Assembly: GCA_013115125.1 (NCBI GenBank)
Contig: JABANN010000114.1
Location: 1-64,000, forward strand
Source: Perkinsus olseni
Lineage: Eukaryota
Reading direction: 5' to 3'
DNA length: 64,000 nucleotides
Part shown: positions 1 to 64,000 of the stretch, one piece after another
Position numbering within the stretch: the first letter of the stretch is position 1
How the letters are laid out: the number at the start of each line of letters is the position of its first letter
Program-made: the position numbers and the translations under genes
Notes under the pieces: generated by a model
Seen by the model: only the letters and a program-made list of their open reading frames with translations
What the model was told of the DNA's origin: nothing
Database searches by the model: none

Positions 1-484
1 TTCAGCAGTTCCGTCCGACAAGAAGCTATAGTTATTTTGGCCTATCGATCAAGTCCCCCGCACGTACGACATAAGGCGTTGTCGGAGCCATGCGCAGGAA
101 CGCAACTACCTGGTGTAACCTACGACGACATGCCCATGAGAGAGCCCTTAGGACGGACTTCCGGCGTTTTGGGAATCAGCTCTGACACTCTGCAGCCTGA
201 GCTTCATGAGGCACAGGCAATATCCGCTAAGTAGAAACTCCTTCGCTCCGCTCCGCTGCAACCGCAAAACTTGAGCAAACGAGAATGAACTGCGTCGTTT
301 ATGATGTGAATACTGTTGGTGCGGACGCTAGGAGGCTAGCTAGAGTCATGGCGCTATTCTGGTCACTGATTTGGAGCACTGATGTCTGATTCCCCAGGAT
401 ACTAGGCGCTGTCCATTTTTTGACGTTTCAACTTGCTAGTTTTGCCTCTTTGACAGCCGCATCGCGTGGCATAAAACGAAGGGC

Positions 485-2119
485 ATGACACAATCAGCTG
501 AGAACCGGACTGGAGATAACATCAAAGCTCCACTACTACCACACCTCGGCCAGAAGAAGCTCGGGGCCGACTCACCGTTCGATAATGACAGCATCGTCGG
601 AGGGTGAGCAGCATCATGTGGTATCGTGTCCTCCCAGTATGATTCCCGTGCAGGTACTCTGTTCTAACCAAGTCCATGATTGGAGGTGGTATGCTTGGCA
701 TGGCTTATGCAGGATGTCAATGGGGTAGCATGTCGTTGTCTACAGTGCTCCTTATCCGAGCTGCTCTCTTCCGTAGGTTTTGTAATGGGTATCTTAGCCT
801 GCCTAGTGACGGCTGGTATAACCTATTTCACAGTATACGTTCTGGCGGTGATGGCCATGGAGTACATGTCCGCTTCTAATGGGGAGCTCTCCTTCTTCAA
901 TGTCGCCAAATTCGTATCTCCCAAAACAAGCTGGTAATACCCCGGGTTATCGTTGGACACCGTCATTTTGTCACAAGTACCAGAAATCAACGACCTATTC
1001 TGTTTTCGGACTCCCTAATCGCCCTCGTTGTCTCAGGTTGATTGACCTGGGAGTAGCCGTCAAGGCGTTTGGTGCATCGGTTGCTTATATCCAGATAGTG
1101 GGAAGTCTGATGGCAGAGGTTGTACTTCAGGGCTTCTCACTCAGTATTGATCGCCAAATCGTTAAGTACATAGTACAGATAGTGTTGGTTGTACTACTGG
1201 CCCCCGCTGTGTACCGTAAATCAATCACCTCGACTAAGGCTGTGAACATGTTTGGCATAGCTAACTTAGCCTACTTGGCCTTATTGAGTATCGTTTATGC
1301 GCGCCCTTCCTGGGACAATGTTACTCTATGGCCACTATCGGTTTCGGGGCTCTTCTCTAGACTACCTGTTTTCATATTCTGCTTCAGCTGTCAGCAAAAC
1401 TTGTATAAGGTTTGTAACGAATTACGATATCCTACCCTGGGTAAGCTCGAAAAGATGGGTATTTGGACTGTATTGTCCGGACTAGTCATCTACACTACTG
1501 TGATGATTTTTCCATACATGACCTTTGGCGAGAATGTCGACTCAAACTTCCTTCACAATCTACCACTGGAATCTTATCCAGTGAAGTTGGGCTACATAGC
1601 AGCTAGTTTGAGCCTTGGTATTAACTTACCTTTGGCTATGCACCCATGCCGTAATTCAATAACTGTACTCTGGTATAAAGGCAACGTACCCAGCGACCCT
1701 GTCAAGGAACGAAGATTCAGGTATTATCGGGGATCTCGGCTCAGTTGTTGACGGTGCTAGTCGATCATGCTGGGATCTTGAGAGTCCATTACTTGTTGTG
1801 TTGCTCAGGGTTATGCTCACTACACTGCTCCTAGCATCGATTACCATCCTCGGCATGGCCGTGGATTCACTGGGGATAATTATGGAGCTTGCTGGTCTCC
1901 TTGGTGGCAATACAATGTGCTATGTGATGCCTACTTACCTCTATTGTGCCATGTTTACAGGCCAAAGGGACTGGTCTTGGTAAGCCGTCTTACTAGTGTT
2001 GTTTACAGTAGGTGCATTTCCCTCTTCTTCTCAGGTATCTGAGCGCGTTCTCCTTCTGCTTTTTCATGCTCCTATACCCAGTCTGTCTGATCTCTATTGT
2101 CCAACAGCATTTTCTATGA
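485..2119 (+). CDS. Amino acid transporter (AAAP/Aa_trans family), multi-exon
   Basis: Spliced reconstruction MTQSAENR...GYSVLTKSMIGGGMLGMAY...FIFCFSCQQN...FPYMTFG...PLAMHPCR...YVMPTYLY...QHFL*. Many hydrophobic helices; the IGGGML and FCFSCQ motifs are typical of Aa_trans permeases. Confidence 0.85.
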
Positions 2120-2262
2120 AACATGCTTCGAAGAATGTTATGTATCCTTGGAAAGTATGTGACAATTAATTGACACCACTTGTGAGATGTACTGTAGTTC
2201 ATAGGAAACTCTTTTGCTTTACCAGCCGGATAGACTCGTGGCATTACTCGTTTCTTACTCGG

Positions 2263-2292
<30 letters not shown>
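2263..2292. repeat. (CAT)10 microsatellite
   Basis: Ten perfect CAT units read directly, in the region between converging genes. Confidence 0.95.
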
Positions 2293-2294
<2 letters not shown>

Positions 2295-2504
2295 CAATTA
2301 CTCTTATCGCAACGCCGGTCCCGTGAAACATCTAACAACCGTGTACATTGCCATATCCTTGTGACGATTGCTACTTTCGGGGTTTGCTGAGCTTGGATAC
2401 GTTGTTGCGTTCCAGCACGACCAGCATGAGTGAAGTTTGGGAACTTGCACGTAGTATTACAGCCCAATGACGATTACATTCCCACCAGTGTACTGTCGGT
2501 AGCC

Positions 2505-3211
2505 TTAACATAACAACTGGTGAAATGTGGTTGAAGTATGACCATCATCGTGTTGTGCCACATCGACAATCACTCCATTCACATGCGCCATTGGCCATGT
2601 ACCTGATGAAAATGATAAACTAACCAGACCTGAGCTCGATACTCGAGGGAGTACCGCATTCCCCCAATGTATGAGTTCACGGCAAGAGTGGTGCAGAAGC
2701 AACCCACACAAACTTGTCCAGATTCGCATTGTGTCTTCCCATCGGGGCATTGAATTTTCTGACATAAAGTTTCTGTGCCATATGAGCAGCAGGATTGGTG
2801 TCATCCTTACTGCACTATTGAAGGTCTTACCTGTGCAGTCCTCGCTTCTACAAGTCTTCGCCGTCGTGATGCCGCGTACTCTAGCCTGTCATACCACGTG
2901 TAAGGATCATACCTAGCAATGCCGTTAAGAACAGGCGGCAGGGGAGTGTGATGCACCTCCTGCCACTACTATCGGCCTCAGGACGATTGGGGTCGCGCAA
3001 GTCCCCCCATCTACCAGCCCTTTCGAAGGAGTTTCTCTCAAACAAAGCCTGCGCCTCGGCCTGATGTATCGAAGCGTGGTCGATGCCCTGTTAAGGTTAT
3101 TGTTACCTGCCTGTCCCATCCCTTGGCATCATAAGCTGCAACCGCTAGTATATAGCAGTAAGCTACAAAGAGCCGCAACAGCAGTGGAGGCAATGTACGT
3201 ACAACAGCCAT
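2505..3211 (-). CDS. Hypothetical protein with possible signal peptide (3' end uncertain)
   Basis: MAVVRTLPPLLLRLFVAYCYILAVAAYDAKGWDRQ, then GT-AG-bounded exons (AQALFERNSFERAG; YDPYTWYDRLEYAASRRRRL; DDTNPAAHMAQKLYVRKF). No family recognised. Confidence 0.35.
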
Positions 3212-3549
3212 TGAGGGTAGAGAATACTCCTCTGATGTGTGCGCTAACAATACAACAATTCGTGGTAGCTGCTGAGGTCTCCTCTGATTTCCCGACTCGC
3301 AACGAGCGCAGATGAGATCCTGCCGCTGGGGGAAGAATTGACTACGGCGCTGGAGTTTTATGCCTCACGGCCACTGCGCAAACTGTTGTCTGTATTAACA
3401 AACACCACAAGGGAAGCAATCGATTATAATGACGGTCCCTGGCATCATCGATGACATCAGACTACGTGAGTCTGTAAGCTAATTAGAATCAGATAAGTCG
3501 TGTATCGTCATATTGAAAGTTGGCAGGGATTCAAGTAGATATGATAATG

Positions 3550-4043
3550 TACTCCTTCACAGGCCGCCACAATGGCAGCTTGTGTGGCCACGGTATCCTC
3601 AGGATGAAGAGTTGTGGGTCTTTGAGGTAGGCTTCGATGATGCCTTGCATTCTAGAAGCACGGACTTGTACGTTATATCAACGCTAGGGGGGTCCACCTA
3701 GGCAGCAGAAGGAGAAGAACGTCGGGAAGCAGCGGTAGACCCTACCACTTGCCAGTCATTAGTGTTAACTGGGGGCTCTGAATGTTCATGCACCACCCAA
3801 TCCTTCGTCAATGGGTCCTGGGCTTTGGGTCGCTCAGAGACACCACCATACTTCGATACCCACAATCTGAAGTTAGTGTGATACGGTCCGCTACTGTGGT
3901 GGTACCAGACATTCTCACCTGTTGTGTCCGTGTGCTACCCAGGGCCTTGACGTTATGGTCGCCGGGAGGGATGGGGCGGCATCCGGCTGCCTAGCGGTGC
4001 CCGATTGGCCCTGTCCTCTTGTCATATCAGTATTTTTCGTCAT
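3550..4043 (-). CDS. Small hypothetical protein (structure uncertain)
   Basis: ATG at 4043 (MTKNTDMTRGQGQSG) and splice-site-flanked exon LWVSKYGGVSERPKAQDPLTKDWVVHEH. Divergent from the acetyl-CoA transporter; end is approximate. Confidence 0.3.
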
Positions 4044-4165
4044 GGTTCACCAGCGGCGTATCTTGCGCTGTCTTGCCCACCTTGCAATTTCTCAGTGCAC
4101 AGACTTCCCAATTTTGAAGTTGCGTTCATAAAGTTGGTAAGTTGAATTGAGTTGTTCAGTTTTGG

Positions 4166-6556
4166 ATGAGTATGGCGGACTCATCCGATACCTCGACAAC
4201 GACTGGTAGACCGAAAAGAAGGGCTGCTGCTGCTGGCTCTACTAGGAAGGATATGAACGCAAGACAAGATACCGATGATAATGATCCAGAGTACCCGTAT
4301 AAGGGGGGTAAAGCCCCACAGCAGCCACCAGTGTCAGGGGAGAGTAATGATAACTCTACGCTTAGTGAAGGGAGTTGTTAGGACGCAGGTACGATGTCGT
4401 CCAGTAGTGAAGGGAATGGTGACGAAGGTCTCAAAAAGGACTTCGGCAGCATAGTGTGGCTGCTCATACTGTACTACTACATCTACAACCCTCGGCATAG
4501 CCCTGTTGATAGTAGCTGCATAGATACACACTACAGGGTATCCCCATGGGCATGTCTGGAGTATTCCCACTACTACTAAAAGATCAGGGGGCTACGTACG
4601 TCCATAGCCCATCGATATTGAAGGGTAGAGCATGACTGCAGATACTCCGAGTTGGCACTCTTCTCTATGTGCTCATGGCCATTCTCTCTGAAGATATTCT
4701 GGGCACCAATAGTGGATACAGTATACGTGAAATCGTGGGGGCGTCGTAAGACGTGGCTGGTAGTGCTAGCAGGTCTACAGTACTCGTCATGATTTCTATT
4801 CTTATAGGTACCATGCCAACTGTTAATATCGGTAGTGCTTTACTACCTCTCTCGTCACTACGCTGAGTGGCTCCGTGAGAATGATGTCACTCCGTTGTTT
4901 ATGTGCTTCCTGATACTGTAATAATGGTGTTGTTGTAGTCTATCAAGATGGCGTGCACTTAAGGTACTTCTTGGCGGCTACGCAGGACATTGCGGTCGAT
5001 GGATGGGCCATCACAATGCTGTCGAAGGAAAATGTTGGTTACGCTGGTAAGGGTACAACGGGCGATTAGCTTGTTCATTCACTGACGTCATCAGGCACGA
5101 CGAACTCAGTGGGACAGACTGCTGGATATTTTCTGTCTTTCTCTGGTTTTCTAGCTCTGGAGAAGTTGGGATTTGTCACCCTTGACACATTCATGGCTCT
5201 CATGGCCTTCATCTTTTTTGTCTGTACGATATAACAAGTTTAAAGTTGCAATCTCAACTCCGTGCTAAGGTACTGTGCTAGTAGCTGTTTTCAAGAGGGA
5301 GGACGACACACCTCAAGAAGATGAACCTGAGTCCCTCTCCCATGTCTATGCTACCATTTGGTGTACAATTTAGACACTCAAAAAGGCCAGCTGCGGCAGC
5401 GTGTGTGTATTTAGATATGTGTAAGATGCCGTGCATACAAGATGTGGTATACTTATTGATGGTCATGACGCTGCCCTTCGGCGCTGCTGACTCTGCTGGA
5501 CTCAAGCTACAGGAAAGAGGTGTACCCAAGGATGTAGGATATAGTATTATCACATGGTCTGTTCACCTTATTTGCTACTGCTGCTGCTTCCCAGGTTATA
5601 GCGCTTTTTGCAACACTGAGCACCCCTGCTTATATCCTACTACCTTGGATCCTCAGTAAATATGCAGCTTCTGCTCGCCCGTTGGCCATGATGAAAGCGG
5701 TGTACTTACCGAAAGTTATGCTTGGTAATACTTGACCATAGATCACTTGGTCGTCCTCACCGTGATCATTTGTTGCAGGTGTGGTATCCATGTTGTTAGT
5801 GGTGATATGCCCTACTAATGCCTTAACGAGGTAGTATAGGGCCGGGCAACCCTGGTCGGATCAATCAGTACTCAGGAGCAAAACACATCATGCTGAGCCA
5901 GGAGATGATGAAGTATCGATGCTTTACTATTGCCTATGCTTCGGTATATTGATAGTACATGCAGCCCTATCACAGGTGGGTGCCATACATCACTAATAGA
6001 CTATCGTAATTTTGTATATTCTTCACAGTGCATCTTCCTTGGTAAGATGTCATTCTTCTCACAAGTGTCGGATACATCGATAGGAGGCACCTACATGGTG
6101 AGGACTGTCAATGGATGTGACTAAGTCATCAACACCGCCGCTTAGACCTTTTTGAACACCGTCTCCAACATTGGCGGCACTCTAGGCCAGCAGCTAGGTC
6201 TTAGAGGTAAGCCCCAGTTCTCTCGCCTCATTTCTTCAGGCTAGTTTCTTCTTGTTCTTACAGCGCTCGATTATCTATCCGTAAGGAGCCCAACAACCGG
6301 CGAAGTCGTGGTGGACTCTTTTTACGTTACCTGCACGTTGGGTATCATTTTTGGCGTCGTTTGGTTTAAGTAATGCCCTTGTGTGCTGGCGTGTCTGTAT
6401 GATGAATCTAGATACTATGGGCGCTCCCTTATACAGCGGATAGAGGCTTACAGTCCGACCGACTGGTTGGTTCATAGTCAACAGCAGGGCACATCAGGAG
6501 GGCCTGAACATAAAGTTTTGAACAGTACGTCAGGAAGTGGTGGCAAGTTGGAGTAA
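4166..6556 (+). CDS. SLC33A1: Acetyl-CoA transporter (SLC33A1/AT-1, MFS)
   Basis: Exons encode IVWLLILY, GIPMG, WPFSLKIFWAPIVDTVY, GRRKTW, ATQDIAVDGWAITMLSKENVGYA, GQTAGYF, SDTSIGGTYM and FLNTVSNIGG, the hallmark AT-1 motifs. Confidence 0.92.
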
Positions 6557-6680
6557 CTGCGAAAGACCTATGCGTTTTCTTACATTTTATCATACTGTGT
6601 TGTTGAGTTCCCGGTCATGGTGGTAACAAGAACTTCGTGCTTTTGCTGCCTTAGTTTAATAATATCCGTTTGTTGCTGTG

Positions 6681-7027
6681 ATGGGCAACTCCTCCACCAC
6701 TACTTCTGGGCCGACGGCTGCTGCTGCCACACCACCCACTACTGATGGTGGCTCTAAGGGGTGTAACCCTAAAGTGTCCCCAACTACAGGGAAGAGGATA
6801 TGCTGTGTGTGCAAGGTGAGTAACTGCTGATGTTCCGATCGGGGACACGTGATTTTGCAGGAGACCAAGGCTGCGCGTGACGAATGTATCGTTATGAATG
6901 GTGAAGATAAATGTAGGCAGTTCATCCTTGCACATAATCAGTGCCTTAGGTAGTAACGTGCTATAGACTTTTACTATACTTCATGGTCCTGATCAGAGCT
7001 GAAGGATTCGAAGTAGAGGACAAGTGA
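6681..7027 (+). CDS. COX17: Cytochrome c oxidase copper chaperone Cox17 (3 exons)
   Basis: Spliced: ...GKRICCVCK|ETKAARDECIVMNGEDKCRQFILAHNQCLR|AEGFEVEDK*. CCxC plus twin-CX(8-9)C pattern. Not present in the ORF track. Confidence 0.92.
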
Positions 7028-7244
7028 GCATTGGTGACGGAAGGCAGCTGACACATGTTTCAGTTATTATTTTAACAACATCTTGCCTGTTGCGTGAGTT
7101 TATACGGTCGAGTGGCGGCTGTAGTGTAGGAGACTGCGATTATAAGGCTTCGTTTTCTGCGGTTGTCATCACAGTGGCCGTTCAACCTCGGATGTGTACA
7201 ATCTTGGTCGATTTTCCAGTGTTTTTTGAGTCTCTTTAACAGTG

Positions 7245-10200
7245 ATGGTGTCGACCAACGGAGTGGTAGATGATAGTAAATCTTCATCAGAAGGAGAGGG
7301 TCACTCCATCGGCAGTACACCTGGCGCCCTCAGTTCCCGCAGCGAGCTGCTCAACTTGATATCTGAGATAAAATCAAGAGTACAGGATAAACTCAGTACT
7401 ATTAATCTTGTCGGCCTCCTTGTACTTGTAATGTATCCTCAGCTGGTGTGGACTTTCCCATACCACAATTCATCCTCATCGGTCGGCAATCTGTCGGGAA
7501 GAGTCGTTTGGTCGAAGCTCTAGCTGGTGAACAGGTAATAAAACTCTGTCGACTACGTGTTGATGGCCTCTTCGTTATCAGTTCAATTTTGTGTCTGGAA
7601 CACTCGGCTCCAGGCGGCCAACAGTACTAGAGTTCCGTAATGATCCCAAGCTGGCCACATCACGATGGCAAATACTGAACACATCAACGCAGGTTTGGGA
7701 GGAGAAGACGATGTCACAAGTACAGCGCATTAACGCAGCTTTTATACCATGTGTTCTCCGTCGACTAAAGACCACTACTGGTGGCTGTGTGTTAGGTTTT
7801 GAAGACCGTTTCTGATGCCCATGAGTCGCTCGGTGCCAACGTGAGTAGAGACCCAATCTATGTTAGAGTGGAGGGCAAGAACTGCGTGGATATGCAGATC
7901 ACTGATCTGCCCGGTTTTCGGTCAGTGGCATCGATCGTGCATCGTATCTATCACATTCTTCCAACTTCTCAGAGAGTTCGCACTTGATAAGGAGAAGCAA
8001 TCCTTGGCAGACCAGATAGACGACCTGGTCAGCTCCTTTATGCACGACCCTCGTAATGTGATGCTGTGTGTTGAAGAGGTAGTAGTAGTGTGTGTTGCGC
8101 ATAGTGCTGCACTGTGGTTTTATAGGCCGGAGACGCTGCTAACCTTTCCACTCTGGCGCGGTGCAAGAGGGTAGATCCCTATTATAACCGGACTATACTT
8201 ATCAGGAATAAACTGGACAAGTAAGTCACAGGTGTCACGAGGCCATGCCCCTCATTCTGTCCTCAGGTATTACCGTGATCTTACAGCACAGAACATTAAC
8301 GAATGGTTGGGAGGGTGAGGAACGTGTTTTGAATGGTTTGCTCGACGTGAGCTTGCTGCAGATACGGCGATCTTCCGGATAATCTGGTGAAGTTCTGTCT
8401 CACATTACCGTTTTGGGATGAGAAGCATGGCGGTCCCCCCAAACCCTTCATAAAACTGAGGTACTTCCTTGGGCTCGCTGGTCTTTTCTCACTTTTGGCG
8501 GCTCAGGAAAGAGATGAATGATAGAGACATAGCTGAGGTGAAGTCAAAAGGGGCATCACAGCAGTTCATGCGGTATGTTGGTTTTGAGAACTTTGCTCGA
8601 TTTATGGAGAAGAAGATAGAGTCGCTGTTCACGTAAGCTATCATCGGCAGGGGGTGTTGAGTGCCATGTCTACTTGCCTGTGACAGAGAGTCCATCGGCC
8701 CGTGTTTGCGTAAACTTCAAGACTTGGACAAGGAATGGACGGATAAGCGAGATTCTAAGCAGCAGATGCTGCAGGACACAGACCCTGATCAGATAGTCAA
8801 CTCTAGTGATAATGCCGAGGTGCTCATGGCACTGGATATCGTAAACCGTACTCTCAGTTCGTGCGGCTGGAAGGTCCCTTTCGGAAGCTCTCAATCATGT
8901 TATGGAGGGCACTATCCGATCTGAGGTAGATCACCGCTGCTTAGTCTCCTCAATGTCATCGAGGTGCTCATCAGGTGAACCGGTTAACACTCGCAGACGA
9001 GTTGTATGAGTTCCACCAATGGATGCAGCTACAGGACTTCAGCCAAGATTTCCCTCTCCTCCCTACTGATGTAGTATACCCACTTTCACTGACTTCGCCA
9101 CTTTCTCTACTTCAGGACTTCGCCAGCCTTGATCAATACATCGAGTATCTTGAGGTTGAATGCAAGGCAAGTAGACCCGGAGCTCAAGATTGTTGTCCAC
9201 CTGTCTGCAGGTCCCATCATCGGATCAGCCTCTTAACGGTGGTGCACAGTTCAAGCGGCTGAAGTTCGAGTGTGAAGTATTCTTCCGGTTTTCCGATATA
9301 TGCGTTGATGTAAGGTTACTACCCGCGCATTCCCGTCATGATCACCACCTCCTCTTTAGGTTTCCAAGCGTGATGTTATACAGGCTCGAGGTGTGAGCGT
9401 CAGCCAAGTGAGTGCTACCCCTGTGTTTGTTGGTGTCATCAACCGAATGGTAGGTGTCTTGGCAAGATGTTATACTGAAGCTATTAGCTAAGGAAGGGCA
9501 GCAGAACGTCCGAAACAAGATCGCCTATGTCGGTCGACGTATTGAATGGTTTTTCCTCAAGCAGAAGGAGGTAATAGGCTTCATAACACTACCGTGCATA
9601 GCAGCAGGGACGGAGTGTCCTAGGTGGTTATTGAGTTTATGTCACATCTAAAAGGCTCCTGTGATGAGCACCTATATCCCCAGCTATTCAGTAAGAGAGT
9701 CAAGATGATACAGGATAACGAGATATGCCGAGAACTCATCTATCAGTGAGTTGATCGGTATCCATCCCTCAGCGTACCAGTCATGTATCGATCAGGAAGT
9801 TTGATCAAGCCTTGGAGCGGCAGTATGGGCTCTTCTTCCAGCTTTTCCAGAATACATTGCAGTCGGCATTTGCCAATCCCTGGGCCCTGGTTAAGGTGGT
9901 ATCCGCTGCGGCGTGTCGTTCTATCCGCACGCTTCTCGTCCTGTGTAGGCATCATCATGGCAGTTGGATCTTACTGATGATGGGTTCGAGGATATGTGCC
10001 TTCCGTCGTTCGATGATACCAAGGCTAGGATACCCATAGAGATCGAATGGAGATCACGGATGGAACGAAAACTGAGAAAACGATTGAATAGCATACCTAC
10101 TGATCCAGTAAGTACCATTAATCGCGATCATCGTACCCTCCGCAATGCTGCTGCTGATGTTAGTTGATGATCGATGAAGCTGTTGAGAAGATCCAAACCC

Positions 10201-10595
10201 TGATGATGATAACCTTCATCAACATCAGAAACTGTCTCTGTGACCAGCTGGAGCTCTTTGCGGATAGCTTCTTCCAGTTGCCTATGGCCAGGCATCTTCA
10301 AGGGGAGATGAGTACCATTCAGTTGCGACCAGAGGTAATTGTCACCATCGCGCCCAATGTTACTTTTATATCGATTCAGGATCGTGCTCCTTTCCTGGCT
10401 CAACGGAAGGGTCTAGAACAGGACGTGGAGGGCTCTAATGCCATGCTTGAGGATATTGAATGGTGTATAGACCAGGTAATTGTATCACCATTATAATCAT
10501 AGCCTTTTATCGACCATGGTCATCTTTAGATCCACACTTTTGCCCTTACGACCAAGGCTCGCCGATCACCATCAGATTGGAAGAAGAATTACTGA
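7245..10595 (+). CDS. Dynamin-related GTPase, DRP5/ARC5/DlpA-like, many exons
   Basis: G1 IGRQSVGKS, FNFVSGTLGSRRPTVLEF, G3 ITDLPGF, G4 NKLDK, and middle-domain LNGGAQFKRL. Ends SDWKKNY*. Confidence 0.88.
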
Positions 10596-10924
10596 CTGCA
10601 AGGGACCGAGGGATCGGTACACTTGAGTAGCCATCAGGGCTAGATACAGTTTGCAGATGTACCCTTGGCTCGCTGCTAACCGGTCCTCTTCCGCTGGTCC
10701 TCGCCTGTGTATATGTTCCCCCACGGTATTCGCAAATACTAAGAGATGTTCCTTCATATTTAACAGTTGTCTCGATCATAATTGCCTCTAGCGAAGTTTC
10801 CTATGAACAGTGAGGTATGAGTTACAGTGTCATTGAACGGTGGGTTGTTGCCACCACATACTGTAACGCAAGGTTGGGAGGAGAACGAAAGTTAACACTC
10901 GCAAATAACAAAGTATGGGGCTTA

Positions 10925-12190
10925 CTACCGTTTATTGCTATTATGGGATTGGTCAGCATCAGCAATCGCCCGGAACTGGTCTGCCAAGCTACACAGATTC
11001 CGCCTTGCGAATGAGTATGCTTTGTATGATCTCCTTGGTCGTCCAGATCCTCCAGGATTCATTCCTGTATCATGCAGCCAGTGATGGCATCCTTCAAATC
11101 GATTCGAAGTATTACCTGGGATAGTCTGTCTGAAAAATGGTGGTGGTATGAGAGTACCAGCCTCGACATCATCCGCCTCGGTATCTTCTTCACCTCCTTC
11201 TAACAGAAAGACTTCGTCCACTCAGACCTAACACTTGCTAAGTACCGCCGTTGTCAACTCTTCGCTTTATAGTATTTGCGAACGGTCCGATAATCTTCTG
11301 CATCTCATCCGTCTTGGTGAATGGCTCGAATGGAGTCACATCAAGCATAGCATGATTACAGTCGAAGACCACACATCCCTCGTTAAAACCTACGCCTCAT
11401 CGCGGTGGGGTTGGATGGAATATCGACGGCGACGGTACTACCTGTTATACCGCCATGAACTTGAAATGAAGGCCTACGAGCGAGTAGATCTAGTAGATTG
11501 GCGTTATAGCTGAAGGAATGGTATGGAGACCAATACCGTAACATCCCTGCATCTGTATTACAGTGGATGGCATTGATCCAGATAAAGGAAGCCTTGCCAT
11601 GCATAGTAGGGTGTTCGTCGTAGCCGGCACTCATAGCCTGACATACTCCTAGTAATAACATAGTAAACTCGAGATACCACTACTACCAGCATGCTCAAAA
11701 TCATAAACATCCGGATGGCTTTCTATATCCTCTTCAGTAGCTGGATAATGGACTAAGTCATCCTTCCATGGCCCGGTACACTTAGATACCTGCCATCAGC
11801 TCATCACTCAGTCAACAGAGTTACTGTGATTATTACGAATGCATCGAATTGGTCACGTTGTGGTGTAGTGAGCAGTTCTACATTGGACTGATTCCTCATT
11901 AAACTAAGCTGTTTCTCCTCTATCATCGAAGCATCGTCATCAAGCGTAGAGGAGGACGGCAGACCTACCCTCCAACAACAGCCTTCTGGTGCGCTTTTTA
12001 CGGAGTAGTAAATTATTACCCCTAAAACCTGGCGATGCAGCATGTGGACAGCTCTTAGGCCGCAGACTCTCGTCCTTGCGCTCCTCCTCGTCATCATTAT
12101 CACTCGAGCACTCTGGTATCTTTAATGATACTGCTACCCTATAAGTAGGCTTCCTTTGAGAAGATGTAGATTCAGCAGTACTAGCCTCCA
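10925..12190 (-). CDS. Hypothetical protein, multi-exon
   Basis: Chain of minus-strand ORF pieces separated by GT-AG introns (MEASTAEST...; GPWKDDLVHYP; FNEGCVVFDCNH; ...SHNSNKR*). No family recognised. Confidence 0.5.
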
Positions 12191-12620
12191 TAACAAATAA
12201 AACTACAGTAATGATGTAACCTCATCGCGACGCTCAACTGCGCAGATTATCGGGCCGTTGGGGAATTTGCTAGTCCTGGTAAGTGCGCAAGATTGCAAGT
12301 TACCGCTTCGTCCGCCATAGAATATTTTTACTTCTGCCTCAAAAAATCATGGCAGATGGTGAAAATCTAACTCTGGCTTTGGATAAAATTTGGTGAATGA
12401 GAGGGAACTGTGTTAGGAGGAGGAGAACTGTGGCAGAAGGAAGAGAACTGCGGCAGAAGAGAGGATATAGGTTCGGACCGTTCGGACCGGGTTTGAGTTG
12501 TTTTCGAAACTCAGAGTCTGTGTAATTAACGTGTATAAATCGTTTCCAGATGCGTTCCTGAGTTCCAGATTCGGTACACTGAGCAGAGGGGTAGTCCACG
12601 GTAGTCGATAGGAGAGTTTC

Positions 12621-15600
12621 ATGACCAAACCGCCATTGGAAAGCAATCCTCCCTCCACCCGTTCGCCAGGCAGTCGGTTTTGGTTGAGTACGGCGGCGGC
12701 TCCCCTTACTAAGCGTAAGAGCTCGGCTGTTTATTATTGTGGACGCAAGACCAACACCAGACACCAAAACGGCAACACCAACTCGATCAATATCCGTAGC
12801 CTACAGTGAATGCATGGAGAGCACGAAGCCTCGAGTCACCGTCAATGAAGGTGAAGTACTTTCCTTTGCTACATAGACGAGTTACCCTCTGTCAATCAGC
12901 ACTAGGGCCGATACCTTTTGAAGCGTCACGGCAGCAAGAATACCTCCTCTCATCCTCGCAATCTACCCGTGGGGTAACTGTACAGTATCCAGTGGAGAGG
13001 CGGTACAACAGCAATGATGAAGAGAATACGAGATGGATGGATAACGTTGGCCAAAGAGGGTTATCTCCTAAGGATAATTACTCCTCGGTCCAAGTTCGAC
13101 CAACATTCCGTAGTGTCCTCGTTACAGTACGATACCACATAACAGTATCGTCCTCAGGGGAAGCTGATATCATATCAACCCCCTTGAGGGCATCATCGGA
13201 TGGGGTCAACCATTCGCTGGCCGCCCGCACCAGGCCAACTGCACACATCAACTTCGACGAGGCCGCGTTCGACAGGTAGCCAAATGGTCTCCGGCCATCC
13301 GGTCCATCCTCAGCAGCTCAGGTATTTCCGTAACTTCAAAGAATCCAGAGGTGCAAGCATGTATTATACGGCCGAGTCTGGGGCATACCGACCACCCGGT
13401 ACATCTCCGCCAGAGTCGATGGAAGATCGTACCACTCACTTAGTAGTTTCGACCGAGACTAGACAGGCCCTTACACCCCGGTCCTGATAGATTCCTCAAG
13501 TGTCGCTGGCACCCACACCCTCCGTTAAGTCAGTGGCCACCGATACCCCAGCGTGCAGTGTATCATTGCGTCAGCCCGACATGGTAGACCGGGCCACATC
13601 TCCAATCAGATGGCGGCCGAGGAATACGAGGACTGCCGGGGTAGCTAGCACTCAAGCGCCTAGAGTGGGGACACGAAAGGGTGGAACGGCAACTGGCACC
13701 TGCGGCACTGGCAATAAGCGGAACCAGAGAGATGCCGGCGCTCTGGAGAGTGGAGCGTGTCGAGACGCGGCCCTGGAGGGTGGCAGGGGGGTTGAGGGGA
13801 GATCTCCTAGAAAGGGGCCTGCCCGCCACGATGATCCGTTGGAGTTGGAAGTCGACCAAACACCACCGAGTGTGCACCTATCTGAGGATGAGGTCGATGC
13901 GTCCATCGATAGTTCTGCGGCAAGTGTAGGCAGATGATGGAGGTAAGATAGTACTTATCCATCATCAGGTATCCAATACCATCACACCGAACTCTCCTCC
14001 TCCCGTACTGCCACTGGTGGAAGTGGAACAGTTAGTAGTGTCAGTACTGGAGAGATGCCTCGAGGATGCCAATACCCCTCGTGGACACTACTCCCCTGCA
14101 AACAGAAACGGGGACGTAGAACCCCATGTGGCCGACAAGGCAGGTGTGGCTAGGGCCATCAGTCCACCTCCCGGGGGCCGGTCGAGGAGCAGGTGATGCA
14201 TCGTAGTGACTTAAGGACTGCGCATCCGGTAGAATATGATAGACCCGTGAAGCGGTCCAGTACAACGCGGAGTAAGAGACGAAGTACCTCTGCTAGGGAT
14301 GATGCAGCGGACAAAGAGCTGGAGATCCGCCAGAGGAGGGCATCGAGTATGAGGGAGACCAAGGAGGAGAGGGAGAGGAGGCTGAGTACTAAGCAATGGC
14401 ACTCGTCACTCGAGGGGCTCCTTGCAGAACTCATACACAGAGCTCCTCCGACGCCGGTCAGAGTAGAGAGACAGGACACGACTGAGGATAATGAGGTTAG
14501 GAAGGAGCGGCCCAAACACGGGATGGAGGGATGGTAGGCATGCACGTTGGCAACTAGCAGGGACTCTGATCCTAGGTATAGTTCGCGGAGGGCACGAAGT
14601 CTGGTGCGGGAGAGGGCGAGGGAGGGAGTGTTGATGCACGCTCGCGAGGAGACTATTGCCGCATTGGCTAAGATCGAGTCCGTCGCCAGACGTCGGGTGA
14701 GCTGAATAGTCCTACATTACCACGGCATAGGGCCACTGCAGGAGGAACGCCAGAAAAGACGGGTGCCAAGCCATATAGTACCGCGGAGAGCCTCTCCGGC
14801 TTCGCGTGGTGATAACCCTTCCGTGGACGGGCCCAGGCATACCCCTGCGCGAAGTACGTGTAAGCAGGTCCTGATCGTACATATAGGGCTGACCCACGGA
14901 TTACCAGGTGACACGTCGTCGAGGAGGAGGATGATCTCAGCAGGGGATTCGGAAGATGGCAGCCCTGTGCCGCCAACTGGGCTGAGCTTAAATCTTGAAG
15001 AGGTATCAGCGAGCCTTTCGAGGAGCGCAGTGTCGACTGCACGGAGCTCGGCGTCGAAGAAAGAGAGGAACCGTAGCGCTCAAAAGAAGTTATCCTCCGG
15101 CATCTCTACCGCCGAAGCAGCGGATGAGGAGAGTACCATGATTCTCTCGAAGAGCATTAAATGAAAGTCTCCCCTCTAGTAGGTAACTCCTCCCCGCCGC
15201 ACGGGCCAACGGACTGTGGAAGCTCCGTCTCCGTCCATGATAGAATATTAGCTGAAGTGGAGATGCTCAGCCTTGCCTGCTCACTGCGCCCAGAAGGTCC
15301 AGGTGTACAGGAGGATACACCGGAGAGAGATGGATACATGCGCCCACCCTCCCGTGGAGCAGAATCCTGGAGGCCATTGGGGAAGACTGGGTGGATCACA
15401 CCAGAAGAGGCTGCCGGAGAGAGTCCCGGCCGACCACAGCAGGGTCATCATTTGCCACCGGGTAGTCGGGCACCGCGTATCTCGATGCTCGACCCATCGA
15501 TACTTGGTTCCTTCACAGCCTTCCGGCCACCCTCAAGGGGAGGCTCCTATCTGCACTACGAACAGCGTGCGTCTTCCTCCTATCTCGATGACGGCAGGGC

Positions 15601-16316
15601 TACCAGTTGGGAGGCCTTAGAACCCCGAGTGAGGATCTTTACCAGTCGACGAGCAGCTTCCTCAGCGTACCGTTTGATCGGATGCTCTAGTGACTTCAGG
15701 AGGGCAGTATCGTCTCGACACTATCAGACTTGCTCACCGATGGCGATGCAGGCTATGAGCCGATCGATCGAGGGCTCCAGGACAGGGATGCTCCGACTCC
15801 ATCACGTAAGTGTTGTCATGTGTTGTGTCACCTCGCCACTCTATCAAAGGATCAGGTGGGCAAAGAGCAGAGCATTCAGCGACCAGGTCATCATCCATTG
15901 AGATCATAGGCTGCGAAAGTGTTGCCAGCATTGTACGTGGGCGGTGTCATCAAAACGAAGCATTCAACCTCCCTTGCTAGGATGTTGACATCTCCCCGGG
16001 TGCCGCCGAACCTCTTCTCGGCCATTCAACGGAATATACCGGCATCGACGGGATGAGTGACGTCCTTGTGGACGAAGTTCAAGAAAGAGCGGAGGAGCTG
16101 GGAGACAATATCGATTCGAGCAATTACGATGTACGGTGGTGTAAAGAAGCTCTGCCAACTCCTGGTCTACCTGGATTGCCATGCTGCCTAACAGTAGTCA
16201 CCAGGCCTTCTCAGGAGGGGCCACGTGATCGGTCTCCGTCATTGACTTCGCAGCGTCGAAGCTTAACCCCGGCTATCAATGAATTGATTGCCGAGTTCCT
16301 GGCCGACTGTGAATAG
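12621..16316 (+). CDS. Large low-complexity (S/P/R/E-rich) hypothetical protein
   Basis: Consecutive long + strand ORFs joined by short introns, including a charged segment (KELEIRQRRASSMRETKEERERR). Ends AEFLADCE*. Confidence 0.5.
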
Positions 16317-16822
16317 AGGCACTTGAGACTCGCAAGTTGCGAGGGACCTGCCCAGCCCGCCCGTGCTATCAGAAATATCTGATTGGAGTCCTGGCGTGAT
16401 CAGCATGATTTGGGGTTCTATCTTCCATAACGACTGTTTTGTTTTGTTATGGCTAGTGATGTTGGATCAACGAGTAAGTACATCTCGGAACTTCTAGTCG
16501 GAAGTATATCACGCAAGCGATGCTCGTTTGATGCATCCGTTATGAAGTCCCTTCATTGAAGTTACCTGGTTCCTGTGAGGGTCCGATTATTAGTGGAGTT
16601 TGTCCCGGAGAGACTACGCCAGTCGGTGGCGCCACTCAGAAATGGGTGTGCCGATGTACGGTCGCCAATCGCATCAGAAAGACTACGAAACTCAACATTG
16701 ACATTAGAACTCTCAGAAGCTATTCGTATTCGTGACTTTCACACACTACAGTGAGAATTATCTGCATGAAAAACAGTCCCAAGTCCAGAGCATCCTCTCT
16801 GTCCAATGGGATGTATGCGTAA

Positions 16823-17863
16823 TCAATTAAAGGGGTTAAGAATGACGATTCCAACTCCAAAGGTGGTATATGAATCGGAGGAATCAGAACGAGCCGTCGT
16901 TGAACTCTTCACCATCGCCGTGGTGCTCGTAGTAGTTCTGGTAGCCACCGTGGATGAGCTCGTGGGCTCCGTACCGATGCCGCCAGTTGGTAAGCTGGAG
17001 ATATGCATCTTGGTAGAAGTACTTCCTAACCCATCCAAAGCCGTGAAAACGGCGACGCTTGGTGTCGCGGTGGTAGCGTCGCTCGCTGAAGAGGTTATCA
17101 TTGAACTTGATGCATCACTGGCACCGCCAGTGGCACTTTTCGAGTCGGTGATGGGGGCCACAGACGAGCCGGTCGCCGCGTGAGTGTTGGAGGTTACCAT
17201 TGAGATTGATGAGGGAGTGGCAGGCGAAACCGAATGATGTCTCGTCGTAGTCATGGAGCTAGGCACATCAGTGTGAGTAAGCATTTCAGATCGATATTCC
17301 GTGGTTAACATCCCGCTCGTGGTGGCTTCGACGACACGCGTCGTACTCTGAGGCGAAGTTGCCTCTTCTGTGCCTGACTGGTCGTCCACTGAAGTTGGAA
17401 CACTTCCAGTCGTCGGGCAGGCCGTAGTAACAGATGCAGGAGCGCCTGTAGACGTAGTCGCGGTCGTAGTAGTAGAAGCTCCCTGCTCGCCCCTCAAGCT
17501 AGAGACACCATCTGTTGGGCTCTGTGATGTGTGAAGCTGGGTCGTATAGGTTGCATTATGACCAGGGGGGTGGGCAACACTCCCGTCACATGTCATCAAT
17601 GCAAGGGTCTGATCGTCACACGTTGAGTCATTAGGGTGGAAGCACGGGGTACCGTCGGACTTTATATAAATACCAAAACAGGTGGGAGGGTCTTGCCAGT
17701 ACTTGCAGTATGTCTCGTGAGAAAGAGGGTCACTGCTGCACGCACTGATAGACTGACAGGCCAAAACACAGTTGATGTTGGGGTCGATGGCCGTAGGAGA
17801 GACGATGGTGACGAGGTTCCCGAAGAAGGCCAAGATATACATTGCCATGACGGATACGGACAT
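16823..17863 (-). CDS. Secreted protein: N-terminal Cys-rich domain plus Ser/Thr mucin-like stalk
   Basis: Uninterrupted 346-aa ORF with a hydrophobic N-terminus, C-x3-C-x5-C...YCKYWQDPPTCFGIY...CFHPNDSTC, then ~230 aa rich in S and T. Confidence 0.75.
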   Translation of the reverse strand: MSVSVMAMYILAFFGNLVTIVSPTAIDPNINCVLACQSISACSSDPLSHETYCKYWQDPPTCFGIYIKSDGTPCFHPNDSTCDDQTLALMTCDGSVAHPPGHNATYTTQLHTSQSPTDGVSSLRGEQGASTTTTATTSTGAPASVTTACPTTGSVPTSVDDQSGTEEATSPQSTTRVVEATTSGMLTTEYRSEMLTHTDVPSSMTTTRHHSVSPATPSSISMVTSNTHAATGSSVAPITDSKSATGGASDASSSMITSSASDATTATPSVAVFTALDGLGSTSTKMHISSLPTGGIGTEPTSSSTVATRTTTSTTAMVKSSTTARSDSSDSYTTFGVGIVILNPFN

Positions 17864-18447
17864 ATATATTTAGCAAAGACGGAGAGAACTCGAGGAGGGC
17901 GGCAGATGCAGGCGGGGCGAAGCGTAGAAATAGTCGATCTCACTAATATTACGTCCAAGCGAATCTAGCAGTCGAAAATGGCATGGAGCCCTCAGTATCA
18001 GCAGACTCGGCCAACTCAACGCAAATCATTGAGGGAGGGGGCAACAACAGTGATAAGTGATATGATTTACGTAATAGATTGCTACATGGAGCTAGAGCCG
18101 ACAACCATGCCAAAAATTTAGTGTAAAACATGAATTTGGTGATGAGATAATTATTGAGTGAACTTCTCACGACATAGTGCATCATTAAAAGGTTCCACGG
18201 ACACTCGATAGGCGATTACAGGAATATGATTTCATCGTCATCCACGCAGTGACAGCCACGACCACAAAACACATACTTCCATCAGGAACCAGGAACACTC
18301 GTCATCATACACCGATGCTACTTTTGCCTGAGAGCAATAGTTGGAGGATTGAAGTTGTCTGTAATCAGTCCTGCAGTGACCCCTCAGCGATCAATCCTTC
18401 ACCGATATATACCACAGCAGACGAATGGATGGGGTCAGCAGCAGCAT

Positions 18448-19669
18448 TCACCAAAGTGTATGAAAGATGTATAGATTGCTCGAAAGCGTTTTAGTTGATA
18501 GCAAGGAAGAGGACTTGAAGAACTGAGAAGTTATGCTAGTTAGGCATCTTGTATGGGGATTCATTTGGCCGGAGGTGGTAGATAAGAACGAAGGGAGTCG
18601 AGACCGCCGCAGCTGCTCCGGTCTGCACTCTCCCTTCAGTTCATTAGTTGGACACACCTGAGAGAAGAGGGTAGACTAGCTATGTTTTGATATCGTGTGC
18701 TACTCTCGTCTTGCGGAGGAGGAGACGCCGTCGCATCATCGGTTCCATTAGTGAAATGCGCCGCGGCGGTTGCACTGGTCGAAAAGTGCAAAGGGGAGAG
18801 GTAGCCTTGGAAAATGCCGAAGGTTGGGGAACAGTCAGAGCCGGGGGCGAGGCTTCCAGCTGAAGAAGCATCCATGAAGGCGTCGTCTCTTGTAAAAGTG
18901 GTCTTCTTACATGGGAAGTGCGGCGGAACGATCGGTAACATGACGTTGGAAGGACTCTGCTGTCCAAAGCGTTGTTGGTACTGCATCATCCTGAATAGAC
19001 TCCAATAGTCGACGTCGGATACTAGAGCCGACTCACCTGTATATGGCAGAGCTTGAAGGGCTGCCTTGAGGGGGCGGTGCGAAGTTCGAGAAAGGATTCA
19101 CGCCGGTCATCGAGGACAACTGCGAAGGGAATGTAAGAGACAGCGGGTGATCGATATGCGGTCTTGCACCCACCACAGTGGTGTCACCGTCGCTGCTCGG
19201 TATTCGCGCTATAGGTGAGCCTGCAGGCAGGGGCTGTCTAATGTGGTTGATGAAAGCGCTCTGTGGCGAGAGGTCGTTAATGCTAATGTTGTCTTGGTTG
19301 TTGCCGGGTGGTGATTGTTGTGCTGCCGCCACCGCCGCTGCTGCGGCCGCTGCTGCTGCAACAGCTTGCTGATGAGCCGCCGCCACTGCTGTTGCGATCT
19401 GCGGATTGGCGATCTGCGGATTGGGACCCTGAAAAGGATCTCTGCCTGTTCATTGGTACTAGCCGACAGCGGATGGTAATCATCATCATCGCAGTCGACG
19501 ATGATCAGAGACGGTCAACGTAGCAGACTGGACTGCTGAGGATGGTTGGTGGATGGCTTCTACCTGGACTCACCTGAACCATATTGGCTAGAAGCCTGGA
19601 CATTATCTGTTGTTGCTGACTCGGGTTCATCGCGGATATATGATTCACTGTCGCCGATATCCCTGACAT
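18448..19669 (-). CDS. Low-complexity (Q/A/P/S-rich) hypothetical protein
   Basis: Exons MSGISATVNHISAMNPSQQQQ..., ANPQIATAVAAAHQQAVAAAAA..., MMQYQQRFGQQSP... bounded by GT/AG sites. Both ends uncertain. Confidence 0.45.
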
Positions 19670-20420
19670 GACGACCCAGTGTTTTAATCCCAGCAGTGCT
19701 CATCGAACCGCGCTGACATTCTCAATAACACTATCTAATTTACAAACGGAATAATCGATCCACTAGCGCGTTTGAAACGTGTCTCGGCACTAGGATAGCA
19801 GGCTGAGGTGGCAGTGGTAGCAGTAACATTGAGAGCTGTTGCAGACCACGGTAGTAGTAGGAGCAGAAGCATCGTATTTGAGCAGAAAGCTCGCATAGAC
19901 AGCAGTAGCAGGAGCAGAAACAGTGAGCTAGAAGCTCTCATAGGCGGTAGTAGTGCGGACGAATGGGTATGGTATTGGCAGTAGTAACGTAGTCAACGAC
20001 AAACTGCATTGCGCGCTAGTGATAGAGTACCGTTCTCGTAGTGTGACAAGAATCATCAAAAATTAATACTTGCGCTTTCATATCGAACGAACGTTGTGGG
20101 GATATTGTTATATTAATAATGAGCACGACTTGTATCACACGATCAGAGACAGCAGCAGGACCAGCAGCAGCAGACAGAGGCAGCAAATTCTTCTCGCAGC
20201 GCTGCCTCCACCACTACTGCGCCACCACCATCAACATCATCATCATCGCTACCACCGACAATTGTTGTGGTCGAAGACAGCACCATTAGTGAGTATTACA
20301 ATCGATCCCTCAGCAGAAATGTTCCCTACTACTCAGACCACTAAGGGACTTCATGCGAATTTGAAAGATTCTAGTGTACTTGATCACCCACTGATGGCAG
20401 CAAGAGCAGAAGCAGTATCA

Positions 20421-23214
20421 TCATGAAAGAGGGGGTAGCTCACTAGAGAGGCTCTCCTCATACTCAAGCAGAAAATTAGCTATATCATCAGTGAAGGTAC
20501 CCGTTGGGCTGGGATCCGGTATTTCATGTGCTTGTTGTTGCTGTTGCCGCTGATGTTGTGGTCCAGCAAGATAATGATGCCCTTGATGGAGAGCCTCAAC
20601 GGGCAGCATCACTCCGCCGACAGACGCCAATGGTCCGGAGGGTGGGGATTGGTCATATCTAAGGGTACGAGTACATAACGAGTTGTTAGTAACTTGCGCT
20701 TCTTACGCTGTGCTGGCTACTGAGCTCACGGTTGCATAGCGGTTGGAGGTGAACATCAATGGGGGACTTCCAGCAGCCCCAGGGATACCGTGTTTGAGTG
20801 GGAAGTAGGACTGAGTACCCCCCTAAGAGGAAGGCAGCATGAGTATTGATAATACCGGCTGCAATGCCATGAAGACCTGCTTACTGTTCTCGAGCTGGCC
20901 CCTCCTCCTCGGGGGCCACCATTACGATTGTTGCTGTTACCCATACCGCCGGGCACCCAGGTCTGGTTAGTAGCATATGATACGTTGATAGATCGCGATG
21001 ATCCGGGAAAACAATACTCGTTCATGGACATGGCAGCCTCCGCATCAGGAGCCTGGCCATCATGAACAGTCATGGCTATTCGAGGCTCAAGAGAGAGCAC
21101 TCACGTAAGCGAAGGTGACGAAAGCTGCACCCTTGGACTTCCCCTCAGAGTTGGTGAGCAATGCAACTTCGAGGATGGGACCAAACTGCCCAAACAACTG
21201 GGCCAAGTCTATTGTAGTCTTACTGTACGGTAGGCAACCCACGAAGAGCTGAAGTCAAGAACTCGGTTGGCCTCCGATTGAGATGATGACGCTACCTTAG
21301 CAGGCGTGAGGTCTTCCTGTGGGAGGTTTGGACTTGGTATGAGGACACTCGGGGGTTGCCTCGTCTCAGAATTGCCTGAGGTAGCGGTGGCTGTGACGGT
21401 GGGATCAATATTCCAGGGTTCATACGCCCCTTCCCCTCACTTTCGGGCTCTGCAGCTCGAAGGAGACCACTGGAGGTATTAATCGGATCGGGAGACCCAT
21501 CAACCTGCACAGTAGCGAGTCGGTCGGGCGGCGCTGACCCAGTAGCCCTCCACCTACCCTTTGTTGAGAGGTACCTCCCCCACGAGTCTCGTCCGGATGG
21601 CCGGTACCACTAGGCACTCTTCCAAGAGTATAGCCACTGCTGCTGATACCACTGCTGTCAGCTTCTGCAAGGAAAGCTGCTGTGAACATTACAGGCGACA
21701 AGTAATTACTAACCTCTACTGCTGCTAGGGGCCTTAGGGAGGGGCACCCCTCCTCCTCCAACTTGTGAATTGTGAGATGATGATGGCGATTCCGTACTCG
21801 AGAAGCGCCGAATTTGATTGGCAAAGTATGCACGTACAGCCGGGAGATGCATATTATTAACATGAAATTGACGTAGATGACAAGCTTGAACCTACCCATG
21901 AAAGCCTCTTCAATCACAACAGCAGCAGGAGTAGTGGCGGGGGCAGAAGAGGCTATGGCTGCTCACCAGTGTGGTTGCAGGCTCTCGGGCATTGAACTTG
22001 ACAAAGCAAGCACCAGTGCTCCGACCCTGTTTCCGGAAGAGCATGAATTCCCTGATCTCCCCGTAGGCATCGAGTGCTGTGAGGAGCTCATGCTCGGCCA
22101 TCTCCGTCCTAGACAAACCGAAAAAAATGATGAGAAGAACAATATCATCATCCTTGGCAACCTACTCATCCCTGGGCAAGCCAATTAGGTAAACACGGTT
22201 CTCCCTTTTCTCGAGCTCCCCGGTAGCGTATTTTACTTGCATAGCAGCACGAACCTACACAGAAAGCTGCCAGGTGAGGTGAGGTCCCCAATCCACCACC
22301 ACCACCACCACCACCTACATGCCCAACGTAGAACTGCCCGTGTAATCGAGCTATGCAATCGTCACAGGATTCTCTTGTAAGATACCTGATGCGGAGCGGT
22401 GGTCCTGCGGGTAAGTTCGGACGGCGGCAGAACTAGACATCATACTTAAGCCATGCACAGCCCTTGCTACGCCCTTCCCTGTCCCGTTGAATGGCCAACT
22501 CCACAATGTCACCGAATTGTGCGAAGAGTGGGTACCTGAGGGTCGAGCCAGTGCAAAGAGAGGCCAAGCATGAGACCCTAGCCTACAAGTCATGCTCCGT
22601 CGTGTCGAATGGCAAGCAGCCTACAAAAAGCTTATACGGTCCCTCGTCGTCACAGTGACTCGTGTTAACACCATGCTCCTGTCAACTCCAATGAGTGAGG
22701 AGCTCCCGAGTCTGCACTGCCTACCCAGGCCATACGATTCAGCCATGTGATCTCATCACCATCCTCTATCACGCTCGGGTGGAAGGATGATGACCCGTCA
22801 GATGGCGATACGCCAGGTTTCCCTCCTCCTGCTGCAGCTGCCGATCCGACGACACTGAATGGCACGTAATACTAGTGGGATGCGGAAGATGCTGCGCTCA
22901 CTTACCTCGCACCTCCTGAGACGCTGCCTGTCTCCGACTTGCCAGGAGATAGTGACTGAGGCACCTGATCATCGGGGATAGTGCTGCTGCCGCTATCACT
23001 GTGGATAGTTGGAGCCTACAAAGTCCTGCGCATCAGCTTTGAGCCTTCCACTATACGCACTCCGGGACTCCGACGAGCTTTCATCGGATCCTGAAGTCAA
23101 TGGTCATGTCGCTCACATCACGTTGTATTCCCACGTCTTACCGGGACTGCCGGGCGGCTCTTCGTGTGGGGACGAACCTCGCCCCGATGATAAGTGGGTC
23201 GTCGGGGTTGGCAT
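20421..23214 (-). CDS. CELF/Bruno/FCA-like RNA-binding protein with 3 RRMs
   Basis: RRM1 KLFVGCLP...RSKGCAWLKY; RRM2 RVYLIGLP...RSTGACFVKF; RRM3 LFVGCLP...KSKGAAFVTF...SINVSYA. Confidence 0.8.
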
Positions 23215-23380
23215 CACTAAGGTACTACTTCTACTGAATCCCTCTACCCATGACGAGGGCCTCCTAGAATGCCCACCAACATTGATAATAGGAGAATAGA
23301 AACGTATTATGATGATAATGATGATACGGCATGCACAGCAGTATTCTACACTTGTTGAATATTCACAGGTTAACAGCACT

Positions 23381-25039
23381 TCACAATCCATCACGCCGTC
23401 GGTCGCGGTACATTGTCATCACATGAGCTACAACACTCTCTAAGTGGAACATTATTTTAGGAGATCCACGGTGGACCCGGGATTCGTACCTGTGCGGGAT
23501 TTAGGCCATATGATCTCGGTGGAAAGACTCACACTGCTGACCAAGCCGCTAATCTAGACCAATTCTCCGGGGCACCCCCGAGGGCATCTCCCAAGAGTAA
23601 GAGCAAATGATAGAATATCTCACTTGGGGGTATGTGTACTGCCAACAGACCATAGAGCTTCTCTCTTATACCCTGAACTGGTATGCTCCCCACCCGTCCA
23701 CCCCGTCCACGCTCACTTTCAACTGCCTTGTCGTTTGCTCGGCCAATATATCTCTAACTATGCCCTCTATGATTACCTACTCACCGATATCAATACCATG
23801 ATCGTCACGGCGGCCCAGCGGGACTGCACTTTCCAAGGTAGCTTCGCCAGTGGCGTGTTCGCGTTCCTTAAAGCCTGATGATTACCACCATTCTGTGCAA
23901 CTATCGCGTCCAGCTGCATCAGACTGTATCGCATATCCCCTTTTGCCTCCAGTGCTGAATATCAATGACCCTGAGGAGGTCGGCGCCCTCTGGGACGGGT
24001 CCCTCACCTATCATAGAGGACAAGTGTGGATTCATCTCCACCCCTTGCTTTGCCTGCACTCTCTCCAGCTCAGCTTTCACCTGGCATCACTTAGCCCAAC
24101 AGCAAGCCTAGAGCATACCATCTACCTGTTCTACGGTGGGTCGGGGAACTCTTATTGTGATGCATCGGCTACGCAAGGGTGGTATCAATGGTGCTAAGGA
24201 GTCGGCGTGGAAGAATATCTTCAGCACGGCTACGTACCTAAAGAGGGCATTGGAAGCCTCTGACGGTGGTTTACTGTTACTTTTCCATGGTTCGTCTAAG
24301 TCCAGCCTGAGCTGATCGACTGAGGTTATGAGCATCATTGATGACCACTACTCTGAATGGTGCATCCACGCCTAGGGGAGGTGCCTGTGCCATCTCCTTG
24401 ATGAGCTAACAGGAAGCCTCTACAATGTAAATAGGACGATGACAGTCCACTACGTGTTGTATGACCACTACATCCTTACTACCCACTTCAGTAGGGGTGA
24501 CTTCTAGATGATAATTACTACATATCACCTGATGCTGCTGTTAGCATACACTACACTCAGATGATGATCATGCATCACCTGTACATCCAAACTCGAGTCC
24601 GAGTTTGTATCCTTGATGGTCCTGAACTCATGCTTAGCCTGAGATATCGTGAACCCCCTACCCTTTTCACTACCCTATACCACTCCTTACCTTCAACACC
24701 CCCGGCCCAAATATCTCCCTCAACATGCATTGTATCCTGAGTGGGCGTGTCACTTTACCGTCCTACTCACACCACCACCGCCACCATCCTACCTAGTCAT
24801 CTTGCCTCCTCCCGTCGGACCGTAGAACAGTAGATGCGGCAAGTCAGTGCTACGGCGTGCCTGAAGAGCGGTGGCGTCCAGTCTCCTTTGCCGCCACGCC
24901 GCGTCGTTGCCGTCTCGAATCGAGCGTGAGTCAAGATAAGATTCCTTTCTACCAATCCCCTGAGCACTCCTGTGATGCTGTCATGATACGTGAGGTCATC
25001 AAGAGTCGTAGGCCGCTCACTGTTGATGAGAAACGCCAT
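23381..25039 (-). CDS. RFC3: Replication factor C small subunit (human RFC3 / yeast Rfc5 type)
   Basis: MAFLINSERPTTLDDLTYH, PHLLFYGPTGGGK, SNYHLEVTP, LSRSAQAGLRRTMEK, IPPLRSRC, and C-terminal KIMFHLESVVAHVM. Confidence 0.9.
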
Positions 25040-25322
25040 GCTCAGTGATGAAGATTCACCAAGGAGGACTGATGACAGTAGCGTGGAGGAAACCCAAGAT
25101 ATGCCAAGATGAACAAGTCAAATTTGCGATTAGCGCTCGCCCAACATGACGTAACCCAAGTCCTACTTCGTACAAAAACGATTATCACTGATGGTAAAGC
25201 ACCGAATGTCCACAGGTAATTGTCAACCTTGCAGTGGCAGCAACAACTATTGATGATAATAATAAAACTCATAGATCACACAAATCTGCTGGGTGGGATA
25301 TTGTTCTTGTTCTTGACCTCCT

Positions 25323-27314
25323 CTAGTCCTTGATCCACTCGTACTCGCTTCTGTCAGCCGCGGCAGACTGTAAGCTGGCGTCGCGTCGCCTATGGTAATA
25401 ACGGGGATTTATGGTACGCGAAATGAGCGGAGAATGAATGCTCACCTATTGAAGGCACTTCGCTTGACCGTCAGCTCTTTACTATGGACCTTCTCGCTGC
25501 GCTCATCCACTTGAACATAATCCCTCTTATCATAGCCCTTGTATACCTAACACGATACTCGTGATGAGGACTGTAAGACAAGGGGAGAGGAAGACCTGGA
25601 ATGGACGATAGATTCTGTTCTCTGGATCGTCAATCCACTCCGACCAGTGTGCCAACCAGCCCGCCAATCTCGGTACCGTGAAGAGGATAGGGAACATATC
25701 TATAGCACAGCAGTCGGGGCCTAACCGCGCGCTGTGGTCCTCACCAGTAGGGAAGCCCATCGCCTTATATATGAGTCCAGAATAAAAGTCTACGTTGGGA
25801 TACAGTTTCCTATCCTTGAAGTACGGGTCCGATAGAGCGATTCGTTCAAGGTCCATGGCAACCTCAATGAGAGGCTCCCTGCCACAAATCTCGAAAACCT
25901 AGCCGGGGAACACTCCAGGAGGGGTAGAAGTTATAATAAAGCACACTCAGTGAGTGTCACTCACATCTTCTGCGATCTTCCTCACTATAGTGGCCCTAGG
26001 ATCGTAGTGCTTGTAAACGCGATGACCGAAGCCCATGAGGAGCTCCTTGCGCTGCTTGACCTGTCAAGACGCTTCTAGTTATGTGAGAACAAGGCTCTCT
26101 CAGTGCGTGACCACCTTGTCAACAAAGGTGGGGACATTCTCAATCGACCCAATCCTCTCCAGCATGCGTAGTACTGCTTCATTCGCACCGCCATGGCGTG
26201 GCCCGTACAGCGCCCCAGCGGCTGCTGCACATGCGGTGTAAACATCAACCTGAAAAACACAGTCAGCCGGTGGGCCATGAAGACGGGCTGGTCGTTACAT
26301 TGCTGGAGGTGAGGTGGCGCATAGCACTAGTAGAGCAGTTCAGCTCATGTTCAGCATGCAGTACGAAGAGCACGTCCAAGGCCTTCACAAGCTTGGGATG
26401 GGGCCTGTAACTCGTACCTGATCACAGATGTCATGCAAGATACGAGCGTTGTTCACTGCAACCACTACCCTCATGTGAGACGTCAAGCATGTATAAAAAG
26501 TTCTCAGTGTAGCCTAGATCAGAGTTGGGTGTATTGAATGGTCTACCCATACGATGTCTGTAGGCCATAGCTGCCAGTGTAGTAGCTGACCCCAGGATGC
26601 GGGCAATCTCCTTGTTGCGGACCTGATAAAGGGTGATGATAGCAATAGACTGTAAAAGGACCTACCGCCTTGTCCTTGTAGATATTCTGGCTAGTGAGGG
26701 CTGGGTTGGTTTCAGGATGCAGAGTGCCCAGAGCTGCCATAGCTGATACAAACATACCCATAGGATGCGCATCATAACGGAACGCCTGAAGTTATGACGA
26801 TGATGCCGTGCGAAGGGACGGTGAGGACTGACCGAGGTGAGGGTGGCAACGTCCTGGTGCAACATTGAGTGCCGCATAAGGTCCTGCTCCCACTGCGTCA
26901 GCTGACCTCTCGTCGGCAACTCACCATACCTAGTACGATGATGAGCACTGATATCTACGATAGAGGAGGCCTACTGCAACAGGAAGGCAACCTCAGTGAA
27001 GGAACTGTCCTGCGCCAGCTGTTCTATCGGATACCCTCTATAACGTAATACACCACGATTGCCGTCTATGAAGGATATACGGGATACACAACAAGTAGTG
27101 TTCATGTACCTGACGGACGACGAGCACGCCCATCACATCCTGACAGCGACATACTAGTATACCCAGGGTCGTAGGTTTGAATGCCCAACTGCTTGAGGTC
27201 CGTGGCCCGTATCGTGCCGTCCTTGACCTTCACATCTATCTTCTTACCGCTTCTATTGTCAGTAATAGTCAGGGTAGGGGCGACATGAGCAGCTACGGTG
27301 TTCAGACGATCCAT
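25323..27314 (-). CDS. CS: Citrate synthase, peroxisomal/glyoxysomal (bacterial-like) type
   Basis: [87 protein letters not shown]. Confidence 0.95.
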
Positions 27315-27566
27315 GGAGGATGATGAAAATGGGGGTTAAAAACACTGCTGATGTGATATAGATTAACAACGGTGGTAAAACACGAACCAGGCTTCATACA
27401 GAGGATAAGAAAGGTGACAACTCGATCATTATTAATGATGTATCACCGACAGAACCGTTAACCACAGATGACATCGCGTCGCAGAATAAGACGTGAGGCG
27501 TGGCCCTGGTGGCGATCGCATACCAGTAGTAGCAGCAGCGATATGCCTCAAAAATAGGCGATGTGT

Positions 27567-27590
27567 TCATGGTTTTCATGGTTTTCATGG
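27567..27590. repeat. Short tandem repeat (CATGGTTTT) x ~2.7
   Basis: catggttttcatggttttcatggt read directly, just downstream of the DAHP synthase stop. Confidence 0.7.
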
Positions 27591-27599
27591 TAGAACTCC

Positions 27600-29801
<2,202 letters not shown>

Positions 29802-30128
29802 GCGGGGAGGAGTGAGTAAAGCTGGATGAAACCTATGCTGAAGAAGCTTCAGAGACCATCATAGGGTTCCCATGAAACTAAGCAGAGTACCAGCACCCAG
29901 AGGATTGTCTAAGACAACAGGAGGTGGCACCTCTCGCTATACTTCACCGGACAGGGTGCCTCCCCGAGTATCTCCAGAAACAACCCACCCTCCCACTGAT
30001 TGATAATATCACCACGCCACATGCCAGGAGGAATAAGTGAAACCGAGACAGTTAACCGCCTCTTGTTCAGCATTAGAGCCCTTATTGGAGTATCAAGGTG
30101 TTGGACGTTATAGTGGAAGTTGCAGTGC

Positions 30129-31071
30129 TCAGTGCTTGCCCTTCTTCTTGCCACCTCCTCTACGCCTCGGACCAGCAGTCATGGTTGTGGCTCCCATGGC
30201 TTCGGCAAGAGCTGAGGTGGGCCTGAAATGAGGCATTCCTTGAAAATATCCAAGGTCGGACCGTGTCCTCTATGATCACCTGTTCGGAGGCTCTCGACCA
30301 GCCTGTACTCCGAGAGTGGGTCCCTCTGTGCTGCCAGTGATGCCACCTTCAGCCATCGCTGCCTCTTCCGCCTCGCGCTTCTTAGCAGCTGCCTCACGGC
30401 GGGCCCTCACCTAGTGAATACCAAATGCTTGAAATGATGCTTGAATGCTCTGCGCTCCTCACCTCAGCCAACCGTCGAGCCTGGGCCTTGAACTCTGCAG
30501 TCTCGCCCTTGGCCTGTTTCTCTAGGTAAGCTTTATGGGCCTGTAACATGATAAGGATCATAATCATCATCATCATCATCAGGTACAATATCATTTTGAC
30601 GCTAACCACTACAGCCTCCTTAGCAGCGGCCTCGCGTTCTCGTCGAGTAGGTTGACGCTTCTGATCAGCTCCGATGGGTGCGATGTCGTCATCAGAGTCC
30701 GACCTGTGATACGCGGTGTTGTGGACCAGGCGTGTTGAGCAGCATGACTACCCTGCCGCAGGCTTGACCTCGGGAGCCCTCTTAGATTGAGCAGGTGCAG
30801 CAGCGGCGGCGGCAGCGGCGGCAGCTGGCTCGTCATCCGAGGATGATTCTTCTTCCTTTGCCTGCTGCTGCTGGCGACGTTTAATCTGAACGCCATCAGA
30901 TTTCCCCGCCTCCAGTACTTCCTCAGGCTAGGCTACCTGCTCGACATCCCGATTCCTTCGGGCAATAGCATCGAAGTCCTCTTCTTCGACATACTTCTTA
31001 CCACTCCTCGCCCCACGACCACCTCCACGATGGTCCACTTTATTCCTAGAGCGCTGGTCACGACCCGGCAT
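30129..31071 (-). CDS. PDAP1: PDGFA-associated protein 1 / PP28-like protein
   Basis: MPGRDQRSRNKVDHRGGGRG...SSSDDE...PTRREREAAAKEA|AHKAYLEKQAKGETAEFKAQARRLAEV|RREAAAKKREAE matches the PP28 pattern. Confidence 0.75.
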
Positions 31072-31398
31072 TATCCAACAACTTAGAATACAGAGGAACT
31101 GATGGATGATGACCGGTGTGTCGATGAAGCCGCGGTCACGCTCCCCGTGACGTGTGGTCTATGCCGCCGCTACCACGTCACAATCTGTCCCCTCTTGCTG
31201 CTAGGCTCGGAGGAGCAATCGAAAAGTGGCACAACAAGTCCGTTGTGTCACTTATGGAACCTAGTCCAATCAAGGCGATGAACACAAGGATGATAGTAGT
31301 CGACTGATGATGATAGTCAGGAAACTGTTACAATGATTGTGATATGGTATCGGTAATATAGCACGACGTATAATAGAAGTAGTATAATCATCGTATGA

Positions 31399-32035
31399 TT
31401 ACCGACGCATACGAGGGCCAGCAGCCTCACCACGACCTACGCAACAGTAGACTCAGTATAAGTGCCGCATGAAGAAGAAGCATACTACCTTTGCCCGCAG
31501 GCATACCAGCACCCTTCCCTTTACCCTTGCCCTTGCCTGAAGTAACGTAACACCTCTCTATCCTCATGCGAAAGCCATCAGCACTACTACCTTTCCCAGT
31601 GGTCATCTTCTCAGCCTTCATGCGTTGGAGCCTAATAGCATCCTCTTGTACCATATCCACCACACCATCGGGTATCCGAAGGTACCTTTACCACCAACCA
31701 TCAATACACCAGGACAACAGCATCTTAGCCCTACTTAACATGATTCCCTCGTATATAAGCCTCAGCCAACTTCCAGAAGCGGTCACCATCCTACAGCGAC
31801 GACATGAAGCAACGAAGCTGTCTCCGCGGTCTACCTTGCTGGTAAGGACAGCATCTCTGATATGTAGATTCATCCACGAGTCACAATTGGCCAACACACC
31901 CGAGTAGGCCTCGCCATTCTTCAACTCAACCATCTGAAGGGAGGATGGTCGATAGACGGGAGTCCACCGGATGGGGGCTGATCTTACGATGGGCTGCCCT
32001 TGGGCCGTCTTCAGCAGGCTCATAGGCAAAACCAT
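31399..32035 (-). CDS. LSM4: U6 snRNA-associated Sm-like protein LSm4
   Basis: [40 protein letters not shown]...[25 protein letters not shown], followed by a G/K/R-rich tail. Confidence 0.93.
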
Positions 32036-32314
32036 TGTTCTCTGGCGGTGTGAAAAGCAGAAGCCAACTGCCTCAGAGTACCGCATCCCGACGTTCTGGG
32101 AACACAACCCAATCTAGATTCCGAAAATACTTAAAACGACAATGTGTTTTTGATGTTGTTGATGCTGTTGCCGTTGGAATGCTAGCAGCTATTGATTCAT
32201 CGTAGGAGGGCGGCAGTCAAGCATAGGGAGGCGGAAGTCACTGCAGTGATCACAACCGAATAGAGGGAGACTGTGAGGTCGCCGCTGTTACTGCTGCTGA
32301 AGATGGAAAGGAGA

Positions 32315-34837
32315 TTACTCCTTGCCCATCTGTCTTCCAGCTCTGATGACCTCATCAACAAGCAAGAGCTGCTGGGCTAGCACCTACACATTACGGAAGT
32401 CAGTCAGGAGCCAACCCATTGTTAATGCGGTCATTCTAACTTACTGGTGCTAAGGCGAGGTACTCCTTCTTGACAACGTAATTATCCCAGATACCTGAGG
32501 ATGATCATTGCTTGTCTTCTATTATTACAACTGCTAGCTCACCTTCAGCGGCTGGTGAGATAGCATCGCCTGTGTAGACGTCGAGACCAACTGGCTCACC
32601 ATCAGCGTTCTGGTACTCTGAGAGAGTTCAACGATGGAGCCATGAGCATCCACAGACTGCTACGGTACCTTCCTGCAGCGTGAGTATGGTGTCCTGGATG
32701 TCGAAGCCACTGTTCTCGGCCAGCGTCTGCGGTATCGCCTAACAACATCACAGGGGATACAGAGAGTCGGCTGCTCAGGTGACTGGTACTACCAGCATGG
32801 CCTTAGCAAAAACTTCAACGCCAAGCTTAGTTTTACCGCTGACACTCTTTTTCATGAACTCCATCAGATGGTCATGACCAGCCAGCTCGAAGGCACCTAC
32901 AAGGCGATGAGGCAGAGAGGCTCTTCCACCGTCCTACCAGCTCCAGGGACAACTGCACCGTCCTGAGCCGCATTCCTCACAGCACGTAGCCCATCGCGGA
33001 CCTGAAACGAGGTCCTTTCCAAGCACAAGCTTAGCAACAAGCAACCTACAGCGTCCTTCATCTGGTTAATGACGTAATCATTGGAGCCCTTAAGGAGGAT
33101 GGTGCACGAACGGGGATGCCTGATACGACGAGGTAGATGCAGGCGAGGACTCTGGTGGCTAGCCTTACTGAACTCCCTCAATGAAGGTATACTTATCATC
33201 ACCCAAAACCTTCTCGTACACCTCATCAGCATAGCCAAGGTCATCAGGGGTAAGCTAGAAATAAAGATGGCAACACCTCGCCAAGCAGTGGTGTATTACG
33301 TCCTCCACAGAGTTCACAGCCACACCACCGCATGCAAGCACAAGACGTTCCATGTTCCTCCGCTTAGCCCTACGCAATGCCATGATGCCCTCCTTGGCCA
33401 ACATGTCCAAGGCCGGGGGGTCGATACCTGTACCGGAAATAAACAACCAGAGTGATCAGAGAGGATAACTCACCCTTCTGGTTGATAACAACGAAGTGCT
33501 TGCCAGTCTTGTCGGAGTCGCCACAAACAGTCTGCTTTAATTCGATAATCTTAGCCACCTGACAACAACAGCCCATCATCGCAGAGTCTACTGCGAGAGC
33601 ACCTCCAGCCTACCTTGTCATCAGTGAACTTCCTCTCAGATTCGACCAAACGTTCCCTCTGCTCGGCATTGCTGTAAGCGAAGGTCGTATTCACCTGATG
33701 ATAGTTGGCGAGTATCCGAGCAGGTGACCATCCCTGTTGGCCTTACCTCAGCCTTCTCGTATTCTAGACTAACGTTACACGTAAGTATGTAGCAGTTCTC
33801 GAGCCTGTGAGGCATGTCGGGATGACGGGTGCCATGGTCCAAGACAAGACCCTTGACCAGCCTAGAGTACCACAACTTTCGCAACTCACGGCAGTCAATA
33901 TACTCAGCATGCACTTACCTGGTCTCCATAGCAAGCCTCTCCTGCATGGTCATGATTTCTACCATATTCAAATCCACTTCCTCACTCTCAGTACGGATCT
34001 GTGATAACGACGACGACACTGAAGGTGGAGCGAGGTTAAGGCTACCCCTTACCAGTTGAAGAGCCTGAACAATGATGTCTGCCAACTGGTCGGCCTGCTT
34101 GCCAGGAAGCTTCGTCCGGAGGGAGGTTCCTGCCATACACGAGGATGATGATCGGTCGGCTGCTCCTCAATAGACATATTACTGGCGATGCATGAGAGTA
34201 TATCACTATCATCCCAGCCACACTTCACTTTAAACTCCTCCAGGAAGGTTGCTATCTGAGGCAGTAGCAGGCATGAGCATGCACGGCGAGGTGCCTCCTT
34301 CCCTACCTCCATCCGGGCAGCATCGAAACCATCCGCTAGAATGCGAGGATGTACACCATCAACTATGTATCTGTGAAGATGGCGTTCGGAAGAGCTATAC
34401 TCGACACCCGCGCTACCTCTGGGATAACTTCATAAGTTCACTAATGAAGAGGATAGTAGACGTCGTACCATCACCGCTGGTCTCGTCTTGTGCTGCCGCG
34501 GCTCGGGCTGCAACATACCACAACATGACGGACTCTCAGCGCCGATAGGCCTACTACCTATCATGGAAGCTGTAGGGTGCTGAATTTGCATCTCTTTGAG
34601 AAGGACACTCCCATCCTTGGTGATCTTGATCTGGCCAGCGCCCCCAACGAGCCTGCAATGAGTTCGGATTGGTGTGGTATGATATTCCTCCGTTCACCCA
34701 TACTACATTTTCAGAGTGCCTCTAGGGCCTAAATTGCTCTTCATAACCTCGCTGAGGCCTTGGGCGGCGTTGCAGTTGACCATCAACGCTTGAGTGGCCT
34801 TCAACACATCAGCTTTGGAGTTAACGACGCTAACCAT
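32315..34837 (-). CDS. CCT6: T-complex protein 1 subunit zeta
   Basis: [76 protein letters not shown]. Confidence 0.96.
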
Positions 34838-35330
34838 TACTCGGAAGGATCACAAACGAACTGATGCATGCCACTGAAGCTCATAATGAGCACCCGAGCT
34901 TAGCCACCGATTCATGCGTGGTACCTCTACGTAGCTTCCTCAAACCCAATCTGAATTGTAGATGATAACATGGAAGGGCCTTCGAAGATGAATGCAGCCA
35001 GACGTGTTCAATATCCGATACGATACAGTGTGGTAGACGGATGGTATCTTGGCTGCCTCGGCCGGGGTAGGGAGGTAAATCGATCACGATGGCGGGCGCT
35101 AGTACAATTCTATAGTAAATGGTGGATGGTGAGTAAGAGGCTATGAGGAGGTGGGATCATGCCTGTATGGTATGATAGAAGGAAAGAGGGCCTGTCTGAT
35201 GCTGCTCTCAATAGCTAGTGGGGGAAGGTCCGAACGGTCCAAATGTCGATGAGGCGGGGGTGGACGCGTAGGACGGTGGTGTCATGATTGATTGACGGTT
35301 AAGAGAGTTGTTCGTTTTCCTCGTATTTGA

Positions 35331-36097
35331 ATGGCTCCTAAGAACAAAGGAAAGGGAGGAAAGAACCGACGTCGCGGAAAGGGAGGACGCGGTTATGTCA
35401 AGCGAGAGCTTGAGTTCAAGGAAGATGGCCAGGAATACGCCCAGGTACACCAACTCGACCTATCTCGCATCTTGCATGAGTGGCAGCTGAGTATCCTCTT
35501 CGCACTTCGCAGGTCCTCAAGATGCTCGGCCAGGGTCGTGTCGAGCTTCAATGCTTCGATGGTGTGAAGCGACTGGGCCACATTCGCGGGAAGATGCGCA
35601 AGCGTGTGTGGATCCAGATCGGTGATATCGTAAGCACCGCCAACTGCAGACATATTCTCTTTACGGCCGACCTCTACAGGTCCTTGCTTCTCTCCGTGAC
35701 TTCCAAGACGAGAAGTGTGATATCATTCTCAAGTATTACTACCACAGCTTCCGTTACTCGTCCATACCCTTAACTAGGTATAACGTCGATGAGGCCCGTG
35801 CCTTGAAGCAGCACAAGGAGATACCTGATAACATCAAGATCAATGAGACTGACTTGATGGGCAATGAGGAAGGTAATAACACAACATAACCCATCTCTCC
35901 TTTTCTCACTCTCTTCCATTAGGTTTCTCCGATGATGGCGTTGAATTCGCGGAGGACGTCGATGATGACGAGGAGGATGCAGGCAACCTGCTGGCCCCTC
36001 CCTCTGCCGCTGCCAACCTCAGTAATATACTCCGATTCGACTCGCCTCAGTATCCTGCTATATCTTTTCAGCCAAGGCGGACATCGACGATATCTAA
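35331..36097 (+). CDS. EIF1A: Eukaryotic translation initiation factor 1A
   Basis: [17 protein letters not shown]...[23 protein letters not shown]...[12 protein letters not shown]...acidic tail ADIDDI*. Confidence 0.96.
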
Positions 36098-36321
36098 AGT
36101 GTTTATTAGTGGTCATCATGATGATGGTCATCATCGTCATCATCATCACCAACCTGCCGTTTCCTCGGTTCGAACTATTGCAGAAAGCCGCTATTCATCA
36201 ACTACTACCATGACTTGTGTTTTAAACGTAAACGGAGTATGGAGGCTGCTGCTACTCACCCCGCTCTGTCGTATTACTACTTGGCAGTTTCATACGTGAA
36301 TTTTGGAATTGTAAGGTCGTC

Positions 36322-38243
36322 ATGCCGCCAGCCGAGGGTCATCAGGAGTACATCCAAAAAAAGATCAACCCAGTCCTTGAGAATCTTGTCACCCAGGTAA
36401 CCTTCGGGTCAACCTCCTCCCTCGATGCCGCTACTGGTTCAGTTGCTACTGGAGCGTCCCGAAGACCCTGTACCTTTCATGATTCAGTGGCTATCAGACT
36501 ACGTAGGAGCTCTGTCGGTTCATCACAGTGGGAGTCATGGCCCTTTTCAATGATACATGGTCCCCATGCCATGGGACTAAAATACGCGATTCCCGTTCAG
36601 TCCCGTACTCCTGCTGCTGCTGGCCCGACCACCACTACCCAGGGTGAATCTTCGACGTCGGGAGAAGTCGCTAGACTGCAGTCTGAAGTTGAATCCCTTC
36701 GAGCGTACGGCGTCTCGAATGTGACAGTGCTATCCAATCCTACTCTGGAAGGTATGTAAAGGAGCTCGAGGCGAAGCAATCAGAGTTAGAGGCGGAGAAG
36801 GCAGCCGCTGCCTCGTCGTTGCCGTGTGCTCCCTCTACTACCACCAAGGGTGAGGAAGATTCTGCTGACGAGGTACCAGTGCACCCCTGCATGGAGGTCT
36901 CATCGTGTGTGCTTGGCAGGACAGCTCAGACGATGATGATGAGGATGTCGTCGATGAGCTACCCCCGGTGCCTGCTAGTTATTATCATAGGGGTCCGAGG
37001 GCGAGCGTTAGTGCTGAAGCATATGGCGAGTGGAATAAGTACGCATAGACGCCCCGGAGAGCACAGATACGTCCATGTGCAGGAAGCGAACTGATTTCGT
37101 GGCACCGGTGTACCCCAAGACCGAGGAGCAGTCAGCTCGCATAAGGTCCGTTCTCAATCAAAGCTTCCTTTTCATGTCTGTTGATGAGAAAAGTTTGGAT
37201 GTTGTTATCGGTGCTATGGTGGAGAAGGTAGGAGCGTCTCATCACCGGTTATCTAATATTATACCCTTCACACAGGTAATAGAACCAGGGCAGCGTGTCA
37301 TCAATCAGGGTGATGACGGCGATGTCCTCTACGTTGTTGAATCTGGTAAGACCATTTCCACATCCTGCATCTCCTCAACACTCTGTGCTGGTATTAGGTG
37401 AGTTGGATTGCTACAAGAAGTTGCCTGGAGAAGAAGAGGAGAAGTTAGTAAAGACCTGCACCGAGGGTGACGCCTTTGGTGAGCTCGCCTTGCTCTACAA
37501 CACTCTTCGAGCAGCGAGCGTGCAGGCCAGGTTAGTAGTACATTCATCCTCCCGTGCTGTTGCAGTGATTATTCCGGTTAGGGGCCGCTGCGTGGTATGG
37601 CAGCTGGACCGAGAGACTTTCAACCATATTGTAAGGGAAGCTGCTGCGTCTAAGAGAGAGAAGCATGAGGCCTTCCTCAAGAGCGTACCTCTTCTGGAGA
37701 GCATGGATAGGTAGTACTACAACGGGCATCTTCCTCCATTGCTACGATATCTGCTCAACTAACCCTCGAAGTGGATGACCAACATTGGTAGTTACGAGAG
37801 ATCTAAGATTGCCGATGCATTACGGACTGAGAACTACAAGGCGGGAGAGACTATCGTACGACAGGGTGATACCGGTGATAAGTTCTACATGGTGGAAGAG
37901 GGCGAGTGTACGGTGTATAAGGTCTATGTCCAAGACCAGGTAATAGGGGTTAGGGTGGAGTACAGTAGCAGCTAGTAGTAGTTTATTGGTGGCATATAGG
38001 AGCCTAAGGAGGTCATGCACATAAGGAGTGGTGACTACTTTGGCGAGCTGGCGCTATTGAGCAACGACCCTCGGGCCGCTACAGTGAAGGCCAAGACCGA
38101 CTGCCAGGTACTAATCTCGTAGTGGAAGTATTGTTGTGTAATGCCGTCGTCATCAGGTTCTATCGCTGGACCGTAGGAGCTTCAAGAGACTGCTCGGCCC
38201 CCTTGAGGACATCCTCAAGCGTAACACTGCTCGTTACGAGTAG
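36322..38243 (+). CDS. cAMP-dependent protein kinase regulatory subunit
   Basis: N-terminal dimerisation/docking-like YIQKKINPVLENLVTQLLLERPEDP; inhibitor site RGPRASVSAE; two cNMP domains with FGELALLYNTLRAAS and FGELALLSNDPRAAT. Confidence 0.93.
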
Positions 38244-38731
38244 GCAGCAACTTCACCTGTTATCAACGCCTGATGCCGTCAGCAGCAATAGCACGAGCAC
38301 GATCGCTCCTGTTGCACCGGCTACTCTACTACTATTGATGACCTCTTCCCAATCGTCATGCTACTACTGTTGAAGTGAATGGTGTAGTAATATGAGACTG
38401 TTGTAGTGATAAGACAAGTGTTACGAGAATTCTACAAGTACCGTTTCGTCAGCTGCTACTGTTGCTCGCTCCCTCGGTAGCTAAAACTGTCGTGGAGTGG
38501 CGGCAGTAGTGGTGGAACTTCCGGTGAAGAGATCTCTCCTAATAGGTCAGTCATGAAGGGTAATTGCACAATAGTAGTAGCATCTTCCTTTATCTTCAAT
38601 CATCTTTTATGTGCCACATCATCATCATAAGAGGTTTGTGGGGGTAGTAATAACCTCAGTATAGTATTGAGTTCCTTCGAGTCCCTCACCTCCTGCAACT
38701 TCGCCACTGCCCTTTTGCCAGTAATATTTGA

Positions 38732-41700
38732 ATGACCGGACGGTCGAGTGATGTCGCCGTCGACTCCTCCAACTCCGAGATAGAACTATCTCCGTCCAAC
38801 TGTGCTGCTGCTAATGACCCGCCTCAGTCACTCCCCGATCAAAGAGCCTCTTTCTCCCTCCAGTCGAATACCCTCAGCTTCCGGTAGTATTAACAAGCTT
38901 TTCACTCGCCGCCCCTGGTGGCCCTGTAGGCACACTATGTCGCTGCAGCAAGAAGCACCAGTTGAAAGGGTGGACATCCTCAGTATGAAGCCTATGAGAC
39001 GTAAAGCTCACAGTACTACTGCAAGCACAACCTCCAGACTACCCCTTGTAGGTGTGTTTTACGAGATGGAGCGTCGAAGGCTGGAGCGGTCGTTGGAGGG
39101 GTACAGAGCAGAGCCTGGCTGGGGTGCCAGGTTTGCCGCGGAACTTGTCGTTGTCTTGGTGAGACTCCCATCCTTGCCCAAAGCTTCGACTTGGTGGCTC
39201 CTCTCCAGGTAGCATTTATTCTCTTATCTAACTCCATCGGCCGCAATGTCTTGGCCCAATTATTTCCCGATAAGAACAATCAAGCGGTGTTCCTTGTGGT
39301 CCCTAGTGTGGTTACTGTAATAATACCGCTATGCCCCTTCTCCCCTTCTCAGTGTACATCACCTTGTAGGGTCTCCTCATCATAGTAGCATTAATAAGGA
39401 TATCTTTTCGAAGGAGAAGTGCTATATCGACCCTAGCCGTCACGGCTTTGTTGATTGGAGTGGTATGGATCATCTGGTTGTATAATCCAGCCGATAAATG
39501 GCCAGTAAAAATATCGTCATTAGACGGCCTTCGAGTGACCCTCCCCCTCAGGCCGCATCTCTGAAAAATATAATAATGGTCAGCGTCATTGTTGCTTCTA
39601 TCGAAGTGCTATTGCTATTGATATACGTAAGTCACCTGTTTCCCGCCCTATGAGCTCTGACTCCAGCCTGCAGGTTCTAACCCATTTTGGCTATCCTTGT
39701 ATGCTTAAGAGAGTCCATCCGGATTTCCTTATTAAACACTGGTGGAGGCTTCAACCAGTGGATGAGGAAAATGCTTTTGGGTAGTCCTCGTCATTCACTC
39801 ATCGCTACCCTATGCCGTAAGCTTAGATATTCCTACCAGCGCTATGGTCTATTCTCCCTCAATCGTAACATCTGTAACTACCATGGTGATGTGGACAGTA
39901 AAGGCCGGCCTCATGGTTTCGGCGTATGGACGGATGACTCTCGACACGGCGAGATCCTAAAAGGAGTCTGGATGAGTGGTACGTTGCATCTCTCGATACC
40001 ATACTTCTCACTATTCGTATCCTAGGGTACCCTATGGGTCCTTTCGTGTCACGAGAGTTCAGCAGTGGTTCAGTGAGTGTTTGCCGCCGTATACTATGGG
40101 CCTCGACCCGAGCCGAACCTGGTAACAGTCCTCCTCCCTACGTCGTAGTAGCATGGCCATCCGTTGTTGTCATCAGGTATTGACTGTAAATATATATTCC
40201 CTCATCGTATCGATTCCTGCTTGTACGGTCTAGCATCCGTGGAATGCTCTGTTTCTGGATATTTCTTCAATCATCTTCCCAAAGTGCGGGAGTTGGTTAC
40301 TCGTACTAGCAGCTTTGAGCAGGCGATAGATCACTTCAAACGAGAGTAAGTCTCATCGATCACTATCCCTCGCACACTACTGCCCATCCTAGGTTCGAGA
40401 AGACTGACGAGGAGCTTGTTAACGGTGAGTCTTTTGTCGGGTCAAAGAGAGATGCCTGTCGAAAGGATGTACGATGTTCATCCCCACTGCCTTGTTGGGG
40501 ACATAGCCTCTCAGTGCCCCGCTGCTCCTCCGGCCCTCCGATTACGGCTCCTCACTAGTTTCGGCGCTCTGGAAAGAGGCAGCTCGCAGTTGGCGACGCT
40601 AAAGGACGAGACCGGTAGGGCAGTAGGGTCGATGCTGCTGCGGTCCTCTATCCGATATGTAATCTGTCAGTTGCTACGGAGACGGGCTTCCTCGAGCTCC
40701 TACCACCACAGCCATGTTGTGAAAACTCTGATATGCTCTGGCAGGGAGAGGGTGCTCGAGATGGGAAGAGTGGCAGAGTGTATAGTTGTGGTAATCCTCA
40801 TATCGTTGCTCATCGTCTGTTGGCAGCCTTTACCCCTCCAGGTCACGCCTCTAGCATAACAGCTGCACCATCATACCTGATGCCAGTGCGGAATGCAGAG
40901 GCATTGGTCTACCTACACGGATACAACTGTCCAATATCAAGTGCCATCAAACGGCTAGGCCAGATGCTAGCACTGGGGCAGTTCCCGTTGTGGATTCGAC
41001 CCTTCGTTTTCTCCCAGGGTAAAGCCCGACGAGGATTACTACTATCATTGTCAGTAGCGACCGTTCAGGCACTGGGTCGGCTTTGACTTATCACGCGGCC
41101 AGAGACTGCTTGGTCGACTATGCACCAGATCTAGCTGACTTTGTATCACAGCTCAGGGGAGCGGGATTTCGTCGAATACATTTCCTCGTACACTCCATGG
41201 GGGCAAGGTGGGAGAACAACACGGTGGGCACTCGGCAGCATATCCTTTGCAACTTGGCCCCTCAGGCTCTTCTGTGATGCCTTACCATTCATGATACAAG
41301 ATTCCCTAGTCCGGATACGGGCCTCCACTCATACCACATCTATCTCAGCCATGTCTACTCCTGCTGGTACGTTCTCGTCCGATACAGCTGTACAGTCCCT
41401 TCTCCGTATCACGGGTACATGCATCTTCAATCGACTAACCATGCACGCTGGGCAGGAACACGTCGGAATGGCAACATTCATTTCGAGTGCATTTCCCGCT
41501 CGTACTCGCGAGGAGCGGGCCACTGAAACTTCCGCTGTTTCAGATTCTGTATCACCACTGCCCTGTCACCCTATCATCGACCTAGAAGCTGCTCAGGACA
41601 GCAAGGGGGATCGGATGACTCTACTGAATGTTATATTGGTTAATGCGGACTATCCTCTGGACAAGTTCCGCTACACCGTCCTACCCTCCTTACTCGAGTA

Positions 41701-42117
41701 CTGTGAGCGTGTGACGGTGTATTCCGATAGCCGAGATGGTGCTCTTATGTGGTCTGAACTTTTTAATAGAGAGAAGGCTCTCGGTAAATTTGTTGGTACC
41801 CTTTCCTGCGTGGATGAGCAGAGTGGCCATACCTATGGTGAGGCCTATGTTGACGTCATGGACACCACGCACATGGACCAGAATGTTCACCAACTCCGCC
41901 ATAACTTCTTCAATTTGAATGTCCAAGTCGTGTCTGACATAGCAGAGATAGTCCAGTCCTGCACGCCCGCGGCCAAGCGTAGCACTAGGCTCACTAAGAC
42001 GGGTAAGTGCATCATTAACATCATCAACTCTGGGACATCGCCATCGCGGTTGTTGTGTCAGGTCGAGGGAACGTATTCACATTCCTAAGTCCGCCCAGCT
42101 TTGTCAAAAACAACTAA
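38732..42117 (+). CDS. Membrane protein with C-terminal DUF900-like alpha/beta hydrolase
   Basis: N-terminal hydrophobic helices; YHGDVDSKGRPHGFGVW...KGVWMSG (MORN-like); LVYLHGYN, IHFLVHSMGAR, YSDSRDGAL, HNFF. Confidence 0.75.
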
Positions 42118-42352
42118 TACAATCTATAATTGCCATATTAACAAGATAATGTTTTCTCTGTCACATAGCCTCATGATAGTTGTCCTAGGTTTGTAACATA
42201 TTTCCCCCATACCAGAGGTCCACTCGCGCTTCTATCGCGTAGCTAACCATTGCTTCAGCTACCTCGACCCCTTCGAGCATCGGGCCTTCAACGTCCTGCG
42301 TTATTAATTGGGAGGTTGGTATGGGAATCTAGCCCTTTTATGCTGTATACAA

Positions 42353-43506
42353 ATGGTGTCTCATAAACGCCCACCGGACGACAACAACAGCGGTGGTAGT
42401 AGTAGTAGTAGCAGTAGCTACCTTGACCTGGACGCCTTCCCTGCATTCAAGGACCTCCTCAGAGCTCTATCCGACTATGCCAAAATGACTGGCTTCCGAT
42501 ACGAGTATCACAAGGGATGCAGTCCCTGATCATCATCCATCATCTTCCCTCAGCCCCCGGGATTTTCAAGATTCTTCCGACCTCAGCTCGGCCGGCAGCG
42601 TCGTCAGTGACTACCAACGGCGTCTTGTCTCCGGCACAGACCGAGAGTTGTGGCGGCAGGCAGTCAACGCGATTAGATGCGCTGAGCAGGAAGGCATTAG
42701 AACCGTCATGGTTGCAACTTGCCGCGATCTGGGCGTGTGGCCTGAGAGCGTGAAGCCTAGTGAGAGTTCTTGTAAGGAAGTGATTCTCATTCCCTGCTCC
42801 ATCACAGTGAGAGCAGGTATGGCCTGGCAGGACACATCGGAGCCTTTAGAGAAGATAGCGGTGGCGCTCTATAATCAACAGCACAATGTTGCTGATAGCG
42901 CAGACTATCAAGTACACTACACGCCTCTTCATTTCTGTCATCGTCATGATTATTCTAGGCGGTCTCCCGAACGGCGAGCTTCATATCCGATTTTGTCTAT
43001 GCCACTGTTGGGAGTGAGGACCCCGAACTTCACCAGGGTACGGTACTATTCACGGCGCTCACTACACATTTAGTACCACATTTTAGGTGAAAAGTCGAAG
43101 CTCATGCTCACAGCCTTCCTCAACCGAGTCAAGGAGTACCAGGCGCGTAAAGAGGCTAATATAGGGCGAGAGGAGCCCGAGGCATACAAGCGGATACGAG
43201 GGACAGTACGCTATGGCAACAGCCCCTTCCGCCACTCTGACCTCGCAGATTACGCCACCCTGGTCTGAGCAGGTACTCTCAGCTATGGATGGATGGGCGC
43301 CTCCGTCATTAGTATCGTACATAGGGGAGTGGACAAGTGATAACTTCCCTTCTCCAACCACAGCTGCCTTAGTAATACCACTGCTCGCGTTATCGTTGAC
43401 TTGTCATCCTTTTCCTCAGCTCGGTTTCGGAGTTGTTGCCGCGGCTACTGCAATAGGAGTGGCGGCTGCTATGAACCGATCCAAGAAAAACCATAGAAAA
43501 GAATGA
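42353..43506 (+). CDS. Hypothetical protein with C-terminal transmembrane anchor
   Basis: Spliced + strand exons from MVSHKRPPDDN to LGFGVVAAATAIGVAAAMNRSKKNHRKE* (tail-anchor-like). Confidence 0.55.
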
Positions 43507-43595
43507 ATCGTTATCAACTCTCACTCGAACAACAACATTTTTCAATCCGCTAGAGTTGTGTTCATGGAGTTGATTTAGCGGCTTTCACGAAAAGC

Positions 43596-44625
43596 ATGTT
43601 CTTTCTTCCGAGTGGTCGCCTGTATGCGGCGACGGCGGCCAGCGCTGAATTCAAGTCCCAGCTGCCCCGAACAGCCCACACGATATACCTAGCCCTTCTG
43701 AGTGGTCACTTCGGTGGTGCGGTATCGACCATAGTGTGCAGGAGCCCTATCTGCAAGCCTTCGCAGGGGGATAAAGGGTACTCCCACTCACGTGTACTGC
43801 AGGTTAGCATGGTTGCAGGTATCGTCTTGGTGGAGGCCAGTCACAGGGCAGAACGGCTATAACGATAATTCACCCTATCAGCGAACATCATGTGACCCTT
43901 CACGATACCAAGTGGAACTTGTTTCGGGCTACTCTCGTTGTTGTTGTTGTTGTTGCCATGCTACTCTAAGGTACCCGGTGACCTTCTGTGAGATGCGACC
44001 GATAACATGTATACCCGATCAACTCAAGCTGCATCCAGTGGCTATTGGACATCCTCTATTCGGTGACTATTACTACACTAATGATAGGTAGTACTACTTG
44101 CCCAGATGTTGAGGTAGGGAAACACCCCTCAGGGTCCTCGACGCCCACTACAAGGCAGGGAGGTTATTCACAATGCCTCGTGGACTCAAGGGGCCGACTA
44201 TCCAGCCCTGGTTATCATCCCCAGGCGTCTGGCAGGAACACCATCTGCGAGCTCTCTTCCCAGAGCACACTGACGAGGCTGGGGACTCGGCCCAGTGGAT
44301 CGTGCGATGGCCTTCTCGCTCTACTCCCGCTTTACCCGAGCCCCAGCCTCCACCTGAGACCCTTGACGAAGTGGTCATGGAGGATAAGGTAGCCGTATTG
44401 GGCTCTTGGAGGCCTTGGACTGCTGTGTGGTAGATCGGGAGTATCGTCGGTATCCCTTCGCTGGAGCCGTACGAGTCCGCCCTACGGCACTTGGCTGATA
44501 TCGAGTCGTCTGTGCGGCACTGGGGATTCATCGAAGGAGATGATTTCGAACTCGGAGAGATCAAAGATCCGAGGCGAGCCATCACTCGAGCAGCATCCCA
44601 CCTTCATCTGGAGGCTTCGCTATAG
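43596..44625 (+). CDS. Divergent RluA-family pseudouridine synthase-like protein
   Basis: TIYLALLSG, EMRPITCIPDQLKLH..IGHPLFGDYYY correspond to RluA motifs IIa and III. The catalytic HRLD motif was not found intact; 5' end uncertain. Confidence 0.55.
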
Positions 44626-44883
44626 ATACACCGATCGTGATGTGTTCTTCGACCAACCTCGGAAGTGGGTACGCAAGCTCTAACAGCATGTTTCCGTTCA
44701 ATATGTTTCAAACTGTTCACTTATATGTTCGAGCTTGGCACAGTCCCCAGCGGACGCATTGCACTTGCCGCCCAAATCTGATCATTCTGCCTGAGACGCT
44801 GATGAAGGGTGATGACTGAACACCAAGTTCCAAAGCGGTTGGAAATAGTCAACATACATCGGTAGATATACTTAATGGTACTA

Positions 44884-46681
44884 TCAGAGTGGTGTAACTG
44901 TGCATTGGCTTCGACGACCAGACGATCGAGTCTTCCTCAAGGACGCTCCCATAAGCCGCCGTTCCCTAGCCCTGCTCCAGCTCAGCTCCTTCATCAGGAA
45001 GAAGGTGTCCAATGGTGTTCCATCACGCATTTGGACGACAGGGCCTGGGCGGAGGTCGAAGTCTTGGTAAACTATCTTGGCTGTCCTGCAGGATATGTGC
45101 ACTCTGAAAAGGAATACGAATTTCATACTCCATCGAGGCAGTCCGGTCCCTTGGCCTGCTCCACGACATGAGAAAAGTTATTTCTGTCGACTACTGTACT
45201 ACTTCTATCCAGAACACGCGAGAAATAAATCAGCCCCCATCCCCCTCTTATGACCTCTTCGGATCGCCTGTGCTCTCCATGAGGTGCGCTGTAGTAACCC
45301 CTTCACCCCAAACATCGTAGATGAAGTTGCTGCCGCCAAGTATCCCCGCCACACACGTGCCAGTAGCGACTCCTATCCTCAACGCCAATGGGTTGCCATG
45401 ATCATCTCGTATACCCCTCTCTGGTATGCCCTCCTTCATTGCTAGGGCCATGCGACAGCCACAATGTGCGTGCTGTGGATTGGGAGTGGGTAGTCCGCAC
45501 GCCGCCATGTACGCATCACCACAGGTCTTGATCTTCTCAAGGCCATAGTCCTCGGCGATGTCATCAAAAAGAGTGAACAAATCATTGAGTAGAGCCACCA
45601 GATCCTCCGGTCTCATCCTACTGGTCATATTGGTAAAGGCGACCACATCCGAAAAAACGATCGTAACTTGGTCGAATCTCTGGGCCAAACCAGATGGGAA
45701 GATATGATCGAACCCTCTGGCCTTGATAGATGCCACTATAGTTTCTGGTAGCACATTCAAGAGTAACTTCTCACTCCTCTCGGTCTCGTTGGCTAATGTA
45801 ACGCCAAGGACGTAGTCCTTTCGTAATAGTCGGCCATACATGTACTTGACCACTAGAAGTATTCCCGTGCAAAAGATGGTAAATGCTATATTTTCACCCG
45901 GCTGAGAAAAGTAACCGCTCTTCATTCGCGGGTCAGGAGAGAGGTAAAGTAAAGGGTAATGTACAGTATACTCGACAAGTAGAAAAAATATTGCCACATA
46001 GAAGAAGTGTACGAAGCGGAGATGGTAACAGGTGCCAAGACAGTATATTATCAGCACTGTGTCGAAGGTATCCTCTATAGACCAGCAATAAAAAGGAAAA
46101 ACAAAGGGTGCTACATAGACCCACATCATAGCAATAATGCCGGTAATGAAAGCTAGTATCCAATGTATCAAGGCGTGATTGGTAATAAACCACGAGCTTC
46201 CATCACGGAAGTAAATGCTCAGGCCACCTGTTATAATACCTGATAATATTATTATCAATTCTGGTGAGGCAACCAGTACTGACCAATAGCTGATTGAGTC
46301 AGTTTTACCATAGCACAGTACAGTACTTCGAACATAATCTCCCATGATCTTAGCCTCCGATAGAGAGTCGTTCAAGCAAGCATAGCGAACGTAGGCCACT
46401 ATGAAGGAGCAGCATATGGCCAACACGGCATTCCAGCATCTGTGAATCTTCGAGGCACATAACCGCCTGGTCCAATCCATAACGTAGCTCTTCTCCAAAC
46501 CAGCATTAGGGAATTCTAGAGTGAATAGGTTCATACCATGACCAAACTGTTCCCAGAGACCATCCCGTTGGAGCGTATCAAATCCAAGCTTACGCCACGA
46601 TACATGGGGATCTTCGGCAGGGTCACGATCACCCAATAGATACCGGAACCGCCATGGTAAACATTCAAGAACCGACGTCAT
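44884..46681 (-). CDS. Membrane-bound class III nucleotide (adenylate-type) cyclase
   Basis: 477-aa ORF plus a final exon. About six TM helices, then SEKLLLNVLP, TIVFSDVVAFT, EKIKTCGDAYM, LRIGVATG, YDVWG, MESTG, RVHIS. Confidence 0.9.
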
Positions 46682-46774
46682 TCACCACGCGACGCTGTGG
46701 TCACGACGGCAGCAACAGCAGCGACCGTCTGAGTAGGAGTTTTGTGGCGCGTGACGCTACTTCGAGACAGAAAA

Positions 46775-48369
46775 ATGGCAGCGGCTGTTCCTGCCTTATC
46801 CGGTCGGAGTAGTGTCTTCACCAGACCTTTGTCATCCTTTCTTCGAGCGAATGGGAGGTAATAGGGCGGCACGTCAAACGGTACCAAAATTACCAAGTCA
46901 GGTTTGGTATCGTTCCGAGGGCTTCCTTCTCTACACTATTACGGAAGGAGTCCAGCTACCGATTCGACTCAAGGTGAGGGTGCCTTGTGCTTCAAGCTGC
47001 TTACCGAATATCTTCCTTTTAGTCGGGTAGTAGTACCGCATAGGAACAAGAAACGGGGCGAGGATGCTTCATTCAATAGCGACCTGTAAGTCCAAGGGCC
47101 GTCATTCAACATCAGCTGCCCTCTTGTAGGTATCTAGGTGTCGCTGACGGGGTTGGAGGTTGGATACTGGAAGGGGTGGACTCTGGGGAGTACAGCAGGC
47201 TGCTCATGCATAAGTACTATAGGGGAGTGGGGGAAGGGGGATGGATGGTAACCATTGTCGCAGAATATGCAACGAGATCAGAGAATATGAGAAGGCTCTG
47301 TTGCGAGATGAGAGTGGCGAAAGGGCTAGATGCCCGGACCCCGTGATGGCTATGACCAGGGCAGCGAGGCATATTGATCTGCTGGGTAGGAAAGCGGAGC
47401 TGGGAGGCCTTGGCTCATGTCAAGTCGATCGATGTGGGGCTTTATCGAGGCAGCGGGTGGAAGGAATCTTAGAGCTAGTGATGTAGGATACCGCAATGTT
47501 GAGGGTTTACCACGGAATACTCAGTAACCGTTAAGGACTGCGCTGAAGTGCCGATGACGAAGGGCGTCAACTGTAACAGTCAGGCTCGTCAACTTGCCTG
47601 TTGTGTTTCCTCGACCCCAATACCGGCATTCTCAACACAGCCAACGTGGGCGACTCAGCATGGATGGCCTTCCGCCCGGGGACTTCACTGGTACTCGTTA
47701 AAGCTGAGGCTGCTACGACATCCACCGCCTCGTTGGGTAGGGATACCGGAGTAAAGAACAGACCTTCGCATTCAACGCTCCGTACCAGCTCGATAGAAAC
47801 CAGCGGGTGTCATCACCCCTTCGACTGGCTCAGAGGTCCAAGACACGTCTGGAGGAGGGGGACATGGTGAGATCTACTACGAGGCATCCCTACTCCTGGT
47901 AGGAGTTTAATGGCCGCTGACAGGTCGTAGTTGCCAGCGACGGCCTCTGGGATAATGTTTTTGATAAGGATATCATGCGCGTACTGCAGAAAGAGCAGGG
48001 TGACGTGCATGCAGCAGCGACCGAGCTAGCTACTATGGCGGTCAATAACGGCCGGAATAGGTATGTCGTGGGGCAGCGACCGTGTAGTAGTGGCCTACGG
48101 TAGAACCTACGCCTCTCCCTTCTTCCGCCATGCCCTCCAGCAGAGGACTTTCGTCGGACTAGGAGGTTAGTGCTGCTTCGCTCATCCGTCATCATCAGGG
48201 ATTACCTTGTTCTTCAGGCAAGGAGGATGATGTGACAGTTGTGGTGGGTAGGCTGACTCGGACATCAGAACCGTCCAACGAAGGTGAGCCCAAATTCTCT
48301 CTTTAAGGCAACACACTCTGTCGCTCAGTTATCGACATCGATGAGAGCGAGGCTGAGCTGCGGATATAG
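46775..48369 (+). CDS. PP2C phosphatase, PTC7 family (copy 1)
   Basis: GEDASF, GVADGVGGW, GSSTCLL, ANVGDS, FNAPYQL, ASDGLWDN, GKEDDVTVVV. R/S-rich N-terminus resembling a transit peptide. Confidence 0.88.
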
Positions 48370-48518
48370 TGTCTCCGACGGTAGTACCTCTCGAAGGATA
48401 GATAACCCTTTCACTGCCCAATAATCCGTTCAATGGCTGCTAGAGTTGTTCTTTTTCGGTAGTGTCATTCTTGTTGTGTTTGTTCGAAGTGGCCTACTAT
48501 GTCGGTGCCTGTATCAGT

Positions 48519-50024
48519 ATGTTATCCAATATAAATTTTTATAAGTCGTGGAAGGTTCCTGCAGTAGCAGCGGCAGCTCGGCGAACACTCGCTGGGAGGA
48601 CCTCCACCCCATTGGCCTTCAGAGGCATATCTTCAACTTCACGCCGACCCAACACGGCTCGTAACAGCAGCTTTTATCAGTTCAGCGCAAGGTGGATGGA
48701 CGGATGGTCCAAAGTCGCCCCATGCTGGTCATTTCAGTCGAATAGTGATCCCCAACTTCAGAAAGGAGGTGGGTGAGGATGCGTCATTTCACAGCAATTT
48801 GTAAGGCCCCCTTCGCTCCGCGGCGCTGCCCAATGCTGAGCTGTGTAAGGTACATCGGTGTAGCAGACGGCGTTGGAGGCAAGAATGTGTCCGGTGTGGA
48901 CCCAGCTCGCTACAGCCGGGCTCTCGTACACAAGTGAGTAGAAGTCATGAAACCCACCCACGCCCATGACAGCATGCCATCAGTATCGTCGGTGAGATAA
49001 CCCACTACGAGAAGGAGTGTTTAGCCCATCAACCCTCAACGGACAGGGGCACGGCTGCAGCTGAATTTGCCTATCGGCCGCCGGATCCCCAAGCGGTGAT
49101 GGCTCGAGCAGCGTCTCGAACGACGGACATACTCGGTAGTAGAACGACCATGGTAGGTGTGGTAGTTGGTCATGACGTCTTTTTCAGGCTCTGCTACTTG
49201 CCTCATTGGTTTCCTCTCCCCCCTCACTGGAGTTCTCCACACTTGCAACGTCGGGGACTCGTGTTTTCTTGTCTATCGGTCGAATGAACAGAAGGTTGGT
49301 GGAGTTTTTCCGAAGCTATGCTTGGTATCATCTCTAACTCAGGTGCTGTACCGCTCGAAGGAGCAGCTGCGGACCTTCAATTTCCCTTACCAGATAGGGC
49401 CAGCCACCCCAGATCTGCCCTTACAGAGCGGCGTTGTGAAGAAGATCCAGCTCGAGGAAGGGGACAAAGTGGGCAAAAATGAGATGCAAGTGGTTGAATA
49501 TCGGATCATTTGTTCAGGTTGTTTTCGCGACCGATGGCCTCTGGGATAACCTGTATGACGAGGATGTCTGTAGTATCGTTCAAGGTACTGCCGACAATGT
49601 CAAACTAGCATGTCGTACACTGGCAGAGGCAGCTTACAGGAACAGCCGCGATAAGTGAGTCTCTAGCTTCCCTTCTTGCTATGCGGCAGTACCCTTGTTT
49701 CAGGACATACTTTTCGCCCTTCAGTGAGCGTGCTGCAGAGTTTTTTGGTCACCGCATCCACATAGGAGGTAGGCTACATGTGACGAGACAATAGAGGTCA
49801 TCGAAGGGTGCGGTCAGGTAAAGTAGACGACATATCAATTGTTGTCGCCGATGTCGAGCGGAGAACACTCAGTCCTGTCCTAGGTGAGTGGTCGAAGAGG
49901 ATGATGGAGTGATTGTTACTGCTGTTCCTCAGAGCCTCACATCACTGAGGTTAGTCAGAATGATGATTGTTTGCCCTGTCCACAAACCTTAGCTCGACTG
50001 AAGTTCAGCGTGGCTGCGGCGTGA
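48519..50024 (+). CDS. PP2C phosphatase, PTC7 family (copy 2)
   Basis: GGEDASF, GVADGVGG, GSATCLI, CNVGDS, EQLRTFNFPYQIG, ATDGLWDN, SPFS, GKVDDISIVV. Basic, acid-free N-terminus resembling a mitochondrial presequence. Confidence 0.88.
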
Positions 50025-50571
50025 TTTAACATCATGTTTACTACTTGTATACATCCTAACTGCTCCACTGTCAATTCTCGATGTAATAATCTTATCGTGT
50101 TGAAAGAGGCAAGTTGAGTTGAATTTATGAGTGGATATTATTAACAATTATCAGCCATGTTTCGCCTGGTGGGACATGTCGAGCCCCAATCGGGACCGCA
50201 CATTGCTCGTGTAAGACACACAACCCAGTCATTATCAGCTAATTAAAGTATTAGCCTCGGCAATTCCACTGGGCATTTGCGTGAAGGAGCTGAGCGGCTT
50301 TGACCACTCTATGGTGGAAGTGTGCCCCAGCACACCGAGAGCGATACCAGTGAATCGATAACAATAACAAAGGATAGAGTTTCCCAATCTCGTGGTCTCG
50401 CTAATATGAGCGCTGTGATATTCAGTCACCGTCAATCGATCGTGGCTTTCAATGTCTTATGGTACTCATACTTGATGTAAACACAAGGGCCGAAATCATG
50501 AACTGGACAGTACATTACAGAGTCCACTGAAAGCGGAACTCGCTGGTAGAGGAAGAAAAACAGTAACAAGC

Positions 50572-51811
50572 TCAGTTTTGCTGCTCTAGGAGATGCTCGA
50601 TAGTGGAGAGGTCCTGGCACCAGTAGTCCCACACACAAGCTTCCTTGGCATCCTTTTGATGGGAAGAGGCTGATCGAGAAGCGTGTGGGAAAAGCCGATA
50701 CGCACAAGTCGACTTACCCGCAATCGCACGCTCTTCGGAAGTCACGCCAGAGCAAACTAGGAGCGACTCCATCCCGGAGTTCAGACCGAAGTAGATATCC
50801 GTGTCGATGCGATCACCTTATCACAGACATCTCACCACAACCAGGGTGCACAGTGATACTTACCAACCATCACCATCCGTGATGCCGGCGTATCCGGATG
50901 AGCCTTTCGAATGGCAGCTTGCATGGCGAAGGGTTCTGGCTTGGCGATGAAGCAGTCCGGCTGACGACCAGATGCTGTAGCGAGCGCACGGACGATGCAT
51001 AAGTTGCCCGGAGCCATCTGAGATTGTATCGATCCGAGATGTGGCTCAGGGATGAGCACCTACCAGGGCACCCTTGGCTACTGGGATCTGGGCGTCAGGA
51101 TTAGTGGCGATGAATTTGCAGCCTGGGATGAGTTGAAGACACAGTGATGCATAAGCCAGCTTGTAGTAGTTGATTTGTACGTCAAAACCTACCATCAGAG
51201 TACCATAGTACGAACTTCGAGGCTCCACCAACCAGAGATGACTGCCTGTATGCTTGGGTCGACGGTGATGTCCCTGAGAGACTCAGCGTCCATGGCTTTA
51301 CCGCTGTCGGCTTCCCCGCCGCCAACAACAGTGATGCCCTGACTCTCGAGCTCTCGGACCATGTTCTGGGATCCGATCGCGTACCTACACCCCGCAGGCA
51401 TCCTCGGTGTCACCCTAGTGTCACCGCTTACACTCGAGTAATGCCGAGCTGCTTGAGCCTGAGGCCAGTAAGGTAGGCGCTGCATAGAGCCTTGTCCTCT
51501 TTGAAGAGCCCCTTCACTTCAGGGTACATCTCAGTGATTTTGTCGACGTATTGCTGACGAGTCTTCGAGCTATTGTTAGTAAGGCACCAAACGTCCTTGC
51601 CCTCATCATACAGCCTCTTGAGTAGGGACCCGACGCCATCAAAGGTGATGTTACCATCGTAGAGGCATCCATCGCAATCAAAGATAAAAACGTCGTGGTT
51701 ATCGATGAACCTGCGGGCCTCGGCAGGAGTGTCTATGTGTACGCCTGCCCTAAGATGGCTCTTGTGGGATGAGGTACTGGTAGGGCTGCTGCTGCCAGAG
51801 AGAGAGGACAT
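50572..51811 (-). CDS. HAD-IIA phosphatase (phosphoglycolate / p-nitrophenyl phosphatase)
   Basis: VFIFDCDGCLY, LTNNSSKTR, VGFD, FIATNPD, IAKPEP, MVGDRIDTDIYFG, LLVCSGVT. Confidence 0.92.
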
Positions 51812-51929
51812 CAGAAAGATAAAACAGAGGAAGGAGACTGAGCGAGCGCTCGTCCAAAGCGAGAAGAAGCTGAACACTGGTCGTTCATCACGCCGAAACA
51901 CTGAATTCGTCATCCCGTTCGCGTAGCTC

Positions 51930-53743
51930 TCAGAACTCAACGGGCTCCACTTTGTCGTAGCCAGCGAGGATATCCTCAACCTGCTCAGGGTCAACCTTGG
52001 ATATCTTCGCCGGGGTGTAGTCCGGGGGCATTCCCTGACGAGAACACGACGTGAGCATGAAAGGCTGTAGACAGAGGCTAAGTTCTCAGAGGTCCCGCAA
52101 GGCTCAGCGACTGCGTACTGCTGTGACCTACCTTGCCCTTGTCAAACAGCGTGAAGCGGACGCCCTCCTTGAAGTTGTAGTTATCAACATGAGTAATGGA
52201 GGCCCCCATAAGATACCTATGGACGAGTCCCAGTCAACCAACAGCCCGATACTGCTACTAGGTACTCTCGTGCTAGACAGTCCCCCAATGATGACTGCTC
52301 TCGTAAGGCCTTGTCGTGAAGAGCGTACCACACCGCGCAGGAGGTAGGACACTTCCGGCTAAGGGTATCTGCCACATCCCGATTCCCCATTCCCGTGCTC
52401 ACAGCGGCAGCGATTCTACTTAGACATTTCTCTGCGAAGGGATTGGTATCCTTCTGTGCTTCCAGAGCAGCGATAATGTCCATCAGGGAAGAATGATGGC
52501 CAGGTCCGAAGAACCTGCCAGGTCATGGAAGATACTCCACTCCTCAACGACGGGCGACGGACCGTTCTATTTGCTGTAGAGTATCGGCGCTCAGTAAGGG
52601 ATCCTGGTGGACATCCTCGAGGTCCACACTACAGGCCGCATCCAACACCTTGTCGACCTCACCCTCGCATGCCATCAAGTCCGACCTGAACAGCGCAGCC
52701 TCATGGGGACAGGTAACACAAGAAGAGCGACGGTGATAATCACCTAAGCTGATCCATTTTGTAAGAATCCATGTAGTGGGTTGCCAAACCGTGCTTCAAC
52801 AAGTCAACGCCGTTGAGGCGAGCTCCTGTAAGGCCTGCCACCACCAAGTGAAATAATCATGTTTGTGAAGCGCGGGCTGCACCTAGATAGAGTCCCAGCC
52901 CAGGAGACTTCAAACGGGAGAGGAAATACGATGCACCAATATCAGGAACCTGACCAGTGGATGGATATCCGCACAGCTAACCGACTCGGTACAGTACGAA
53001 TCCGATGCCTGTCTCCGGCATAGAGAATATCGTATTCTCAGCAGCAATACGGTGCGTGCCATACAAGGAGAGGCCAACGCCTCCACCCATGACGATACCG
53101 TTCCAAAGGGACACCCAATTCGAGGGGTACCTACTATGCTGTCATTCAAACGTAGGGCGACGGAAGCAGCTTACGTATGGATTCGATGGTTCATTTGGAA
53201 CTCGGTAGCAAACCACCTAGAAGAGAGATGAGTAACAATTGCCGACGGGCGAGATCTCACCTCAAATTCCATCCACTGTTGCCCTCGTCAGCCATACGAG
53301 CCACATCTCCTCCGGCGCAGAAGGCCCGCTGACCCTCTCCAGTGACTACGACCTACTAGACTCCCATCCAGCATAGTATATGACATATACTATCTGTGAT
53401 CGTACTCCTACCGTAGGTGGGCTGTCACTGAGCATCCACTCGCCAACCCAGCTGTTGATACAGGAGACCTAACCGAAGACTGTAACGGTGGCCTAGCGAT
53501 GGTAGCACTACTTGGTCCAACGTCAAGGCATTGAGCTTAGAAGGTCTGTTGAGGTGAATGTTGACGACCTTGCGAGACTCCGATGCGGAAAGCTTGAGCT
53601 CGCCAGTGTGGATGGCTGAGGCGCTAGCACCTGCGAAGGGCGGTGCTGGAGACCTGATAGATCCACGGACTACTACTACTATGGGCCCCCACTGACGATG
53701 CGGCGGTGGACACATGCCTCGCTACGCTCCCCAGACGATTCAT
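51930..53743 (-). CDS. HIBCH: 3-hydroxyisobutyryl-CoA hydrolase (crotonase fold)
   Basis: LNRPSKLNALT, GEGQRAFCAGGDV, WNGIVMGGGVGLS, FSMPETGIG, LTGARLNG, KCPTS, FHAHVVFVSKGMP. Exon 1 reads MNRLGSVARHVSTAASSVGAH from ATG 53743. Confidence 0.88.
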
Positions 53744-53864
53744 CAGAAAAAACAACTGTCCGGAAATGACCCCAGTCCCCCCTCAGCCAAGCGGCACTTC
53801 AACTCGATACATCAAGAATGTCTTAGTAAGTATGTACAGTGTGTCTACACACGATTCCGTGTGC

Positions 53865-53931
53865 GAGGATACTGTCAGCGCAAGCTCTGTCATTTACTGA
53901 TGATTGCTGAGCTGCACTTCATTCGTCCCTC
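53865..53931 (-). promoter_or_regulatory. SECIS element (type II-like) in the 3' UTR of the selenoprotein gene
   Basis: Minus strand: GAGGGAC-GA-ATGAA-GTGCAGCTC-AGCAA-TCAT-CAGTAA-ATGA-CA-GAGCTTGCGC-TGAC-A-GTATCCTC. It shows helix I, an AUGA/GA quartet, a ~10-bp helix II, an AA motif and an apical mini-stem, and starts ~25 nt after the TAA. Confidence 0.8.
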
Positions 53932-53955
53932 AACGACTTAGTAAAACTCGGACTT

Positions 53956-54701
53956 TTACCCGCATCAGCCGCCTGACATCGATGAATGGACATCAGATCG
54001 GGAGGGCCGAAGCGGTAGTACCCATGGCCCGCATCTTTGCTATGCCTTCTAAACCCTTCATATCTCCCATTTGCGGCCGACCGACACTGCGGGGGCCTCT
54101 ACCATTGGGACCGCCACCGTTCTGAAATGCGACTCCTCGAACACACAGGCGCCCACACCATGATTGAATCAGGCTTGAGCGCAACGAGAGGGATCGATGT
54201 GAAGATCCAGCGGAGAAGTGCATGCTGGGTGGCAGCAGTTGCTCTACCAAGCACTCGATAGAATCGAGTTGTAGTCCATGAGACCCGATGAGCTCATCAT
54301 GTTTCTACCCGCGTCCGGGCGTACTCAGTCCGCAGACACTATGACCCGTCTGCTACGTCGGGCGTACTGATACACGTGCACAACGTATAACGTTGGAAAT
54401 GCAAGGGGTGTCCCCATTCGTATTACATCCCCTCCCCAGCCACCGCCTCCTTTGCGGCTCCTGTTCGAGGATGGACGGTATGCTGAGCTCGATCCCGGCG
54501 CGAAGATACCCTAAAAGCCGACATCAAATTCGCTTGACTGAACGCACTTAGCCCGCTACTGACTTGCAAGAACAGCATCACCACTCCGAAGACCTTCCAG
54601 AACAGATCAATAACCGCCTGTAGGGGCCACCACAAGCTCAACTTCCTGTGGGGCACTTGGGACTCATCCGAGTACAATACTCCATCCACTATCACCGCCA
54701 T
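53956..54701 (-). CDS. SELENOK: Selenoprotein K-like protein, 4 exons, Sec TGA at 53965-53967
   Basis: MAVIVDGVLY...WWPLQAVIDLFWKVFGVVMLFLQ|GIFAPG...GGGGWGGD|NGGGPNGRGPRSVGRPQMGDMKG...KMRAMG|GUCG*. One TM helix, a G/P/R-rich tail, in-frame TGA three codons before TAA, and a downstream SECIS. Confidence 0.85.
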
Positions 54702-55455
54702 TAATGATGATAACAAAAATCAATATAACTGGCATGACCCCTCCCACCCGAATCCAGGAAATGAACGATTTACATGCTGATGTGAATACCCGCTGCATTT
54801 CCGACCCCAGTACTCCTTTTGCACCGCCAAAGCTGATAATCGGCCCTTTCGGAGTCACAGACTCGAAACTACCAGAGGGGAAGAACGGAAACTGCCGGAT
54901 AGATCATTTCCAGAAACCCAAAACTCGCCGGCGAAAAGGGTCTCACCGTGCAGATCGTGCGGTGATGACTCGCTCAGGAGGAATTCCAATATACGATTGC
55001 GATCCAGATGTGGCGCGGGATAGCCCCGTTGACGGCGGAAGCTAATTGATAATGAACTCCACAGAAGACGACATCGGAAAGGGGCATACAGGGTGGTGAT
55101 GATGGTGGGAGATCAGCTTGGCAGTATCATCATTGATGGTGGTAGCCACAATACTGACGACCCGAAATGGTGATGCGTGTACGAAGACAGCAGCAACACC
55201 AGCCAACAACTAAAATCACTAGGTTAAACACTTCTTGTCCTCAGCCTCCATACAGTCGAATGCAGCCACGCACTAGTAGACGACGCGACCAGCATCAAAC
55301 AGTGGAGGTGATATCGTAAGATGACAAAGTGCTGCCTAGTGATCAGGGTGGGGGCAGCTAACACCCTATGGCGGACTATTCCTCTTTAAGTAGAGCGAGC
55401 AATGGTATCATTGTTACTATCATTTACATTTAGCATCGGTACTAGTAGTTCCAAC

Positions 55456-56643
55456 CTACTCTACAGCACGCGACCCGCTGCTACTACTACCAGTATTCTC
55501 CTCTGTTGTAGCCGGCCTGGGGGCCTTTCTGCTCTTCCTCTGCGTGGGCGCAGGAGCTGCATGGTACAACACCAAGCCACCCAGCGCCAAGGCAAACGAT
55601 ATGGCATACATGGCGTGGGACAACCTGAAACTACCTTCTCTAAGGAAGTCGAACACCGCAGCATAGATGTGGGTAGTTAGCAGAGAAAGGTTCATCACAG
55701 CCGCGTCAAAGAGACCAAGGAAGTGGGCTGTCAACGTGTACATGGTGACCAGACAGAAAACGTATCCTGCCATATACCCAACCGCCACTCCGTTCGTCCA
55801 GTCTATGGCAGCTATCTGCTTGCGCTCATGCGACACGACGTGGATGAGTGAAATCAAAATGCCGAAGAGGCCAATCATACCGAGGAACTCCGCCGAGGCT
55901 AAGAAAGGGTCAATGCAGCGTTTACGCTTCATGTCTTCATCCACGACCTCCGTTTCCAGCTTCGTTGATCGTAATCGCTTCACCATGTACTCCTGGAAGA
56001 CATTGCCACAAGCATAGAGGGTAGCGCCAGCGAGAACGAGGAGATCTCCGACCAGGGCGTCTTGCGAAGAGGCAAGATTATCGGGATTCCTAGTGTAATC
56101 GAGCCACACAGTAAAACCCATTCCCGAGAGGGATATGACAACAGCTCCTATGTGGACCCAGTTGTACTTGGCCTTGAGGAAAATCATTGATAGAACCATC
56201 GCGCAAGGGATGGTGAAGCAGTTGAGCAGTTGAGCTGACGTGATGTTAGTGAACTGATAGGCCCACACAGCGAGGTAGTTCGCGTTGACGTCAATGCAAG
56301 CGAAGATGAGGTAGAACCACCACGGCAAAGTCAAACCGTTCTTCCACGGTTTACAGGCGAAAACGTAAAAGCTCAGAAATACGTAGATGAACATACTCTG
56401 AAAGGCTGGAGCATTGAAGTTGTAGTCACTTGCCAGTACTGTTGAGAAGGCCCCAGTGCCGAAGACGCAGAGGGAGATGATCTGACCCTCTAGGATGGCC
56501 CATGCCTTCATCCGAATAGCTTCCTTGGATATGCCTTGTCGGGATGATGGGTAACAACGCATGGCGGTGGTCGGGCTGTCCTCAAGCAGTAGGGGTCTCG
56601 ATAGGGCGGAGGTGATGAAAGAGAGGTCATCCAGCACTCCCAT
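55456..56643 (-). CDS. SLC35F1/F2-family (DUF914) drug/metabolite-type transporter, intronless
   Basis: 395-aa ORF with about ten TMs: DVNANYLAVWAYQFTNITSAQLLNC, GDLLVLAGATLYACGNVFQE, EFLGMIGLFG, NLSLLT. Confidence 0.88.
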   Translation of the reverse strand: MGVLDDLSFITSALSRPLLLEDSPTTAMRCYPSSRQGISKEAIRMKAWAILEGQIISLCVFGTGAFSTVLASDYNFNAPAFQSMFIYVFLSFYVFACKPWKNGLTLPWWFYLIFACIDVNANYLAVWAYQFTNITSAQLLNCFTIPCAMVLSMIFLKAKYNWVHIGAVVISLSGMGFTVWLDYTRNPDNLASSQDALVGDLLVLAGATLYACGNVFQEYMVKRLRSTKLETEVVDEDMKRKRCIDPFLASAEFLGMIGLFGILISLIHVVSHERKQIAAIDWTNGVAVGYMAGYVFCLVTMYTLTAHFLGLFDAAVMNLSLLTTHIYAAVFDFLREGSFRLSHAMYAISFALALGGLVLYHAAPAPTQRKSRKAPRPATTEENTGSSSSGSRAVE

Positions 56644-56959
56644 GAGGAGTAGAGGTATCTCTGAGACGACATCGGCGTCACACTGATGAGCGGAGCGAAG
56701 CGATTCACGTTGTGGCGTTTTCGAAGTCGCCAGTCACGCGAGCGAACTTGCTACTCGAGCAACAGTGTGCCTTTGTGTTCAACTCTGGGTCGAGTTTGGA
56801 AGCTCAAGTTGCCTTTGATGCGTCGCGGAGTCCCTCTACCCCTACCTCCGTGACCCCGCTGCCCGCCAAGGAAGGGTTTGACAACACAAAGGTGATACAT
56901 CTTCATGAACATCACTCAACTGTATCATTACTCGCAACGGAGTCAGTGCATCATCATCA

Positions 56960-59900
56960 TCATTTACTATGATGGCCTATCGCGGCTGCCTTTGTCACCT
57001 CCAACAGGAGGCTTGGCACCGATGAAAGCTGGTCGAAGGAGGCAAGGGCAGTGACCTGAGTAATGATTGAATGATGCACTCGGCAGCGGTACGGGGAACA
57101 GGTACGGACCTGGTCGAAGTTCTTGAGGACAAAGGACATACAATGGCGTTTGAGGTCGGTCGCCTGATGCTGGTCACTTATCTTCAGAAGGGTACACACA
57201 TTATCAACGTCAACCATGTGGATGAGTACGGCTTGGCAAAGGTGCTTCAAACCGTCCAAGGCATAGTGGTCGGCCTGGCAGGTCACCGGGAGTAGCGGCC
57301 GTCACTCACGGAATCGATAACGAGGAGAAGGAGGTAAGCGCAGACTTACCAAGCCCAGGACCTCCGCCATACTCCCGGTGTCCAATTTATGATGTGCTAC
57401 GCGACCAGTATATAAAAACTCCAGCATGACCGAGAAGGCCTCGAACGACCAGCCGGTCAGTTTGACCTGAGAAACATCACGACCATAGAAGCAAGCAAGG
57501 AACGGAGCAGCAGCAGCACCTCTCGCTCTCGAGACTCCTTCATACCTCCCGTGAACATCGCTCTGAAGTGACTGCATTGAGAGGCCTGAACAGGTCCAGC
57601 GGAGGGTACCACAGGGCACAGGGCCGCGTGATCTCACCAGTATGGCCTTGTGGGCGTAGATTCGCTCGCCGCTGTCACCAATTAACAAAGTTACATCGCT
57701 GAACTCAGGATTGTTGAGGAGGCCACGCAGATTAGACAAGAGCGCTGCGACCTGTACAAGGTTGTAGATCGTAGTGGGAGGATTCACCAGGTGACTTACC
57801 GCGCCCTCCGACAGTTCTGTCTCCTCTAGTCGGGTAACGTCCAGGACGTGAAGATCGTTCAACCAGCGGATACCGTCGAAGCCACCAAAGACAAACAACT
57901 TCGCAGAGCCAACCAAGCATGCTGAATGCCTGAGAGGACGTGGGTCGCATCAGGCGACTGCCGCTTGAAGGAGTGGCATGACCTCTGTCGGCCTGCCGGA
58001 ACATGGTCGCTCTCTGTAGGATGCATCCACCTACAGGAAGCCTAACAACTTGGCAGGGGAGTGAGAGGCCGTGCTTACCTGTGCACGGTCGATCCACTAA
58101 AATCACCAGTGCTAGGAGAGAAGCCACCGGGGTGCCCCGTGTCCAGTATGTAGAGGTCGTTAGACCGACCCTATCCAAAGCTGGAATTCGACGCAGTACG
58201 TGATGAGTCCGGCGCTCTCACCTTGCCATCATACCCGCCGAAAAGGAAGATCTTCCTCCCAATCAAGTTGGCAGTGTGCCCTCGCAAACCTGGCGGGGGC
58301 GTCCCGAGGATGCTAGGCTGGTACCTGCCGGGGTACATACCTCCACCCAGGCTCTCGGCACACTCACCAGAGTAACTTGGTGGTGTCGAAAACATGAAGA
58401 TCTGTGAGATGCTTGTTACCACTGTGACCGCCAAACAGGTACAGCTTCGTACCTTCACGACGAGAGCATGACGAAGCCGTGGCCACAGAGAACGCACCAA
58501 CAACAGTCATCGTGTGAGCGTTCCTCGCCATGGGAGGCTGTCCACAGATGTTGGGTTGAATCCAGGTCATGGTCTCCAGGTCCAGTACATCTGAAAAAGA
58601 ACCTCGTAGCCTCCCTTCCCTCCCCCTCTGAGCTGACCTATGTCATTGAAGCATTTCTGTCCATCATACCCGCCAAACATGTACAACTTCTTATTCAGTC
58701 GCGAGAGCGTATGGCAGGCCCGAGCTGATGGCGACTGCGAAGGCTATACAATGACAACCACTCAATGATTGCTCCCCACCTGGCCGCTAGTTATGACTTT
58801 GACCCAGCGGAGATTCCTGTAGGCGGCGTTCGTGGGGTTGGTCGACAATACCTATCACACGGCGCTAGCCCATGACGTCAACATTGTCGACCTCACAGAC
58901 TCGTCTGCCCTATCTTCGACCTCGTCGTCTACCCTGAGGATTGGCACAGGATGAGGCAAAGTGGCAAGGCAAACGAGAGCCGAGACACAATTTCCACGGA
59001 GCGCTACCGGCCGCTACCGGAACCTACTCTTCCAAATTGCCACTGAGAGCACCTGCGCTGACCTGAGGAAGGGAGACTGACGTCCGATAGTGACTCAGCC
59101 CTAGAAATGTCCTCACCGTCGACCCAGGGTCCCCAGTGCCTTGTGATGCTAGCGTGGGGTTGAGGGTCCCAGGGGAGGCGTACACAGGCGCATTGGCGTT
59201 ACCGCCAGTTGCGGTATCCGCCTGGAAGCTGGTCATGCTCGCCGCCCTGCCGGCCACCATGTTACTCCTCACACCGGGACCTGCCAGCACTCAGCCTACC
59301 ATTCACAGCTGATAGCAGCTATGCATACACGGGCACGAGGGAATCGATGGACCGTCATGGCAGATACTCTCAGACTACCAACCGCCACTCTCATCGCAGT
59401 TCCCTGTGCACGGGTTAAGTGCTCTTACTGGAAGTAGCCGCTGGCCCTCCAGACTGCTGCTGCTGGTGCTGCTGCTGCTGCTGTTGGGTGTACAGTACTG
59501 CAGGAGATCCCGTAGGATAACTGAGCCACAATGGTACGAGGAAGTTGGAGAAGCACGTTGTCGCTGAGGCTACCTCCCAGATCTTTGGAGCTGAGGAGAG
59601 GACGGCGCATCGGCACGACGGGACTGGTGGCGCTGCTGAAGCTGCTGCCCCGCGAGGCGGTGCTCCGGGTAGTCCATATTCACCTGCCTCTATGCATACA
59701 ACAGTAGCCGGGAACTCCCTCTGCCTACCAGAACGTGAGTATCAGCCAACCACTTCCCGCCATCGTGACCGCCGTGGACGAAGAGCCTGCCGTCCACTAC
59801 AGCAGTCGTGTGCTGATGATGATAATAGTGATACGATGATGCAGCGAGCCGGCCGTAGGTGGACTCACGTTATTCCTGGCCGCTGGTATCAGAGTCCCTC

Positions 59901-60400
59901 TAAGCATGACGACCTCATTCCATTGGAATGTTGCAACATCCAGAACATAGAGGTCATTGAGTGCCTGTGTAGTAGTCCCGCCTGGAACGCAGCCGAGCGC
60001 AGTGTTAGCCCTGCCTTCTTGCCATTCCAGCCACCGAAGATATAAAGATTGCCGTCTATGACGTCGCAGGAGTGAGCTGCCCGGGGACCTGACAGAAAAA
60101 CGGCGGCATCAAGCTGACCTCGCTGTAAGCTGCGGATACCTGGATCATCCGTGGTTGACGGGACGGACCACAGCCGCCGCTTGTCAGATGTCCAGGACTC
60201 GCCTTCCTGCCGCGGAGTGAAACCGCTGCAGCTGTCACCAACACTCCCTAAAGGAGGGGACCGAAGTACTCGTAGTGCCGCAGTAGCCGCGACAGCCTAC
60301 CCGACACGGCGGTCCCGGAGCCTCCTCGGAATGCGCCGCCAGAGTCGCCGTCACCATCCGGGCCCAACCCCCAGTGACCTTCACTCTCCCGGCTCAGCAT
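56960..60400 (-). CDS. Kelch-repeat plus BTB/POZ domain protein (LZTR1-like architecture)
   Basis: Kelch repeats (PRAAHS..LYIFGGWNG, ARACHT..MFGGYDG, ARNAHT..LFGGHSG, LRGHTA..FLFGGYDG, LFVFGGFDG), then BTB (FSDVTLLI..IYAHKAIL..FLYTG) and a BACK-like tail. Confidence 0.88.
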
Positions 60401-60519
60401 AGACTAATATGATCACAAAAAACTGCGCCCAGAAGATTCGACGAAAACAACGGTAAGGCATGTCCAAAGCCCCCGAGCAGCGACGCCTATGGTCGCAAAT
60501 ATACAAAGCGGCCTCTCCC

Positions 60520-63500
60520 AAAGTGATAACTTAACAGAGCTCAGCCTGGTGATAACATCAACATCGCACACTGTCCGAAGGGCCTTGATACGCATGAAGC
60601 GGGCTGCAAGACCTCCGATATTTACTGCCTTATCAACGTTGTTGCGGTAATGCTGCCTCCGTCAAGGGTGGGAGAGGAGAGTCCCTGAGGCAGGGTAATC
60701 GATCACTCATCGACCGTCATTGAGTTGATCAGAGACCATCATCGACTGGCCGAAGTAGTCGAGAGAACAGAGAAAGCGAATCCCCACCTTGATGCTGAAG
60801 GCCGTAGTTCTAGCCCGGCGAACGGGCCGCATTTCCTCTCCTATCTCATCCAATAGTGTACCAGCGGCGGCCACCTTCGTTCTGACGGACCGCCATCTAG
60901 CCGATGGGTCTTCCTCCAAGGCCTCATCCAAGTCTGTGTCAGCTACACACACCAACAGGTCAGGCACACATCAAGAGCTAAGGCACTGCGGATCGATCGA
61001 GGCAGTAAATGCCTCGGCCCAGAGAGCAAGAACAGAGCCTCACATTTCACGCTCCGCCTCCGCTCCCTGAATGCTGCAACATGACGCGTCCTCTCAATCT
61101 GCCTCAATATGGACGCCAGCCTGAGCAGGAGGAAGTCATACCGACAAAAGCACAGGAATGACACTGGCCTACTTGAGCCACATGGGGAGGTCCATGTAGC
61201 CTCGATGATCACTATCTAACCAGACAAACAGCCGATGGTACCACTCAGGGTCGTAAGGGCTGCCAACACCCATAAAAACGGCGATACCTGGTAGTTAGTA
61301 AGCATCATAGCTATCCACGTCGGAACATCTTACTTCTAGAAAATTCCTCCTTGCTAAGCTCGCCCCTACACCCTTCGTCAAGCTCCACGAAGACCTTCGC
61401 TAGGCTGGCTTCTGACGGCTTAGTCAGGCTAACGATGGTTTGCGGATCTGACGGAGCGGCCGAGAGACAATATCACCACTAGGGACGGCTGGCAGAGATA
61501 ACCACCTAGAGCGCTATGATCAGCTTTCCGGAGTAGATCCGCAGGTAGATCATCCCCACGGTTCATGACATCTCTGATGAAGTTCACCAGACAGTCATCG
61601 TCGACTGAGTCCACTACAGAAACCTACGAGGACAACGCTTAGCCTCAACCAGGAACAAGAGTGCAGCCCACTTCCCCTGCGCCGCCTTCCGCTGCCCTCG
61701 ACGCTACACCGCGGTCCTCACGAGCGTTGAAGAGGCCTTTAAGGTCCGACACTAGCCTCTGCGTACCTGAAACGAACGGAGGATCGTCACTAGCGGAAGG
61801 CCATCCAGTAGGCAGCAACGCAAAGAGGACCCTACTTATGCTTTTTCTGGATTCTTTGAAGTGATTGACAAGTTCCGTGGGACCTGACATCAGAGCAGTG
61901 CAGTGAGTACTGAATAGGGCACTAAGCTCAACCATACCTGTTCCTGGGCCTGGACGCAGCAGCTCCATCATATCCTTCAGTGCACGAGTATGATCTCGCG
62001 TACCAGCCTCATCTGAGTACCACTCCAACCTCATCTTTCAAACGTCTATCCCTCGGTTCCACCTCGTGGTGAGTCGCTCCGCCGAGGGCTGCTCCTTCCT
62101 CGCTCTTCTTGCTGGCGAAGAATGACCAACGGCCTCTGATCCCGCGTCTTCATGAGCCTGACGGACAGCAGCGTCCACATCCGAAAGCTCCTATGCGACC
62201 AGCTCCTTCCAGCTGGGGCGATCTCGCGGCTCTCAGGGATGCCCACGGCTGCACGAAGTAGTATGACTTACCGCTCGTAGACAGGTAGAAGGGCGGAGTC
62301 GGATTTCTGCGGGGTCAGATAGACACTTGCACACTGTCCTCGACCGGTCCCTCGATGCTTCCTCAGCAGCGATACCCCCCTGCCCGGCAGCTCGGCACTA
62401 CTACTGCATCCCAGTATATCTGGAACCTGAACGAGGGGTAACGACGACCAGTAGCCACCCGAAGTCCCACTCGGAGTTGCTCGAACTCTGATCTCACGGA
62501 CAGGCCGCAGCTCGTAACCGATACGGGCTTGCCGACCTCGAGCATCCCTGCAATCAGAAACCTTGTATCCCACAGGAGCTGTACAAGTGGCCACTCTACC
62601 GTCATAACACCATTCCCTGAAAACCCTATTGTGCTGCTCCCGGAGCAGAGTCAGCTCGAGGGTATCCATGTCCGTGTCGATGTGTTCTCGCATACGCCGA
62701 CAATTCTTGCGGAAGCGGGACTTAGCTCGGGACTGAGTAAAGTACCATCTCCTATCCTACAGCGTCAACACGCGGATGCTCACAATATCGTCGTCAGTCG
62801 GCCCTCCGCCACGCAGTAACCTCGATCCAGCTCTGGCCAGAGACCCCCTCTGGCTCCGTGGGGACGATGAGATTGACAATGCGACCGAAGGACAAACAAC
62901 TTCATAACGCCACCGTCGACGGAAGAGGCGGTTCCCCTGGAGACTCCGCGGCGAAGGAGAGAACACCAAGCCTTCAGGCATGACACCAATGTACTCAATA
63001 ATGCAGTCTTGATAAATTGTGAATTATGTCATCGTACACTACCGCTGAATTTGGTCCAAAGTGCCGATGTCTCGAGCCTCTCGGAACACCCTCCTCTCCA
63101 GGGCCTCCACCTGAGGGGACAGCAGCAGTGGGGCACGGCTAGGGTTAGATGCAAGGATGGGGAACAGCCGTTGTGGTTGAATGATCTCACGTCATCACTG
63201 AGGTCTTCGATTGACCAGGACCCTTTTTCCTCCGGTTGCTCAGATCTAAGCAAAAGTTGGTAACCACTGTTAGTTGACCGCGCGTGAGCACTCACCTCTC
63301 CCTGTGGGCCAACGATTCACGATACGCCTTGCACGACTCTTCGAGCCCTCTTCGGTGCTCCAAAAAGCTCACCCGTCGAGCCTCGTGTATCTGCAGTGCG
63401 ACCCACTACGGCATGAGCGACCGCCAAGAAGTTTACTTTGGCCAGATGCTTTCGGCCGTGCACCACCCCCTCGAGCACCTTCCCTTGGCGGCGCTCCAAC

Positions 63501-64000
63501 TCCGCCAATTGGATCCGGGGAGCAAACCCGTGCATCGTCGCTGTCTCGGTATCGCCCCCCAGAGAAGGGGATGTGTTCATCGTGAGCATTCTCCACTGGG
63601 GGCCTTCACGTCCAACGGCCACAGCACCAGTCGAGCTACTCGCCACAGAAGCGGCAAGTCTGATTCTCTCAGCAACTCGGCGCGCAGGGGGTGACCCCAG
63701 GACCGGTGGCTTCGATCGGAGCCTGTGGAGCCTTCTCCGGACACTTTGACTGCTGCATTCATCCCAGGCATCGTTCTCTTTGAACACTCCTTTGACACTA
63801 GGCGGTGGTACCCCAGCAGGCACACGAGGGCCATGGACCTTCATCGCATGGCTTGGTTCGAGCCACCTTCTATTCCGCCTCCCAGGGTTAGCACACCAAC
63901 CCCTACCGGTGGCAGTGCTGCCAGAGGAGCCTCCATCCAGTGGTCGCCTGCGTATCATGTCCAAGTCATCCGTAAAGCTACGTGATCCCAGAACAAACCT
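60520..64000 (-). CDS. Large hypothetical helical protein, 5' end outside the window
   Basis: Run of minus-strand ORF fragments separated by short introns (RIQLAELERRQGKVLEGVVHGRKHLAK; MREHIDTDMDTLELTLLREQH; YDFLLLRLASILRQIE). Family not confidently recognised; 3' end approximate. Confidence 0.45.

What the first reader, a model, noticed from the sequence alone, without database searches (positions are those of the whole stretch)
53865..54701. Hidden selenoprotein (SelK-like) with a C-terminal G-G-U-C-G motif and a SECIS element
Seen: removing a 49-nt GT-AG intron (53973-54021) joins ...ATG G to GC GGC TGA TGC GGG TAA, giving M-G-G-U-C-G-stop. About 25 nt further on lies a complete SECIS-like fold (ATGA at 53922-53919, GA in TGAC at 53877-53874, AA motif, mini-stem). 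Known: SelK proteins are small single-TM ER proteins with a G/P-rich tail and Sec near the C-terminus (human GGUGR). Inference: UGA is recoded here. The adjacent Sec-Cys pair resembles a reversed thioredoxin-reductase GCUG tail and could form a vicinal selenenylsulfide. Gene callers would probably truncate or miss this gene.
Basis: partly seen in the sequence, partly recalled or inferred. Interest (0 to 1): 0.85.

Follow-up and report, generated by a model that had tools for sequence, protein, structure and literature searches.

The report
Misannotated selenoprotein K gene in Perkinsus
This is a real, expressed four-exon gene of the shellfish parasite Perkinsus olseni for a small membrane protein of the well-known selenoprotein K family, whose UGA near the end is most likely read as selenocysteine, and which the public annotation wrongly fuses to the next gene.

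Summary
On the minus strand, four exons (54701-54564, 54510-54427, 54121-54022, 53972-53956) give 112 codons ending G-G-UGA-C-G-stop. RNA contigs from 4 of 4 runs laid (4 studies) join all three introns exactly, including the 49-nt intron 53973-54021. They carry a spliced-leader tail at 54730 and end near 53820, so the hairpin lies in the mRNA. Exons 1-3 match Pfam SelK_SelG at 46.2 bits (cut-off 23.3). The P. marinus orthologue, named "Selenoprotein K" by UniRef, ends exactly where the UGA sits.

The SECIS-like hairpin (53930-53864) has the AUGA/GA core, AA bulge and mini-stem. Its only Rfam match is SECIS_5 at 20.1 bits, below the gathering score of 50. It lies only 42 nt after the UGA.

A Sec-specific elongation factor is listed for P. 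marinus. P. olseni's own machinery could not be checked, because no genome is held.

The public P. olseni protein is a chimera of SelK exons 1-3 and the downstream 3-hydroxyisobutyryl-CoA hydrolase gene. The Sec-Cys selenenylsulfide idea is untested.

Verdict: a new member of a known family. This scan had not found it before.

The parts
54729..54730 (-). AG acceptor for spliced-leader trans-splicing. The mRNA body starts here; the AG is shared by the leader's last two letters and the genome.
   Evidence: The RNA contigs of X1 and X2 end at 54730. The X2 contig carries a 9-letter loose end whose reverse complement, with the genomic AG, equals the last 11 letters of PmaSL1 (leader sequence from PMC3101222, passage).
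54564..54701 (-). Exon 1 coding part (46 codons from the first ATG): short N-terminus and the hydrophobic segment.
   Evidence: Alone it gives Pfam SelK_SelG at E = 0.0044, 18 bits. The best 19-residue hydropathy window is residues 27-45, mean 1.92.
54511..54563 (-). Intron 1, 53 nt, GT..AG.
   Evidence: Joint seen in 4 of 4 runs.
54427..54510 (-). Exon 2 (28 codons), start of the Gly/Ser/Arg-rich tail.
54122..54426 (-). Intron 2, 305 nt, GT..AG. It holds a minor alternative exon at 54248-54366.
   Evidence: The 305-nt joint is seen in 4 of 4 runs. In X3 one low-depth contig (depth 2.1) instead includes 54248-54366. That 119-nt exon shifts the frame and brings a stop after 14 codons.
54022..54121 (-). 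Exon 3 (100 nt), Gly/Pro/Arg-rich tail ending ...AKMRAM-G.
53973..54021 (-).
   Evidence: Joint seen in 4 of 4 runs, with 101 letters on the shorter side.
53956..53972 (-). Exon 4 coding part, 17 nt: (G)GC GGC TGA TGC GGG TAA. TGA is 53967-53965, Cys codon 53964-53962, stop 53958-53956.
53820..53955 (-). 3' UTR, about 136 nt.
   Evidence: The spliced contigs of X1, X19 and X2 end at 53820, 53821 and 53822. Contigs cannot prove an RNA end, so the end is approximate.
53864..53930 (-). SECIS-like stem-loop, form 2. Helix I; AUGA 53922-53919; helix II of 10 pairs, an A.A level and a G-C pair; AA 53905-53904 in a 5' bulge; mini-stem 53903-53900 with 53893-53890; 3' core UGAC 53877-53874.
   Evidence: Rfam SECIS_5 at 20.1 bits, full-length alignment. 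The MFE fold has this shape. Descriptor scan.
53756..53757 (-). AG acceptor for the spliced leader of the next gene, 3-hydroxyisobutyryl-CoA hydrolase. This shows it is a separate mRNA.
   Evidence: A separate contig in each run stops at 53741-53761. The X2 loose end at 53752 reads as the leader tail. Context. ECH_2 domain at 322 bits.

Best explanation
The locus is the selenoprotein K (SELENOK/SelK) gene of Perkinsus olseni. Its mRNA is trans-spliced to the spliced leader at 54730, loses three introns and ends near 53820. It encodes a 112-residue, roughly 11.9-kDa protein: a short N-terminus, one hydrophobic membrane segment (about residues 24-49) and a glycine-rich, probably disordered tail.

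The UGA at codon 110 is most likely read as selenocysteine. A form-2 SECIS hairpin lies in the 3' UTR, 25 nt behind the TAA, and would recruit the Sec-specific elongation factor with Sec-tRNA. The protein would then end G-G-Sec-Cys-Gly. When recoding fails, a 109-residue product ending ...MGG is made.

Shown: gene structure, transcription, family membership, position of the UGA, presence of the hairpin in the mRNA.

Inferred: Sec insertion, membrane location, and a redox or partner-stabilising role of the Sec as in animal SELENOK.
For: (1) RNA contigs of 4 of 4 runs laid (4 studies) join the three introns exactly as modelled, with 0 mismatches. They run from the spliced-leader junction at 54730 to about 53820, so the UGA and the hairpin sit on one mature mRNA.

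(2) Pfam PF10961 SelK_SelG scores 46.2 bits (cut-off 23.3) on P0001, whose residues 1-108 equal exons 1-3. It scores 50.4 bits on the P. marinus orthologue and 42.3 on the P. chesapeaki one. In the ESM Atlas feature search, 18 of 30 hits carry PF10961 (a lead only).

(3) The UGA is the third codon from the end and follows G-G. Human SELENOK has Sec92 of 94 residues. The human GGUGR tail itself is recalled, not seen in a call.

(4) The P. marinus protein (111 aa, 69% identical) ends ...AMGG. A stop therefore stands at the same place in a second species.

(5) The hairpin at 53930-53864 has AUGA, a 3' GA, AA and a mini-stem with the spacing of the Rfam SECIS_5 consensus, with no indel on the 5' side. 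It scores 20.1 bits, E = 0.097 on 121 bases against 4227 families. The MFE fold has the same shape. By my descriptor such sites are rare: 2 in the window, shuffles 0.72 per 128 kb. A comparable slice around the other descriptor hit gave no SECIS family among its 19 listed matches.

(6) P. marinus has a protein classed as eSelB, described as selenocysteine-specific elongation factor (XP_002773882.1, E = 1.6e-109), in supplementary files 2 and 3 of PMC4342817.
Against: The SECIS score is far below Rfam's gathering score (20.1 against 50). No other Rfam SECIS family, including the general eukaryotic SECIS_1, is listed at E <= 10 on slices of 1501, 121 or 75 bases.

The hairpin is not unusually stable (z = -1.17).

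The 3' core reads UGAC, whereas the SECISearch3 paper gives KGAW (PMC3753652 passage).

The UGA is only 34 nt from the 5' end of the hairpin and 42 nt from its AUGA. That is shorter than the 51-111 nt minimum measured for deiodinase 1 in human cells (same passage).

No DNA of another Perkinsus species could be fetched. So conservation of the TGA itself, of the Cys-Gly-stop after it and of the SECIS is untested.

No genome is held for the window and the window has no tRNA gene. tRNA-Sec, SBP2, SPS2, PSTK and SepSecS of P. olseni were therefore not examined.

No protein-level evidence exists here.
Confidence: 0.8

Rival explanations
1. A SelK-family gene that has lost selenocysteine. The UGA is an ordinary stop, the protein ends ...MGG (109 residues), and the SECIS-like hairpin is a chance or decayed fold.
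For: The SECIS is below Rfam's gathering score and SECIS_1 does not match. Fold stability is ordinary. The UGA-to-SECIS spacing of 34-42 nt is shorter than the 51-111 nt minimum in the DIO1 test, and the 3' core is UGAC rather than KGAW. The public P. marinus model treats the codon as a stop. Many SelK-family members of fungi and plants appear in the Atlas clusters; that these lack Sec is recalled.
Against: By recalled knowledge, lineages that give up Sec usually replace it with Cys rather than keep a UGA. Here the UGA sits at the family's own Sec position, third from the end. A second stop follows two codons later, and a hairpin with all SECIS landmarks lies in the 136-nt 3' UTR, where about 8e-4 is expected by chance. 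A Sec-specific elongation factor is catalogued in the sister species.
Confidence: 0.13
2. The public annotation is right. One gene encodes a SelK domain fused to 3-hydroxyisobutyryl-CoA hydrolase (477 aa) by splicing from exon 3 (54022) into the downstream gene, and the 17-nt exon is a minor form.
For: NCBI and UniRef hold such a model for P. olseni (P0001) and a similar partial one for P. chesapeaki (P0002), each with PF10961 plus ECH_1 and ECH_2.
Against: None of the 6 joints listed for the 4 runs links 54022 to the hydrolase exons. The SelK contigs end at 53820-53822. The hydrolase contigs are separate records that end at 53741-53761, one with a spliced-leader tail. The P. marinus model is a stand-alone 111-aa protein. 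The two annotated fusions differ from each other between the two parts, as expected of gene-caller artefacts. Contigs can miss rare forms, so a rare fusion transcript is not excluded.
Confidence: 0.03

Closest known systems
Animal selenoprotein K (human SELENOK, 94 aa, Sec92)
   Same: Same Pfam family (PF10961). Same layout: a short N-terminus, one hydrophobic helix (human 20-42, here about 24-49) and a disordered Gly-rich C-terminal part (bioRxiv 10.1101/2021.05.15.444318 passages). Sec is the third residue from the end and follows G-G (Sec92; the GGUGR tail is recalled). The SECIS lies in the 3' UTR.
   Different: The tail is G-G-U-C-G: a Cys directly follows the Sec, where human has Gly. 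The protein is 112 residues long. Sequence likeness outside Perkinsus is too low for any hit in three word-index searches and one exhaustive search. The UGA-to-SECIS spacing is only 34-42 nt. The mRNA is trans-spliced. Binding to DHHC6 or to ERAD partners, known for the animal protein (PMC5789314 abstract), is untested here.
Perkinsus marinus ATCC 50983 'conserved hypothetical protein', named 'Selenoprotein K' by UniRef (P0005, 111 aa)
   Same: Orthologue: 69% identity over 100% of residues 1-108, E = 1.5e-40. SelK_SelG at 50.4 bits. It ends ...AMGG, the residues just before the UGA here.
   Different: The public record stops at the would-be Sec codon, so the Sec and what follows are not annotated. 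Its DNA could not be read here, so its stop codon, tail and SECIS are unknown to me.
Eukaryotic SECIS elements (Rfam SECIS_5 RF01991; SECISearch3 consensus)
   Same: AUGA on the 5' side, GA on the 3' side, AA 13 nt after the AUGA, helix II of about 12 levels, a mini-stem with a 6-nt loop (form 2), and a location in the 3' UTR.
   Different: It scores 20.1 bits against a gathering score of 50, and SECIS_1 gives no match. The 3' core is UGAC rather than KGAW. It is unusually close to the UGA. What organisms SECIS_5 was built from I could not establish.
Thioredoxin reductase C-terminal Gly-Cys-Sec-Gly redox centre (recalled)
   Same: Sec and Cys are neighbours near a flexible C-terminus, so a vicinal selenenylsulfide is chemically conceivable.
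   Different: The order is reversed (Sec-Cys). There is no flavoprotein domain to reduce it. No homology and no test.

Membership tests
SelK/SelG family (Pfam PF10961, SELENOK) | Match to the family profile above the curated cut-off | tested here: met
   46.2 bits against 23.3 on P0001 residues 13-96, which are identical to the window's exons 1-3. Exon 1 alone scores 18 bits.
SelK/SelG family (Pfam PF10961, SELENOK) | Small protein with one N-proximal hydrophobic helix and a Gly/Pro-rich tail | tested here: met
   112 residues. The hydropathy peak is at residues 27-45 (mean 1.92). The tail 51-112 has 19 Gly, 7 Ser, 7 Arg and 5 Pro among 62 residues. This is a hydropathy plot only, not a topology predictor.
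SelK/SelG family (Pfam PF10961, SELENOK) | In-frame UGA (Sec) two to three residues from the C-terminus | tested here: met
   TGA at codon 110 of 112, after G-G. Human Sec92 of 94.
SelK/SelG family (Pfam PF10961, SELENOK) | Sec/Cys column conserved in orthologues | tested here: inconclusive
   The P. marinus protein ends exactly before this codon, so a stop stands there. Which stop it is, and what follows, could not be read. The P. chesapeaki model goes astray after exon 3.
SelK/SelG family (Pfam PF10961, SELENOK) | Selenium actually incorporated; ER membrane location; partners (DHHC6, ERAD complex) | not testable with these tools
   Needs 75Se labelling, mass spectrometry and localisation.
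Eukaryotic SECIS element | Kink-turn core AUGA / GA, AA motif and helix II of fixed length, in the 3' UTR of the mRNA | tested here: met
   for the structure and alignment; contigs cover 53820-53971 without a break.
Eukaryotic SECIS element | Score above a curated covariance-model threshold | tested here: not met
   SECIS_5 at 20.1 bits against a gathering score of 50. No other SECIS family is listed at E <= 10. SECISearch3 was not available.
Eukaryotic SECIS element | 3' core KGAW, and UGA-to-SECIS distance of at least about 51 nt (mammalian test) | tested here: not met
   UGAC. 34 nt to the hairpin and 42 nt to the AUGA. Criteria from a PMC3753652 passage, which itself notes lineage-specific SECIS features in protists.
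Eukaryotic SECIS element | Conservation with compensatory changes in relatives | not testable with these tools
   No DNA of other perkinsids could be reached. The metagenome scan found no relative.
Sec-decoding organism | tRNA-Sec, EFsec, SBP2, SPS2, PSTK and SepSecS present in the genome | tested here: inconclusive
   No genome is held and there are 0 tRNAs in the window. One eSelB/EFsec is listed for the sister species P. marinus in PMC4342817 supplements. The other factors were not examined.
Thioredoxin-reductase-type vicinal Cys-Sec centre | Gly-Cys-Sec-Gly at the end of a pyridine-nucleotide disulfide oxidoreductase | tested here: not met
   The order is Sec-Cys, and the only domain found is SelK_SelG.

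The most novel reading that the evidence does not exclude
Perkinsus SelK is a variant in which the selenocysteine has its own resolving cysteine next door (G-G-Sec-Cys-Gly). This would form an intramolecular vicinal selenenylsulfide, reversed in order from the thioredoxin-reductase tail. Animal SELENOK, by recalled knowledge, has no such partner. The gene's SECIS also works from only about 40 nt behind the UGA, closer than the minimum measured in human cells, which would mean a more compact recoding geometry in perkinsids.
Probability: 0.2. Interest if true: 0.45.

Novelty: new member of a known kind. Interest (0 to 1): 0.3.

Why it matters
It corrects a public gene model: a SelK-hydrolase chimera in P. 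olseni and P. chesapeaki, and a truncated SelK in P. marinus.

It also gives transcript-backed evidence that a perkinsid, the sister lineage of dinoflagellates, keeps a SECIS-type selenoprotein gene. Four full-text searches found no paper describing Perkinsus selenoproteins.

For specialists this is expected rather than surprising. SelK is among the most widespread eukaryotic selenoproteins, and relatives such as Toxoplasma, Oxyrrhis and Amoebophrya are reported to have selenoproteins (passages in PMC3753652 and PMC6394959).

The Sec-Cys tail and the very short UGA-to-SECIS spacing are small oddities that could be tested cheaply.

Tried and rejected
1. Rfam on 1.5 kb around the gene and on the whole window listed no SECIS. 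For the whole window the E-value of this match would scale above the E <= 10 limit. For the 1.5-kb slice it scales to about 1.2, so the speed filters probably dropped it there.

2. The exhaustive phmmer search with exon 1 (46 aa) returned only two repeat proteins. Their scores are sums of many weak repeats, so they are spurious.

3. Word-index searches found only Perkinsus proteins, so no distant SelK could be aligned to test the Sec column or how common a U-C tail is. The queries were exon 1 with 'longer'; P0001 residues 1-108 with 'shorter'; and the alignment of three Perkinsus sequences, which gave 7775 candidates.

4. The metagenome scan with the three-species alignment matched 160 pattern stretches, none confirmed.

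5. A PDB sequence search found no SelK structure; the best E-value was 0.17, in Gly-rich stretches.

6. tblastn of the P. chesapeaki model against the window: its odd residues 99-135 match nothing at this locus. They give no indirect view of that species' SECIS.

7. My first descriptor missed the candidate because it forbade a bulge in helix I. The relaxed version is post hoc and serves only as a rarity estimate.

8. The second descriptor hit (36198-36144) is a GATGAT palindrome. It gives weak C/D-box matches and no SECIS match.

9. Searching papers for RF01991 or SECIS_5 gave nothing relevant.

Full report
**What is in the sequence.** Read on the minus strand, the region holds a four-exon reading frame.

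| Part | Coordinates | Size |
|---|---|---|
| Exon 1 | 54701-54564 | 138 nt, from the first ATG |
| Intron 1 | 54563-54511 | 53 nt, GT..AG |
| Exon 2 | 54510-54427 | 84 nt |
| Intron 2 | 54426-54122 | 305 nt, GT..AG |
| Exon 3 | 54121-54022 | 100 nt |
| Intron 3 | 54021-53973 | 49 nt, GT..AG |
| Exon 4 | 53972-53956 | 17 nt |

The joined frame has 112 codons (339 nt with the stop codon). It ends ...A-M-G-G-TGA-C-G-TAA, with the TGA at 53967-53965.

**Transcripts.** I laid Logan contigs of four public runs from four studies on 53600-54900. X2 is on record as RNA-Seq; the others are guessed to be RNA.

- In 4 of 4 runs one contig skips exactly 53, 305 and 49 letters at the modelled borders, with no mismatch.
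- It runs without a break from 53971 down to 53820-53822 in three runs, and to 53856 in the fourth. The mature mRNA therefore carries the UGA, the TAA and the whole hairpin.
- At the 5' end the contigs stop at 54730. The X2 contig carries nine further letters. Reverse-complemented and followed by the genomic AG, they equal the last 11 letters of the Perkinsus spliced leader PmaSL1 (passage in PMC3101222). The mRNA is therefore trans-spliced, and the ATG at 54701 is its first AUG.
- The next gene downstream has its own contigs, which end at 53741-53761. One has a leader-like loose end, at an AG at 53757-53756.
- Contigs cannot give expression levels or exact RNA ends, so the 3' end is approximate.
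- One low-depth contig in X3 includes an extra 119-nt exon (54366-54248). It shifts the frame and runs into a stop. This is probably an unproductive minor isoform.

**Organism and public annotation.** Earlier notes of this scan call the genome Perkinsus olseni. I confirmed this in part: exon 1 is 100% identical to an NCBI protein of P. olseni (P0001).

- **P. olseni (P0001).** The record is 477 residues long and named 3-hydroxyisobutyryl-CoA hydrolase. Its first 108 residues are exons 1-3 of the present gene. The rest is the enoyl-CoA hydratase/isomerase-fold protein encoded downstream (ECH_2, 322 bits). Because the RNA shows two separately leader-capped mRNAs and none of the six listed joints links them, the public model is a chimera. 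The gene caller skipped the 17-nt last exon.
- **P. chesapeaki (P0002).** This model is fused in a similar way.
- **P. marinus (P0005).** This model is a stand-alone 111-residue protein, and UniRef names it Selenoprotein K. It ends ...AMGG, that is, at the position of the UGA.

**Family.** Pfam SelK_SelG (PF10961, cut-off 23.3) scores 46.2 bits on the P. olseni sequence, 50.4 on P. marinus and 42.3 on P. chesapeaki.

- The protein has one hydrophobic segment. The best 19-residue window is 27-45, with mean hydropathy 1.92.
- The tail is glycine-rich, with 19 Gly among the last 62 residues. The calculated mass is about 11.9 kDa.
- Human SELENOK is described as residues 1-19, a hydrophobic helix 20-42 and a disordered 43-94, with Sec at 92 (passages of bioRxiv 10.1101/2021.05.15.444318; abstract of PMC5789314).
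- In both proteins the Sec codon is the third from the end.
- I could not align non-Perkinsus SelK proteins. One exhaustive and three word-index searches returned only Perkinsus sequences or spurious repeat proteins. This fits the remark in PMC3753652 that SelK shows poor homology even among close relatives.

**The SECIS.** The minimum-free-energy fold of 53945-53855 is already the classical shape:

- helix I;
- an internal loop with AUGA on the 5' side and UGAC on the 3' side;
- helix II of ten pairs, an A.A level and a G-C pair;
- a CAA bulge holding the AA;
- a four-pair mini-stem with a six-base loop.

Rfam's SECIS_5 model aligns over its full length (1-66) with no indel between the AUGA and the AA. 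It scores 20.1 bits, with E = 0.097 for a 121-base slice against all 4227 families and 0.06 for a 75-base slice.

That is significant for a targeted question. For one family on this slice the expectation is about 2e-5 by division. It is still well below the family's gathering score of 50. No other SECIS family, including SECIS_1, appears at E <= 10.

A descriptor that I wrote after seeing the site hits the window twice. One hit is this site; the other is a GATGAT palindrome that gives no SECIS match. Sixty shuffles give 0.72 hits per 128 kb.

The fold is not more stable than shuffles (z = -1.17).

Two features depart from the mammalian-centred rules quoted in PMC3753652.

- The 3' core is UGAC rather than KGAW.
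- The UGA lies only 34 nt before the hairpin and 42 nt before its AUGA. The minimum measured for deiodinase 1 in human cells is 51-111 nt.

The same paper notes lineage-specific SECIS features in protists. I count these as cautions, not refutations.

**Machinery.** No whole genome is held for this window, and the window has no tRNA gene. The supplementary tables of PMC4342817 list one eSelB for P. marinus: XP_002773882.1, described as selenocysteine-specific elongation factor, E = 1.6e-109. The other factors and P. olseni itself were not examined.

**Literature.** Full-text searches for Perkinsus with selenoprotein, selenocysteine, selenoproteome or SECIS gave 6, 10, 1 and 2 papers. I read the Perkinsus passages of three of these papers. 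For the rest I saw only titles and abstract openings. None of what I saw describes Perkinsus selenoproteins. One mentions a Perkinsus SELO homologue in a tree. The library lacks most subscription journals, so this is not proof of absence.

**Mechanism and odds.** I put 0.8 on a genuine SelK selenoprotein whose UGA110 is recoded by the 3' UTR SECIS, with termination at the UGA giving a 109-residue by-product. I put 0.13 on a Sec-less SelK homologue with a chance hairpin, and 0.03 on the annotated fusion being real.

It rests on nothing but the two codons. Whether the Cys is conserved even within the genus is unknown.

**Verdict.** What it found is an ordinary member of a widespread family: a new member of a known kind, useful mainly as an annotation correction and as transcript-backed support for Sec use in perkinsids.

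Noticed in passing
window 51930-54701 (minus strand); proteins P0001, P0002: The public P. olseni and P. chesapeaki gene models fuse SelK exons 1-3 to the downstream 3-hydroxyisobutyryl-CoA hydrolase gene (ECH_2). The RNA contigs show two separate spliced-leader-capped mRNAs about 65 nt apart.
   Followed up: yes
window 54248-54366 (minus strand): A minor alternative exon of 119 nt lies inside intron 2. It is seen in one low-depth contig of run X3, and a 208-nt contig of X1 covers 54198-54405. It shifts the frame and brings an early stop, so it is probably an unproductive isoform.
   Followed up: partly
window 54701-54900 and upstream: Contigs of X1 and X19 run on across the spliced-leader acceptor at 54730 into upstream sequence at appreciable depth (458 against 1011 in X1). 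This may be an unprocessed polycistronic precursor or the 3' UTR of the upstream SLC35F-type transporter gene. That gene's 425-codon open frame lies at 55456-56733 on the minus strand and matches Pfam SLC35F at 215.8 bits.
   Followed up: no
window 36100-36200 (minus strand): A GATGAT/ATCATC-rich imperfect palindrome gives weak matches to many C/D-box snoRNA models (best snoR79, 21.4 bits, gathering 80). It also passed my loose SECIS descriptor. It looks like low-complexity sequence rather than an RNA gene.
   Followed up: partly
window 53629-53677 (minus strand): The first intron seen in the hydrolase gene is also 49 nt long (joint in 4 of 4 runs), like SelK intron 3. Very short introns seem typical here.
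   Followed up: no
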